From: an uncultured Nitrososphaeraceae archaeon
GTDB taxonomy: Archaea; Thermoproteota; Nitrososphaeria; Nitrososphaerales; Nitrososphaeraceae
Direction of reading: 5' to 3'
Length of the DNA: 64,000 bases
NCBI GenBank assembly: GCA_963779615.1
Contig: CAVZZA010000003.1
Coordinates: 768,001 to 832,000, forward strand
In this document: one piece after another, positions 1 through 64,000 of the stretch
How positions within the stretch are numbered: the first letter of the stretch is position 1
Layout: every line of letters begins with the position of its first letter
Program-made: the position numbers and the translations under genes
Notes under the pieces: model-generated
What the model was told of the DNA's origin: nothing
Seen by the model: only the letters and a program-made list of their open reading frames with translations
Database searches by the model: none

Positions 1-234
1 TTTGACAGGCAGCTGAAGACCACCTATATCGATAATAAAAAAAGGGATAGCAGCGTTAGACATCTGTTTTTTTTTGAGGGGGCAGTTAAGCCACACAACA
101 AAGCAATTGACGATAACATATCAGGACTTAATGCTATCTGGCATAAGTCCTCCATAGAAAATGGAACAGTACCAAGTTCAGGCATTGATACCTATGCTCG
201 AGGGTTTGCAGTAATAAATGGACTTATATTCTAA
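1..234 (+). CDS. Partial CDS (3' end), unknown product
   Basis: Frame 1 is open from base 1 to TAA at 232-234 (FDRQLKTTY...GFAVINGLIF*); not in the ORF track because it has no start. Confidence 0.5.
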   Translation, partial: FDRQLKTTYIDNKKRDSSVRHLFFFEGAVKPHNKAIDDNISGLNAIWHKSSIENGTVPSSGIDTYARGFAVINGLIF

Positions 235-706
235 AACATTTACATGATATTACAAAAAGTAACAATAATCCAATGATTACAAAAAATTTCATCCAAACAT
301 TATGTGGATATAATACATAAATACCATATACAGAAAAATGAAATTATTTTCTTTTTATCGAGTTTAATGGAATAAGTAACATTAAACATTGGCAAGACCT
401 AACCCTATTGGTTTTAGCGTGTAGCGTATTAATGACATATAAAAACGCATGGATAAATAACCTTGATTAACAAAGTTAAAAAATACAAAAACCACACAAA
501 GAAAAACTAGTTCATTACTATACTCTATCCGTTTTATTCAAATGTCATAGAGGTAGAGTTAGTTTATTCATTTTCATATACATGCTAAAACATATTTCCA
601 ATTGGTCATAGAGATGTTAAATTCTAACCCAAGAAGCAGATCCTCATCAAAACCACAAATATTATTGTTATACCTTAATAACCTATAATGAACATGTATA
701 ATAAAT

Positions 707-1432
707 ATGGGCCTTATTGATCGTTTTTCAACAATTTTTAAATCAAAAGCAAACACTCTTGCAGACAAATTAGAAAACCCAAATGAAACACTAGATTATT
801 CTTTTGAGAAACAAAATGAATTGATAGTCAACTTGCGTCGCCAAATTGTTCAGGTGGTGGCAGCTAAAAAACAATTGGAAATGCAAAAGGCAAAACTTAC
901 ATCCAGCATTACCACTTTGGACCAACAAGCTAAAAGTGCGCTCAATTCCAATAGAGAAGACCTGGCAAGATTGGCTTTGGAAAGAAAGAACAGCATCATG
1001 TCACAAGTACAGAATCTGGATAAACAAATAGCAGATATACAAAGTGAGCAAATAAAACTAGAGAACACAGAAAGGCGTCTTTCAGCAAAAATCGATGAAT
1101 TCAAATCGAGAAAGGAGATCATAAAAGCACAGTATTCATCTGCCGAAGCTCAAGTAAGGATAAAGGAAAGTGTCACAGGCATTTCAGAGGAAATGAGTGA
1201 TGTTGGAATGGCATTAGGTAGAGCTGAAGAAAAGACAGAGAGGATGAAGGCCAAAGCACAGGCATTAGATGAAATGACAGAATCTGGAATGTTGACGGAT
1301 TTTACTTCTTCATCATCATCCTATTCTACCGGAGGTACGGATATTGATTCAGAGCTCAATAAAGTTTCCATGGATGCGACCGTTGATCAGGAATTGGCCA
1401 AGATGAAGGCTGATTTGAATAAAACTCAATGA
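707..1432 (+). CDS. pspA: PspA/IM30 family protein
   Basis: N-terminal amphipathic MGLIDRFSTIFKSKAN, LENP motif, REDLARLALERK, long coiled coil, C-terminal VDQELAKMK. Confidence 0.93.
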   Translation: MGLIDRFSTIFKSKANTLADKLENPNETLDYSFEKQNELIVNLRRQIVQVVAAKKQLEMQKAKLTSSITTLDQQAKSALNSNREDLARLALERKNSIMSQVQNLDKQIADIQSEQIKLENTERRLSAKIDEFKSRKEIIKAQYSSAEAQVRIKESVTGISEEMSDVGMALGRAEEKTERMKAKAQALDEMTESGMLTDFTSSSSSYSTGGTDIDSELNKVSMDATVDQELAKMKADLNKTQ

Positions 1433-1439
1433 TATTGAC

Positions 1440-1817
1440 ATGTCTGAAAAAAAAGAATATTCCACAGATATGATTAATGACTCTTCGGGTGATAAATACA
1501 ACATCATTGTAAGAGTCTCAGGTCAGGGTCAGTTCAAAGTCAACAGAGAAATTCTTGACAGGATCAATGATATTGACAACTCAATAGTAAGTCTCTTTGA
1601 AAATACTGATACGGATGTTGATGACAATAGCATTAAAGCAAATCAAAAAGAATTAAAAGAAAAGATAGGCGATATCATAAATCTCATTAAAACAAATGGC
1701 ATGCCATTATATGATAAAGAAATTACACAATCCCTCATTATGATTCCAAATCCCGATATTTCTATTGATGAGGCCAAAAAGATTTTTAGAGGAGAAGGCA
1801 TAATTGACGGTTTTTAA
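1440..1817 (+). CDS. PspA-associated protein PspAA-like
   Basis: IIVRVSGQGQF and IPNPDISIDEA...FRGEGII motifs; 7 bp downstream of pspA. Confidence 0.75.
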   Translation: MSEKKEYSTDMINDSSGDKYNIIVRVSGQGQFKVNREILDRINDIDNSIVSLFENTDTDVDDNSIKANQKELKEKIGDIINLIKTNGMPLYDKEITQSLIMIPNPDISIDEAKKIFRGEGIIDGF

Positions 1818-1964
1818 TTGATATAAAAATCTGCTTGCCCAATTTTAAACTAAAACGGCATACCCCAAACGGGACACCATAAATTTACCTCTTTTTCAAA
1901 ATGTAGCTGGTCTTTGATTTGTTCCAAGATTTAACTTATCTGAAAGCAGATACAGCGAATAAAT

Positions 1965-2192
1965 ATGAATAAACACGATGTATCCAAAGACATTCAGGAA
2001 GGCCAATCTAGAATAGATGAAGAGCCAATTAATGAAACAAAAACAGTTGAGGCTACTGTAACTCATGAAGAGATAACTATCGAGAGAGTGTCTCAAAGTG
2101 GACAAACAGAATACAGAGCCATCGGAATCAAAAGAGGATGTAAAGATACCATCAAAGAAAGAGGAAGGGAACGGAATTTTCTACAACATTGA
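1965..2192 (+). pseudogene. YsnF/AvaK (DUF2382) domain fragment
   Basis: EPINETKTVEATVTHEEITIERV resembles DUF2382; short, and the reading degrades afterwards. Confidence 0.55.
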
Positions 2193-2203
2193 TTTTATAT
2201 ATT

Positions 2204-3439
2204 TTATTGTAATTCCAATCTTGTTGCAGTAGTATTGAAATCAATATTATTTGCATCTTTTTGAACGTTTAAGACATTTTCATAAATATCCATATGTTGT
2301 TTGGCAATAATGTCCCATTTTAGTTTTTTCCGAAATTCACTTACACTGACTTTTAATCTCTCATAGTCTCTATCAACCATTTTCAGACCCTCTTCAAAAC
2401 TACGGGCATTCCTTTTGGCAACCACACCTAGATGGAATTTTGAGAATTCTTTAAAAAATCCATTATCAGAAGCTAAAAATGGCTTTCCATGTCCTAAACC
2501 ATCAAACATAGTTCCTGAACCTCCTATTGCCTTATACGGCAAAAAGACTACATCCGATGCAAAAAACAAGATTGACAAATCTTCTTCTGAAAGGTATTCC
2601 CGTCCAAGATTGATTATATTTTTTTTATTGTTGTTTAAATTCAGACCAATTATTTGTTTGTTGTAATGATTTTTAGAATAATTTAGTACAAGTGTCCAGC
2701 CATCGGGTATGTTCATTTTCTCTATAATGTTCCACCCTTTAGTTGCAGTTATGAATCCCTGAACCAATATTATTCTTCCATTTTCTGGCAAAGACAGCAG
2801 CTTTCTTGCCTTTTTTTGTTCAATCTCAACAGAGTGAAAAGGTTCAGAGCCGTGATAGATAACATGAGTGCCCGGAATCAAATTTGCCATATAATTTGAC
2901 AACACTATCCCTGCAGCGCTTTTGGAAAGTGCATAGGAATTTGTTCTTTTAAAAGACGAATAGTTAATCAAATGCTTCCAGTATTCATACAGGTATCGTA
3001 AGTGTAATGTATCTTGTCCATTTATAGTAATAGATTGCATCCACTGCTTAAATTTATAGGATGTATGAAACGTTGTTACTATGGGAACTTTGCAAATAGA
3101 ATAAAATTCATCTATTCCTGTTTTGGTTCTAGAGGGCAGCAATGGATCAATTTTAAAATTATACAAGCCGTGATCATATTGTATATGAACAATATCAGGC
3201 TTTAGTTTTTCTACCAATTCATAGATTATTTCTGAATTGTTTTCTGCAAAAGGCGACAATCCCTTGAAATCAGCTTCTTTCCCATCGGCATTAGAAAGAA
3301 CGTTGATTTTAATACCCTGATGTGACCGTAATGATTTCACTAGATTGTGAGTGTATCTGCCAATGCCCCCTTGCATGGGGGGGTATTCAGTGCAAACCAT
3401 AAGAACACTAAAATCGCTTTTTCTTTCCGCCATAACCAT
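2204..3439 (-). CDS. Glycosyltransferase family 4 (GT-B)
   Basis: TEYPPMQGGIGRYT, DIVHIQY, PIVTTFH, SDVVFLPY...SG...GKP motifs. Confidence 0.9.
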   Translation of the reverse strand: MVMAERKSDFSVLMVCTEYPPMQGGIGRYTHNLVKSLRSHQGIKINVLSNADGKEADFKGLSPFAENNSEIIYELVEKLKPDIVHIQYDHGLYNFKIDPLLPSRTKTGIDEFYSICKVPIVTTFHTSYKFKQWMQSITINGQDTLHLRYLYEYWKHLINYSSFKRTNSYALSKSAAGIVLSNYMANLIPGTHVIYHGSEPFHSVEIEQKKARKLLSLPENGRIILVQGFITATKGWNIIEKMNIPDGWTLVLNYSKNHYNKQIIGLNLNNNKKNIINLGREYLSEEDLSILFFASDVVFLPYKAIGGSGTMFDGLGHGKPFLASDNGFFKEFSKFHLGVVAKRNARSFEEGLKMVDRDYERLKVSVSEFRKKLKWDIIAKQHMDIYENVLNVQKDANNIDFNTTATRLELQ

Positions 3440-3906
3440 TAATGGACAATAAAGTTTAAATAATAATACAATTTCATTTATGCTCTTATTTAAGAGACAG
3501 CAACTCCTTCATTATTTTGAAGAACTTTTCAGCATTTGGATACTCTTTTACGGCTAAAAGGCATTGTTATGGAGCTCATCATTCTAGCCTCGACTAAAAA
3601 AGCATTTAGATTAAAGACACGCTCTATCCACTGAGTTTTCAAAGAAATGAATTTTGGTCTGTATTCAGATTGATTGCATACTTTTTCATCCTATGGAGGA
3701 ACCAATTAACCTTCCCCATTTGGGCAACAAATGTTTTATTTTCATTTTATCCTACATTAAACTTTTGATATTCATCATTTGTTTTCGGATATACAAATAG
3801 TGATGCACTTTATATAATATATCCAAAGTAATAAAAATGATATTGCGAGAGTCAACACCTAATAAATCCTTTCGTTAGTACACATATTTTATTCATAATC
3901 GATTAA

Positions 3907-4830
3907 GAGTCTATCCCAAAATTCGATAGAATTATAGCTTATTATCCATTTCATTAAACTGTGGCGTCTGTCCATAATCCGCACAAGCATACAATCACAA
4001 AGATTCCAGATGAACTATGGGATAAAATTGTTTCAGTTTTGCCAAAGGAAAAACCTGATAATGCTGTTGGTCGTCCAATTGTACCATTTAGAAAAGTAAT
4101 GGATGGCATTCTATACATTCTAAGGACAGGATGCCAGTGGAAAATGCTGCCCAGAGAATATGGTTCCGGTTCCACCTGCCATAGGCGGTTTCAGGAATGG
4201 GTCAGGCTAGATGTTTTCAAAAAGATGTGGATCAGGCTGCTAAAAACATATGACAGCAAAAAGGGAATCAAGTGGACCTGGCAATCCATCGACAGCATAT
4301 CAATAAAGTCATACTTAGGGGGGCGATGACTGGAAGTAATCCCACTGACAGAAGCAAACTTGGCACAAAAAGGCACATTTTAACGGATAAAAACGGAATT
4401 CCACTTTCAGTTGTCATATCATCAGCCAGTACTCATGACATAAAATTGGTAACAGATGTAATGGATAATATGAGTATCAAGCGATCATCACCATCAACGA
4501 AATGCAATTCATCTAGAAAAAGAAAACTACAACACCTATGCCTTGACAAAGCGTACAACTCCAAGACAGTACAACAGGCTATAATCAAACGAGGCTATGT
4601 TCCCCACATACCTTTCAAGAGAAACAGGGGCCAAAAAATAGGGGCGGTATGCCAAAAGAAGTATCCTACCTCTAAAAACAAGCGATGGGTTGTGGAAAGG
4701 ACAAACTCATGGCACAACAGGTTCAGGAAACTGTTCACAAGGTATGAGAAGAAGGTTGGGAACTATCTTGGCTTGGTGCGACTGTCATGCAGTATCATTA
4801 TCTACAGAAAGATAATTTTGGGATAAGCTC
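3907..4830 (+). mobile_element. IS5 family insertion sequence, complete
   Basis: Terminal inverted repeats GAGTCTATCCCAAAATT (3907-3923) and AATTTTGGGATAAGCTC (4814-4830), 15/17 match; flanked by TAA on both sides (3904-3906, 4831-4833). Confidence 0.9.
3961..4826 (+). CDS. IS5 transposase in two overlapping frames (orfA 3961-4329, orfB 4272-4826), -1 shift
   Basis: orfA ILYILRTGCQW...STCHRRF; orfB TKRHILTD..G.PL, LDKAY, KRWVVERTNSWH..FRKL..RYE. Confidence 0.88.
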
Positions 4831-4937
4831 TAAATTGTTAGAAGTATTACGATAGTGGGTTTTGGATCCAATTCCAGATTGGGTAGTTTAATATGACACA
4901 ACACTGTTATCTTATTTTCAATTAGAAATATGTAAAG

Positions 4938-5498
4938 TTATTTTCTCAATTGTCGTGTCCAATCTATGAGGTTCTGAAGCAATTGTCTCAAAAACTTTTT
5001 GGTATTCTCGTCAACTAACTTTCCACTCGAGTCAAATTTATCCTGTGCGAAGGTGACTATAACCTCAGGTGCGTTGATCGGGTGCATATTCAAAAAAACA
5101 AAAATCTGGCGAAGGTGATACTGAGCCCTAGCACCGCCCAACATACCAACAGAGGCACTCATTATCGCAACTGGCTTTTCATTAAATGGATTATCCCCAT
5201 ATGGTCTTGAGGCCCAATCAATTGCGTTTTTTAATACCCCTGGCACTGAATAGTTGTATTCGGGAGTTGCAATCAGAATAGCATCTGCGTCCCTTACTTT
5301 AGATTTAAATTCTTTTACCTTAGCGGGCATCATGTCTCTCTCAATATCCTGATTGAATGCAGGAATGTCGCCAATATCAAAAATCTCCAATTCTACATCC
5401 TCTGGCATGAGATCTGTTGTAGCACGCAAGAGAGATCTATTATAGGAACCGGCCCTCAAACTTCCGGCAAAACCAAGAATCTTTAACATGTCATCCAT
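4938..5498 (-). CDS. NADPH-dependent FMN reductase (ChrR/SsuE-like flavoprotein)
   Basis: GSLRAGSYN, TPEYNYSVPGVLKNAIDW, GGARAQYHLRQ. Confidence 0.93.
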   Translation of the reverse strand: MDDMLKILGFAGSLRAGSYNRSLLRATTDLMPEDVELEIFDIGDIPAFNQDIERDMMPAKVKEFKSKVRDADAILIATPEYNYSVPGVLKNAIDWASRPYGDNPFNEKPVAIMSASVGMLGGARAQYHLRQIFVFLNMHPINAPEVIVTFAQDKFDSSGKLVDENTKKFLRQLLQNLIDWTRQLRK

Positions 5499-5928
5499 AC
5501 ATTTAAAATTGACAGCTTATTCTTTAGGATTTTTTATAAACAAATATGATTAAATATATGGGCTTTCGGCTCTGCGATACCTAAAGCCTAGAAGAATCTA
5601 TGCCTAATTTCATTAAGAATTACCATAAGAATATTTTTTGATTGTATCTAGTTCATAAGACACATGCATTAATGCTTTTAAAAGAAATTGTTGGGCCTTG
5701 GCCTACCCTTGGGTTTTGCTATTCCATTTGTAGATGATGCAACCATACCAAATAAGGAAATGTAAAAAACCATTATTATATTTTATATCCACAAAATAAG
5801 TAAAAGTAGTAGTAGTAGTAGTGTCTTTTAGACGTAAATCAAAGAAAAACCTAGGTATTCTTTTGTGTCCATAGTTTATGATCAAAGGAATAAAACTTTT
5901 AATATGTATGTGTGAATTACCATCAATT

Positions 5929-7002
5929 TCAATTATTATCCTTTCTCCAATCTTCTACGATTACGTTAATAGCTCCATCGTCTTTAAGTAACCGACTAAA
6001 TGGATAACGTTCCCTGAATCCAATATATCCGCAATGGTTATCTCCCCAGCCATGTACTCCCTTATCACAAAAGGATTGGTATATTCCACTAGCCCTGTTT
6101 AACGGAGGTATTTCGAACTTGACGTCACGTTCAGTATAATTTTCGGGAAACGGTTCACCTTTTCTGAGACCGCATAAGCCTAATGGATTTTGATTTTCTG
6201 TATTTATGTATGCCCCCTTAAGTGCATTATCCTCTGGATTGTATAGATTGTAGAACCTATTTACGGTATTTTCTATAGCATTTCCAAAAGGAGCGTTTTT
6301 TGATGTCGATTTATCGTCAATGGCTGCGCCTATTAGATGTACGGAGGCAATGTTGTACACTGTATCCTTCTTCCATATTTGGTCACTATTATTGACCAAG
6401 ATTATCAAGGCGCTTTCAACTACTTTTGCCCCTAAAGAATGAGCAATGATTCTGATATTGACATGTGGATAGGTATTTTTAAAGTCGGATATGAATTTTG
6501 CAAGCTTTGACCCATTCTGATTTGCTATAGATTTAGCAACATTCCAGCCTGACAGATTTATTGCTGTGTTTGAATCCCAACTAAACCCTATTATTGGATG
6601 ATGATATCTATTTGCATTTAATGATAACTTAGTTCTATCTATTTGTTCTTTAGCAGAGGCCTGTTTAGTCCATACTCCATGGATATATATTACCAAATCT
6701 TTGTTAGGTGGATAAGAATTTCTGTTAAATTCAGGCACATGATAACAGTCGTAGGCGTGCATCTTAGGTAAAGAACTTGGTTTCCCTGTTAAAAGGCTAA
6801 AATGGCCCCTAGTCGATACCATTGGTGTTGTTGATGATGATGATGGTAACGCTATAGAAGGATTTGCATATATGGATTGCATACTCCTTTTGTTTTCGTT
6901 TATATTTTTCAATTTGGTATTCCACATATTCAAAAGGTTGGAGGTGAAAGGACTCTTATGACGCCCTGCCATGGGGTTGTTAAGGGTAACCCAAATAACC
7001 AT
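5929..7002 (-). CDS. Alpha/beta hydrolase (DUF726/DUF900-like)
   Basis: VIYIHG, FSWDS, IAHSLGA nucleophile elbow, YNPEDNAL; true start may be downstream. Confidence 0.75.
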   Translation of the reverse strand: MVIWVTLNNPMAGRHKSPFTSNLLNMWNTKLKNINENKRSMQSIYANPSIALPSSSSTTPMVSTRGHFSLLTGKPSSLPKMHAYDCYHVPEFNRNSYPPNKDLVIYIHGVWTKQASAKEQIDRTKLSLNANRYHHPIIGFSWDSNTAINLSGWNVAKSIANQNGSKLAKFISDFKNTYPHVNIRIIAHSLGAKVVESALIILVNNSDQIWKKDTVYNIASVHLIGAAIDDKSTSKNAPFGNAIENTVNRFYNLYNPEDNALKGAYINTENQNPLGLCGLRKGEPFPENYTERDVKFEIPPLNRASGIYQSFCDKGVHGWGDNHCGYIGFRERYPFSRLLKDDGAINVIVEDWRKDNN

Positions 7003-7745
7003 TTGTTTTAGTTTGCAATAGTAATTTAAATATCTTTATATCGCAATACAACAAAATATATTTTATATCCATACTTTCCAAATGGGAACATTTTGGTTGA
7101 AGAGACAATGATAGTGTTTTTATCGAACTTAATTGGAACATATTGATTTTGCCATCTTTAAATACTTTAAATCCATTTCATATCATGCATTATTAAGATA
7201 ATGACAATCACCTGTTGAAATTGATGTTTTCAGTTACCATTTGACAAGTTTGACAGAAAAAACCCTATTTACCAAATTTATCCAATTGATTAATTAAAAA
7301 ATTTTATAGCCCTCCATTCTTATCGCCTTTTTATATAAATGAGATTATTTCTACTGAATATGCCTTTTTCAACAATAAAAAAAACTTTGATGTATTCCAT
7401 ACAATAAATAATGCAAAAAATTAAACCACAAAAAGCGTACAATATTTTTACAGGTGTTATATTTCCTTTTGGAATACTAGTAAAAGAAAAATGGGCCGTA
7501 TCAATTAGTTTTTATGTTTTCTTCATCCCTTTTCTGATCTCTATAATTATGTTATGCTTATTCAGACCGTTCTAAACTATATCATGGATATAAGTTATTA
7601 TGCACAAAATATATCATGTTCAAAACAATAGGCAAACTACCACTTAAAAGAGAAGTCGGCCATTGCAACTATTTCTACAACAAATTAATTAGGAATCGGT
7701 ATTTTTCACACGCATTCAACAAACATCTGACATTTTATCTAGTAT

Positions 7746-9230
7746 TTGAGAATCGAGAGTAAAATGGTTTATTTTAATGACAACAACACAGAAACACTGT
7801 CTTTTACCGCATTATTTTTCATAATGATTCTCTCCTGCTATTATCTTAATTTACTCTCTTTTAGATCACGTTTATTAATACCAATAATTAAATCGAACCA
7901 AAAGAGACTTCGCATCAGGAATTTAAAACCCAAGAAAAAAGATGGCAATTATCATTCAATTATCAACAATGGTTACCAGAGGGTTAGAATCAACAAGAAT
8001 AATAACAGTCTATTTTTATCAAATAATTGCTTTAATATTGATAAAGACAATAAAGAAAATAACGGATATTCTGCGCATAATTCACTAACTAATTTCCCAT
8101 TTGTTAGCGTAATAGTTCCAGCAAGAAACGAAGAAAAATATATTGAAAGATGTTTATTATCTTTGTTATCCCAAGACTATCCTAATTTTGAGACAATTGC
8201 AGTGGATGATAACTCTTCAGACAATACATTAAAAATAATGAAAGATATCAAAAATAAAACAAAGAAGAAAAAAAATACAGGTTTGTTGCCAGACAAATTA
8301 AAAATCATTTCATTAAAAAGCAAACCTAATGGTTGGACCGGAAAGACTTGGGCTTCCGAACAAGGTTATTTGCAAAGCAAAGGAACGATTTTACTTTTTA
8401 CCGATGCGGACACCAATTATATTTGTAGGGACGTAATACTGCAAACAGTTCTATTTATGCAGAAAGAAGGACTAGATGTACTAACTGGTGTATTTTCTCC
8501 AGAAGAACTGAGCAATTTTTGGGCAAAAATTACGATACCCTTATTGGATTTTGTTATTATTTTGTTTGGCATTGGTTCAGGTGATGTGAACAACCCTAAA
8601 TCAAAAATTGCTCATCTTATGGGCAGCTTCTATCTCGTAAGGAGAAAAGTTTTGGCTGATATTGGTGCGTTTGGAATCGTTCGTGATGAAATACAGGAGG
8701 ACAAAGCACTTGGAGTGATCATTAAAAAAAGAGGGTATAATTTGAGGCTGGTGATACTAAAGGAAATGATGTATACCCTCTGGGCCGACGACCTAGTAAC
8801 ACTTTGGGATGGGATAGGCAGAACTTTGGCTCCGCTTGTAATGAAAAACAGGTTCAAAGTCATCTCAAATTTGTCCATTATCTTTTTTGCGACCATATTG
8901 CCTTTTGTGCTTTTTCCTGTTACTGTATCGATTTTTGTCGAAAGGTTGTCTTTTTTTCCCATTTACCAGGTTCCTTTTAACATTTATCTTTATTTGTCGT
9001 TACTTAATTTAATACCATGTATCATGGTGTTTATTTCGTTTTCGTCAATATGTAGGGTATATAAGGTAAAACCATTTTATTCCCTGGGAAGCCTTTTTGC
9101 AGCAATCTTTGTGATAATCGCGTGTACTTATAACAATGCATCTCTAATGGTTCTTGGAAAAACAGGTCCAATAATATGGCAAGGCAGAGAATACATATAC
9201 AATAAAGAACAAAGCGGATTTACAATATAA
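7746..9230 (+). CDS. Membrane glycosyltransferase family 2 (CrtQ/HpnB-like)
   Basis: VSVIVPARNEE, VDDNSSD, GWTGK, FTDAD, ED motif; N- and C-terminal hydrophobic helices. Confidence 0.88.
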   Translation: MRIESKMVYFNDNNTETLSFTALFFIMILSCYYLNLLSFRSRLLIPIIKSNQKRLRIRNLKPKKKDGNYHSIINNGYQRVRINKNNNSLFLSNNCFNIDKDNKENNGYSAHNSLTNFPFVSVIVPARNEEKYIERCLLSLLSQDYPNFETIAVDDNSSDNTLKIMKDIKNKTKKKKNTGLLPDKLKIISLKSKPNGWTGKTWASEQGYLQSKGTILLFTDADTNYICRDVILQTVLFMQKEGLDVLTGVFSPEELSNFWAKITIPLLDFVIILFGIGSGDVNNPKSKIAHLMGSFYLVRRKVLADIGAFGIVRDEIQEDKALGVIIKKRGYNLRLVILKEMMYTLWADDLVTLWDGIGRTLAPLVMKNRFKVISNLSIIFFATILPFVLFPVTVSIFVERLSFFPIYQVPFNIYLYLSLLNLIPCIMVFISFSSICRVYKVKPFYSLGSLFAAIFVIIACTYNNASLMVLGKTGPIIWQGREYIYNKEQSGFTI

Positions 9231-9697
9231 CCTATTTTGTCATGTCGTATTGATTTTATAGATCCAGTGGAATGAATTTATAGCTACAACCTCATAGGTT
9301 AAATATTTAGTAAAACTTGTTTTCTTTGACTTAAAGTTGACTATTCCACTCTAAATTTTTTCTATTGGATCCATTTTAGCGATTTAACACTTTTTTTCCA
9401 AAACATAATACAATAAAGAAGTCTCAAATTCACATACTAAGTCTAAAAAAAGATAATACAGATAAAGCAATCCATTAAACAAATTGAATTTACGCAGTCA
9501 ACAGTAACATCAAAATTGCACAATCAAACCCTGCAGTTTAGATCAGAATAAGCCCAATAGTTACAGAAACGCGAGAATTTGCTAATTAATTATTTCATGA
9601 TGGCTGTCAATCCCTGTTTCTGTGGCCCCAAAAGGAAAATAAGACAAATTCCGGAAACAGAATTTTCCTCTGGTCAACAGAGTCCCATTCATTGTCA

Positions 9698-10111
9698 TTA
9701 CAAAAAGTGTCTATGTTCCACCATCATACACCTATTGAATACCACATCTATCCCGTTTTCTATTGCCTTTCTTTCTGCTTCTTCATTGTAAATCCCTGAC
9801 TGCATCCAAATTACCTTTAGCCCTTTTTTTGTTATTGCGTCATTTACTACAGCAGGCACATCCTCTGACCTTCTAAAGATATCAACAACATCAACATTCT
9901 CGGGTATTCCAGAGACAGTCGGATATGACTTCCTTCCGAGAATTTCATTTACCGTTGGGTTTACTGGAATCACGTTATATCCATGGTCAATGAGGTATTT
10001 TGGTACAAAATGAGCAGGCTTTTCTTCATTTTTTGACATTCCTACTACAGCAATATTCCTGAACTTTAATATTCTTTGTATATCTAATGGGGAATGTGTG
10101 TCCTTCCTCAT
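9698..10111 (-). CDS. CoA-binding protein (YccU-like)
   Basis: IAVVGMS...KPAH, VIPVNP, VDVVDIFR, IWMQSG, NRCMMVEH. Confidence 0.92.
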   Translation of the reverse strand: MRKDTHSPLDIQRILKFRNIAVVGMSKNEEKPAHFVPKYLIDHGYNVIPVNPTVNEILGRKSYPTVSGIPENVDVVDIFRRSEDVPAVVNDAITKKGLKVIWMQSGIYNEEAERKAIENGIDVVFNRCMMVEHRHFL

Positions 10112-10477
10112 TGAATATCATATCGATTTGATGTTTATTTAATTTTTGATTTTACATCATTACACTTAAGTGGTAATTGAATTCCTATAACAAATATCGA
10201 TACTGTTTTAGGCTTTTCCTAATAGAAAACTAACAAAAATCAAAAAGTCAATCCATCCTTAATTGAGTTATTTAAGGGGCAACAAAAGTTTCTTTGAGAA
10301 TTTTACAAATGAATATAGTAAAACACGCCATGAGCATAGAAACAATATACCGAATAAAAACTAAAAATTTCAAATCATTTAAAGGGCAATTACGATAGGT
10401 CCTAAATAGCGTTATCATCACTAGATATATTAAAACACACTGAATCATTTGATGGGCAATAAATGACTTTGTTTTAA

Positions 10478-10813
10478 TTATATTTTCAAGTAGTCCTGTT
10501 TACCTTTGGGAGTAAGTAGTATGTTTTCTTCATTGGAATCATCAATCAATACATAATTTTTGCTAACTAAATCTTGTTTAACGATATTTTTGAGAGTATC
10601 ATTATTGTTATCATATGCTTTTAAATGGTTTTCTCCAGCACATGCTTTATTATATATGAGATTGAAACTAACAGATTTGTATTCATCGCCTTCTGTTTCA
10701 TCAAACAGATAATTCATAAATCTCCTTCTTAATTCAATTATATCGTCCCCATAATCCATTATAGATACTGAATACGTTTTGCTATATTTAACTATAAGAA
10801 GACAGAAAAACAA
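10478..10813 (-). CDS. Hypothetical protein, possibly winged-helix-like
   Basis: 111-aa ORF; C-terminal LVSKNYV...ILLTPKG resembles a wing; likely start at MDYG. Confidence 0.55.
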   Translation of the reverse strand: MFFCLLIVKYSKTYSVSIMDYGDDIIELRRRFMNYLFDETEGDEYKSVSFNLIYNKACAGENHLKAYDNNNDTLKNIVKQDLVSKNYVLIDDSNEENILLTPKGKQDYLKI

Positions 10814-11237
10814 CTCCTTGCAAAAAATATCTATTTTTTAAAAGGCAGGCAATATATTTTAAACAAACTAATTGACCCAAACAGATATCACCCCAAGGTG
10901 ATAACAAGTTAAGAGAGGATTTCATTAGAATATGTTAATTAGAAAAATGACCTGTTGAGTTAACCATTCTCCAGTTAACGTAAAATACACTATCTCTGCC
11001 ATAATCATGTTAAACAATGACCAAAAGAAACGATGTTGCTGTTGCAAAATTGAATTTCTTTTCCAGAAAATAACAAAACCAGGACATTAATATAGATAAA
11101 ATGGATTATTTCAATCAGCAATATCTACTTGTTATTTGCGATAAATTTATCATCAGGTGGTTTTTAAGGCCAGAGAAATATTTTAAAAGTGTCAACTATT
11201 AAATGTATTATTTTAATATGAATATTGGATATATCTA

Positions 11238-12689
11238 ATGTCAGATTCTAATAATGTTATTAATATTAACAATGAAATTAATTGGACAAAGGTTGTAAAA
11301 AAAGAAGCGAGAGGAATTGACGATGCAGATTTTGGTGAAGTCCAAGAAATTGTTTTACACTACATATTTACTGAAAAAGGACTGGTCAACAAAGAAAAGT
11401 TTTACCTTCCAACGGATTTAGTTGCAGGATTTGATGGTGAAAAACTAAGATTTAACATATCAGAAGAGGAGGCCAAAGAAAAATTCCAGAGGGAGAGGTC
11501 CCCGTCTGCGGATGAATATGCAATATACAAGAGGAAAATAATTTCTACAGATATCGACACAGATAAACACCATAATAATGAAAATATTGCAGGATTAAAT
11601 CCGGATATTTATCCATCTAAAGAAGTTAAGGATGCCAACCAAGTAAAGCAGGAAACACACAATAATACAGAAGGTTTACCATCACAAAATAAAAAATTTA
11701 ATATAAAATCTAAAGTTGAAGACAGAGAAGCTGAAGAAAGGAGCAGTCGAGAGGCTGAAGACAAGGCAAAGCAGGAAGCCGAAAGAAGGGCACAATCAAT
11801 ACAAGACAAGGCAAAGCAGGAAGCCGAAAGAAGGGCACAATCAATACAAGACAAGGCAAAGCAGGAAGCCGAAAGAAGGGCACAATCCATAGCACAACAG
11901 GCCGAAGACAAGGCAAAGCAGGAAGCCGAAAGAAGGGCACAATCCATAGCACAACAGGCCGAAGACAAGGCAAAGCAGGAAGCCGATAGACGGTTTAGAG
12001 AAATAATTCAACAGGCCGAAGACAAGGCAAAGCAGGAAGCCGATAGACGGTTTAGAGAAATAATTCAACAGGCCGAAGACAAGGCAAAGCAGGAAGCCGA
12101 AAGAAGGGCACAATCCATAGCACAACAGGCCGAAGACAAGGCAAAGCAGGAAGCCGAAAGAAGGGCACAATCCATAGCACAACAGGCCGAAGACAAGGCA
12201 AAGCAGGAAGATGAGGTTAGAGAAAAGATAGAAGCGGATGAAAGATTCAACGCCATTAGCGAGGAAGTTGAACAAAAAGTTAGAAAAGAAGCAGCCGATA
12301 CAGCTCAATTAATAGCACAACAGGCCGAAGACAAGGCAAAGCATGAAGCCGATAGACGGTTTAGAGAAATAATTCAACAGGCCGAAGACAAGGCAAAGCA
12401 TGAAGCCGATAGACGGTTTAGAGAAATAATTCAACAGGCCGAAGACAAGGCAAAGCATGAAGATGAGGTTAAAAAAGAGTTAAGTCAAGAGAAAAGCAGA
12501 TATTTTGAAACAAACGATATCAATGAAAATAATGCATTTTTTAATCCTTTTATGATAGGCATCAACACATGGCAGAATTATTCTCTCCTCTGTATGAACA
12601 TAACAAAAGAGATGTTAAGCAATACGAGAAGAATGACTAAAGATTTTGAAAACACAATACGGAGAATCAGACAAAATACAGCGGTCTAA
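11238..12689 (+). CDS. Protein with small N-terminal PRC-barrel/YsnF-associated-like domain and charged helical tandem repeats
   Basis: INWTKVVKKEARGIDDADFGEVQE N-domain; about 11 repeats of AEDKAKQEAERRAQSIAQQ / AEDKAKQEADRRFREIIQQ. Confidence 0.8.
   Translation: MSDSNNVININNEINWTKVVKKEARGIDDADFGEVQEIVLHYIFTEKGLVNKEKFYLPTDLVAGFDGEKLRFNISEEEAKEKFQRERSPSADEYAIYKRKIISTDIDTDKHHNNENIAGLNPDIYPSKEVKDANQVKQETHNNTEGLPSQNKKFNIKSKVEDREAEERSSREAEDKAKQEAERRAQSIQDKAKQEAERRAQSIQDKAKQEAERRAQSIAQQAEDKAKQEAERRAQSIAQQAEDKAKQEADRRFREIIQQAEDKAKQEADRRFREIIQQAEDKAKQEAERRAQSIAQQAEDKAKQEAERRAQSIAQQAEDKAKQEDEVREKIEADERFNAISEEVEQKVRKEAADTAQLIAQQAEDKAKHEADRRFREIIQQAEDKAKHEADRRFREIIQQAEDKAKHEDEVKKELSQEKSRYFETNDINENNAFFNPFMIGINTWQNYSLLCMNITKEMLSNTRRMTKDFENTIRRIRQNTAV
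11753..12470 (+). repeat. Intragenic tandem repeats (57-bp units plus two 45-bp variants) in two blocks
   Basis: Recurrent GAAGACAAGGCAAAGCAGGAAGCCGA core, near-identical at nucleotide level. Confidence 0.92.
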
Positions 12690-13029
12690 ATAACACAATT
12701 CAAAAGGATAATAATCAAGAAGAATAACAAATCAATATTAATAAACTAAAAATCCATTGTTTATAATTGGGGAATACTAAAAATAATATACGAATTATCA
12801 TCAAATTATAAGATAGCCCGATAATTTTTTTAATAGTAATAAGATAGATGGTATGCCATCTCAAGCATACATACAACGTATACTACTACTTTTGAACGAA
12901 CAAATCCAATGGTCTGTTCAATTATTTTATATATATTTACTAATAGCAAGAGGTTTTGTACAAAATCCATCAATTGAAAAAGATCTAAAATAGTAATCAA
13001 AGTAAAATTTTTGAAATGCGACAATCCCA

Positions 13030-13150
13030 TAAGGCCAAAACTTCAACCTGTACAACCATTTCATTTTCAAGAATCCCTTGAACATCGCCAGAATAATCAT
13101 ATCTGTTTCTTGCTTCTTTTTAACAATTTCATTCCAATCTATCTGAACTT
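13030..13150 (-). pseudogene. Degraded paralogue of the N-terminal domain of the 11238 gene
   Basis: Minus strand reads QIDWNEIVKK, frameshift, then EARNRYDYSGDVQGI; compare INWTKVVKKEARGIDDADFGEVQEI. Confidence 0.55.
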
Positions 13151-13236
13151 ATAATACCATATTCTAGAAAATTAAAATAATCAACAAAAGATGTAAAAAT
13201 TTTAAAATGAGAAAAACACAACAATAGTAAAACGTA

Positions 13237-13461
13237 CTATTGATGAAATTCTCTTTCTAATGCATCTTTTAGCATACGTGTATGCTTTTCTCTATCTTGC
13301 TTAATTGTTTTCCACATATCAACCAAGTCTTGTCGGTTATCATTTTCAGCATCTTGGATATACTTGTTGATAGTATTATATAGAAAATCAGCTTCCTTTC
13401 CTAATGTCCTAAGTATATCATATGACCTATTAGATAATCCAGTATCTGTTGTTTGAGACAT
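13237..13461 (-). CDS. Small two-helix, half-ferritin-like hypothetical protein
   Basis: 74 aa; KYIQDAE and DREKH...LK patterns. Confidence 0.65.
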   Translation of the reverse strand: MSQTTDTGLSNRSYDILRTLGKEADFLYNTINKYIQDAENDNRQDLVDMWKTIKQDREKHTRMLKDALEREFHQ

Positions 13462-13571
13462 TAACTTTGATAAACCACTTTATGTTATTATATTTTATTT
13501 TTTGCCAGATAATCTTCCTTTATGTTTTTACATGTTTTTTATATGATTTTAATTGTTTACAAATATCAAAT

Positions 13572-14237
13572 GGCTCTGTTCACTTAAGCGTTTTCAATTC
13601 CCTGTTATGAAAATCCACAAACAGATTAAGCCAATTCATTACATGCTTTAGTTTGCATTTCTTTTTTCTGCATGGAAAGTAATCATCAAAACTCTCCGTT
13701 CTGTCCTTTATGTAATGCATTGTCCTTTCAATGATGCTTTTCTCATATGAGGAATGCAGATGATGGTTTATCTTTAAGAATCTACATGCTTGAGGGTACC
13801 ATGTTCCGCCATCTGTAGAAATTGGATGTATATCATGATGCTTGATTAGACTGGAGATAAATCGTTCTGCAACAAACATGTTCCGTTCCTTTGATATGCT
13901 AATCCCAAGAATCTCTTTACTTTTAACTTCAATAGCTACCCATAACCAAATGTATTCTGGGCCGACTTTAAGGACTGTCTCGTCTATGACATACTCTAAA
14001 ACCTTCTTTTTCTTTGATGAAATTTTTTGAGGGTTATACTTTTGTATCCAATTCCAGATAGAAACATGGTTTCGTTTTATAATGTATGATAGCCTTTCAG
14101 ATGTCCTCCTTAAAGACAGTCCCGAAAAATAAAAGTACAAACCATGGTATATGTACTCTGAAGGTGTTCTGTTTCTGATATTCACAAAGGAGATAGGACA
14201 TCTTCAAGCTATAGGCTTTCCTTAAATGAACAGAGCC
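13572..14237 (-). mobile_element. IS6 family insertion sequence, intact (666 bp)
   Basis: TIRs GGCTCTGTTCACTTAAG and CTTAAATGAACAGAGCC; 8-bp direct repeat TATCAAAT at 13564-13571 and 14238-14245. Confidence 0.93.
13580..14185 (-). CDS. IS6 family DDE transposase
   Basis: GLSLR, HVSIWNWIQK, IDET, WLWVAI, STDGG.WY, IIER. Confidence 0.92.
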   Translation of the reverse strand: MNIRNRTPSEYIYHGLYFYFSGLSLRRTSERLSYIIKRNHVSIWNWIQKYNPQKISSKKKKVLEYVIDETVLKVGPEYIWLWVAIEVKSKEILGISISKERNMFVAERFISSLIKHHDIHPISTDGGTWYPQACRFLKINHHLHSSYEKSIIERTMHYIKDRTESFDDYFPCRKKKCKLKHVMNWLNLFVDFHNRELKTLK

Positions 14238-14481
14238 TATCAAATAGTACTTGTCCCATAATATTTTAATGGCAAAATTCTTTACAACAATACATAAAAA
14301 AATAAAAACTTTTGCTGTTTCAATAATGACTATTGTTTTCAATTTTCAAAAATATAGTTAAAGAATAAAGAGGTAACTTTGGTTTAGTTATAAACAGCCT
14401 TAAAATATGAATTCATAAAACAGATTTGTTTTAATACACCATAAATAAATAATTTTATAATTTGTAAGTTACCGTTATGCA

Positions 14482-14847
14482 ATGCCTCACATTATAATTG
14501 AAGGTAAGAAAATTGAATTTGAATCAATATACTGCAATTTTATTAAAACAGTTGAACGAAACAACAACTACATCATAAAACTCGAGGATTCTTTCCTAAA
14601 TCAATCAAAAGATTTGATTTTGATAAAAACAACAGTTATTGAAAACAATGTAAATCAGAAATATTATATTCAATTGATGAAAAAAGAAAATCGAGTAACA
14701 GTAAGATTGGACCCAATAACAGATCCAACAAATAAAAACAATGGCGTTAAAATATCCATAGCAAAGGTTGCCAAAATGATTTTATCAGTTCATAAAGAAT
14801 CTGATGAACTTTCAATAACCAAAACTAACCTCGAAGTGTTTATCTAA
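14482..14847 (+). CDS. Hypothetical protein
   Basis: 121-aa ORF with plausible alpha/beta composition (VTVRLDPITDP). Confidence 0.7.
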   Translation: MPHIIIEGKKIEFESIYCNFIKTVERNNNYIIKLEDSFLNQSKDLILIKTTVIENNVNQKYYIQLMKKENRVTVRLDPITDPTNKNNGVKISIAKVAKMILSVHKESDELSITKTNLEVFI

Positions 14848-15009
14848 TTAAATAAACACACAAATCAAACACACAATAAATTCAAAGGATATTACACAAA
14901 GATAATTTATGGCAAAATTACAGCTTCCAACAAAGTATTTCTTAGACAAGATATAATTCTCATTGGAATGTGTTATTTAACCTGTTTAGGCAACAGGTTA
15001 AAAAGATTT

Positions 15010-15168
15010 ATGGAATGATACTGGCATTATCAGCTGGAGGAATTTTCTACATGCCGTACTATGAAATGATACCAAAGGCGCATAAAGAAAGAGAATTGTT
15101 AGCCTCATTTGGGGCGGTGTTGTGATTTATCACAGGATTTGTTGTGGTCTTGACCATAGAATCATAAG
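15010..15168 (+). pseudogene. ZIP zinc-transporter C-terminal remnant
   Basis: GMILALSAGGIFYMPYYEMIPKAH...SFGAVL*FITGF matches the last ZIP helices; internal TGA; no 5' part. Confidence 0.65.
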
Positions 15169-15657
15169 CGCATTCTTTCATAATTTTATAAAATTGCAGA
15201 ACAAAGATTAATAAGTACCTGTTTTTCTATGGTCAAATTCTTTTCAACGGTTTGGAATTCAAACAGGTCAAGAAATGTCACTATGATGCAATACTTGTAA
15301 GGACGCCCTACTGCATTAAATCCACAAAAACTGTCTTACCCTTGTCATTCAGGCAGATGTATACCTTAAAGTCTAATCCCGAAATCCATTATTTTAGGAT
15401 GTGAATAGTCTTATCCAAAAAAGATGACCAAGTAATTTAACAAACTCAAACTGAAGATGGTTTAATACAAAAACAAATCTCAAAAAGTAACGGATATACA
15501 AAGTGTCCTTGCATAACAGTAATTTAACTACAATTTAAATAACCTGTATAAATAAACATGTATAAAATTGGTTGAACCTGTTTTTAGACATTTTTAATTA
15601 GCAATTAGTAATTGTTGAATAAACAGAATCATAAGAAGAATACTTATTTAGTTTCAG

Positions 15658-15864
15658 TTGTTGAATGCTATTATGGTTTTAACTTTAAATTGTAAAGATG
15701 CCGGGGACCCGGTTTGTACGCATACAATGCAAGGAGAAACAGAAGAAGAACTTTTTGAAAACGCAAAGAAACATGGAATAGAAGCCCATGGATATACAGA
15801 AGAAAGTTTCAAAGAAATTGAAAACAACAAGGATCATTTCCGAAAATTAATAAAAAGCGTATAG
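15658..15864 (+). CDS. DUF1059 small metal-binding protein
   Basis: LNCKDAGDPVC...GETEEELF...KHG..AHG. Confidence 0.85.
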   Translation: MLNAIMVLTLNCKDAGDPVCTHTMQGETEEELFENAKKHGIEAHGYTEESFKEIENNKDHFRKLIKSV

Positions 15865-16211
15865 TTTTACAAACTCATTTTTTTCCATTATTGAATAAAA
15901 TATGTGATAATGACATTTAATGAAATAAGCTATTGTTATTAAAACAAGTAATGTTAACCAGCATTAACAGGGCTTTAGGTTGCCTTGCACCTAAAAATAT
16001 GATGATATCTTGTTTTCCACTGTCATGTAACGAACCCTTTTTCCGCGGTTAATATAGATAATGAAGATCATTTTCATTCTTGGCTATGAAATACAATGAT
16101 CCTTTTTTTATTTGAATCTTCACGATATAATTAACATTTGTTATTTATTGATTCATGAATTTGCTTTTGCAACTAATCAACTAGGCTGTCATTGCTCCAG
16201 TAATTCACCAA

Positions 16212-16219
16212 TTTATATA
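16212..16219 (+). promoter_or_regulatory. Putative archaeal TATA box of the SDR gene
   Basis: TTTATATA about 27 bp before ATG 16246, consistent with a leaderless transcript. Confidence 0.45.
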
Positions 16220-16245
16220 ACTACCTTTTTACTGCCAATGTAAAT

Positions 16246-17103
16246 ATGCAAGGACGAAATGTTGCACTTGTAACAGGTAGCTCAAGCGGCATAGGATTTG
16301 AAACAGTCCTCCTATTAGCCAGGAGTGGGTTTCATACGTATGCTTCTATGCGCAACCTTGAAAAGTCCAAGAAAATAACAGAAATAGCTAATAAGGAAAA
16401 ATTGCCATTGCAGGTTGTTCAGATCGATGTAAACGATGAGGGATCTGTAGAAGAAGCAATTGACAAGATAGTAGCAGAAAACAAGGGAATCGAGGTGTTG
16501 GTAAACAACGCTGGATATGGGCTTTTTGGATCTCTCGAGGACTTATCAATAGAAGAGATAAAAGCACAATTTGAAACAAACTTTTTTGGGGCAATACGGC
16601 TCACGCAGAAAGTTCTTCCTGCCATGCGGATGCAGAACAGTGGTGGCACAATAGTAAATGTAAGTTCAGTTGGAGGGCGTGTGGGTGTTCCAGTTTTGTC
16701 TGCATATAATAGCACAAAGTTTGCATTAGAAGGTTTAAGTGAATCAATGTCATATGAGCTAGAGCAATTTGGAATTAGAGTGGTCATAATTGAACCTGGT
16801 TTTATCAGAACTAACATTATGAACTCAAGCATTTCAGCAAAAAAATCTTTAGAATCAAAATCGCCATATTTTTCACTGATGCAAAAGGTACAGAACTACT
16901 TTAAATCAATGATGGACAATGCATCATCATCTTCTCCACCCGAAGAAGTGGCAAAGACTATACTGCAAGCCATAACGTCTGAAAATCCACAATTGAGATA
17001 CACTGTGGGTAATGACTCTGCCACTATAATACAAGCAAAAAGAACGATGTCAGATGCGGAGTTTGGAAATTTGATAAAGCAACAGTTTCTACCTCATTCA
17101 TAA
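16246..17103 (+). CDS. Short-chain dehydrogenase/reductase
   Basis: VTGSSSGIG, VNNAG, YNSTK, IEPG. Confidence 0.95.
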   Translation: MQGRNVALVTGSSSGIGFETVLLLARSGFHTYASMRNLEKSKKITEIANKEKLPLQVVQIDVNDEGSVEEAIDKIVAENKGIEVLVNNAGYGLFGSLEDLSIEEIKAQFETNFFGAIRLTQKVLPAMRMQNSGGTIVNVSSVGGRVGVPVLSAYNSTKFALEGLSESMSYELEQFGIRVVIIEPGFIRTNIMNSSISAKKSLESKSPYFSLMQKVQNYFKSMMDNASSSSPPEEVAKTILQAITSENPQLRYTVGNDSATIIQAKRTMSDAEFGNLIKQQFLPHS

Positions 17104-17296
17104 TGTTAAATATTTTGACTAACCATCCAAATTTTTGGAATAAAGACATAATACAATGGCTCAACCCTTCTTTGGCTTTGACTAATGGGTGGAGTTTGAC
17201 AGGCAAAGGGGTTCAATATTTTTTACATATGGATTTCACATATTTAACCCCAATAGGAAAGATTTGTATGATGATTGATATTGTTCATGTTAAAGC

Positions 17297-17665
17297 CTAA
17301 AAGAAATAATGCGATCTTTGATGAATGTATTTTTCATCTTCACTATTAAATACTGCACCACAAAAATCACAAATCAAGATTCCCAACTGCTCAATATCTC
17401 CAATTTTCAATATAGTGAGAGTATTTTCTTTCTCCATGTCTTGTACTACAACATATTCATCGATAGAATTTTTTTGTAATGAGGAGTTTAAAAGATCTTC
17501 AAACTCTTTCATAGATCCAGAAAATTCAAACACAGAAAATCTTGCAGTGCTATCTTGATTGTTGACATGATAGTTCTTCACATAAAAAGGATTTATTTCC
17601 ACTGAATTTGTAACTATTGGTATCAAGTGATCAGGAAAAAAAGACATGTCCACTATGATATTCAT
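17297..17665 (-). CDS. Hypothetical protein with C-terminal C2H2-type zinc finger
   Basis: CDFCGAVFNSEDEKYIHQRSH. Confidence 0.75.
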   Translation of the reverse strand: MNIIVDMSFFPDHLIPIVTNSVEINPFYVKNYHVNNQDSTARFSVFEFSGSMKEFEDLLNSSLQKNSIDEYVVVQDMEKENTLTILKIGDIEQLGILICDFCGAVFNSEDEKYIHQRSHYFF

Positions 17666-17825
17666 GATTTTATCCTTTTCTATTACCTGATTGTATTATT
17701 ATGTATTATTAATGTAATATTTCTGATTGATTTTGTAAATCCTTTATAATAATAATTTTTACAAATGGACTTTAACCTTATTTGGGTTTGAATTCACATA
17801 CAAAATCAAAAAATATAATTATGAA

Positions 17826-18167
17826 TCAGGCACCTTTATCTGATTCATCCCAAATAAGATTATTTGAATTGACCGTTATATCCGCTAATTCATCATATAT
17901 CTGATTTAATAAACTCTGGGCAGTCGTGACATTGCCAATATTAACTTCTGATTGTGTACTATTTACAAGGTTTTTTATTTTTAATATAGAATCGTCAAGT
18001 TGAAAAGAAGCATCATCAGTCATGTTAGTATTGTTACCAATGCTAATATATGATACTTTTTGTGCATGTGTGTTTTCAATGGAATTGAAGTTTACAAAAA
18101 AAATCATAGTTGTCATTAATGCAAATAAAGAATAAAACAGAATTTTATTATCATTTTTGTCTACCAT
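17826..18167 (-). CDS. Putative secreted hypothetical protein
   Basis: Hydrophobic N-terminus ending THAQ; N/T-rich. Confidence 0.65.
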   Translation of the reverse strand: MVDKNDNKILFYSLFALMTTMIFFVNFNSIENTHAQKVSYISIGNNTNMTDDASFQLDDSILKIKNLVNSTQSEVNIGNVTTAQSLLNQIYDELADITVNSNNLIWDESDKGA

Positions 18168-18662
18168 GCTATATTTTTTTCTTTATTTTAACTATAAAAG
18201 GATTATCATAGTCTTTTCATTCGCTAAGAATCGCAATATATCCATCGTCCTTTGTACGTCAATAACACCTGTGCACATATTCAGCTTTTTACTATTAATT
18301 AGTTGATAAGAAGAAGGAGAAGAAAAATGAAGAAAAATAGAGATAGCAACAAACTAAATATAAAATCATTAGAATGATAAATGCCCTCTACCATGAAGTT
18401 AATACCACTGCCCATTACTGGTGAATCAAAGTAAGAAATCTCGCTCATTTTTAGAATAAACAATCAGAAAAATTGACATACAATAAAACTGCGAAAGAGC
18501 AAGTAAAATAGAAAAATCACAGATCACCTAATGGATACCATCAAGTCTTAATGTGTTATGAATCAACAGATGAAAAGTACATGCTGATTCAATGGATCTG
18601 GATTTGGCTGAACACAATAGCTGCACTTTTACTCCCTTACATAATTATAAGCCATAATTAAA

Positions 18663-19173
18663 ATGGTGTTAACCAAGTAAAGTAAAAAAAATTCCACATG
18701 GATATCACTCGAGTACACCTATCTGAATGTAAAAGGCGGTGCAAGGGCCATAGACTTTTATAAAAAAGCATGTGGAGCCAAAGAACTAGTGTATATGATG
18801 GCTCCAGACGGAAAAGCAGTGGCTCATGCAGAACTTTATAGGTGATTCCAAATTAACGCTAGCAGACGAAATTCCAGAGATGAAAAATCCTTCACCTACA
18901 ACTTCAGGTGAAGTTCAGGCGGAATTTTTTGTGTGTGAAGATTGGGACAAAACCTTTAATCAGGCAGTTGCAGAAGGAGCAAAAATATTGTACTCGGTTG
19001 AGGAGCAATTTTGGGGAGACCGACATGAAGTATTGAAGATCCAATTGGACACAGATGGTCAATATCAATCCGTGTCAGACCTTAGTCCAGAAGAGATGGA
19101 AAAAGCAGAAGAAGAAGCAATGTCAAAATTTGTGAAAAGAAAACAAATTAACATCATAATTAAAAAAATATAA
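18663..19173 (+). pseudogene. VOC/PhnB glyoxalase-like pseudogene
   Basis: IPHGYHS..P, frameshift, LNVKGGARAIDFYKKA.GAKE...PDGKAVAHAEL, frameshift, IGDSKLTLADE...EQFWGDR. Confidence 0.75.
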
Positions 19174-19592
19174 AAAACTGAATACAGTTCAAATTATCTT
19201 TTATTTGCATCCATGTATTTTGCACCAAATCCACTGATACTTTATCTTTAATTATACAATTCATTGAACCCCTTTACCCATCCGAATCAAATCCTCTTTC
19301 CCATTACACATGGACAGGTATACTCGTTTTTTCACCAGAACATCACTAATCGTATTGAAATCTCATATATCTTAATGTGGATTAATCAAAATAACTTGGT
19401 TTATAACAACAGGTTAACTGAAAGTAAAGAGAATAAGTTTTACAGGGAAACAAAAAAGTCAACAGAAATCGGAAAAAATCTATTGATCCTATCAAAAAAC
19501 TATCCCTGTAGTTATTCTTTTTATAGAAACAAAGTCAATGATAAGCCAACTCGAAAGTTATTTAAATTTATTTACCTTAACTAAAACCATAT

Positions 19593-20276
19593 TTGAACGA
19601 GAGTAAGATTCAAACTAATAAAGGCACCCACCATTCTGCAATCAATCAAAACAATCTACCTTTAACTGTGGGAATTTTGATCTTTGATGAAGTAGAAGTC
19701 TTGGACGTCACAGGACCTTTCGAAGTATTTTCAGCAACTCGTTTAAACGAAGAACGACGGTTTAGCGAACCGTCTCCTTTTAAACTCGCGTTAATATCAG
19801 AAACTTTGAAGACAATCATTGCTACTGGGGGCTTACGTTTGACACCAGATGTGACTTTTGACAGCAATGTAAAATTAGATTTATTGATAGTGCCTGGCGG
19901 TAGGGGCACACGTAGAGAGGTAGACAATACAAAACTCATCCAATGGATTTCAAAGCAAGCATCCGGGACTCCTTTGACTGCATCAGTTTGTACAGGTTCA
20001 TCTCTCCTTGGAAAAGCAGGGTTGTTGGATGGACGAATTGCTACCACTCATTGGAAAGCTTTTGATTTTCTACGACTATCTGCACCTAAAGCTCACATAC
20101 TGACAGATGTTCAATTTACCATGGTAGAACCAATATTTACTTCAGCAGGTGTTGCCTCCGGAATTGACTTATCTTTACGGATTGTAAGCTATTTCTTTGG
20201 AACTGAGATGGGCCAGGCTACTGCTCATTATATGCAATACCCATATCCAGCAAATGATTTACTAAGGGAGAATTAA
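19593..20276 (+). CDS. DJ-1/PfpI family protein (isonitrile hydratase-like)
   Basis: EVLDVTGPFEVF, LIVPGG, SVCTG, ATTHW, TSAGVASGID. Confidence 0.92.
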   Translation: MNESKIQTNKGTHHSAINQNNLPLTVGILIFDEVEVLDVTGPFEVFSATRLNEERRFSEPSPFKLALISETLKTIIATGGLRLTPDVTFDSNVKLDLLIVPGGRGTRREVDNTKLIQWISKQASGTPLTASVCTGSSLLGKAGLLDGRIATTHWKAFDFLRLSAPKAHILTDVQFTMVEPIFTSAGVASGIDLSLRIVSYFFGTEMGQATAHYMQYPYPANDLLREN

Positions 20277-20633
20277 AACGCAAAAGACGAGTTCTTATAT
20301 ACACAAAGATTGGATTTGAGCGGCTACATGCAAATCAAATGACATCATTAAGTGTAATTATCAAATACCTACCCACAATCCCCTAGCACACCTAATGGAT
20401 TCAAACTCCACTTTAGCCCCTCAAAACAAAAACTAGGCTAAAACATCATTTAAAAACTTGGATATTTGGGTATTGTGCCACATAGTAATTTATATAAAAT
20501 TGGATATACCGTACAATCACGGTTTATTTAAAACCTTTTAAGGAAACATTGAATTTGACAATGATAAAAAAAACAACAGACACATTTACCCATAATAAGA
20601 AATTTCTTTGTTTGTAGTGCTAGCATTGTGTCT

Positions 20634-21530
20634 TTACATATTCATTTCTGCTTGCAATACTGATTCATCACTCATTTCTTTTTTACTCTGATTGATATCA
20701 CCAGGGGCAGTTTTCTTGTCGTGTAACATATCCATTTTATCCCCCCCATTGTTTTGGATATCCATATTCATGGTAGTTTCGTAAAGTGTAACAATTCCAC
20801 AAATGCTTGAGAGACCTACAATGACGAGAGCAATTCCTACCGCTCTTGCAATCCATATCCCTTTAGACCACATCTTTTCACAAAAAATTATCAATGCGAA
20901 CAGCCCCATCCACACTAGACTCATCCAACCTAAAGCTATCATAATTAGAAAATATGGCCAGCAACATCCAAGACAATAAAGTCCATGATACGCACCCATT
21001 TTAATTGCTCCAATTTTTCCCTCTTTCCATCTTTTCATAAAGAAACTTAGGGGAGACTCGCAGTAGCCTATGCATTTATTTTTCAAGGGTGAAAACTGAT
21101 AGACACCAGAGATAATCAAAATGGAACCAAATATGATACCAAGATATTTACTTTCAAAACTTATAACACTATTCATAGGGACAGACCAGCTAAATAGCAT
21201 GCCCAATCCTGCTAACGCCCAGATTACAAGGTATATTCCCACAAAGAGTATGACTTTAAAAGTAATTGAGATTTTTCTCTCTGTTACTATTGTGGATGAA
21301 TCTATTTGTTTGTTCATATTTAGTTTATTATAAAGAAGAACCATCGGTACTATGGCTGGAAACATCATTGAAGCCATACCCACTGTCCAGCTTGCTGTAA
21401 ATAATGAAATCGATATAGGATTGTAGGTCATCATCAGACTCATCATGTCCGGCTGAACTGCAGATAATAGCCATGATAATGTTGCAGTCGATAGGAGTGA
21501 AATAATGATAATTTTTTGTATGTTATCCAT
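20634..21530 (-). CDS. DUF2182 metal-binding integral membrane protein
   Basis: MASMMFP, YQFSPLK..C...C, GLYCLGCCW, EK. Confidence 0.9.
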   Translation of the reverse strand: MDNIQKIIIISLLSTATLSWLLSAVQPDMMSLMMTYNPISISLFTASWTVGMASMMFPAIVPMVLLYNKLNMNKQIDSSTIVTERKISITFKVILFVGIYLVIWALAGLGMLFSWSVPMNSVISFESKYLGIIFGSILIISGVYQFSPLKNKCIGYCESPLSFFMKRWKEGKIGAIKMGAYHGLYCLGCCWPYFLIMIALGWMSLVWMGLFALIIFCEKMWSKGIWIARAVGIALVIVGLSSICGIVTLYETTMNMDIQNNGGDKMDMLHDKKTAPGDINQSKKEMSDESVLQAEMNM

Positions 21531-21599
21531 CAGTGGTCATCAATGAAAAATCCAGGAATGGTCCTTTAAATCCGATGCCCTAGTGTCATCAAATAGGAT

Positions 21600-22358
21600 T
21601 CAGGGGCCAGTCCAGTCAAATGGGATATATTTGCTAGACTTGCCATTTCGACTCCATTTATACCCCATTGCATTCGCTTCATCTTTTACGGCAGTTCCCC
21701 ATGTTGCAACTGTTCCCGGTCCTACCTCACTTCCAGGAGGATTAAGCGTTTGAACCCGCTTCCCAGGAGGGGTCATAGGCCCAGTCAAAGCTTCGCCTCT
21801 TGCAACTACTTTTCCGGGTATTTCGGCACTCCAAAAAGACAAGTCATCTGATACTTCAAATTTTATAGGTGTAAAATCGATACCACGAATCTCCCCTATT
21901 AGTTTGGCCAGTTCAGCCATAAAACCTCCAGCTTTCCCACTAAAAATCATTTGAAGAGCTTCTCTCTGTTTTCCATCAGCCCGTTCATCAAAAAAGAACC
22001 CAAGATTTATCTTTGTTGCGCCTGCCCATATATTACCCTCAAAACTTCCAAGGGCTAATGCATTCAGGCCATCAAGTGATGTTCCGCCATAATTCCCCTT
22101 TCGTATATGATATGCGAGCACACCTTCACAATCCCCAAATGTTGGCGGTTGAGCAAATTCACATGGACATGGTATGTTGCATTTACAAACGTCAAACCAA
22201 TCTCCTGATGCCTTCCAGCCCGGGACATCGATTGTCATAATATAGTATTTCATAACCAATATTTTAACATGATGTGCTTTTTCATTCAAAAATGAAATAA
22301 AATAATCATCGGCGGATTCTTTAATTATAATAAATCCTTTTAATGAATCATTTTTCAA
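21600..22358 (-). CDS. DUF1326 family protein (true start probably 22238)
   Basis: WFDVCKCNIPCPC...PT.G.C, FDERA...QREAL..IFSG. Confidence 0.9.
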   Translation of the reverse strand: MKNDSLKGFIIIKESADDYFISFLNEKAHHVKILVMKYYIMTIDVPGWKASGDWFDVCKCNIPCPCEFAQPPTFGDCEGVLAYHIRKGNYGGTSLDGLNALALGSFEGNIWAGATKINLGFFFDERADGKQREALQMIFSGKAGGFMAELAKLIGEIRGIDFTPIKFEVSDDLSFWSAEIPGKVVARGEALTGPMTPPGKRVQTLNPPGSEVGPGTVATWGTAVKDEANAMGYKWSRNGKSSKYIPFDWTGP

Positions 22359-23739
22359 CTATAGCGTTATATCATCTTTTAGTTTGCTGAACCGTTTACC
22401 ATAAACACCATTTTTTTAAAATGTTATATGTTCATTAATTCAAGGCTGTAGAGTAACTGTACTGATATTATTCTTTATATATTTTCGTCAAGCACCCTAG
22501 TGTCAGAATTTAAATAGAAAAATCAATCACACAAGGATTTTGCATACATCGAGACTACAGGTCTAATACTTGTTAGTGAAGTTATTTTTACTGTTGAGTT
22601 CATTCAATCTGCAATTGGGTTCTTAGATGGAGTAAAAGAATCGAAGGAATATTTATTGATGAAGATGAAATACAATCAGGATTAAATAGACAAACCCACT
22701 GAACAAATGGTTAAAATGGAAAAAGAAAATGACTGCAAAACAGGGGAAAAAAATAATCATCCAATCAACCAGAGAGAACTTGAATCACAAAATGCAACAG
22801 TATTAAAATTCTTAAATATCCTGGGGGGATTTTCCTGCATTTTCGCTTATGTATAATATAACATCACCAAGCCCAATGTCTACACACTGCAACAAATACG
22901 AATTCTTTTGCAAATGCAAACAGTTAACACAATGTCTCGCAACCAAAGGAAGAGGTTTTGTGCCATTTTGTTACTTGCTATTGAGACTGACACTTTAGAA
23001 CCATGATGATACGATCCGATATCCATAGCTATTCCTGTGGTTTGTTGGTCAAATGCAGGTAGGTGTTTTAGAGATTTGTTTCTGATCCAATCCTTATGGC
23101 CTACCAATGCTTTTTCTTTTAAGTAACGCTAGAAATATTTAGGTGCATTTTCTTTAACCCCCCAAAAATATTTTCGTTCCGGCTTATTCAATCCCCACTA
23201 ATGCATTTTGACATAGGGGATTAGAGATTAATTTAACATACCTGAGTGATCTCCAAAAAGAACTCTTGTAGGTCATCTACTGGAGACGGTAAAATAAAGG
23301 ATCGATGGCACTGCAGGTAAATAATATTTGTGATTAGTGGCGTTCGGATTAAAAAATGACGTTGCTCCACGGGTTCAATAGAAACTGGTGATTCTTATTA
23401 TTAGATTGGTTATTCTGTGCATGCCATATGTGTCACATATCTAAACTATAAATCACTATCCTGCGATATTGTTAATTGAGAATAATCAAAACAGTCGTTT
23501 TATCACTGAAGGCATAGTTTCATTCCGGTTTCGCTGACTGTAGAACAATTTGCAACTTCCACACGCTTCAACTGCTTTCTGTATCCCTATATGCTTTCCT
23601 TATTTATACAGTCTAATACCTTACAGAATCACCACACTAATGCTGGGAGTCCGTGTAAGACTAAAACATGATTTTCCTCACTATCGAATTTTTATCAGAC
23701 GGGCCTCATTGCTAAAGCAAGAGTGGGTCAGCAACTTGT

Positions 23740-24220
23740 TTATGAGTGTGATGGTTGCATTTTACCATAATCCCATGTAGAAAAAAACTTTGGACTAATT
23801 TCAATGACTACAACCTCCCCCTTCTTTGAGCGATCTGATATCATTTTTGCTATCGGGTGATCGAGCGTACCAAGGGTACTTCATGCTAATTACATCTCCT
23901 TGTGGAATGGTCCTGTAGGGATCTTCTACAATAGTCGCAACACCCTTACCTTTGACTCCCTTATAGGGAAGACTCTCGTCATCTATTGAAAAATAAATGG
24001 TGGGCTTATTCCGGAGGTTTTGAGTTTTCTTGGCTGATTTAGATGTGGTTAGCATGAGTTTTTCTCCATTTTTATCATAGTAAAACCAGACGGGTTGTAT
24101 ATTGGGTTCACCTTGTTCATCGATAGTGGCCAGCTGCAAATTCAATTTACTTTCAAGAAATCCCTCGACCTCTTCCCTAGTCATTCCTGAAACCTCTGGA
24201 GTGGCATTAACGATTTTCAT
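23740..24220 (-). pseudogene. Pyridoxamine 5'-phosphate oxidase-like (PPOX class) protein, frameshifted
   Basis: LATIDEQGEPNIQPVWF, KTQNLR; removing one extra base near 23875 restores KYLGTLDHP...VVIEISPKFFSTWDY to TAA at 23740. Confidence 0.8.
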
Positions 24221-24543
24221 ACTACCTCAACAGCATGCAAACAGAAAAGAGTTTCTTGATGCCCCAGCATATGCTTAGTCAGTCACATAGATTTGGAAAT
24301 GTATATTTATCGGTTGATAGACGAGTAAAATTATCACACCTATTTTTCAGATTTAAGTTAATTTTCAAATCATCAATTACGAACGAGACGGTTCTTTCTT
24401 CAGTTAACAATCCAATTCTCCAATTTTACCCTTTTATTTAGGCACATAAAATGAAATATTATTTTAATACACTAAGGATTGGATTAATACATTCAGTCAA
24501 ATAAAAATTAAAGAGAGTTAATGATAAAATTCGTTAACAGCAT

Positions 24544-25314
24544 ATGGCCAAGGATTTCATTGACAACTTCTCATTTAAATCCAAAGAATACTCGTTTTCA
24601 AGGCCTGTTTATCCTAATGACTTGTTTGAATTTCTAGGTGAAATAACACCCAACAAGGACCTGGCTTGGGATTGCGCAACAGGAAACGGACAAGCAGCAA
24701 TAGGATTATGCAAATACTTCAAAAAGGTAATAGCAAGTGATGCGAGTAAGGAACAAATCGACAACAAATTTGAAAGGGAAAATATTCTGTATAAAGTATT
24801 TCCAGCTGAGGCATCAAACCTTCCAGATAAATCTATTGATCTAGTAACCGTAGCTACTGCGGTCCATTGGTTTGATTTTAACAGATTTTATCACGAGGTC
24901 AATCGAGTTTCCAAAAATGAAGAAGGAGAGGGAAGAATTGCAGTGTGGTGCTATGGAATGCACAAAATTAGTCCCAAAATTGATAAAATCATGGAGAGGC
25001 TCGATGTGGATGGTGACATTTTGGGAGAATTTTGGGCAAATGAAATTAAATTTATCAAAGAAGAATATAGAACAATACCATTTCCGTTTAAGGAGATTGA
25101 TACACCAAAGTTTAAGATGAACACGTATTGGAACATGTACCAACTGTTTAATTATATGCAAACATGGTCAGCAGTAAAAAAATGCGGTATAGGAAAAAAT
25201 TTTGATCCATTGGATTTAGTTCGAGAAGACATTAAGAATCTCTGGGGGACAGAAGAATCAGAACAAAAGTTAGTGACATGGGAAATAAATCTTCGAGTTG
25301 GAGTAATACAATAA
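24544..25314 (+). CDS. Class I SAM-dependent methyltransferase
   Basis: RPVYP, AWDCATGNGQAA, DLVTVATAVHWFD. Confidence 0.92.
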   Translation: MAKDFIDNFSFKSKEYSFSRPVYPNDLFEFLGEITPNKDLAWDCATGNGQAAIGLCKYFKKVIASDASKEQIDNKFERENILYKVFPAEASNLPDKSIDLVTVATAVHWFDFNRFYHEVNRVSKNEEGEGRIAVWCYGMHKISPKIDKIMERLDVDGDILGEFWANEIKFIKEEYRTIPFPFKEIDTPKFKMNTYWNMYQLFNYMQTWSAVKKCGIGKNFDPLDLVREDIKNLWGTEESEQKLVTWEINLRVGVIQ

Positions 25315-25530
25315 TAATGAAACAGTTCAATTGAATAAGAATATCTTATATCGATTGATCCTATTGTTACTATTTTACGTTAGTATTAGTATTGATAACC
25401 TCATTGCCATCAATATTTTGTATTTGTTACTTCGCACATGTTATTTTGTAACCAACTGGCCAATCAACTAGGGTGTCATCCTCAAGTCCTTGCCAATTTA
25501 TATAATTACACTTTTATGGTTGGTATGAAT

Positions 25531-25740
25531 ATGCAAGAACCAAAAGTTACACTTGTGACCGGTATCCCGGGCCGCACAGCCTTTGAAGCGGCCATCATCT
25601 TGGCCAGATGCTGATATGATATACATGATTCTAAGCGCAACCTGGAGAAATCAAAAAGTATAACAAAACGGCCAATAAGGAAAAATTGCCGTTGCAAATT
25701 GTACATCTAGATGTTAACGATAATGGATCTGTCAGAGACA
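25531..25740 (+). pseudogene. SDR N-terminal remnant, paralogue of the 16246 gene
   Basis: MQEPKVTLVTG...RNLEKSK...NKEKLPLQIVHLDVND with frameshifts and stops; nucleotide similarity to 16246-16450. Confidence 0.75.
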
Positions 25741-26127
25741 ACATTCAAATGAAGAATCTCTGAACAACAAGGATAAAGAAATACCAATGGGCGGATTATT
25801 GCGAAACAACGATAATGATCCCACATAGAATAATATCTCCAAGATGACAAATGTGAATACTTGGAGATTCCAATAGTGAAGATTGATTCTCAGATGCTGC
25901 TAGGAAAACTGTTAGGATCTGTCCATTTTTTGCCCTATATCAAACAACTTCACATTGCAGTGGAAAAAGATGACAAAGAAAATTCTACATGACGATTGTG
26001 TGATATCAAATGGCTCCACAAAATTAGCAATCTAGGATTGTGCATTGAGAGAAAGGATCTTGCGAAATAAGTGAAGGCACAAATGTCAGATGTGTTAAAA
26101 ACTGATAAAGGTTTTGTCACATGCATA

Positions 26128-26794
26128 GGCTCTGTTCACTTAACGATAAGGCTATAGCTTAAAGCCGCCCCATCTCTTATATGGGTTGCAGAAACAGAAC
26201 ACATTCAGAGTACATTAGCTATGGCTTGTATCTATATTTTTCAGGGTTATCATAGAGAAGGGCATCAGAAAGACTGTCTTGTTTTGTCAAGCGAAACCAT
26301 GTCTCAATATGGAACTGGATTCAGAAATACCATCCCCAAAGGATATCAACAAAAAGAAAAAAGATTTTTGGGTACGTTGTGGATGAGACACTAATCAAGG
26401 TTGGTTCAGAATACATTTGGCTCTGGGCTGCCATTGAGCCAAAAAACAGGCAAATTCTAGCACTAAACATATCCAGGGAGAGAAACATGCTTGTTGCTGA
26501 AAGGTTTATTGAGGGTTTGGTCAAGATTCATGAAAAGTGTCCGGTATCAACTGATAGTGGAACGTGGTATCTCCAAGCCTGCAAGTTCCTGAATCTAGAT
26601 CATCACATCCATTCCCCTCTGGAGAAAAGCCTGATTGAACGAACAATGCAATACATCAAGTACAGAACAGAAAGTTTTGATGACTACTTTCCATGCAGGA
26701 GAAAGAATTGCAAGCTAAAGCACGTAAAGAATTGGTTGCGGTTTTTTGTAGATTACCATAACAATGAGTTAAAAACGCCTAAGTGAACAGAGAT
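26128..26794 (+). mobile_element. IS6 family element with inactivated transposase
   Basis: Left TIR GGCTCTGTTCACTTA; right TIR TAAGTGAACAGAGAT with 2 terminal mismatches; flanks CATGCATA/CATGCATC; tnp 26181-26786 has TAG at 26253. Confidence 0.9.
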
Positions 26795-26931
26795 CATGCA
26801 TCACAATGAACACATAAAGAATAGCATCACATCCGACTAATAGAGGATAAATAATAGAAGACCATTATAACAGGAGGATTGAAAGGAAAAGAAGGTCTTC
26901 GGATTATTCTTTCAGACAGGAGTTTGTCTTT

Positions 26932-27453
26932 ATGCTAGACTATTTTGAAATGGAACGTGTAATTGAAGAACTTGCCAAAGCTTATCCTGCTCAATGTGCA
27001 ACTACCTGGTTTAAGATAACAAAAAATCACAAACCTTCCGAGGAGGAATATCGAAACAAAGTAGTCGAGTACATGAGTCAATTTGAATATTTGTTAGCCA
27101 CTTATCCGCAAGGCCCTGAAACAGATAAGCTCAAAGACATCGTCAAAAAATCACTAGCAAGAGAAATAGAAAAGGTGCTTAAAGGAGACAATAAAGACGT
27201 AGAAAGGCGATATAAACACTATGTGGCTAATTCCCCATCAGATGTTTCAAAGGATACTTTCAAGGAAGTTTATGAACAACAATATTTGCAGAGATCCTTT
27301 GCTGCTGTTTTAACAAAAGAAAAAAAGAGTAAAAAAAATAAAGACAATACGGCGGTGGAAAAAGAAGAAGAACGTTTGGAAATTCGATATGAAGACAACA
27401 GCGCTGCAGGCAAGCTTCGACGTAAAAAAAAGTTAATGAGGATATTAGATTAA
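26932..27453 (+). CDS. Hypothetical helical protein (possibly the residual C-terminus of a longer gene)
   Basis: 173-aa open frame with charged helical composition. Confidence 0.55.
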   Translation: MLDYFEMERVIEELAKAYPAQCATTWFKITKNHKPSEEEYRNKVVEYMSQFEYLLATYPQGPETDKLKDIVKKSLAREIEKVLKGDNKDVERRYKHYVANSPSDVSKDTFKEVYEQQYLQRSFAAVLTKEKKSKKNKDNTAVEKEEERLEIRYEDNSAAGKLRRKKKLMRILD

Positions 27454-27659
27454 CATCGAAACACAGTCATGATATTTCAGAGCTCTGTATAATTCAGGCA
27501 ATGAATGTCATTATTTCTCAATGCCATAATATTGAAGATTTTGATTTAATACCGAGCTTGAAGGATATCTATGAACAAAAATCATTAAAAGAAAAATGCA
27601 CATTGTTAAGATATACCCGATTGTCAATAACCATGGCATAATTCTTAGTAAAGTTGGAA

Positions 27660-27794
27660 ACAAGAGAGGACAGACATGCATGACCATTTTCCATGGAAAA
27701 AAAGAAAAACTGTAAACTCAAGCCTGTAAATAAGTGGTTAAACCTATTTGCGAATGTGCATAACAAGGAATTCATGCATTAAATGAACAGGGCC
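27660..27794 (+). mobile_element. IS6 3' remnant with right TIR
   Basis: DHFP..K.NCKLK.V.KWLNLFANVHNKE then TAAATGAACAGGGCC (27780-27794). Confidence 0.75.
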
Positions 27795-28304
27795 ATAGTA
27801 CTGCATCATTAAGGCTCTTTATCAAGGCCTTTTCTCCTTATTAAAATTTTTATAAATATGTTCATCGAACCCACACAAGATTTAATTTAAGTTTCGTTTT
27901 TTTGAATGAAAATAACCATCGAATTTACAATATTGTCATTTACGTTGTAAAGATATTTCAATAAGAATTTCCCACAAAATGTAATAATTGATGAGTTATA
28001 TCAAAATACATCCAACAGACAATGGTCAACATCAGCTCATCACCTTCTGCTGTGTTTGAATGTTCATCTTATCTTTTAATGGCTTTTTTATACAGATACC
28101 ATTGAGTTCAATGACGGAAGCCATAAAGGATTTGAAAAAAATTTTTAATACAGATAACATACAAAAATAAAAGCAAGGATGAATTGGCAGGCTAGTGGAA
28201 AAGTTAGCGTCCTCACCTTAACTAGAGGCAAATAGATGGTATCAATAACATTCTAACAGTTATATGAAAGAAAAACAGCATACAAAATAAACAATTACAA
28301 AAAA

Positions 28305-29645
28305 ATGTATAAAGATAAAATTGAAAGGGATATTAATGATGCATGGTATTTCTTTATAGATATTGTAGGAGCATCCAATCCAAATCTATCCATATTTTAT
28401 CAACTAGAAAAAATTAAAAAATTAAAAGACATAATTGGAAGTTTTCTAAATGCTATCAACAACCCAGAAATTTATAAATCATTTACTGGAGACGGAATGT
28501 TAATTGTATTTTTAGACTATAGACCCTCAATAGAGCTATCCATTGAGATTCACAACAAACTAAATGACCATAACAGCCACATTAAAAACGGAGAAAAAAT
28601 TTTTGTTCGGATAGGAATAGGTTTTGGATCATTTTTATCTTTTCAGGATGGGGTTCACAAGGAACTTGCGCCTTGGGGACATGAATTAGTTTTAGCAAAA
28701 AGGATAATGGATTTGGCCAGACCAAATCAAATACTATTGACTGATTTTGCATTTCAAAAGATTAAAAATGATTTCTTATTTGACAAAAATGACTATTGCT
28801 GTCATTTATTTGACAAAGGAAAAATAGCCTTAAAAAACCACAAAGAATTGGAAAATGTATACTCACTTTATAAGGAAAATGAGTATGGAAATAATTTAGA
28901 CATAGAAATTAATTTTGATCTAAAGCCCCTCATCCAATCTCACAAAATAGACAAAAACTTTATTGGTCCACTCCAAAACTTTTGCGAGGAAAGATTTGAA
29001 TATATACTAATAAAATTCAGAGAGCTTGCAAATCCATCAAAAGGTTTAGAGATGAGCTTCATTTCAACAGGTTTACTTTACAAGGTTTTATTTGAAAATG
29101 GATCAGACTACATATCAGTCACATATTTGTCACCAAGTGAATACTGGGAAATCCAAAATAGCGAACCAGTGAACATACTGCGCTATCATGAGAAATCACT
29201 AAAACTAAAAAACCCTTCATATCAAACTAAAAAAAACTACAGATTCATCATAATAGAGAGAGAAAAACTGGACAGGGACATACAAATCAATCAAGACAGT
29301 TCCCTTCTTTTTATAAAATGGCATTCTGAAAATAATGTAAATCTATTCCATATCGAGCCAAATTACATTAATGACATTTTAAGCAAATATCCAAAAATAG
29401 TTCACAATGTGGGTATAGGGCTATGGTACAACAAATACGTATTGCAGTTCGGGCCCATAATGGAGTACACAAATAATAAGGATAGATATCATCCGTTGAA
29501 AAGAAGAAGATTTTGGTTGCACTCTGTTGAGAGCGACACATATTCACAAAGCACACATTTCTTTGATGAGTTGATTAAATCTGCGGTCAATGGCAACATT
29601 CTAAAAATCGATCATAATTTCTATAATAAAATTATAAACCGATAA
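28305..29645 (+). CDS. Class III nucleotidyl cyclase domain fused to an uncharacterised C-terminal domain
   Basis: FFIDIVG, TGDGM, VRIGI..G, WG.....AKRIMD, QILLT in the first ~200 aa. Confidence 0.85.
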   Translation: MYKDKIERDINDAWYFFIDIVGASNPNLSIFYQLEKIKKLKDIIGSFLNAINNPEIYKSFTGDGMLIVFLDYRPSIELSIEIHNKLNDHNSHIKNGEKIFVRIGIGFGSFLSFQDGVHKELAPWGHELVLAKRIMDLARPNQILLTDFAFQKIKNDFLFDKNDYCCHLFDKGKIALKNHKELENVYSLYKENEYGNNLDIEINFDLKPLIQSHKIDKNFIGPLQNFCEERFEYILIKFRELANPSKGLEMSFISTGLLYKVLFENGSDYISVTYLSPSEYWEIQNSEPVNILRYHEKSLKLKNPSYQTKKNYRFIIIEREKLDRDIQINQDSSLLFIKWHSENNVNLFHIEPNYINDILSKYPKIVHNVGIGLWYNKYVLQFGPIMEYTNNKDRYHPLKRRRFWLHSVESDTYSQSTHFFDELIKSAVNGNILKIDHNFYNKIINR

Positions 29646-30327
29646 AATATTCTATCGAATAAGTTGTTGGAAACCTTTTTGATTGATTCAAATTTATTAG
29701 CAAGAATGATTTTAATCTTTTTCAAACTCATGTGATAACTCTTCTGTGCCGTGCATATTAGGCGGATGTCATTGAAAGGTGAATTGATCGATTTATTATC
29801 GAATTTTAATGTTTGTTATATGTCACTTTATATGGTTTTTTGTGTTCAACGGGAAGAAAATAGATGAAAATTTAATATTATGTTCTATGTGATTCAGATC
29901 CAAATAAATTGCAAAATAATGATGAAGATTCTAGACAAGTTAAAAAAGATCGATATAGTGATCTACTAGAACGAGTTGGAAAATATAAGCAATATAGGGA
30001 CAAAGATGGAGTTATTCAGTTCAAGAGGGATATACAACGATTCTTCAAAGAAATGTTACGCAAGTTGAATTTTTTATAGCATTTGAAGACCTGACTGAAG
30101 AAGAGCATAGATTGATGGCTATTGACGAAGGCAAAGAATCTTCATTTGCCAATAGTTGTGTCAATTCATTTTATTGTTTTCAAAAAATAAACTAAACTGT
30201 TATGCTTTGTCGCATAACTATGAAATTCGTCAATCTATACTAGAGCACATATCAGGATAATACGAATATCGATTATTCCTCTTACAAAAATGAAATCAGA
30301 CGTGTAAAAAATACGAAAATTTGAGTT

Positions 30328-32406
30328 ATGCAGCAAAGCAAACTGGTATATCGCACTTGGAAAAGACTCGCACAGTTAACATCTGCAAAAGATGAACTGT
30401 ACAGAAAAGGCCTGTTATTGTATCACGCTAACACTCTGTCTTTAGAGTATTATTTATCAATGTTGAAGATCAAGCATGCTTTGCAGATGATTCCTAAACG
30501 GGCCAGCATTTTAGCAATTCTATTAGGGTTCAGCGCCATTGCATTTTCTATTTACTTTGTTAGGTATTACGACTCAATTACTGACAATATCATGCAAATT
30601 GAAACAGAAGACATTAGCTCAAATACTGAAATTGAATCTAACATGATTTCGAAAATATTGGTAAAAAGCGTCGAATCTGTTGTAGATAACCTTAGGCTAA
30701 TCTCCAACGCGCCATCAGTCCAAAACGGAGATAGTAGTGGTACTGATTTGCTTGCCTTGGCTGAAAACAATACAAATAATTTAGCTGACTTTTATATTTG
30801 GCTTGACAGCGAAGGTCATATAATAGGTACAAGTAGTGGTACTGGCGGAACAAAGGAACATTTAGTAGAAGATCTGTCAAACGCCACATTCTTCTCTATC
30901 CCTGAAAAAACATTTGATGGCTATGTTAGCAATATCTCCTTCCTTGATAATATTCCACGGATGTTTATCTCTTTTCCCATAATGGGTAAAAATATAGGAG
31001 GAGGTGAAATCAATTTCAGTTTGGCAACTGCTGATAGTCCCGATGGAGCATCCAATACGCACATCCCTGAATCAGGCGCATTTAAGGGCATTATTGCTGC
31101 AGCAATAAGGGTGGATACATTAGGAGAATATTTGCAGGATCAAATTCCTCCAGAATACAAAGGCTTTGTGGGTGTAGTCAACGGCAGGGGAATCATATTG
31201 TCTTCTACAAATCTTAGCCATATTGGAAAAAGCATATTTGATACAGATTTAAATCCAATCATACCTTCACAAGCAAAAGATCAATTTAACATTTACTTAA
31301 ACAATGCCCTGTTTGAAAAAAAACCAAGTGTGCAGAATATAACTTATGACAGTAGGCACATATCAATAGGCTATCAGCCCATGTTTTTTGATCGCCCTGT
31401 TGGAGACCAATTTGCAACACTATTTGTTGTTTCTTCTCAACAAGCAACTGATGAAATAAGTTCTTTAATGCAGCAGCACGCATCTTTTGGCATCTCGGTA
31501 TATGGGATTATAATCGTTTTGTCAACAGGATTAGCATTCATTGTCTTGCTTTGGAATAAAAAGCTAAAGGATATGGTGAATAAAAACACAAAAGAACTTC
31601 AAAAAGCAAATCAAAATTTGCACTTGGCAAATGAACAGCTTAAGGTTCACGACAAAATGCAGAAAGACTTTATCAATATTGCAGCGCATGAATTGAGGAC
31701 GCCTATTCAGGTTATCATGGGCAATGCTGAGTTGGCCACATCTGATCCATCATATAAGGAGTTTGACGATAAGAATGGGCAATTCATTAATGCAATAAGT
31801 AGAAACGCATCAAGGCTTCACAGGCTGACTGAATATATCCTAGACGTAGCAAAGATAGAGAGTAACCTATTAAAGATAAAGAAAGAGGAGATCAACATAA
31901 ATGAAAAGGTAAAGGATGTTGTAGACTATTTTAAAAACAAACAAGAAGCACATTGCAATGACGGCAACACACATAAAAAGAGAAAAAATGTCGAATTTGT
32001 ATTCATTAGGCCCAAAGTTAATCCAATATTAGTTGAAGCAGACGCATCAAGATTTGAGCAGGTAATTTCCAACCTAATGGACAATGCAATTAAATTTATC
32101 GACAGTACAGAAGGAAAAGTAACAGTAAGTATTGATTTTGATGCAGATTATGCAAATCAGCATAACAATGTCAAGGATAAAAAGAAGTCAGTAATAATAA
32201 GTGTCAAGGATAATGGTCGAGGAATCCATCCAGATATGTTTCATAATTTGTTTGACAAATTTACTTCAAAAGCAGAATTTGGAACTGGATTGGGATTGTT
32301 TATTTCCAAAAGCATTATTGAGTCCCATGGTGGAAAGATATGGGCGGATAATAACAAGGATGGAAGAGGCGCAACCTTATCATTTAGTCTACCATTGAAA
32401 GATTAA
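30328..32406 (+). CDS. Membrane sensor histidine kinase with extracellular Cache-like domain
   Basis: Two TM helices, AAHELRTP H-box, NLMDNAIKF, VKDNGRGI, GTGLGL; start probably near 30460-30490. Confidence 0.93.
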   Translation: MQQSKLVYRTWKRLAQLTSAKDELYRKGLLLYHANTLSLEYYLSMLKIKHALQMIPKRASILAILLGFSAIAFSIYFVRYYDSITDNIMQIETEDISSNTEIESNMISKILVKSVESVVDNLRLISNAPSVQNGDSSGTDLLALAENNTNNLADFYIWLDSEGHIIGTSSGTGGTKEHLVEDLSNATFFSIPEKTFDGYVSNISFLDNIPRMFISFPIMGKNIGGGEINFSLATADSPDGASNTHIPESGAFKGIIAAAIRVDTLGEYLQDQIPPEYKGFVGVVNGRGIILSSTNLSHIGKSIFDTDLNPIIPSQAKDQFNIYLNNALFEKKPSVQNITYDSRHISIGYQPMFFDRPVGDQFATLFVVSSQQATDEISSLMQQHASFGISVYGIIIVLSTGLAFIVLLWNKKLKDMVNKNTKELQKANQNLHLANEQLKVHDKMQKDFINIAAHELRTPIQVIMGNAELATSDPSYKEFDDKNGQFINAISRNASRLHRLTEYILDVAKIESNLLKIKKEEININEKVKDVVDYFKNKQEAHCNDGNTHKKRKNVEFVFIRPKVNPILVEADASRFEQVISNLMDNAIKFIDSTEGKVTVSIDFDADYANQHNNVKDKKKSVIISVKDNGRGIHPDMFHNLFDKFTSKAEFGTGLGLFISKSIIESHGGKIWADNNKDGRGATLSFSLPLKD

Positions 32407-32499
32407 AGCACGGAATATATACACCGTCAAACAAAGATTGCGCCATCAATCTACATTGAATATGGTAAAATTATCCTTTTTATGCGTCTTCTTCCAAAT

Positions 32500-32562
32500 G
32501 CAGGTCACACTTTAGCGGTGATCACAACTAGCTATAACTCTATTGAATTTTGGGATAGAATC
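32500..32562 (-). mobile_element. Orphan IS5 left-end remnant
   Basis: Minus strand GATTCTATCCCAAAATTCAATAGAGTTATAGCT versus IS5 left end GAGTCTATCCCAAAATTCGATAGAATTATAGCT (3907). Confidence 0.7.
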
Positions 32563-32659
32563 TAGTTTAATCGGTAAAAGATATCTTATACAAGAACAAT
32601 AAATATGTTTTATTTCAAATAATAAGAATTTGTGCTAGAATATATCCTGTTTATGACAT

Positions 32660-34129
32660 CTAAATCCCCGCACCTCTGCCGTAGTACATGTGGTCCTCTC
32701 GATGTCCACCCTGTCCCCTGCCTATGTTTTTATAATCTGAGGCAAATTCGATGGATTTTATCCATTTCACCATTTTGAATCCAAGTTGGGTTTCAACTCG
32801 TAGCCGTAAAGGAGACCCATAAGGAACACTTAAGGGTTCGCCATTCATTTCATAGGCAAGAATGGTCTGGCGATGCTTTGCGAGATCTATGTGTATTGTT
32901 TCATAAAACTGTTCCCCCTCAGAATATTGATAAGAGTAAAACACAACATACCGCGCCCCGGGAAGAGGCTTGCATATGGAAATTATATAACTCAGTGGGA
33001 CACCAGCCCATTCCCCTATGGCAGTCCATCCCTGAATGCATGAATGCTCCGTAATTTGAGACTCTTTTTTCATTGAGTGTAAATCCCCAAGTGAAAGTTC
33101 AAGAGGTTTTTCAACCAATCCATAGATTTTCAGTTTCCAACCAACAAAACCATTTTCCAGCATATCCCTGTATTCTTTTGTGTCAGGTGGATAGCCGTTT
33201 GCCCTAAAAAAAGGAGTGAGATCTGATTTTGAAAACTGTTGTTTTGACGATACAGCCCTTCTGAACAAAATACTCCTTATTGGCTCTATAACAGAACCAA
33301 GTTTATTCTGTACAAATCTAGGATACTTTAGTGAAACACCTGTAGCCCAAACTTGAATGGCCACAACAACTAGAACAAATAGCACAAATATTCCAATGGC
33401 CATGCCAAGGCTCGTTGCCTTTCCTAAAAATATATTGCCCATATTTTCCGGAAAATTTGTTATCATGACCATTGACACATGGATAACAATAAACAGAACA
33501 AACCCCACCATCCCAAGGAAATGAAGGCTGCGTGCAACTTGGCGTCCTCTAAAAATCTTGGGATACCATGGAAATTGAGCGCCTATGGCTGGAGACATTG
33601 CGGCACCTGTTGCAATCATGAATGGTCCAAGTACAAACACTACACCAAAGTATGCCAGCTGTTGCATAGGATCGTAAGGGTTACCTTCAACTGCAAAGTG
33701 AAAACTTGCGTACTCCAACACAGTGTGGAAAGCCTGAGGGAAAATTGACCAGGAGGTTGGAACAAGTCGCTGCCACTCGTCACTTGTAAAAAGCAGAATA
33801 TAATATGCCGCACCATTAGCTATCCAGAAAATAATAGAAAAAAAGTGCCAATGGCGACCTAATCCAAGGTTTTTATGTCCAGGCAAAGCAATCCATGATG
33901 AAAATGATTCCTCCTCCTCAAGGGAAATCCACACTCTTTTCCTAAAATAAGGCACAAATTTTTTTTTCGTAAATCTTGCCCATTCTTTTCCAGGTATTGC
34001 GCCATCATGCCAGTAGAGTTTTGGAAGGGCGCTGAGTATCTCTACTCCACTGCGAATTAACAGAACAATGAAAATTAAATTGATGAAATGGGCAAATCGC
34101 AGCCAGAACGGAAAGTCATCAAAGACCAT
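32660..34129 (-). CDS. Sulfite-oxidase-family molybdopterin oxidoreductase fused to a cytochrome b-like membrane domain
   Basis: RHWHF and RSLHF heme-ligand helices; HSCIQGW, AYEMNGEPL..PYGSPLRL, GFKMVKWI. Confidence 0.9.
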   Translation of the reverse strand: MVFDDFPFWLRFAHFINLIFIVLLIRSGVEILSALPKLYWHDGAIPGKEWARFTKKKFVPYFRKRVWISLEEEESFSSWIALPGHKNLGLGRHWHFFSIIFWIANGAAYYILLFTSDEWQRLVPTSWSIFPQAFHTVLEYASFHFAVEGNPYDPMQQLAYFGVVFVLGPFMIATGAAMSPAIGAQFPWYPKIFRGRQVARSLHFLGMVGFVLFIVIHVSMVMITNFPENMGNIFLGKATSLGMAIGIFVLFVLVVVAIQVWATGVSLKYPRFVQNKLGSVIEPIRSILFRRAVSSKQQFSKSDLTPFFRANGYPPDTKEYRDMLENGFVGWKLKIYGLVEKPLELSLGDLHSMKKESQITEHSCIQGWTAIGEWAGVPLSYIISICKPLPGARYVVFYSYQYSEGEQFYETIHIDLAKHRQTILAYEMNGEPLSVPYGSPLRLRVETQLGFKMVKWIKSIEFASDYKNIGRGQGGHREDHMYYGRGAGI

Positions 34130-34182
34130 ATAAAGAACCCACTGTTGTGTTATTGGTAAAGGTATAAAAGATATTTGAAATC

Positions 34183-35346
34183 CTATATGCTGGTTGAATC
34201 ATGATCATTGTCGTCATCGTCATCATCTTTATGATTTGAAATGGCTCTTTCAGCATCTTTTTCGCCTTCTGCTATCAGTTTCTTTATCCTATATGTGGAG
34301 AAATCGGCATCCTCAAAAAGATAGTGCAAATCATCCTCCTTTTTGCCAATTCTTATTACATCCGTTATGGCTGCGCCATGTTTTTGGGTTAATGAGTGAT
34401 ATTCAGGGTCTAATTCTTTAAGTTTGTCTTTTGTTTTTTGGTCTACCTGTGCATCCTCTGAATAGATAATAGAATATATGTTCTTTAAGAGATTCAGATA
34501 CTTTTCATTTACCTTTAGCATTTCCACATTCCTGTCGGTTTTATCCATGAATATGATATCCCTAGCCCTGTGCAACACACCTATCATACTGTTTGGAATC
34601 TCCTTTTGTTGACGAGGGAATACGTCAACTATGTAGAATTTTTTGTTTTTCATGGGGGATGCTCTCATAACTTCCATCATAGGGGTGTTTGTGAGTAAAC
34701 TTCCATCCCAGAGATACCTGCCATCTTTTTTGGTCCACCTTATGCCATAAAAAGGGTATCCTGCGCATGCGATTATATCATCCACATTTATAGCCATATG
34801 AGCAGTATCGAAAATAACAGGCTCGCCTTTCTGTATGTCAGTTGAAGTTATAATCAGCCTGGAATTCCTACTATCAGTCTTATCCGTATCCATTTTTTGT
34901 AGCATCTCAAAGTCTATATAGTGTCTCAAAGTTTTTTTCAGCGGGGTTGTGTCATAAAGATAATTCCACAGATAAGGCAAAAAATAATCTGGTGAGCTTG
35001 GCATGAACCACTTTGGCAAAAATGCTTTTGGAATGCCATAAAATACAGAATAGGCTGAAAATAACATGGCCCTCATTTTATCTGAGGATATATTGGGCAA
35101 CGATAAAACATGCTCTGCATATATTAAATTCTCAGACAAAGAAAGCCAAAAATCCTCCAGAATCGACGGCACATCTTTACCTGCATTTTGTGCAGCAGTT
35201 ATTATCGAGGTATTTATGGCACCAATGGAAGAACCAGCTAAAACGTCGAATTCAATGCCCTTTTTATAAAGGCTTTTGTAAACACCGCACTCATAAGCAC
35301 CCAATGAGCCACCTCCCTGAAGTACCAGGACAGTCTCTAATTTCAC
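34183..35346 (-). CDS. Patatin-like phospholipase/esterase
   Basis: LQGGGSLGAYECG, GSSIG, WDG..LTNTP. Confidence 0.92.
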   Translation of the reverse strand: MKLETVLVLQGGGSLGAYECGVYKSLYKKGIEFDVLAGSSIGAINTSIITAAQNAGKDVPSILEDFWLSLSENLIYAEHVLSLPNISSDKMRAMLFSAYSVFYGIPKAFLPKWFMPSSPDYFLPYLWNYLYDTTPLKKTLRHYIDFEMLQKMDTDKTDSRNSRLIITSTDIQKGEPVIFDTAHMAINVDDIIACAGYPFYGIRWTKKDGRYLWDGSLLTNTPMMEVMRASPMKNKKFYIVDVFPRQQKEIPNSMIGVLHRARDIIFMDKTDRNVEMLKVNEKYLNLLKNIYSIIYSEDAQVDQKTKDKLKELDPEYHSLTQKHGAAITDVIRIGKKEDDLHYLFEDADFSTYRIKKLIAEGEKDAERAISNHKDDDDDDNDHDSTSI

Positions 35347-35391
35347 TTTATCATGTCTCCTCTTTATTGATATATCCAGAATTTCTTTTAT

Positions 35392-36738
35392 TTATGACAG
35401 TTGACTCACATCGGGTTTAAAGAGCACATCCGAGGTCCAATCATCCATAACTTTTAACTTCTTTTTTGCGGTTGGAAGGTTAGCCAAATAATATGATCGC
35501 CAAATCCACCAAGCCAAAAATCCATGTAACTTGACTTTGCCAAATAGTATAGCAACGCCTGTCCTATTTCCGATATTTGCCATCATTCCTTTTGTTTTGT
35601 AATCAAACTTCGTTTTCTTGCCTTCGCTTTCTTTTCGGACAGAGGAAATAATGTTTTTTGCGGCCACGTCGCTCTGCCTTATTGCATGCTGCGCGGTTGG
35701 AGGATATGGTTTTCCAGTATGATGGTCTGTTACAGATGCGCAATCCCCCAGTGCATAAACAATGCCTTCATGATTTTTTACCTCCAGATATTCATTTGTT
35801 ATGATTCTATGGCCTTTGTCATGTTCGCATTGGATATTTGCAATCAATTTGTTTTGAGTCACGCCAGCTGTCCAAATAAGAGAATAGCAAGGTATCAAAG
35901 TATCATCATGCAGTATCGCTTTATCGCTTGTTGCTCCTTTGACTTGTGTATTCATCATAAATTCAACTCCACTCACTTTTAGTCTTTCCAAAGCAAACTC
36001 GCCCAGTTTTACATCTATCTGCTCTAGTATTTTGTCAGTAGCACTAACAAGAATGACCCTTACATCAGACATGTAGATGTCTGGATAATGTTGTTTTATG
36101 GTATCTCGGACAAAACCGTTTATTGCTCCCACTGTTTCAATACCACTAAACCCCCCTCCAACAACCACAAAAGTTAACAGGCTTTTTCTCAAGTCAGGGT
36201 TATCCTGTTCAAAATTGGCTTGCTCTAGTATTTTTATTATGTGATTCCTCAAGGTAATTGCATCATTAATAGTCTTCATTGTAAACGCATTTTCTTCTAC
36301 ATCAGACATACCAAAGAAATTGTTCTCGCTCCCTAATGCAATGACAAGGTAATCGTATTTTACTATGTGTTCATGTAAGCCTTTTGGTTGATTTTGTTGA
36401 TTAGAATTTCTTCCAATAATATGGTTCAGAACCACTTGCTTGTTATTCAGATCTACTGATTGTACATTTGCCTCAAGGAATTTGGCCTTTCTGCAAAATG
36501 ATCTGACCGGTGTAACTATATGCCTTGTTTCAATCATTCCAGCCGCTACCTCAGGAAGCATGGGAGTAAATAGAAGAAAATTGTCTTTACTTATAAGGGT
36601 AATTTCAACACTATCGTCATCATGAAATTCTTTTTGAATCTTTTTTAAGACACCAATTCCTGCAAACCCTCCACCGAGTATCACTATATGCTTAGAATCG
36701 AGAATCCCAGCACTTCTTTCTTTATTGGCTACAGGCAT
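35392..36738 (-). CDS. ndh: Type II NADH:quinone oxidoreductase-like FAD protein
   Basis: GGGFAG, FTPML.E, YDYLVIALGS, VVGGGFSGIE, IWTAG, ALGD, TAQHA. Confidence 0.88.
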   Translation of the reverse strand: MPVANKERSAGILDSKHIVILGGGFAGIGVLKKIQKEFHDDDSVEITLISKDNFLLFTPMLPEVAAGMIETRHIVTPVRSFCRKAKFLEANVQSVDLNNKQVVLNHIIGRNSNQQNQPKGLHEHIVKYDYLVIALGSENNFFGMSDVEENAFTMKTINDAITLRNHIIKILEQANFEQDNPDLRKSLLTFVVVGGGFSGIETVGAINGFVRDTIKQHYPDIYMSDVRVILVSATDKILEQIDVKLGEFALERLKVSGVEFMMNTQVKGATSDKAILHDDTLIPCYSLIWTAGVTQNKLIANIQCEHDKGHRIITNEYLEVKNHEGIVYALGDCASVTDHHTGKPYPPTAQHAIRQSDVAAKNIISSVRKESEGKKTKFDYKTKGMMANIGNRTGVAILFGKVKLHGFLAWWIWRSYYLANLPTAKKKLKVMDDWTSDVLFKPDVSQLS

Positions 36739-36759
36739 TATTTTCAGTACTCCATTTTT

Positions 36760-37475
36760 CTATTCCACATGATGTTGGTGAACCAGATCATCATAAATCT
36801 AACTGTCTGGACGTTAACAAATTCCAGCATACCGTACCAATGTAACTCTACCAAATCCACTCATTTTAGTCCCTCCAAAAAGAACTCTAGGATCAGAGGC
36901 TACTACATTAATAACAGATACCCTCCAGGTTGAGCCGTTTTGGAGAATTTCCCTGCTTTATCAAGATCTTCAGTCCACATACTTGCTCCAAGACCGTATT
37001 GAGAATCATTGGTAATATTCAGAGCATCCATTTCACTATCCGCTAAAAAATTAGGCGCAACAAGGCCAAATATCTCTTCCTGCGCCACACGCATTTTTGG
37101 TGTAACATTCTAAAAAGCCGGGGCGGTCATAGAAACAACCTTTTCCGCCTACCTGCTCACCTACTGCGAGAATCTCTCCCCTTCCTTAACGGAGTCTTTA
37201 ACCTGAACCTATTTTTTCCAACCCATCAAAATTCACAAGAGATCCCTTATCTGTATCCTGATATAGGATTACCCACTGAAGTTTCTCTAATTTTTGAGCA
37301 AAATTTTCAATAAATTCATTTGCTCTTTTCCTTACAACAATAAGGCGCTTTGACGCCATGCGGCTCTGTCCGCAATTAAAGCGGCCTTTGATAGCACCAG
37401 ATGTCGCTTTCTCAATATCTGCATTTTACATACTATGAACGGATCGCTGCCTCCTAGCCCCAGAACTGTTTTTTT
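36760..37475 (-). pseudogene. Aldehyde dehydrogenase (succinate-semialdehyde dehydrogenase-like) remnant
   Basis: LGGSDPFIV, FNCGQS..ASKRLIV, EEIFG, YGLGASMWT, FGGTKMSGFGR, GMLEF fragments in several frames; N-terminal half missing. Confidence 0.8.
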
Positions 37476-37575
37476 ATCTTTGATGTTACCATTTGAGATA
37501 CTTGCTTTAATTAGTTGAAATTACTGGTAACATACACGATATAAAATAAAATAATGGAATATTACCAAGATAATC

Positions 37576-37583
37576 TTTATAAA
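37576..37583 (+). promoter_or_regulatory. Putative TATA box of the aquaporin gene
   Basis: TTTATAAA about 28 bp before ATG 37611. Confidence 0.4.
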
Positions 37584-37610
37584 GGATAAAATGGGGAAGC
37601 ATTGTAAGAT

Positions 37611-38309
37611 ATGAATGATAAACACAACAATGGTCCTTCACTGAAAAATAAATTTTTGGTAGAGATAGTTGGAACGTTTATCCTAGTTTATGCGATTGCT
37701 TCTGCCGCTACGGTTTATTCTGGCAGTGGTCAGTTAGGGGTAATCGGGATTGGTTTGGTTCATGCTCTTGTGCTAACAGCAATAATATACGCAATAGGTT
37801 ACCGTTCGGGTGCCCAGGTTAACCCCGCAGTTACAATAGGCTTGCTGGTTGCAAGAAAAATCAAGGGTAAGGAAGCAGCGGTCTATATCATAGCCCAAAT
37901 CATTGGTGCGGTAATTGGTGCAGCTGTTGTGTACACAATATTTGGCTCAGAAATGTCTGCGAGCGTAACGTTACCTTCTGAAGATAATGTTGTTAGGGCA
38001 TTAATATTGGAAACCGTAATGACATTTACTTTGGTGTATGTTGTGTTGGCAACCACTACCTCAAAGAACTTTAGTATTGCTCCATTGGCAGGCGTGGCAA
38101 TAGGGTTTACACTTGGTTTAAATGTTATGTTTGGCGGTGCGATTACCGGTGGTTCACTAAATCCAGCCCGTTCTTTTGGTCCTGCACTGATTATGGGAAA
38201 CTTTAGCTATCACTGGATTTATTGGGTAGCACCAATCATCGGCGGGTTGATTGCAGCAGCAGTTTACAAGGCATTGCACAAAGATGCAGATCTTCCATTA
38301 AAAGAATAA
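37611..38309 (+). CDS. Aquaporin (MIP family)
   Basis: Two NPA motifs (VNPAVT, LNPARSFGP) and six TM helices. Confidence 0.96.
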   Translation: MNDKHNNGPSLKNKFLVEIVGTFILVYAIASAATVYSGSGQLGVIGIGLVHALVLTAIIYAIGYRSGAQVNPAVTIGLLVARKIKGKEAAVYIIAQIIGAVIGAAVVYTIFGSEMSASVTLPSEDNVVRALILETVMTFTLVYVVLATTTSKNFSIAPLAGVAIGFTLGLNVMFGGAITGGSLNPARSFGPALIMGNFSYHWIYWVAPIIGGLIAAAVYKALHKDADLPLKE

Positions 38310-38734
38310 CTAAAACAATAAGGACACTCAGATCAAACAACAATCCAACTTATTTTTCCTCTAATGGGATTGATCATTACATGTATTTCTGCTTTAACAC
38401 CATGTCAATTCCTCATATCACTTTACACATCTTTTGATTATAGCACTGGATAATTGGTTAAGGTGGTGAACTTTGGTGATAACCTGGATCATTATCCGGT
38501 TAAGAGACCGTGCTATAACGAGGCACATCGTTTCTTACCCATGTTAAAAATAAAAGCCTGCAACAGGAAGATAAAAAGTGAGGGTAATCATTAACGAACA
38601 CACGAAATATTGTTTTTACAGTCCCTCCTACTTCAATGGAAATAACATTATGACGTTTCTGACAATAAATCCAAATAAATGCATCTGCTAGCAAGGTTCA
38701 TAATCACTATGATGGAATTATCTGATTTACCTAA

Positions 38735-39199
38735 CTATTGATATATCTCATGATGTTTTTTCTGCTACTCTCCTTGATACACTGTCAAGTCCTTTCAAAA
38801 GCCAGACAACCCACTTAATCCTCTGTTTCCAAATACTATGATGTCAACATCATTATTTTTTATAAATTTGACTATGGTCCCAACTATTGAACCAACTTTA
38901 ACAATTGACTCGATATTGATTTGATCATTTGAGTATTCCTTCTTCTTTTCTTTAATGATTAAATTCATATCCGATTCCATTTTATCATAGTCTTCTTCAA
39001 TAGAATGTGTAATGAGTATCTCTCCCTTGTCAAAAGTACGAATTTTAGCAATCTGTCTTGACGAGACAGGCACTTCGGGAATCACATGAATAATAAATAT
39101 AACTGATTGATTAATTTAGGCAATTTCAGTTGCTCTCTTTAATGCTTTTTCTGACATTTTTGAAGCATCGTAAGGGACAAGAATCCTGCTGTATTGCAT
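38735..39199 (-). pseudogene. Universal stress protein pseudogene
   Basis: MQYSRILVPYDAS from 39199; frameshift; DIIVFGNRGLSG; disrupted C-terminus. Confidence 0.75.
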
Positions 39200-39375
39200 A
39201 TCGTTAATACCCTAACCAATTATTAATTCGATGTGATGTGTGTCACTCCATTTTTTATATTTTAATCATAACAACAAAAACAGAAACACAACTTCTTTCA
39301 TCATATTAGTAGAAGATATCAATTAAATTTTTTTGAAAATTAAGACACTGCTAAAAAAAATGAAAAAGACAAGTA

Positions 39376-40626
39376 TTGGCAAATTGTCAAATGCCATATA
39401 ATTATATAAAGAATCACAACATCTTTTTTCATGTGGTCTTATCCATTGAGCAAATACTACAGGATTTAGCGGTTATTATGATAATAGCGTCGGCAATGAC
39501 GTTGGTTTTTCACAGATTAAAGCAACCTATTGTGATTGGATTCATAATTGCAGGAGTCATAATTGGACCTCATACACCGCCATTTAGTTTGATACACAAC
39601 GACGAAGTTCTTAAACTATTTTCAGAGCTCGGTGTAATACTTTTGCTTTTCACTGTAGGAATGGAGTTTCCCATACAAAAACTAAAGAAAATAGGAAAAA
39701 AGGCCACCGTTATTGCTGTTAGTGAGGCTTTCGGAACGTTGATTGTGGGATTTTTGACTGCACAGGCCTTGGGACTTGCTTTTTATGATAGCCTCTTTTT
39801 GGCTTTGGCAATTTCAGTGACAAGTACCGTTATTGTAATGAGGGTACTGGGAGAGTTGCATATGATGAAAGATGACTCTGCCCAGTTGATTTTGGGAACC
39901 GCAATAATTGAGGACATTATTGTCATCTCACTGCTTGCCATTTTTCAATCTTCAGGAACAAGTGGCAATATTTCGATAAATGAAATCATGATTTCTGTAG
40001 GGACAACATTGGCATTTATTGTAGGAGTCTTGGTAATAGGTTCAAAAACCGTACCTCGGTTGATTGATGTTATTGCAGGAACCAATAATCACGATGTCTT
40101 GATTGTAGCTGCAGTGGGAGTGGCCTTTGCTCTTGCATTTGTCTCCTCTCATCTGGGAATATCTGTTGCTGCGGGTGCTTTTTTTGCAGGGGTTCTTGTT
40201 GCAGAATCAAAATCTCATTCAGTTACAAGTGTTTTGGCTACGCCCGTTAAAGACATCTTTGCCGCCATGTTCTTTGTGTCGGTTGGTGCATTAATGGACT
40301 TTAAGCTAATGCCTCTTTTTATAGTTCCAGCGCTTGTGTTAATTGCGGTTTCCATAAGTGCCAAATTTGTCACAGTATTTCTTTCATCAAGGGCTCAGCG
40401 CATAGACAATATAACCTCTGTGCGTACAGCTATCGGTTTATCATCATCTGGTGGGGAGTTGGCACTTGTTGTAGCAAAGGGCGGAAGCGATACCGGAGCA
40501 ACCAGTTCCATAGTGTTACCTATGGTAGGAACTATGACTATTATTACCACATTTATTTCCCCTTATGTCATAAAATACGGATGGAAAGTTGCAAAAAGAT
40601 TCAAAGACAAATCGAAGCAGCAATAA
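39376..40626 (+). CDS. Cation:proton antiporter, CPA2/KefB-like
   Basis: KQPIVIGFIIAGVIIGP, ELGVILLLF.VGME, IIED, GAFFAG, FFVSVG. Confidence 0.92.
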   Translation: MANCQMPYNYIKNHNIFFHVVLSIEQILQDLAVIMIIASAMTLVFHRLKQPIVIGFIIAGVIIGPHTPPFSLIHNDEVLKLFSELGVILLLFTVGMEFPIQKLKKIGKKATVIAVSEAFGTLIVGFLTAQALGLAFYDSLFLALAISVTSTVIVMRVLGELHMMKDDSAQLILGTAIIEDIIVISLLAIFQSSGTSGNISINEIMISVGTTLAFIVGVLVIGSKTVPRLIDVIAGTNNHDVLIVAAVGVAFALAFVSSHLGISVAAGAFFAGVLVAESKSHSVTSVLATPVKDIFAAMFFVSVGALMDFKLMPLFIVPALVLIAVSISAKFVTVFLSSRAQRIDNITSVRTAIGLSSSGGELALVVAKGGSDTGATSSIVLPMVGTMTIITTFISPYVIKYGWKVAKRFKDKSKQQ

Positions 40627-40750
40627 CAACAGCAACAACCATCATTATTGCCTGATTCCGATACTAAAAGCAGCTGCGGTTAACCTTGCTTTAATACACC
40701 GCTGCGCATCTCTATTTTCATTTATCTAAATATAACCAAAGGATCCGGAT

Positions 40751-41110
40751 TTAAACATCCATTGAACCATAACGGGTACAGTATTGTTTTAAGCATATTG
40801 CAAATCCCACATGTTCACAATCATCTGCCTCACAACTCTTGCACCAGGGAATACAATCTCTAAAAAAAACTGTTACATCTTTTAACAGATCCTTATCGTA
40901 AAAAATCATGTATTTATCTTTTAAAACATATTTGACATCGATTGGAGAATCTGCTGATTGGTTATTTTCTGTTGACGATAGCCATTTCATAAAGTCAATT
41001 GTTCCAACATCCAAAGAAGTGGATGAAATGGGTTTATTGAGCATAATTTTGGATTTTCTAGACAATATTTCCTTATCTTTCCTTTCCAGATACAATACCG
41101 ACAAATACAC
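40751..41110 (-). CDS. Hypothetical protein with SWIM-like zinc motif
   Basis: CKSCEADDCEHV. Confidence 0.65.
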   Translation of the reverse strand: MYLSVLYLERKDKEILSRKSKIMLNKPISSTSLDVGTIDFMKWLSSTENNQSADSPIDVKYVLKDKYMIFYDKDLLKDVTVFFRDCIPWCKSCEADDCEHVGFAICLKQYCTRYGSMDV

Positions 41111-41879
41111 TATTAAGGGTATCTGTTAAAAATACCTGTGAATGCATAATTATTATCATAATTATAATTATTTTGGTTGTTATCATTATTGCAATGGAGA
41201 ATTTGCTGTAAATGCTAAACCTGTCAATTGACATTAATAGATTCGGTGAAGCACATTGCTCAAAGGAGCAGTCTCAATATGCGGTGTAGTTGGTTTGATT
41301 TTAACCTGTAAAAGGAAAAGTAAAATCCGTATGTGAGACAAACTAGCTGAAAGAAAAATTACCACTTCGTCCGCTCTTTTGCCATAACTGCATCCTTAAG
41401 TTTCTGGCAATTGCGTTTTGTGTTTAAACAGATTTTTGATTTTTACTTTCTTCTTTTTCGTCATCAATGTCGTATTCGGTATAAATTATTTTTGGCATTC
41501 TCGATAGTATGTAATTGAGTTTATTAGCGTTTGCCTTAAAATCAATAGAAGAATATGGTGTGAGATTGATGAGAGTCTTTCACATTGTAATATCATTTAC
41601 TAAAAAGCCATAAAACGATCTTATAACAATAGAAAAATGAATGCCCTTTAATGGTTTTGTAAAAATGATCCCATGTGGTTAGTGGGCAAGGTGGCTAGTG
41701 CAGATATCGGTCCTTTCAATTGGATTCTGATTATAGTGAAACTGTTAAGGATATAAAGTTCTCGGGTGCAAAGACAAAATTAATCTATTCTTGACGACTT
41801 TGCTGGACTTCGCACAAATAAATGTTAATTGTTGGTGCCACTTCAATATTCTTAAAAGAGACTGGATGCCAATAACCAA

Positions 41880-42857
41880 ATGCATTACCTAAAAAAAGAA
41901 AAAATGCTTATTGCTAGTATTTTCTCGCTCGTCATCATCATTGCTGCACCATTGGTCAACCTTGCGTATAGCCAACCAAGCCAATTGAGCCCAAACAGCA
42001 GTAATTACAACAACACAAATACAAATACACCAAAAATACAGGATTTCCCATCAAAAGAAGTTCGCGTGGGAGACATAGACATCGCATACAAGACCTTTGG
42101 CAAGGGCGACCCTATTTTACTGATAAACGGTTACTCCTTCACCATGGACAGCTGGGACCCAACTTTATTGGAAACTCTTGCTTCCAACCATACAGTAATC
42201 GTTTTTGATAACCGAGGAATAGGAAACACAACCTCCGGTAGTGAACAGCAGTTCTCAATATCGCTATTTGCAAATGATACCGCTGGCTTGCTAGAGGCAT
42301 TAGACATCCAGAAAGCAGATGTGCTGGCATGGTCATTAGGCGGAAGAATTGCTCAGGAATTGACACTTAATTATCCTGATAGAGTTGGAAAACTTATTCT
42401 CTATGGAATAGGTTGTGGGGGCGAGGGATCTGCGCCACAAAGCCAGGAAGTTCGTAACGAGTTTGTTAATCGAACGGGAACTGCAGAAGACAGAATAGCA
42501 AGAGTAGTACCATTATTCTTCCCCCAAGAATGGCGCAATGAAAATCCGAATTACCTTGAAAACATTCCAAAAACTACAGAGACAGTTCTTAATGAAACAC
42601 TTGACAAGCAGATAGAAGCTGCAGCCAGTGCACCATCTACTTGTGATAGGCTAAAAAACATAACTCAACCTACACTAGTCATAGTTGGAACTGACGATGC
42701 GGCTACTCCTGCAGCAAATAACCTAAGAATGGCAGAACTTATTCCCGGAGCTTGGTATGTCCAGATTAACGGAGGGGGACATGGATTGATGTACCAATAT
42801 CCAGAACAGTTCAGCAATATAGTAAAAATCTTCCTGGAAAATACAAATACCCATTAA
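41880..42857 (+). CDS. Secreted alpha/beta hydrolase
   Basis: Signal peptide; FDNRGIG, AWSLGG, PTLVIVGTDD, GGH. Confidence 0.9.
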   Translation: MHYLKKEKMLIASIFSLVIIIAAPLVNLAYSQPSQLSPNSSNYNNTNTNTPKIQDFPSKEVRVGDIDIAYKTFGKGDPILLINGYSFTMDSWDPTLLETLASNHTVIVFDNRGIGNTTSGSEQQFSISLFANDTAGLLEALDIQKADVLAWSLGGRIAQELTLNYPDRVGKLILYGIGCGGEGSAPQSQEVRNEFVNRTGTAEDRIARVVPLFFPQEWRNENPNYLENIPKTTETVLNETLDKQIEAAASAPSTCDRLKNITQPTLVIVGTDDAATPAANNLRMAELIPGAWYVQINGGGHGLMYQYPEQFSNIVKIFLENTNTH

Positions 42858-43063
42858 TTGGTGTAATATTTTCAGACTCCTTTTTTTGTTCTTGCGTCTC
42901 AAATCCGGTCACAATAAATAAAGAGAACAAACATCATTTCTACAAAAATCCCATGGTTAACATTATTATCCTTACAACCAAACAATAAATAATCATAATA
43001 GTTTAGATTTTTCTTAAAGAAATAAAGAGTTAAGATAATATAAATAGAAACATTGTATTATGT

Positions 43064-43323
43064 ATGAATCCTAAGGTAACAATACTATTAATTTGTGCAA
43101 TTCTCTCAGTGCCGACATTTGGCCTTATTACAGAACATATAGTGGAACAGAAAATTTGTAGTTTGCTCAAGGACAAACACAACAGCAACAGGAACAAGCT
43201 GCCCCATCCATAGTACACAATAAAAGCAAACCAATGCAAAACCCGCTGCCAAGTAATGAAACAAATCAAACTTCAAATATGGAAATCAGACGAGATGGTG
43301 ACGATCAAATAATGAAAGATTGA
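43064..43323 (+). pseudogene. Possible small secreted protein, frameshifted
   Basis: MNPKVTILLICAILSV signal-like start; after a shift reads FAQGQTQQQQEQAAP. Confidence 0.35.
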
Positions 43324-43653
43324 ATATTTCAAACTCATGTGTTAGGTCATTCAAAATACCCCTTGACAAACAGTTAGAAAAGAAATGAAACAACTTTATT
43401 TATAGACTTAGTTGTATTGCAGGGTATCAAACATCTAATCATGAATAACTTGTATTGTCACCTTTAACGATATGATAATTATCTTTATGTTTTTTTTTGA
43501 TTTATCAAATTAGTATCACGGAAAATTTTTCATAAGGTATGCGGAAATGGAATGGAAGTAACATATTAGTGCCTTTTCCTGTGATATTTTCCTTCAACTA
43601 TACCTTTAAGCTTATATAATTACCTATATATCTAATTAATCATTATTAAATAA

Positions 43654-44121
43654 ATGCCATTTAATCGGATTCTTGTACCTTTTGATGCCTCGGAATTGTC
43701 AATCAAGTCAATAGAACAAGCAATAGAATTATCCAGGGAAAATCAAACGCAGGTTTTTATTCTCCATGTAATTAGAGAAATACCTTTTTCAACACGTTTT
43801 TCGAGAATAGAACTAAGAAATCAGGAGGTTGTTATTTCGCCACATTCTAAAAAGGTGTATGATGAATTGAGAGATGATATGAATTTAACTCTTGAAGAAC
43901 AGAAAAAGAAATATGGCAGATATAAAATATCTATTAGTACAGAAATTAGAATAGGTGAACCAGCAGAAATAATTGTAGAATTTACCAAACAGAATAACAT
44001 TGATCTTATCATTATGGGGAGTATCGGATTAAAAGGAATTTCAGGAATGATAAAAAAATTGGGAAGTATTGCAAGGCAAGTAGCAGAAGAAGTTACCTGT
44101 CCAGTATTGATAATGAGATGA
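43654..44121 (+). CDS. Universal stress protein
   Basis: ILVPFDAS, GEPAEII, DLIIMGS.G, LGSIA..V...CPVLI. Confidence 0.93.
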   Translation: MPFNRILVPFDASELSIKSIEQAIELSRENQTQVFILHVIREIPFSTRFSRIELRNQEVVISPHSKKVYDELRDDMNLTLEEQKKKYGRYKISISTEIRIGEPAEIIVEFTKQNNIDLIIMGSIGLKGISGMIKKLGSIARQVAEEVTCPVLIMR

Positions 44122-44439
44122 TAATCATTAATTAGGTTATGACTACGTAAATGTAATTGAACTATTGTTTTAGAGATGCTTATCTGCATGATCAATCTGT
44201 TTTCTAATGATGTTTATCATCTATTCAAAAATTCAATAGATGTAAATCTTAATGTCATCATTATTCAGGCATGCCGCTATATACGTCAGTACATTAATGT
44301 CTTTGGACTCTTCGTTTACGTTCTCCTTTTTAATACCCATTTTGAACTGCATTTAATGCATTGTTGTATCATCTTTAGGTATTTTTATATGAAAATAAAA
44401 TTCTCGCAAAGGATAATAATAGAAAAATATATAATTGTT

Positions 44440-44960
44440 GATGGCGATTCTCAAAAACTTTATATTGTCTGTTTTTTGATGGCTACGCTTTGTCTTTTGC
44501 TTATGGTTTTAGCAGCGTTATGGCTGTCCCGCCTGATCTTATCAAAGGAAACTATGACTTTGGACCCATTTTGTGGGTACAGGATGACAAGCAAGGCAAT
44601 ACAGCATGGCTTCTTTTTGGAACATGGAATCTAACCTAAATAACCAAACAAACAGCGAAACCATAACTCTTTGGGTGTATCTAATGCCACAATTGATATG
44701 GTTAAACCTGATGGAACAATGAAACACACCCATGCACTAACTAATTTTGTATTGTCTAATTCCTCAAACACAAATAGCAATACAACTGTATACAACGGAA
44801 CATTCACTATAAGTTTGAAGGTCCCGGTTAATGAAGTCCCTACAAGCATAAAAGTGATGAATAAAGGCGTGTTGAGCCTCTAGTTGAACCCTGAAAGTGT
44901 AAAGGATCGCTTTGGAGGTAATTTGATATGCGATACAATATCCAATACATCTGATTAAGC
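44440..44960 (+). pseudogene. Degraded secreted beta-rich protein
   Basis: Fragments FGPILWVQDDKQGNTAWLLFGTW and NATIDMVKPDGTMKHTH...YNGTFTI across frameshifts and stops. Confidence 0.55.
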
Positions 44961-45084
44961 CAATGGTTTTGGAAATAGATAACACAATTTAATACTATTA
45001 TTTAATATTTCAATTGAGCATTCTTTTAATTTTTTCCTTTTTGAACCAATAAAGTATTTAGATATTTAATTTAAGGATAAACGG

Positions 45085-45310
45085 GCTTTTCATCTAACGA
45101 TTTTCTACTCCTTGTTGTGAAAATCTGCGAAAAGATGAGCCAGTTTATGACATTTTTTAGTTTGCATTTCTTTCTTCTGCACGGAAAATAGTCATCAAAG
45201 CATTCGGTCCTATCCTTCAAGTATTGCAGTCCTCTCAATGATGCCTTTTTCATAAGGGAATGCAGATGATGGTTTTATGTATTGTAGATGGTAACAGGAT
45301 TATATCATGT
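45085..45310 (-). mobile_element. IS6 transposase 3' remnant
   Basis: LQYLKDRTECFDDYFPCRRKKCKLKNVINWL. Confidence 0.8.
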
Positions 45311-45353
45311 GACTAAGAAAAGGATTTTGTTGTAAGTCATGTGTTTTTACAAA

Positions 45354-45770
45354 GCACCAATCTGCTTCATCAAGCCTGCCAAATCATAGAAAAGTTTCTC
45401 TTCTACAATTTCCTCATTCTTCAATGTACAACCGTGCAAAACTCTGTCTGAAACCTTTTATTTGTGGGTTGAATCATCCATCCATCAAAACCCTTCATTG
45501 GACCTTTGAATGTTCCTGTAAAATTGGTTATCGAAAATGTCCAGTCACCTTGGCCAACTAATACCTTCTATGGGTCATTATCATTACGGTTGTCTGGAAA
45601 AGCCTTGAAAAACTCAACAGAATTATCCTTATGATTCGATCGTCCCTTCGTTGGCTCAGGTCGACCTGGCCAGTATATCGCAAATTCCTCCGAGTGACGC
45701 TTGTTAAATGCGTCCCACTCCTGACTATTCCATGCATCATCTAGAGTTTTCATTAGCTTTAGATTTCCTT
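45354..45770 (-). pseudogene. SnoaL-like ester cyclase, frameshifted
   Basis: LDDAWNSQEW..F...H, FFKAFPD; in other frames GQGDWT..FTGTFKGP and FCTV...IVEE..FYD. Confidence 0.75.
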
Positions 45771-45998
45771 CTAGGTTTATTTGGATATGGTTATTGCAGA
45801 GTTGGCAACAGATAAGGTTTCACACATTGCTAATGGTTATTTTGACGATTGATGGAGATGGTGTATGTTAAAAGCATTTTTTTATATGTAAAGGAAAATA
45901 ATGGATAAGGTTGTTACCGTATGCAGTTAATTAGTATTTGCTTAGTGAGTTAATTATTATTTCTGGAATTAAATACTATTTATTCGTAATACATATAC

Positions 45999-46961
45999 TT
46001 GACTACCAGTAATTATAACAATTCTTTTACAATTAATCCTTCACTAAAAATTGATCACGTTCATCTTAGGGTTTCTGACCTAAAGGAATCTGCCAGGTTT
46101 TATCAGTCAATTTTAGGATTCAGGGTTTTAAAGGAAGACTCGGCTACAAAAACCGCCTTTCTTACTACTTCTCCTGTTGACAATCCTGAGGAAAAAGAAA
46201 AGGTATCGCCATTACTTGTTTTAACTCAGTTAGATAATGAGTATTCCTCATATCATAAAAGCATAAAAAAAGAATCTGGGCTATACCATTTTGCCCTGTT
46301 ATTGCCCGAAAGAGAATATTTAGCAGCCTTTATTCGGCACATTAAAGAAAATCTTGATTCCTCATATTTTGAGGGCATGGCAGACCATGCTGTATCTGAG
46401 TCGATTTACTTTCATGATCCAGATCATATCGGGATTGAAGTCTATAGAGACAGGTCACCATCTGAATGGATCTGGAATAACAATAAAGTTCACATGGTTA
46501 CCGAGCCTTTGGACGTGGCCGATTTGCTGACTAAACATACTGCCAAAACATGGGACGTAATGCCTCCAAGCACCACAATTGGACACGTCCATCTGCACGT
46601 GTCCAGTCTTACCAGGACACGAAGATTCTACAATGGTGTGCTTGGTCTTTATCATACCGCCTCGTGCCCTGGCGCTTATTTCTTTGCGGCTGATCGGTAT
46701 CATCATCACGTGGCAACAAACACCTGGATTGGAACAAACATTTCGCCGGCCAATAATAACGAACAGCGGGCACCAGGTCTTGATCATTATGCAATAGCAC
46801 TGCCTAATAACGATGAAGAAATAACAAGACTAAGGAATAATTTTGCTAATCTTGGAATAGGCATCGATGATAAAATGGCCGAAACTGATAAACAAAACCA
46901 TAATACCACATTTTATGTTTATGACGCAGATGGAATAAAAATACAATTACTGTTCAGATGA
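45999..46961 (+). CDS. Two-domain VOC protein, CatE-like (catechol 2,3-dioxygenase family)
   Basis: DHVHLRV, GLYHFALLLP, ADHAVSESIYF.DP, IGHVHLHV, YHHHVATNTW. Confidence 0.9.
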   Translation: MTTSNYNNSFTINPSLKIDHVHLRVSDLKESARFYQSILGFRVLKEDSATKTAFLTTSPVDNPEEKEKVSPLLVLTQLDNEYSSYHKSIKKESGLYHFALLLPEREYLAAFIRHIKENLDSSYFEGMADHAVSESIYFHDPDHIGIEVYRDRSPSEWIWNNNKVHMVTEPLDVADLLTKHTAKTWDVMPPSTTIGHVHLHVSSLTRTRRFYNGVLGLYHTASCPGAYFFAADRYHHHVATNTWIGTNISPANNNEQRAPGLDHYAIALPNNDEEITRLRNNFANLGIGIDDKMAETDKQNHNTTFYVYDADGIKIQLLFR

Positions 46962-47449
46962 ATTTGTCTTTTAGAGTTTATTTGATAATTCAATTGATAA
47001 AATAACATGTGCATATGTGCAGCAGATTGGTGCATTTCAAGCGCTAGCCCATGTTCCTCTATAACCAGCATAGAGACTGTCTTAATTGTTTTTTAATGTA
47101 TGTATTACAACTGTTTATGTTTTTCTTTTTCTTGTCTATTTGATAAACCAAAATCAATATGCCACCTTTAATTATCATGCATATCCCTTTCACACAGGTC
47201 TTGTTTAGCATTAGAAAACAAAATAATTTCAGAACACAAATAGTTAGAAAATGAATCATTTCTCCAAATCTCGTATATGAAACTTCATTATTACACATCT
47301 ACTTTCCATTTATTATGACGGATTGTCATACTGCTAACATTAAGCTTAATGGAACCTCGCATCTGCTAGGCAACAGAAAGCGAGTTTGCTTTATTATGTA
47401 ATGTTTCACCGTCCAAGTAAATGGGTTGGAATGGACGGAGATAACGTGC

Positions 47450-49012
47450 CTACGGTCTAGCCGAGCCGCCACCTACATACTTGAATGCTATAAGCGAACC
47501 AGGACTCCACAATTTGGTGGTAGGGGTGATTGGACCTTCCTTCATAGCTTGCACTGGACCCATCATGTCAGTAATCACGTATAGAGTGAGGCCGTCGGGA
47601 CTAAAGGCGATGTCGCGGTAACGGTTCTCGGAGTGGAATAGTATTTCGGGGTTACCCAAAACTGCTGTTCCATTTTCTTCTAGTGCTATTTTGAAGATCT
47701 TGCCGGCCTTCAGAGTCGTCATTAGAAGGTTATTCTCCCATCCGGGAATAGCATTAGAGGTGTACAGTCGCAAGCTTGACGGTGCAACGGTTGGATAGCA
47801 GGTAGAGGCCATCTTTCCACATGTCTTGGCCTGATCTGTAAAGTTAAAGTTGCTATCTACAGTGTAGAATGTTTGGATTGGAGGTACGAAATTTGATGCA
47901 TTAAATTCACTTTCATTTTTCACAGTCACACCAGCAGGTGCGGGTGCAACATCGTTAAATTTCAACTCTTCGCAATTCTTCGCAGCAGACCAGTTATAGT
48001 ACTGATATGCTTTGTCGTCAATGTAGCCTGACACATACGGCCATCCATAGTTTCCGCCTGCTAGAAGATGATTAATTTCATCATCAGAATTATCCCCATG
48101 CTCTGAAACGTAAAGATCGCCGTTGGGACCCACCGCTATTCCCTGGGCGTTACGGTGACCATAGGTAAAGACGTGGCTTTGGACTCCGTTGATAACGGGG
48201 TTGTCTTCAGGGACGGATCCGTCTGGATTCATGCGGAGTACTTTACCCTCATATGTACTCCAGTTCTTGGCAGCGGCCTGCTGAGCAGTGGGCAGATGCT
48301 GTGCCATGTTGTTCAAACAGGCTAAAGCCATCTGGTTTTTGCCCTGATCACCTATTGTGTAGTATAGCTTGCCATCAGGACCAAATGTCATACGGCCAGA
48401 GTTATGATCACCGCTTCCCGAGAGGCCGCTGATAAGGTCTAGTGGCTGGCCAATAGTATTGGTAGTTGGGCCGTACGTGAATCTAGTGATTTTGGTTTTG
48501 AGGTCAAGTTCCTCACCACCGGAGCCTTCCTCATAGGTATAGGCAACGTAAATATAGTGCGTGTTATTAAAATTGGGGTCAAATGCCATTCCAAGGACAC
48601 CGTCCTGACCTGCGGATTGATTAACGTTAGGGATAGGCATGCTGCTGAGCTTTGTTCCGTTATTAGGATCTATCCGTATAATGTCCTTTCCTACCCGCTC
48701 CGTAATCCAGAGTGTATCATCAGGACCATAAAGAATGTTTAAAGGAGCGCTAAGGTTTCTCGCTATCACGTTGACAGAGAAGCCCTTCTCTTTCAAAAGT
48801 TGTTCGCGAGCTTGTTGTTGAGCTGGGGTTAATGTTTCGTTGACAGTTACCGGGAATGGATCCTCTCCTTGACCCATTGCTGATTGAACAATATTAATAG
48901 TGGAAAAGCCACTAAACATTGCTGGAATTACTGATAATAGTATTATTCCAAATAATACTAACGTCATAACATTATGTTTTATTTTAAATTTTACACTTTT
49001 ATGGCTTATCAA
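47450..49012 (-). CDS. Soluble PQQ-dependent glucose/sorbosone dehydrogenase (s-GDH-like), secreted
   Basis: Signal/TM N-terminus; HNSGR, YYTIGDQG.NQ, YGHRN.QG, NYGWP, PTVAPSS, NRYRD. Confidence 0.9.
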   Translation of the reverse strand: MISHKSVKFKIKHNVMTLVLFGIILLSVIPAMFSGFSTINIVQSAMGQGEDPFPVTVNETLTPAQQQAREQLLKEKGFSVNVIARNLSAPLNILYGPDDTLWITERVGKDIIRIDPNNGTKLSSMPIPNVNQSAGQDGVLGMAFDPNFNNTHYIYVAYTYEEGSGGEELDLKTKITRFTYGPTTNTIGQPLDLISGLSGSGDHNSGRMTFGPDGKLYYTIGDQGKNQMALACLNNMAQHLPTAQQAAAKNWSTYEGKVLRMNPDGSVPEDNPVINGVQSHVFTYGHRNAQGIAVGPNGDLYVSEHGDNSDDEINHLLAGGNYGWPYVSGYIDDKAYQYYNWSAAKNCEELKFNDVAPAPAGVTVKNESEFNASNFVPPIQTFYTVDSNFNFTDQAKTCGKMASTCYPTVAPSSLRLYTSNAIPGWENNLLMTTLKAGKIFKIALEENGTAVLGNPEILFHSENRYRDIAFSPDGLTLYVITDMMGPVQAMKEGPITPTTKLWSPGSLIAFKYVGGGSARP

Positions 49013-49291
49013 GGTAAAAAATCATATTAAAACAAAAATATAAAAGGATTACTTTCAGGTATTAGGCATTATGTTGTAATAATCGAGTCTTAAATCACAA
49101 GACACAAAACTAATAGGATTATACACCAATGAGACTGAAACCATTAGACGGTTAGTTGAAATAGGATAAATGGACAATCCGACAACAAACTCAAATTAGC
49201 AAGGCATCAATCCTAATGCATACTAAATTGTCTAAAAATTATCAACAGGTTTCTATATAAGTATTGAAAGTGAGAAAATAGGCATTATAAA

Positions 49292-51019
49292 ATGAAAAAT
49301 ATTGGACTCAAACGTCTTCCAAATGCTTACAAGAAAGAGAATATAGGATTAATCTCTGGACCACTATTATTTATCATTATACTTTTCTTTCCCTTTCCTC
49401 ATGATGCATCCTCAAACAATGCAAATACCGATTCGGGTAATTCACAATTTCCATTTTCTCCCCAAATTGCCTTGGGAACAATGGTATGGATGGTCATTTG
49501 GTGGGTTACCGAATGCGTACCATTAGGGTTTACAAGCCTTTTGGCGCCTTTTATTTTCATAGTTAGCGGAATTCTCACGGTTAATCAAGCATTGCCTAAA
49601 TTCTCTGATCCCATAATATGGATATTCATATCAGGCTTTGTTCTTGCTGCAGCGTTTAAGAAATGCGGGTTGGACAAGAGAATCGCGTATAAGCTTGCCA
49701 CATTCTATAAGGGAAACAATCCAAAGGTTGCCATATTCTTTATCGCATGCCTACCCGTGTTTTTACTTTCAATGACTGGATCCATAACAGCTTCCACAAC
49801 CATAGTGTTTCCTTTTGTATTGGCGTTTATGAACATTTTAAGCACACCAGTTGAATCCTCTCAAACAAACAAAAGCAATACAGATACTACAAATAACAAC
49901 AACAGCAATATTGCCGCCAGCCCTCACAAAAATGCCCCAAAAAAAGACAAAGTCAAAAAAAACACATATGCCGAGGCAAGTTTTCTTTCCTTGGGACAAG
50001 CTGCGACTGCGGGAGCAATGTTGCTTTTAATAAGTACGGCGCCCAACCTTATAGCCAAAGCTACTGTAGAAGACTTTGCACCGGGGAAAACAATCTCTTT
50101 TACAGATTGGTTTATAATAGGTTTCCCACATGCAGTTATGGGTTTGCTAATATCGTGGAATGTCATTTTCCTAATTTTAAGGCCAAAAATAGAATCTCTT
50201 TCTTCAGTTAGGTATCAGTTTAAGAATAGTTTGACTAAAATGGGTAAAATGACAACGGAAGAAAAAACAGTGTTGATGATACTGCTTGTGGCGCTGAGCC
50301 TATGGGTTGCGCCGTCACTAATAAGATCCCTTTATCCTCTTGATACCAATAACACCAACACAAATGAAAAGGCAGAGGAAAAGGGCATTTTGTTTATATT
50401 GTTGAGCAGTTTTGCAAATAATGTACCAGAATCGATTCCTGCTTTATTAATAATATTGGCAGCAGGATTAATCAGAATTAAAGGAAACAATAACAAAGAA
50501 GAAGGGACAAACAACAATTCTGCAGTAGCAAGTCATCCTATTTTAAACTGGAGTGAGATACTAAAGGCGATAGATTGGAACATCATATTTCTGTTTGGTG
50601 GCGGTTTGGTGCTGGGTCTTGGGATAGAGAACAGTGGCCTTGCGTCTTTGATGGGTGATCTGATATCAAAAAGTGTAGGAGACAATATGACAGAATTGAG
50701 CATATTTGCAATAAGTGCTATAATGGGTTTTGTGATGTCATATGCCTCATCCAACACTGCTTCTGCAGTGATAATGTGTCCTCTTGCTGCCTCTCTTGCA
50801 ATAGGTGCGGGTTTTAACCCTATTCCACCTATTATTGCAGCTGGTTTAGCGGCATCAATATCAAGTGCCATTCCTTCCACAACTCCACCTATGGCAATAG
50901 TATATTCTTCAAAGGCAGTTAGCATTTTGAACATGTTTAAGACAGGAATTATATCCGATATACTAAGGCTTGTCATTTTGATTACCATTGGTCCAATATT
51001 GATAGGTTTGGTTTACTAA
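49292..51019 (+). CDS. SLC13/DASS sodium:anion symporter
   Basis: WWVTEC.P, GLDKRIA, TAPN, ISFTDW, LFGGG, SNTA, TPP.AIV. Confidence 0.9.
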   Translation: MKNIGLKRLPNAYKKENIGLISGPLLFIIILFFPFPHDASSNNANTDSGNSQFPFSPQIALGTMVWMVIWWVTECVPLGFTSLLAPFIFIVSGILTVNQALPKFSDPIIWIFISGFVLAAAFKKCGLDKRIAYKLATFYKGNNPKVAIFFIACLPVFLLSMTGSITASTTIVFPFVLAFMNILSTPVESSQTNKSNTDTTNNNNSNIAASPHKNAPKKDKVKKNTYAEASFLSLGQAATAGAMLLLISTAPNLIAKATVEDFAPGKTISFTDWFIIGFPHAVMGLLISWNVIFLILRPKIESLSSVRYQFKNSLTKMGKMTTEEKTVLMILLVALSLWVAPSLIRSLYPLDTNNTNTNEKAEEKGILFILLSSFANNVPESIPALLIILAAGLIRIKGNNNKEEGTNNNSAVASHPILNWSEILKAIDWNIIFLFGGGLVLGLGIENSGLASLMGDLISKSVGDNMTELSIFAISAIMGFVMSYASSNTASAVIMCPLAASLAIGAGFNPIPPIIAAGLAASISSAIPSTTPPMAIVYSSKAVSILNMFKTGIISDILRLVILITIGPILIGLVY

Positions 51020-51454
51020 ATGAAGGAAAAAGGCTATAGTTATGTATAGATTTATCCGTATTCAAAGGGCATTTATTTTAAACAATAGAGACCAATTACA
51101 TAAACAAACTGTTTATTTATTCTATCAGCATCACAAAACATAAAACGAATAAGAATATTTTCTACCCGAGTGATATGTTTCGTCATTGGGCATTCCTAGT
51201 TTTAGGAAATGATTTTTCATTTTTTAGTTTCTTCTAGATTAGACATTGTAATTGCATGGTGATCAAGTCATGGCTTATCCAGAGTATTGGCAGTTAGAAT
51301 ATTAATACCAATCCAAGTATTTAAGGATACGTTGATAGTATCCTAAATAATAAATGACGTTGATATATGGCATAGTCTAACCCCTCAATAATACAAGAAA
51401 CAAACAGGTATCCATTTTTTTATCCTATAAAATATTATTTTATTATTAATACCG

Positions 51455-51885
51455 GACCTTTACTATTGTGTAATACATTATGAGAGACTCCCCCTAATAA
51501 TGCCGTTTTAACCTTTCCGTGACCTATGCCTCCAATAACAATTTCACATCAAAATTACTCTTTTCACCATAATCAATCATAATGGATGCAGTGTAGCCAC
51601 CTTTTAAAAACACCACTTCAGGTTCCATATTGTATTTCTTCGATTGGTTTTTGCCAGATTCAAGAATATCTTTTGCTTCTTTCTCTAAAGATGCGATTAC
51701 AGAATGACAATTTTTTTGGGATTGGACATAAACAAACGGCGGTATTTCTAATACATATAAAACAGTTAACCAAAAGATAAAACCAAACCACATCAGACTA
51801 AAGTGTTATAATCGCAATAGGAGCATCATAATTTCAACTATTCAGTTAATTCCATTAGCAAAAGAATATGCTTCCAAAGAAGAAC
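51455..51885 (-). pseudogene. Universal stress protein remnant
   Basis: TVLYVLE, EAKDILE, G.TAS..IDY, and LLGGVS..V.H fragments with frameshifts. Confidence 0.6.
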
Positions 51886-52295
51886 GGTGGAGACAAATTC
51901 ATAAAAGATATGGCATCAGAGAACGGCAGTTTTATTCGACTGAGAAAGATAATTTCGCTTTAGAAAGTAGTTTTATTGACGAACATCTTACAAACTCTTT
52001 TATTCTTATGTTCAATGCTTTTGAACATTCATTTAGAGGCATATCTAAGGAATTTGATGATAAAATATATCCTCTCAACCCAAACTTGGGGGTTTATTTC
52101 CTAATATCATTGTCTAAACTAAATTTGTTGAATGCAGAGATGAACACATTTATAGAGATTGTCCTAGTAATTAGAAATTCAATTCATAATAACGGAATTT
52201 TCGTCGCAACTAAAGGTAATCCAGCAAAATCTTTACCCTGGAAAAATAAGACATATAATTTTTACAATGGTACCATCATTAATGTCGATGATGTT
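51886..52295 (+). pseudogene. HEPN-like domain fragment
   Basis: FNAFEHSFR helix and IRNSIHNNG (Rx4-5H-like); no clear start; cut off by integrase stub 1. Confidence 0.45.
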
Positions 52296-52432
52296 TGGCC
52301 CTCTAAACCTAAAAAATTAAAAAACCTTTCCAATCTTTTTGGATATTTTTCTCTGGTTACTGGCGACTTTAGCGCAAATAAATATAGAGACCAGACGTTT
52401 TGTTCTTGTTTGTTGTTTTGTTCTACTATCAC
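52292..52432 (-). pseudogene. Tyrosine integrase 5' stub 1
   Basis: GTG start; reads IVEQNNKQEQNVWSLYLFALKSPVTREKYPKRLERFFNFLGLEGQT, homologous to ORF 58830-59168 (FIYALRSSESKRHYPKRLKVFLDYL). Confidence 0.7.
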
Positions 52433-52483
52433 CTTTTTTATACATTTTATTTTAGAACCCTCTTAAAAGAACCCGTTATAGGA

Positions 52484-52503
52484 ATGGGCCCAAGGGGGTT
52501 TGA
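52484..52503 (-). other. att-like tRNA 3'-end fragment 1
   Basis: Minus strand TCAAACCCCCTTGGGCCCAT, identical to 20 nt of the copy at 59264. Confidence 0.7.
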
Positions 52504-52904
52504 GTAAGGTAGATAAGCGGGTTCAATCAACTTTTGTACATAACTAAAAGGATTTAAATTGTGCAGATAAAGAAGTTCAATAACAATGTTAGGACACTAT
52601 AACAAACATAATTTCGTTAAAAGTCAGTAGTTATAGACAGGTCAAAGTAGAATGCGATTGAATGCTACTGTAAGACGGGATTCATGATTATACAGTCATT
52701 AGATTCTATCACATTTTTTATACGCAGTTTTGATAATAGCTTGGATACTGTCAGAAAAGAATTGAAGAAAGAATTCAAAAAAGATGGCCCTGACAAATAT
52801 TTCATGCCAAACTCTGAACAAAAATATACTTGTGTCACAAACATCCGGTATTGCTAATCTAATACATCAAATGGTGAAAAAGTTTAATTTTAGATTGGCT
52901 ATTA

Positions 52905-53054
52905 TTAAGTTGCAGTATTATCTTTTTCGGCATCGGCCTGATTGCTGTCACTTTGGGTTTCACTTACATCATATGCAGTGCTTTCTTCATCTAATGTTTC
53001 GTCTTTGAGGATTTTCTTCACCGCTTTATCCTCTGCAAAAACATCTTCACTCAT
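52905..53054 (-). CDS. Small acidic hypothetical protein
   Basis: MSEDVFAEDKAVKKILKDE..., 49 aa; AT-rich TATA-like sequence upstream. Confidence 0.4.
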   Translation of the reverse strand: MSEDVFAEDKAVKKILKDETLDEESTAYDVSETQSDSNQADAEKDNTAT

Positions 53055-53553
53055 TGCTGTAAATGATGAAACAAAGTATTTATAAATATCATAATCCAAG
53101 GAGATAATAACAATATCTTGCTTTAATCAATCCGTTTCATATTTATATTATAATTATTATGAATTCTGCGATTTCTCATTGTAAAATCCATATTTTTACA
53201 GCAATCAAAAAAGATGAGGGAAAATAATGCATATCCTCGGTCCGTAAATAGTTGAGCATGTGACATAGTGAGCGTGACAAATGTTCCTGTCACGTGATAA
53301 AATTAAATAAACTCTGGGGAGGAGTATGGAAAATTAATTATAATTCTGTGGACTTTAATGAAAGAAATTAAAAGAAAATGCTCATGCATCAATATAAAAA
53401 GACAACATCGATATGATTATATCTATTTATTATTAATTCTAGAGTTATGAATAACTTTGTTCTTTTTCTCTCTAGTAATAATGTACCATTTTAGAAGGTT
53501 TTATATAATTGTCACCTAAGGGATGATGACTTTGGCTTCGAAAAGTAGGGATA

Positions 53554-53570
53554 AATGCCGATATCGGTTC
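53554..53570. repeat. 17-bp repeat with palindromic core, copy 1
   Basis: AATGCCGATATCGGTTC, identical at 55660-55676. Confidence 0.8.
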
Positions 53571-54081
53571 TCAATAAGAGATTCTACTAAATTACGTGAT
53601 ATAACCAAATTTAAAGATTATGGATTCATTTGTTATTACTCATGTGTAGTCATTTAAACTATATTAGATACCATTTTTTAGAATTCATCTGAATAACATA
53701 ATAAAAAAGGGTTGAATGAACAACAAATATTGGCCATGGCATGTTCCTTACCCTTGAACTGATGCTGTTACAATTGGCATGTTCCTTTCTGCATGCATTA
53801 CTTGAGTTACATACTGCAATACGAATCGTAAATATGTAGGTTTGTTAAGTCAACTCTTTTACATTTTCTTGGCTCATGGTTAAGTTAGATAAATCCACTT
53901 GTATCAAATAAAAAAGTCAACAAATTACTGTTAAAACAAGAATAACAAGCAAAGAGCATAGCAATCATAGTAATGTGATTGTAATTCGTGGGGATACGGT
54001 TCAAGGATGAAGATAATCCCTGAACATAGTGATGTTTTCTCGGGATTAAGGATGAAGCGCTATGTTTGAATATTCATTTTG

Positions 54082-55431
54082 TTATTTTTTATTTTTATGG
54101 ATTTCGTTCATGACGTATTGCATATAATCGACCATTTCAGTTTTATCCAATGACGTTTCAACTCCAGATGCTTCCGAAATTTTATCTTCAAGATTCTTTG
54201 CAATGGTCAATACTCGGGATTCTAATTCTTTATTTCTATAAGCAGTGCCAATACTACCAAGGAAATTGGCTTGCTCAGTTACAGATTTCCTAATTGATCT
54301 TAGAAGTACATTATCCCGCGAAACAATTTGGGCTGCCGAATATAGTCCTGAATAAATAAAGTAGCATGAGAATCCAATAAGAGAAATCGAAAGCAGGCCA
54401 AATGGCGGATATGCAGCCTGAGTAGCATTGGCAGATCCCGTAATATAGAAAAATAAAAATCCGAATGCAGCTAACATCAATTGAGTTCTGACTGCAGAGC
54501 CCATCTTAATGGTTTTTGCTATTGATAAGAAAGAGGTTCCAAATATGATTCCTGAAAGAAGTCCTGCAAAAGAGAATATGAGAATATTTAGGAAAGCATT
54601 TGCGTCACCAAAAGGATCTAAATACCCCAACGCAAAAAGAGGAAATTCTATATTGTAATAAATAAGAGATATAATCATTATAGACCAAAACTTGTGTCTT
54701 CCAATTCTGTGTAGATATCTATATAGCAATTTTACACTGCCTATCCAGGTTAAGATAAATGCAGTTACGGAAAAACCATTGTTAATTAAATTAATTTGAC
54801 TTCCGATAAATTCACTACTAAATTCAGGAAAATAAGCAACATTACCTAAAGAGATAATCGGTTCTTGCTGTGCCAATGTATCCAATGCGTAAATCAAACC
54901 GAATAACCCATTCGCAACATAGGCTATCATAGCAAGTGTAAATATCAGGATAATGTTATTTTTATCAAAATTCTTATACCATAGGATGAATGCTCTTGTC
55001 AATAGTCCCAATATACCAATCCAAATTCCAAAACTAATAATGTAAATAATGTATAGAAAAGCGGTATAATATTCTTGAAATATCGCAATCTGTAGAACAA
55101 CAGAAGTTAACATTATTACGATTATAATTTGTGATATGAATATTATAAAAAAAACTAATTTGAAATGAATGTATTTTACTTTTGTCAGTTTTTCGATATT
55201 TTTAACACGATAAATAATAAAAACAGATGATAAAATTAGAAATATTGTCAAACCTACATATAGAAGAATCCCAGGCAAAGAGGATACATATTCGGGAATA
55301 AAATCTGAGATAATACCGATCTGAGAATCTATAATAACAGAGATAATCATGAATATAAAGACAATCAGAATTCGGTTGTTTTTGGGTTTCACAGAAGATG
55401 ATATACCATCCACATAATTTTTAATGTTCAT
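54082..55431 (-). CDS. Multi-pass membrane hypothetical protein
   Basis: 449 aa, about 10 hydrophobic segments, soluble helical C-terminal tail. Confidence 0.85.
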   Translation of the reverse strand: MNIKNYVDGISSSVKPKNNRILIVFIFMIISVIIDSQIGIISDFIPEYVSSLPGILLYVGLTIFLILSSVFIIYRVKNIEKLTKVKYIHFKLVFFIIFISQIIIVIMLTSVVLQIAIFQEYYTAFLYIIYIISFGIWIGILGLLTRAFILWYKNFDKNNIILIFTLAMIAYVANGLFGLIYALDTLAQQEPIISLGNVAYFPEFSSEFIGSQINLINNGFSVTAFILTWIGSVKLLYRYLHRIGRHKFWSIMIISLIYYNIEFPLFALGYLDPFGDANAFLNILIFSFAGLLSGIIFGTSFLSIAKTIKMGSAVRTQLMLAAFGFLFFYITGSANATQAAYPPFGLLSISLIGFSCYFIYSGLYSAAQIVSRDNVLLRSIRKSVTEQANFLGSIGTAYRNKELESRVLTIAKNLEDKISEASGVETSLDKTEMVDYMQYVMNEIHKNKK

Positions 55432-55659
55432 ACATATTATCGTTAAACGATGTTGTTGAATTTATAGAATTGTGAATATATTAAATAACCTCAACCCTAG
55501 GTATTAGACGGTGCGTCAAAAGTAAATATTTAGAGAATTTGTAACAAAAAAGGCTTTTCGTCCAGTATCGCATATGGAATAAATCTTAAGCGAATCCAAA
55601 TAACATTATCTATTTTTAACTAGAAATTTTATTTCTGGTCTAATCCATCCGTGGGTGCT

Positions 55660-55676
55660 AATGCCGATATCGGTTC
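55660..55676. repeat. 17-bp repeat with palindromic core, copy 2
   Basis: AATGCCGATATCGGTTC. Confidence 0.8.
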
Positions 55677-55861
55677 CCTATAACGGATCACAAAACAAAA
55701 GAGAAATGTTATTCTAAATATCTTTAGATACTTTGGTTGTTTAGTCAAATTAAGGCTTATGTATAATGTATGCCAATCAGGAAATTCTTTAAACAACACG
55801 AGTATCCGGAGCCTCCAAAGCATATTATAACTTTTAAGATAAAGTAAGCATTAGTTATGAC

Positions 55862-56528
55862 GGCTCTGTTCACTTAACCATAAGGCTAAAGCTTGAAGGA
55901 GCTCTATCCCCTTTGTGGTTAGCAGAAACAGAACACCTTCATCATACATTGGCTATGGTCTTTATTTGTACTTCTCGGGGTTGTCCTTAAGGCGTGTTTC
56001 AGAAAGATTGTCTTGCTCTGTCAAGCGAAACCACGTTTCAGTCTGGAACTGGATTCAGAAATACAAACCTAAAAGGATGTATTCAAGAAGGAAAACGATA
56101 TTCGACTTTATCATTGATGAGACATTAATCAAAGCAGGCTCGGAGTTAGTGTGGCTGTGGGTAGCCATTGAGCCAAAAAACAGGCAGATTCTCGCATTGT
56201 CAATCTCCAAGGAAAGAAACATGTTTGTTGCAGAGAGGTTTATCTCAGGATTTATCAAGATTTGCGGAAAGCATCCGGTTTCAACAGACGGTGGCACATG
56301 GTATCCACAAGATTGTGGGTTCTTGAAGATAACGCATCACATCCATTCCCCTTTGGAGAAAAGCCTGATTGAAAGGACGATGCAGTAAATCAAGGACAGG
56401 TCTGAATGCTTTGACGACTACTTTCCCTGCAGGTTGAAGAATTGCAACCTAAAGCATGTTCGGAACTGGCTGAACCTGTTTGTAGATTACCATAACAAGG
56501 AGATAAAAACGCTTAAGTGAACACAGCC
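55862..56528 (+). mobile_element. IS6 family element; transposase has a premature stop
   Basis: TIRs GGCTCTGTTCACTTAA and TTAAGTGAACACAGCC; direct repeat GTTATGAC at 55854-55861 and 56529-56536; TAA at 56386 replaces Tyr in MQYIKDR. Confidence 0.92.
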
Positions 56529-56529
56529 G

Positions 56530-56874
56530 TTATGACATAGATTGATTCATTATTCTTTTATCATATGCCTCAATTATCTTTTGTAAACCATGTTCTTCTT
56601 CCTTTGCTGCATCGATAAATTCATCTAAAAAGCTGCATTCTTTCACAATTCTGACCTTATCAAAGAAATCCTGGTTATGTAATCTCTCAAGTTCTATGAT
56701 CTCAGAAGTAGATGATTCGTTATATGCAGACTTAATTAGATTTTTTTGAATCAGTAATCGGTTATAGCGACTGGCTGCAAAATAGCGCCTAAAGAGATTC
56801 AACCTCTCCTTCTTACCGATCCTCTCAAGTTCTCCTTTATCAGGGAATTTAAAATCAATCATCTTGTTGGTCAA
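56530..56874 (-). CDS. Hypothetical helical protein
   Basis: 114-aa ORF (RRYFAASRYNRLLIQ); its stop codon lies in the IS6 target repeat. Confidence 0.7.
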   Translation of the reverse strand: MTNKMIDFKFPDKGELERIGKKERLNLFRRYFAASRYNRLLIQKNLIKSAYNESSTSEIIELERLHNQDFFDKVRIVKECSFLDEFIDAAKEEEHGLQKIIEAYDKRIMNQSMS

Positions 56875-57044
56875 CCGTAAGCAAATCTTGGTACTATCGC
56901 CTAATCAATATTTTCTTATTGAGTTTGGAATGGCAGATTTAAGTTGTAGTTTATTGTCAATTTCTCTTAGTATCCATTATTTGTGATATTTGATTGTAGT
57001 AAACACGTATAATTATGCCTTATCTACTTCCTCAATGGATTAAA

Positions 57045-57235
57045 ATCAAAATATGCGCAGATATGACCGTGCGAGCAGGATACTTTGACACTGGTCTGAA
57101 GGTTAGTGCTATCACCGGCCTTCTTTAGCTGTGCACTAGACTCCCAAACTGCATAGCCGATGAATGTGCCACTGCCACCAACGCCTTTGCGGAGCTGACC
57201 TGAAATGAATCCAGGCTGGCTGTTGACTAAAGGCG
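57045..57235 (-). pseudogene. Antibiotic biosynthesis monooxygenase (ABM) domain remnant
   Basis: QPGFISGQLRKGVGGSGTFIGYAVWES then KYPARTVISAHI after a shift; N-terminus missing. Confidence 0.65.
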
Positions 57236-57429
57236 TATGATGACTTTATTAAGGTGTAATAGCCGCTCTACCCACACATTAAAATTTACACATAATAACT
57301 AAAGATACACATACCTACCCATTTTCTCTTTTCCTTCCCTTTCTTCTCCTTCTTTTTGGATTCTTAGTATATCTGCACTATAATTAGTAGTTTCTACTTG
57401 TCTGAGCACCTGATACACATCTTTATTGT

Positions 57430-57552
57430 TAAAAAATTAAAAAACCTTTCCAATCTTTTTGGATATTTTTCTCTGGTTACTGGCGACTTTAGCGCAAACA
57501 GATACAGTGACCAGATATCAGGTTCACGATTATTCTCATTTTCAATCAACAC
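57430..57552 (-). pseudogene. Tyrosine integrase 5' stub 2
   Basis: LIENENNREPDIWSLYLFALKSPVTREKYPKRLERFFNFL; 57430-57498 is identical to 52310-52378 (69 bp). Confidence 0.7.
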
Positions 57553-57606
57553 TTTTTTCTTTACACCTTAATTTAGTAAAACCACTTAAAAGAACCGTTA
57601 TAGGGG

Positions 57607-57622
57607 TGGGCCCAAGGGGTTT
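57607..57622 (-). other. att-like tRNA 3'-end fragment 2 (degenerate)
   Basis: Plus strand TGGGCCCAAGGGGTTT. Confidence 0.6.
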
Positions 57623-57741
57623 AGTAATAGATATATTACGAATCCAAATGCAAAAATAAGGCCACATTTCTTTTTATATGGATTAATAATTCAAAAAATC
57701 AAGTAAAACAGGGAGTTTTTATCCAATAACCTATTACTATA

Positions 57742-58737
57742 ATGATGGATGAGTTAACACTCAAACAATTGAGGGGCTCTAATTTTTATTCCCCAGAAAT
57801 TATTGATCTTGTTTTTGATTCCAATAAAATGGTGGAAATTATAACAGACTGGGTCAATATTGCCGAAAAAGGATTTGATACGCTATGGGATCCAATTATG
57901 TTTGATTTTTTATGTAAATACTGTAGAGAGGGTATGTACCTAGCTAAAAGACAGATCAAGGAAAAAGGTATCAAAATACGAATGATTACCGAAACAACAA
58001 AAGAAAATCTCGGTTTCATAGACTCCCTGAATTGTCCTAATATGAGACATTTAGATGGCATTAGGGGCAACTTTGGAATTTTTGATCAACGAGCTTACAT
58101 GGTATACATTTTTCATAAAGAAAATGAAAAACCCGATCAAGCTCTTTGGAATAATTCAAAAGTTTTAGTGGACCAACAGCAAATTCTTTTTAACAAGCTA
58201 TGGAAAATATCAATTCCATTTTCTACTAGAAAAACAGAATTAGAGAATGCCGAAAACCCTCCCCGGAAAAAAATTTTTACAGACTATAAAGATATTCAGC
58301 AGGAACTAGTTTCAATAGTAGAACAGTGCAGAAAGGAACTTTGGATATTTTCTTCTACCAAATTATTTAATCACGTTATAAACAAAAACAATTTCCTGAA
58401 ATACTCTAACACACTTTTAAAAAAAGACATACGGGTCAAAATTCTATTTGATGGTATTGACCTAAACATACTGAAACAAATCCGTGAAATAAATAATACA
58501 ACTAGCAGTAATCAAATCCAAATCGGCTATACAAACAAGTTGGGAAATTTTAATGAACTGGTAGTAATAAATGACCAAAAATCTGTATTGAAGATAAAAT
58601 ATGACAATACCTTAAATCTAGGTGCTTCAGTATCAAATGAAGAACACCAAATAGTCTTGCAAGGTATCCTATTTGAAAAATATTGGAATGAGATAGAAAG
58701 TCTATCATCATTAAATAACATGACTAAAGGAGATTAA
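57742..58737 (+). CDS. Tandem TrmB-effector/PLD-like domain protein resembling the N-terminal region of thaumarchaeal histidine kinases, without kinase domain
   Basis: GIKIRMITE.TKENL, RHLDGIRGNFGIFD, VDQQQILFNKLW; second repeat IRVKIL...VVIND...LFEKYWNE. Confidence 0.7.
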   Translation: MMDELTLKQLRGSNFYSPEIIDLVFDSNKMVEIITDWVNIAEKGFDTLWDPIMFDFLCKYCREGMYLAKRQIKEKGIKIRMITETTKENLGFIDSLNCPNMRHLDGIRGNFGIFDQRAYMVYIFHKENEKPDQALWNNSKVLVDQQQILFNKLWKISIPFSTRKTELENAENPPRKKIFTDYKDIQQELVSIVEQCRKELWIFSSTKLFNHVINKNNFLKYSNTLLKKDIRVKILFDGIDLNILKQIREINNTTSSNQIQIGYTNKLGNFNELVVINDQKSVLKIKYDNTLNLGASVSNEEHQIVLQGILFEKYWNEIESLSSLNNMTKGD

Positions 58738-58829
58738 ACTCCTGATAAATCACCGGTAATGATGACCACTCTTTCTTGTTGATATCTTGCAAATGCAAGC
58801 AACATTCCTTCAAACTTGTCACCGTTCTT

Positions 58830-59190
58830 TTAAATTGTAATTATAATTTTCCAGTTAATTATAATTCCATTCATTTCACAAAATAGCTTGACAGGTTTAA
58901 GATAGTTCTTTATGGTCTCTGTCGATATTTCTTTTCTTTCATCTCTTTGGTTTTGTACAGTAAAGAATTTGATAAGTTCGCCTTCCAACCAACTAACTCC
59001 CCTTTCTATAATCAGTCCATAAAATGAATTGGACTTTTCTTCGATTGATAAATCTTTGATTTGTAAATAATCAAGAAAAACTTTTAATCTTTTAGGGTAA
59101 TGCCTTTTTGATTCTGATGACCTCAAAGCATAGATAAATTTGATGAGGAGAAAGGCCTGCATTCTCACAGACTTGAGTAGTTGATGAAGA
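58830..59190 (-). pseudogene. Tyrosine integrase N-terminal fragment (stub 3)
   Basis: FIYALRS.ESKR.YPKRL...EIS.ETIKNYLKPVKLFCEMN.I.INWK core-binding-like domain; catalytic domain absent. Confidence 0.75.
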
Positions 59191-59263
59191 CGATGGGGAA
59201 GAGAGCAAAGTCATTTAATTACAATAGATTTAGTGTGGGCCTTTAAAAACGAACAGATGTATT

Positions 59264-59287
59264 ATGGGCCCAAGGGGGTTTGAACCC
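59264..59287 (-). other. att-like tRNA 3'-end fragment 3
   Basis: Minus strand GGG-TTCAAAC-CCCCT-TGGGCCC-A: T-arm, acceptor 3' strand and discriminator; no 5' half of a tRNA present. Confidence 0.75.
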
Positions 59288-59409
59288 TATATGATTGGTG
59301 GTTAAATAGTTTCTCTTATCAACATTTCAAGAATTCACCATATTGTTTTATAAAGAATTGAAAAGAAGAGTTCACATTATATTCTCAAATATGTTTCCTA
59401 ATACTATTT

Positions 59410-59874
59410 TCACTTTTTTTTGTTAATCTTATCAGGAACTACTGATTCCTTTGTCTGTTGGTTTAATTGTATTAAGACATCGGATATCGGAATATCAAAC
59501 TCATATGCCATTTGAAGTATTTCATCTATTTTGGATACAAATTCTTTTTCGCCTATTTCAAGTTGAAAGCTATAAACATTGATCTCTTCAAGCAATGATT
59601 CTAATTTCTCTTCTGGTAATCCTATTCTATCCAATACTTTTTTTAGTCTAACGGATGAAGCAAAATGATTTACGTCAAGACCTTCTTTTTTTAACACTAA
59701 AGCAAGCCCCCTCATCAAGTCAATGTCAGGAATGTCTTTTCTGGCCTGTTGATGGATATCCGTTACAGTCCCCGCACCAATGCCGTTGTTTTCTGCTATT
59801 TTGTTACGGGTAAATCCCTGGAGCCACTCATTTAATACCTTTGTTTTTATTGACTGGGGAATTTTGGCAACCAT
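59410..59874 (-). CDS. HTH-containing protein, probably C-terminally truncated
   Basis: WLQGFTRNKIAENNGIGAGTVTDI helix-turn-helix followed by helical region; ends in an A-run. Confidence 0.7.
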   Translation of the reverse strand: MVAKIPQSIKTKVLNEWLQGFTRNKIAENNGIGAGTVTDIHQQARKDIPDIDLMRGLALVLKKEGLDVNHFASSVRLKKVLDRIGLPEEKLESLLEEINVYSFQLEIGEKEFVSKIDEILQMAYEFDIPISDVLIQLNQQTKESVVPDKINKKK

Positions 59875-59974
59875 TATTTATTTTAACAATTTATTAACTA
59901 CCGAAGTATATAAAATATAAAAAAAATATGGGTTGAAACATTATGCTTTGATTGTGCTTGTAATGTGAAGTCAT

Positions 59975-60094
59975 CATTTGACCACCATTTGACCACCATT
60001 TGACCACCATTTGACCACCATTTGACCACCATTTGACCACCATTTGACCACCATTTGACCACCATTTGACCACCATTTGACCACCATTTGACCA
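59975..60094. repeat. Perfect tandem repeat, 11-bp unit CATTTGACCAC, about 10.9 copies
   Basis: Directly visible; no spacers. Confidence 0.97.
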
Positions 60095-60569
60095 TATTAA
60101 AGTATTTGACGCTATTGCAGAGTATAAAACCATCATGAACAAATGAACATATTGATCTTAACAACGGGTTAGTAATATAGACGCTTAAAGGCTAATTTAC
60201 AAGGATATCATAAAGTTTTTGCCATAATGAATGGGTTCATAATCTAGTTAATGTAATTAATGCATAGTCACAAAAAATCTTCCACTTATAATGCTGCCAT
60301 ATGATCAGAATATAACAATAAACAAAGATGACCAATTTTACAATCGCCATAAAAATCACAATTATCATAAAGCCTTTTCCATGGTTAAAATAAAAACACC
60401 ATAGTCCAATTCAATGGCAGAGGTACAGGGTATATTGTCATATTGCTTTGATGCGAACGTGTACTGACTCTCACCTGATATAAAACACAGAGAATTTTTC
60501 CAAAATGCAAATGTTGAACTAGAGTTTGACACCATACTCAAGCACCACATATTCTATAATTACAAAAAA

Positions 60570-60842
60570 TTATGGGGCTAATGTTGTTTTGCTGTTCCAC
60601 TGCACGGTCCATTTTTTTAAGTAGAGGATAACCAAAATCGCATAAACCAAAAGTTTGACGGGAATTGAAAATGGAAAGGGAACAAGAAATGAAACAGGAA
60701 TGTTTATTACCCATATCAGTAGCAAAATCAACAAGAACCTTCTTAGTTTCTCTATCCTATATGCGGCCCACAAATTCAGAATGGGAATTACTGAAAACAC
60801 CATCTGTTCTCTGACGCTTATGATCTTGCTTTTAGTTTCCAT
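60570..60842 (-). CDS. Small membrane protein
   Basis: 90 aa with 2-3 hydrophobic segments (WAAYRIEKLR...KKWT..WN). Confidence 0.65.
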   Translation of the reverse strand: METKSKIISVREQMVFSVIPILNLWAAYRIEKLRRFLLILLLIWVINIPVSFLVPFPFSIPVKLLVYAILVILYLKKWTVQWNSKTTLAP

Positions 60843-61415
60843 TTATTTTTTCATCATGCCCATTTCATTGATTTATAGAGCCCCTTTATTTTAAATGCTT
60901 GATGTTAATGCTCTTTGAAAGGTTAAAACAACAGAGTTTGTTTTATGCATCCAAACAGCAATCATTTTTGTCAAATCATAATCAGTGTTACTATCCACAA
61001 TAAATAATTGATCTTATTCAGCATCATCAAAAAGAGTATCCCTAGCGGCAAATCTACAAACATACACCCATCTTCTGTAAAAAAACCCAATCCAATGCGG
61101 GAAGGGGAAGCTGACACGTGCATGAAAATATTGGGTCAGCTGGCATCAAAACCAACCAAGGTTTTCAATCTTTGCACCATTACCAAGGCATGCCTAGCCA
61201 TCGTAGAGGAAAGTGTTTGAACCCAGGCAAAGAGGTTTCTTTTTGGGAGAACAATCATCTTATGCATATAGGTAGGTTATGCCTGTGACACAACACAAAA
61301 AAACACCATTATCTGTGTTTGATGGTGACAACTTTCCCCCTTTTTAATTTTTTTCAAAAAACTATGAATATCAAGTACAATTTATGTACATCGGTTTTTA
61401 ATATTCTCTCTATAC

Positions 61416-62060
61416 ATGGCCTTACCAATGGAACTACTGAATTTTATCAACAGCGCCTTCATAATTCCCGATAACTTTTTCAACAAGGTTTTAACCTCTA
61501 GCATCCAGTTATTGGCAGTTGTTGAGCCTTTTGGGATAATACCAATATTGATAAACCTAACAAAGGAGATGGAAAAGGAAACAAGCAAGGCACTGTCAAA
61601 AACCGCCGCCGTAACATCTGCGCTGTTATTGATGGTTTTCGGAATCGCGGGAACACAAATTTTATCGACCTTTGGAATCACAGTTAGCAGTTTCATGGTT
61701 GCCGGAGGAGCTTTATTGTTTATAGTATCTTTGGAGATAATGAGGCACGGTGAATTGAGAAACATAAAGAATGAACTAAACAACACAGGGGTTGTGCCCA
61801 TTGCTTTTCCCCTGATAGCTGGACCTGGGGCCATTACCTCGGTAATGATTTCCCATCAGAATGACGGACCCATAGTGACAGTAATATCAATAATAATCGT
61901 AATCAGCATAACCTACCTTGTATTGCGTTTGATTAAGCCAATTTACAGGGTTTTGGGAAACAGAGGCTCTGAAGTGATTTCCAGGATTTTCGCGGTCATA
62001 TTAGCGGCGATTGCAATCCAGTACATAGTAGAGGGCTTGAGAAATATTATCATACGATAG
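61416..62060 (+). CDS. MarC family integral membrane protein
   Basis: EPFGIIP, FGI..SSFMVAGG, VPIAFPLIAGPGAI, RIFAVILAAIA. Confidence 0.93.
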   Translation: MALPMELLNFINSAFIIPDNFFNKVLTSSIQLLAVVEPFGIIPILINLTKEMEKETSKALSKTAAVTSALLLMVFGIAGTQILSTFGITVSSFMVAGGALLFIVSLEIMRHGELRNIKNELNNTGVVPIAFPLIAGPGAITSVMISHQNDGPIVTVISIIIVISITYLVLRLIKPIYRVLGNRGSEVISRIFAVILAAIAIQYIVEGLRNIIIR

Positions 62061-62514
62061 CAAGCAAGCAAGCAAACATGCAAACAATCACGAGTCCTGC
62101 GGCCATCCTTCTATATTTGGCAATGTTTTGCTTGTTTGGAATTTTTTTTCTTTTTTTTCAGATTTATCTTGAAAACCAACTTCCAGCCTTTACAGCATCA
62201 CAAACAAAGGATTTCCATGCAAAATGATTTCTTCAGCAACTTAGTTAGATCGACAAAAAGTTTCATCATCATAAATAATTCCAATCCCATAGGAAACCAT
62301 CTGCATTGCTTGCTTCTAGCTCAATGAGGAAAAAAACGGTCAATGGTGCCTAGGCATACACGTATTCGCAAACACAGCTATGCATGCACACGCGCGCGCA
62401 CAAACCGTCAGCCTCATAAAAACAAACAAATTACTTTTCACTGGTAAAGGAAAATAGATACAAAACTCATCACAAATTCCTTCAATTTATTCGGGATTCA
62501 AAACCACCACCAAA

Positions 62515-62991
62515 ATGAAAAATATCCGGCTCCAATATCAAATTAAAATACCAACCTGCGCCAAAGACCATGTGACACTAATTTCAGCCAGCAGGGACAT
62601 TGACTCCACAGTAGATAAGGTATGGAATGTTATTTCGGATACAGACAGAGATCCCGAGTATTGGCATGGGACAAGATCTGTGAAAAACATCAAAAAGGAG
62701 GGTAACGTGATAGAGAGGGAAACGGTAATCGCATTTAAAGAATCAAAGTGTAGAGAAATAGTAACACTGTACGATAAAAATCAAATTACAACAGAGATAA
62801 TTGATGGGCCTGTTATTGGGAAAAAAATTGTTACACTGGAAAAAATAGACGAAAACAAGTCAAGGATAAACGTAAAATGGGACATACATGTGAAGGGTTA
62901 TGCCGGGTTATTTTCATTTTTTGTAAAAAAACACATTTTGAAAGGAACCAAAGAGGCACTTGCCAGAATAGCAAACAAGGCGGTAGAATAA
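62515..62991 (+). CDS. SRPBCC/polyketide cyclase family protein
   Basis: IDSTVDKVWNVISD...PEYW; C-terminal helix EALARI; start may be GTG 62572. Confidence 0.85.
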   Translation: MKNIRLQYQIKIPTCAKDHVTLISASRDIDSTVDKVWNVISDTDRDPEYWHGTRSVKNIKKEGNVIERETVIAFKESKCREIVTLYDKNQITTEIIDGPVIGKKIVTLEKIDENKSRINVKWDIHVKGYAGLFSFFVKKHILKGTKEALARIANKAVE

Positions 62992-63235
62992 CAGAGCAAT
63001 TAATTAAATCAAACATATCAAAACAATATACAAAAGGCAATCTCATAAACAGGGCAATTGTTTATGCACATGTAAAAAAATTTAGGATAAACGCAGCAAA
63101 GTTTTCCAGCACAAAATGATAAGGGTAGAGAAAAAATGCAGCAAAGACAACAATGCCCTTTAAAGTTTAGAAATAAAAACAAAACACATTCTCCTTCTTT
63201 ATTGAAGGAACAAAAATAATTGGGTGAGCTATACT

Positions 63236-64000
63236 TTAAAGTATATGGCTTCCCATGTTTTTACTGCCGTTAGGGCCGTTGTTTTTTGAATTTATTTTCA
63301 TTTTTTCTTTTGCTCTAACAAAGTGATTCAGGGTTATTTTGAATTTTTCTAAATCTTGTTTTTCCATTTTAGGACTGGTGCTGTTTTTGCTATCGTTGTT
63401 GTTTTGCTCCTTAATTTTTGCATGCGCAGCTAGAAAGTCTCTCAACGCTATGACGGAGGCCGAATTAACCAATCCTTCAATCTCTGCGCCAGTAAATCCA
63501 GCAGTTAATTCCAGCATCTTGTCAACCGACAATGACTTATTGTCGATGGGTTTCTTTTTAGTGTGGATTTGTATTATTTGTTTCCTGGAATCAGCATCGG
63601 GAACTGGAATCTCTATGACTTTATCAAAACGCCCGGGTCTTAACAGTGCGTCATCTATAATATCAACCCTATTTGTTGCGCCAATAACCACAACACCATT
63701 AAGAATTTCTAACCCATCCAACTCCGTTAGCATTTGGCTCATCATCCTTTCAGTCACACCACTACCCGGCCCTCCAATTTCAGATCCTCTTCTTTGAGCT
63801 ATTGCATCCAATTCGTCAAAAAATACTATACATGGAGCAGCCTGTTTTGCTTTTCTGAAAACCTCCCGTATACCCTTTTCTGACTCGCCAACCCATTTGG
63901 ACAGTAATTCAGGGCCTTTAATGCTAATGAAGTTAGCCTCCGAATTGGAGGCCACAGCCTTGGCAAGCAGGGTTTTACCTGTTCCGGGTGGACCATAAAG
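63236..64000 (-). CDS. cdc48: CDC48/VCP-family AAA ATPase, C-terminal part (runs off the window)
   Basis: [49 protein letters not shown]. Confidence 0.93.

Follow-up and report, generated by a model that had tools for sequence, protein, structure and literature searches.

A detached stack of tRNA-Met tail copies and truncated integrase genes in a Nitrososphaeraceae chromosome: a probable fragment of a decayed accretion array

Organization of the locus

The window, a stretch of 64,000 nucleotides from contig C3 of an uncultured Nitrososphaeraceae archaeon (GCA_963779615.1, CAVZZA010000003.1, positions 768,001 to 832,000), carries between 52.2 and 59.3 kb, on its minus strand, three co-oriented copies of a tRNA tail at 59265, 57607 and 52485. 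A conserved leader comes next in each case, and after it the start of a tyrosine integrase gene, cut at around codon 110, 41 and 47, respectively. The genes around the locus have a chromosomal look and include a symporter, MarC and CDC48, with amoA/amoB nearby. The three modules consist of the following features (window coordinates):

59265..59287, minus strand: att1, the last 23 nt of tRNA-Met(CAT), 23/23 identical to tRNA positions 52-74
58830..59264, minus strand: leader B (59215-59264) and integrase stub1, ATG at 59214, frameshifted and cut at ~codon 110
57607..57650, minus strand: att2, a 13-nt exact core (57607-57619) with left arm 1 before the core; palindromic motif in the arm at 57624-57639
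57394..57606, minus strand: leader A (57553-57606) and integrase stub2; integrase homology stops at 57430
52485..52526, minus strand: att3, a 19-nt core (52485-52503) with left arm 2 (52508-52526) before the core
52262..52484, minus strand: leader A (52433-52484) and integrase stub3; integrase homology stops near 52292

The presence of three co-oriented modules of an att site and an integrase stub had been proposed in a sequence-only reading of the window, and was borne out by a search for the core and by alignment of the stubs to integrase N-termini. The same reading held that the window contains neither an intact tRNA nor an integrase catalytic domain, which agrees with our searches: a tRNA search found no tRNA gene in the window, and no catalytic domain was detected there in a PF00589 search of the whole genome or by tblastn with both full-length integrases described below.

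Attachment cores and the cognate tRNA

A 20-mer representing the core matches the minus strand at 59265-59284 (no mismatches), 52485-52504 (one mismatch) and 57607-57626 (three mismatches). Against these three matches 0.01 would be expected, and none of 100 shuffles reached three. The host tRNA that the sequence-only reading presumed behind the cores was identified as tRNA-Met(CAT), to which att1 is identical over 23 nt, att3 over 19 nt and att2 over 13 nt. The tRNA-Met(CAT) gene occupies C3 264819-264892. It shares contig and strand with the stack, lies 556 kb from it, and stands at the head of a separate array of seven further tail copies. An exact 12-mer core has 12 copies in the genome, compared to 0.04 expected from base composition; seven of the sites lie within 148 kb downstream of tRNA-Met, all on its strand, three are in the window and one is on contig C2. 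Ordinary tandem att arrays were also found in the source genome downstream of tRNA-Val, tRNA-Gly, tRNA-Arg and tRNA-Ser.

The window stack does not abut its target gene, and within C3:768-860 kb no further Met core was found, so that no fourth core closes the stack on either side. Because both an adjoining tRNA and a fourth Met core are missing, simple accretion in place at tRNA-Met cannot be the whole story. We favour a displaced stack, which would have reached its site either by co-mobilisation as a composite or by chromosomal rearrangement.

The left arms preceding the cores are conserved over ~35 nt only; different species share them, whereas the sequence further out shows no relationship. 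Left arm 1 of att2 is also found in front of Met cores at C3:263346, 232277 and 172369 and of one in the related genome G016 (L014); left arm 2 of att3 likewise stands before Met cores at C3:251162, at C2:1549 and in the relatives G021, G016, G019 and G009. Arms occur in free combination with the two leaders, A and B, which is the pattern expected where the distal end of an element meets the proximal end of a different one.

Integrase remnants and their family

The stubs belong to a genus-wide family of integrases of which the att site lies outside the gene. In the source genome 17 loci match the stubs, two of them full length (421 and 418 aa): intA adjoins an intact tRNA-Arg(GCG) and intB an intact tRNA-Ala(TGC), each gene being whole while integrated. 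The intact layout of the Met type was found in the relative G005, where tRNA-Met is followed by leader A and an integrase frame that is open to the contig end. Pfam Phage_integrase matched the two full-length proteins with E values of 7.5e-6 and 1.3e-4; with PF00589 the full-length members score 26.3 and 22.2 bits at a cut-off of 27.1, and intA reached 27-28 bits in the genome search. The pattern R...HxxR...Y is recognizable by eye in both full-length sequences, and the stubs of the window end before the catalytic domain. A full-length Met-type integrase was not found in the source genome by tblastn or with the PF00589 profile; since the assembly comprises five contigs and is 92.5% complete, such a gene, like a misjoin, could have been missed.

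Stub2 and stub3 are close to intA, with 79% identity to residues 5-42 and 78% identity to residues 5-45, respectively, and stub1 shows 45% identity to residues 20-109 of intB (tblastn). In stub1 the ATG at 59214 opens a frame of 40 aa, and after the frameshift the homology resumes in the frame 58830-59168; its Pfam match to Phage_int_SAM_1 (E 3.5e-4) is below the cut-off. At the DNA level the stub1 module is 75% identical to its counterpart in G016 and G019. N-terminal remnants outnumber C-terminal ones, with 10 against a single C-terminal-only piece in the source genome and ~19 against ~5 in five relatives (hand tally, 61 rows). We infer that such an excess is produced when deletions hit a gene that forms the margin of its element and borders on a tRNA tail which has to be retained.

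Cargo genes and inner units

The intervals between the modules were described in the sequence-only reading as unrelated cargo. The genes listed there are present, but at least two further co-oriented junctions, which are tRNA-Lys-like and lie within the att2-att3 interval, had been overlooked. The features of the two intervals are:

57742..58737, plus strand: cargo of unit E1, a 331-aa ORF convergent with stub1; no Pfam match
57024..57245, minus strand: ABM-domain remnant, C-terminal part only (PF03992, E 0.0015, below the cut-off)
56530..56874, minus strand: 114-aa hypothetical ORF; paralogue with 85% identity at C3:564395
55854..56536, no strand given: IS6-type element (55862-56528, 667 bp; PF13610) with inverted ends and 8-bp target duplications
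55645..55688, minus strand: junction of a truncated left arm 3 and an eroded tRNA-Lys-like core; arm and core occur at the matching place in G020
53987..55674, minus strand: integrase-less unit with the gene of a 449-aa membrane protein (54082-55431), ending in arm 2X and core TCCCCACG (53987-53994)
53547..53984, minus strand: non-coding unit of ~440 bp, ending in left arm 3 (motif 53555-53568)
52492..53331, minus strand: distal part of unit E2 with small ORFs at 53123-53293 and 52905-53099

The 331-aa ORF has 11 weaker tblastn matches elsewhere in the genome (25-37% identity), and the ABM remnant covers positions 28-73 of the 78 positions of the profile. The IS6-type element has many copies in the genus; its empty site is bridged by a contig of the public run X4 (675 skipped, side 100, 8 shared letters).

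None of the inner units has an integrase, and their borders are TCCCCACG-type cores. The unit with the 449-aa gene (1.69 kb) recurs with 83% identity in G000, G020 and G002, with unrelated flanks. On the upstream side its homology begins shortly before a TCCCCACG-type core, within the arm in the case of G000 and G020, and on the other side it stops at the downstream core; its neighbours differ, with three distinct right and two distinct left contexts. Copies of the ~440-bp unit are found in G005 (three), G021 and G009, and the four copies aligned over their full length start directly after a core-like sequence; a search for an Rfam match and for covariation in this unit gave neither. The distal part of E2 is 80% identical to a sequence in G009 (L007), and here the homology stops inside the att3 core. 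Judged from these sequence comparisons, the recurrence of the 1.69-kb and ~440-bp units with homology that stops at or beside the junctions points to site-specific movement of integrase-less pieces, rather than to random deletion alone.

Origin of the stack

The att1-att2 (1.66 kb) and att2-att3 (5.1 kb) intervals each have an att copy on both sides and a stub in place of a working integrase, and lack transfer genes, as is characteristic of CIMEs. Signs of decay are unequal break points of the stubs (codons 41, 47 and ~110), the frameshift in stub1 and the eroded core of att2. The locus is probably a fragment of a decayed accretion array, in which CIME-like units and dead integrase genes are placed head-to-tail at copies of tRNA 3′ ends. 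The parent elements would have carried a classical, non-suicidal tyrosine integrase, with its gene starting (in these modules) 50-55 nt downstream of the att core behind the conserved leader. For such an element either the tRNA tail itself or any copy of it already present would serve as insertion site, and insertion would duplicate the core. Later deletions would strip the 3′ part of the integrase gene and much of the cargo, leaving units that keep their junctions and presumably are incapable of autonomous movement. Three units, all of the tRNA-Met type, open with such dead integrase 5′ ends, and the middle interval also contains nested integrase-less tRNA-Lys-like units and a later IS6 insertion. 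The graveyard of repeated integrations that the sequence-only reading had offered as one of two interpretations is supported by a core derived from host tRNA-Met, stubs derived from integrase N-termini, tandem att arrays at other tRNAs and shuffled arms and leaders. Nothing that was named there as speaking against it (a core without a matching tRNA, stubs unrelated to integrases, fixed cargo in related genomes that one local duplication explains) was encountered.

The identity of 69 bases between the two short stubs, noted earlier and confirmed by base comparison (52310-52378 and 57430-57498, offset 5120), raises the question whether a local segmental duplication produced modules 2 and 3 from a single one, in which case the array would not document separate integrations. 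Besides the block at its exact offset of 5120, the repeat extends to 129 nt at 83% identity, and leader A is common to both modules. In the same register, however, agreement is 38/60 bases towards the start codon and 20/60 past the break. A perfect block beside a flank of 63% identity is not predicted by independent old decay, and requires gene conversion or a shared recent origin. The left arms differ, with arm 1 matching C3:232277 and G016 and arm 2 matching C3:251162 and G021; the core lengths (13 and 19 nt) and the stub break points, six codons apart, differ as well, and nothing else is repeated between the two intervals. These differences make a duplication very improbable, and a short gene-conversion patch accounts better for the block. 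An assembly misjoin, which would return the modules to the tRNA-Met array, would explain the distance from the tRNA, and the metagenome-derived genome (five contigs, 92.5% completeness, 2.3% contamination) and the repeat-rich locus are compatible with it, as is the fact that two cargo genes have their closest paralogues (47% and 68% identity) in the region of the tRNA-Met array; short contigs of run X1 are identical to parts of the locus, none spanning the joins. Against this, the stack lies within a 1.2-Mb contig with ordinary genes on both sides, and tail copies of other tRNAs are also displaced to other contigs, which indicates that displacement is general in the source genome and leaves a misjoin little probability. 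The stubs, N-terminal pieces paired with att copies, superficially resemble the int(N) borders of elements with an SSV-type 'suicidal' integrase, the gene of which is split when the element integrates (PMC8371274). This reading fails already because the att site is outside the reading frame, 50-55 nt ahead of the start codon; moreover, no stub terminates at an att site, tblastn found no int(C) partners at the other borders, and full-length family members are intact while integrated beside whole tRNAs and match PF00589 and not the SSV-type domain. It is the least probable of the explanations considered, to the point of being nearly negligible.

The other interpretation offered in the sequence-only reading was a cassette-like array moved in trans. 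The locus would then be a working platform of att-bounded units, integrase-less or with stubs, mobilised by a related integrase from another locus, in the manner of CIMEs that depend on a neighbouring ICE or of integron cassettes that depend on IntI. It gains from the core-bounded 1.69-kb unit in changing neighbourhoods, from the ~440-bp unit with its starts after core-like sequence, from arms that outlast the DNA beyond them, and from an array on contig C9 of G020. This array has 24 co-oriented junctions across 77 kb and none on the other strand, 22 of them with a recognizable arm, and a single full-length family integrase, which adjoins one junction near one end. At the window locus, however, trans movement found no confirmation and is unlikely: the intact integrases of the source genome are those at tRNA-Arg and tRNA-Ala, with no full-length Met-type enzyme among them, the core of att2 is down to 13 nt, arm 3a is truncated, and the stubs show the frameshift and uneven breaks already mentioned. 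Contigs of four public runs from related strains contained no att-to-att joint beyond what paralogous loci explain. In G020 a leader follows only 2/24 junctions, so stubs seem dispensable there; as its integrase-less junctions are mostly stub-free, the att site plus stub as the mobile unit itself is unsupported. With 24 junctions and one intact integrase in G020, the trans idea retains some probability for the genus. A wider form of it is integron-like gene capture on tRNA-tail att sites, in which a few intact family integrases would shuffle small, mostly single-gene and often integrase-less units, each ending in a ~30-nt arm and a tRNA-derived core, between arrays and species; the window stack would then be a detached and partly eroded piece of a platform and not debris. 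We regard this as a tentative proposal with the odds clearly against it, and retain the decayed accretion array for the locus itself.

Relation to known systems

The accretion of ICE, IME and CIME elements of the ICESt1/ICESt3 type in Streptococcus is similar in that att sites are present on both sides, the working integrase is lost, and units of different origin are arranged head-to-tail at copies of one core; the accepted origin of CIMEs in that account is that elements decay through deletions and that new ones then integrate into an att site already in place (PMC5704250). Unlike the streptococcal elements, those described here occur in an ammonia-oxidising archaeon with no conjugation genes seen, are very small (0.44-5 kb) and stack away from the target tRNA. 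The ssrA island arrays of Dehalococcoides comprise at least 12 direct repeats of the RNA gene 3′ end within ~100 kb downstream of the gene, with conserved flanking sequence, and both the tRNA-Met array and the G020 array resemble them in this respect. Fifteen of the islands lack an integration module and were read as possible cis-mobilisable elements (PMC3146451). Those arrays involve a serine recombinase and a tmRNA gene, whereas a tyrosine recombinase and tRNA genes are involved here, and the window stack is detached from its tRNA.

Within the same host group, the integrated elements of Thaumarchaeota reported by Krupovic et al. 2019 (PMC6563490) also use a tyrosine recombinase and tRNA genes, and their att sites are short (median 17 bp, down to 8 bp). 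That work reports 1-8 high-confidence elements per genome and mentions tandem integration as well as an element nested inside a second one; the parts of it used here contain no description of integrase-less mini-units stacked in large numbers or of integrase 5′ stubs in series. Classical type II pNOB8-like archaeal integrases share with the present family an att site outside the gene, a gene that stays whole and a tRNA 3′ target (PMC8371274). The likeness is one of layout; the att cores here are much shorter, 13-23 nt versus 40-50 bp for pNOB8 integrases of Sulfolobales. Integrons, including archaeal ones (bioRxiv 10.1101/2022.02.06.479319), are likewise built of mostly single-gene units in one orientation with conserved sites between them, and G020 adds to the likeness with a lone integrase close to one end. 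In the window locus and next to it the searches revealed no integrase gene, and none of the IntI type that an integron has; the repeated sites appear to be tRNA-tail copies with short arms rather than attC hairpins.

Implications

The locus illustrates how a soil-dwelling ammonia-oxidising archaeon gathers accessory genes, here for membrane proteins and small proteins of unknown function, in its chromosome via small tRNA-targeting elements, of which the integrase decays and the cargo remains. Taken alone, this is an ordinary outcome that is already known in bacteria and, in outline, in archaea. What may deserve attention is that several species share integrase-less units of 0.4-1.7 kb whose homology stops at or next to the junctions, and that a relative has 24 junctions and one integrase. 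If such units do move in trans, this would constitute a route of cassette exchange in these archaea that has so far not been characterised.

tRNA-Met tails and integrase remnants

The sequence-only reading had described three co-oriented copies of a tRNA 3' end (att1 to att3), each followed by the truncated start of an integrase gene (stub1 to stub3), and the observation was confirmed, with the matches to the quoted 20-mer and the reading frames located as follows:

59265-59284, minus strand: att1 core, exact match to the 20-mer
57607-57626, minus strand: att2 core, three mismatches
52485-52504, minus strand: att3 core, one mismatch
58830-59168, minus strand: stub1; the true ATG is at 59214, in a different frame
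57394-57552, minus strand: stub2, short frame after leader A
52262-52432, minus strand: stub3, short frame after leader A

Three matches to the 20-mer in the window compare with 0.01 expected by chance, and none of 100 shuffles reached three. Each att copy is separated from its short reading frame by a leader of ca. 50-55 nt, which is of conserved type A before stub2 and stub3 and of type B before stub1. ARAGORN found no tRNA gene in the whole window, in agreement with the earlier statement that no intact tRNA is present. The 69 identical bases that the two short stubs were said to share, 5120 bp apart, are located at 52310-52378 and 57430-57498. Around this block the identity drops to 38/60 on the start-codon side and to 20/60 beyond the break, and the block ends at the point where stub2 homology ends. 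It is best explained as a gene-conversion patch between two related stubs.

The cognate tRNA, which the sequence-only reading had proposed to identify, is tRNA-Met(CAT). Its gene (C3 264819-264892) is on the strand of the window copies and lies 556 kb away from them. The att core corresponds to its tail, with the last 23 nt matching in att1, the last 19 in att3 and the last 13 in att2. In the assembly (3.17 Mb, 5 contigs), where the window spans G000:C3:768001-832000, the exact 12-mer core is found 12 times, whereas base composition predicts 0.04. One copy is in the tRNA gene itself, seven are spread over the 148 kb downstream of the gene, all on its strand, three lie in the window and one lies on contig C2. 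Four extra matches to a looser regular expression, which have no arm (a short motif left of the core) or leader, were left out of this count. Besides the three copies, no Met core was found in C3:768-860 kb.

In the main tRNA-Met array (C3:117208-264892) all of arms 1, 2 and 3 occur, and at 251 kb there is a single decayed module of leader A and integrase. Contig C2 (29.8 kb) is dense in att/integrase modules. Position 1549 has a Met core with arm 2, TCCCCACG-type cores are found at 6865 and 19774, and two integrase pieces, a frameshifted remnant and a further stub, lie at 18.9-19.5 kb and 28.7 kb, respectively. The contig is perhaps an island that was not placed in the assembly, or else extrachromosomal.

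The integrase family and its decay

A tblastn search with the stubs gave 17 matching loci in the genome, including the full-length integrases that the sequence-only reading had suggested looking for. These are intA (421 aa, C4), which starts directly after tRNA-Arg(GCG), and intB (418 aa from an inner ATG, C3:386 kb), which starts directly after tRNA-Ala(TGC). Their matches to Phage_integrase are weak (E 7.5e-6 and 1.3e-4), at or just under the curated cut-off. Five of the 17 loci adjoin whole tRNAs, the remaining ones have a tRNA tail only, and the leader that separates core and start codon is conserved even where the tRNA targets differ. Since the reading frame does not include the att site, the family integrases are classical rather than SSV-type 'suicidal' enzymes, according to the definitions in the accessible part of PMC8371274. 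Related layouts occur in other genomes: G005 shows the intact one, in which tRNA-Met is followed by leader A and an integrase open to the contig end (residues 5-231), and in G016 and G019 the order is arm 2, Met core and leader B, with the integrase behind them frameshifted.

Alignment to the family showed that homology is lost after codon 41 in stub2, after codon 47 in stub3 and around codon 110 in stub1, as had been proposed; stub1 is additionally frameshifted near codon 25. Genome-wide, N-terminal remnants end at query residues 42, 45, 58, 58, 65, 103, 106, 170, 240 and 275, and besides these the genome has one C-terminal-only piece and the two full genes. A hand tally of 61 rows from five relatives gave about 19 loci with the N-terminal part only, about 5 without it, about 18 spanning most of the protein, some with stops, and 2 cut by contig ends. 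Site-specific truncation near codon 40-47 was considered and dropped, because the break points differ, ranging from residue 42 to 275 in the genome under study. The excess of N-terminal remnants probably arises because the integrase gene lies at the extreme edge of the element, beside the indispensable tRNA tail; deletions entering from the cargo side would survive far more often than loss of the integrase start.

Junctions and integrase-less units

To the left of each core only ca. 35 nt are conserved, and these fall into classes:

Arm 1: before att2, three Met cores of the tRNA-Met array and one G016 locus
Arm 2: before att3, C3:251162, C2:1549 and loci in G021, G016, G019 and G009
Arm 3: 11 copies in the genome, fused to Met, Arg(TCT), Lys-like and eroded cores
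55661-55674 and 53555-53568: arm 3 copies within the att2-att3 interval
53987-53994: arm 2X with core TCCCCACG

The count of three att modules therefore needs extension: the three Met-type copies are real, but with two arm 3 copies and arm 2X inside the att2-att3 interval the number of co-oriented junctions in the 7-kb stretch rises to at least five or six. Any arm can be paired with any leader among these junctions, a pattern predicted for sites at which the far end of one element abuts the near end of its neighbour. The possibility that the stub is a component of the recombination site was dropped, as most junctions in the relative G020 have neither leader nor stub.

Several pieces between these junctions recur in relatives. 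The unit 55674-53987, which carries a gene for a 449-aa membrane protein, is 83% identical to DNA of G020 and G002; homology starts just upstream of a TCCCCACG-type core (in G000, the genome under study, and in G020 inside the arm before it) and stops at the downstream core, and the flanks are unrelated, the right-hand context being of three kinds and the left-hand one of two. A 440-bp unit (53984-53547) has copies in G005 (three), G021 and G009, conserved at 76-82%. It starts directly after a core-like sequence in all four full-length copies aligned and ends with arm 3 in three; one G005 copy continues beyond arm 3 into a core of Arg(TCT) type with leader B. This unit is non-coding and has an inner block of ca. 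170 nt ending in a T run. A structured RNA in the block was rejected as a candidate, with a double change in 1 of 46 predicted pairs, and Rfam gave no match for it below E 0.09. Segment 53331-52492 shares 80% identity with G009, where homology ends inside the core. Such shared unit boundaries are hard to obtain by random deletion, and the sequence comparisons suggest that integrase-less pieces were moved or reshuffled at junctions.

An extended array of this kind is found on contig C9 of G020 (loci L047, L030, L028, L031, L044 and L045). Between 58 and 135 kb (58000-135100) the 8-mer [T/G]CCCCACG has 24 copies, all of them on the same strand, and 22 of the 24 are preceded by a recognisable arm, one of three of ca. 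30 nt each. The cores are tRNA-Lys-like, of the TCCCCACG type, and spaced 0.6-11.6 kb apart (mean ca. 3.3 kb); in a 34-kb stretch with ORFs listed the cargo consists mostly of genes for secreted or membrane proteins. Near one end of the array lies its one full-length family integrase, which shares 52-56% identity with intA and intB and immediately follows a junction, preceded by leader B. ARAGORN found no tRNA in the 96.7 kb from 43 to 139.7 kb of this contig, nor a cognate tRNA of the TCCCCACGCGCCCA core at seven such loci. Only the core variant ending GGGCCCG could be traced, to the tail of an intron-bearing tRNA-Lys(UUU) in G021. G002 has 24 matches to a related core pattern, scattered over many small contigs.

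Surroundings and evidence on mobility

Genes outside ca. 51.1-61.3 kb look chromosomal, with a Na/sulfate-type symporter, glucose dehydrogenase, glyoxalase and a Usp protein on one flank and MarC, an SRPBCC protein, CDC48 and then amoB and amoA on the other. Matches to amoA (Archaeal_AmoA, E 1e-117) and, weakly, to Monooxygenase_B (AmoB family) lie 7-12 kb past the window end (C3:832001-852000, L009), which makes the host an ammonia-oxidising archaeon. Near the amo genes there are a tRNA-Leu(GAG)-type tail copy (C3:848031) and tRNA-Thr(GGT) (851724). Just upstream of att1, at 59950-60116, an 11-bp unit is repeated about 11 times in tandem, flanked by two ORFs, one of 154 aa (three paralogues at other sites of the genome) and one of 90 aa.

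No shared gene order for the locus emerged from DNA searches, either of 40 relatives or of five chosen genomes; the flanking symporter was not found in five relatives, and the matches to MarC are paralogues only, so that an empty site is not definable. Two cargo genes have their closest paralogues inside the tRNA-Met array region. Displaced tail copies were also found for tRNA-Val(TAC), Gly(CCC), Arg(GCG), Arg(TCT) and Leu(GAG), some on other contigs, and displacement is thus a general trait of this genome. Ordinary tandem arrays adjoin tRNA-Val, Gly, Arg and Ser. The position of the stack far from tRNA-Met could possibly be due to composite movement, chromosomal rearrangement or misassembly.

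Among public sequencing runs, the best share of the sampled words of the window stretch was 0.13 (13%), and contigs of four runs were aligned to the stretch for joints. One joint is solid, and concerns the following element:

55854-56536: IS6-type element, 667 bp, with 8-bp target duplications

A contig from run X4 crosses its empty site, skipping 675 bp (shorter side 100 letters, 8 shared), which fits the element plus one target duplication; the insertion is therefore polymorphic. Some relatives have dozens of copies of this element (more than 40 matches in G012). The joint from 57591 to 59264 has a short side of 24 letters, equal to the tRNA-Met tail, and is read from its sequence as probably coming from a related strain, at the canonical locus of tRNA-Met and leader A. 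The joint at 57601 in run X1 has a tRNA-Ala-type core, so it represents a paralogue. Joints at att sites (short sides of 20-24 letters) are explained by paralogous loci and say nothing either way on excision.

Relation to known systems and interpretation

Most features of the locus, judged by the accessible parts of these papers, are shared with the CIME and accretion model of streptococcal ICEs/IMEs (PMC5704250), with the ssrA island arrays of Dehalococcoides (PMC3146451), which include islands without an integration module, and with the integrated elements of Thaumarchaeota (PMC6563490), which have short att sites within tRNA genes. A full-text search found no paper tying integron-type arrays to the Nitrososphaer- group. 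On Nitrososphaera genomic islands with direct repeats and an integrase, the relevant papers among the matches listed were two, the Thaumarchaeota one and one on archaeal 'dark matter' in general.

The sequence-only reading had offered two explanations, a graveyard of repeated integrations and an array of cassettes mobilised by an integrase acting in trans. The latter is an unproven minority reading for the locus and a possibility for the genus. The former is supported by the cognate tRNA-Met tail, the integrase-family stubs and the varied break points, and a decayed accretion array is the best reading of the locus. Classical tyrosine-integrase elements would have inserted repeatedly at tRNA-tail cores and would then have lost the 3' parts of their integrases and much of their cargo. 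The remnants would persist as CIME-like units, with att sites on both sides and no working integrase. Lys-type units would be nested among them, and an IS element would have inserted later.
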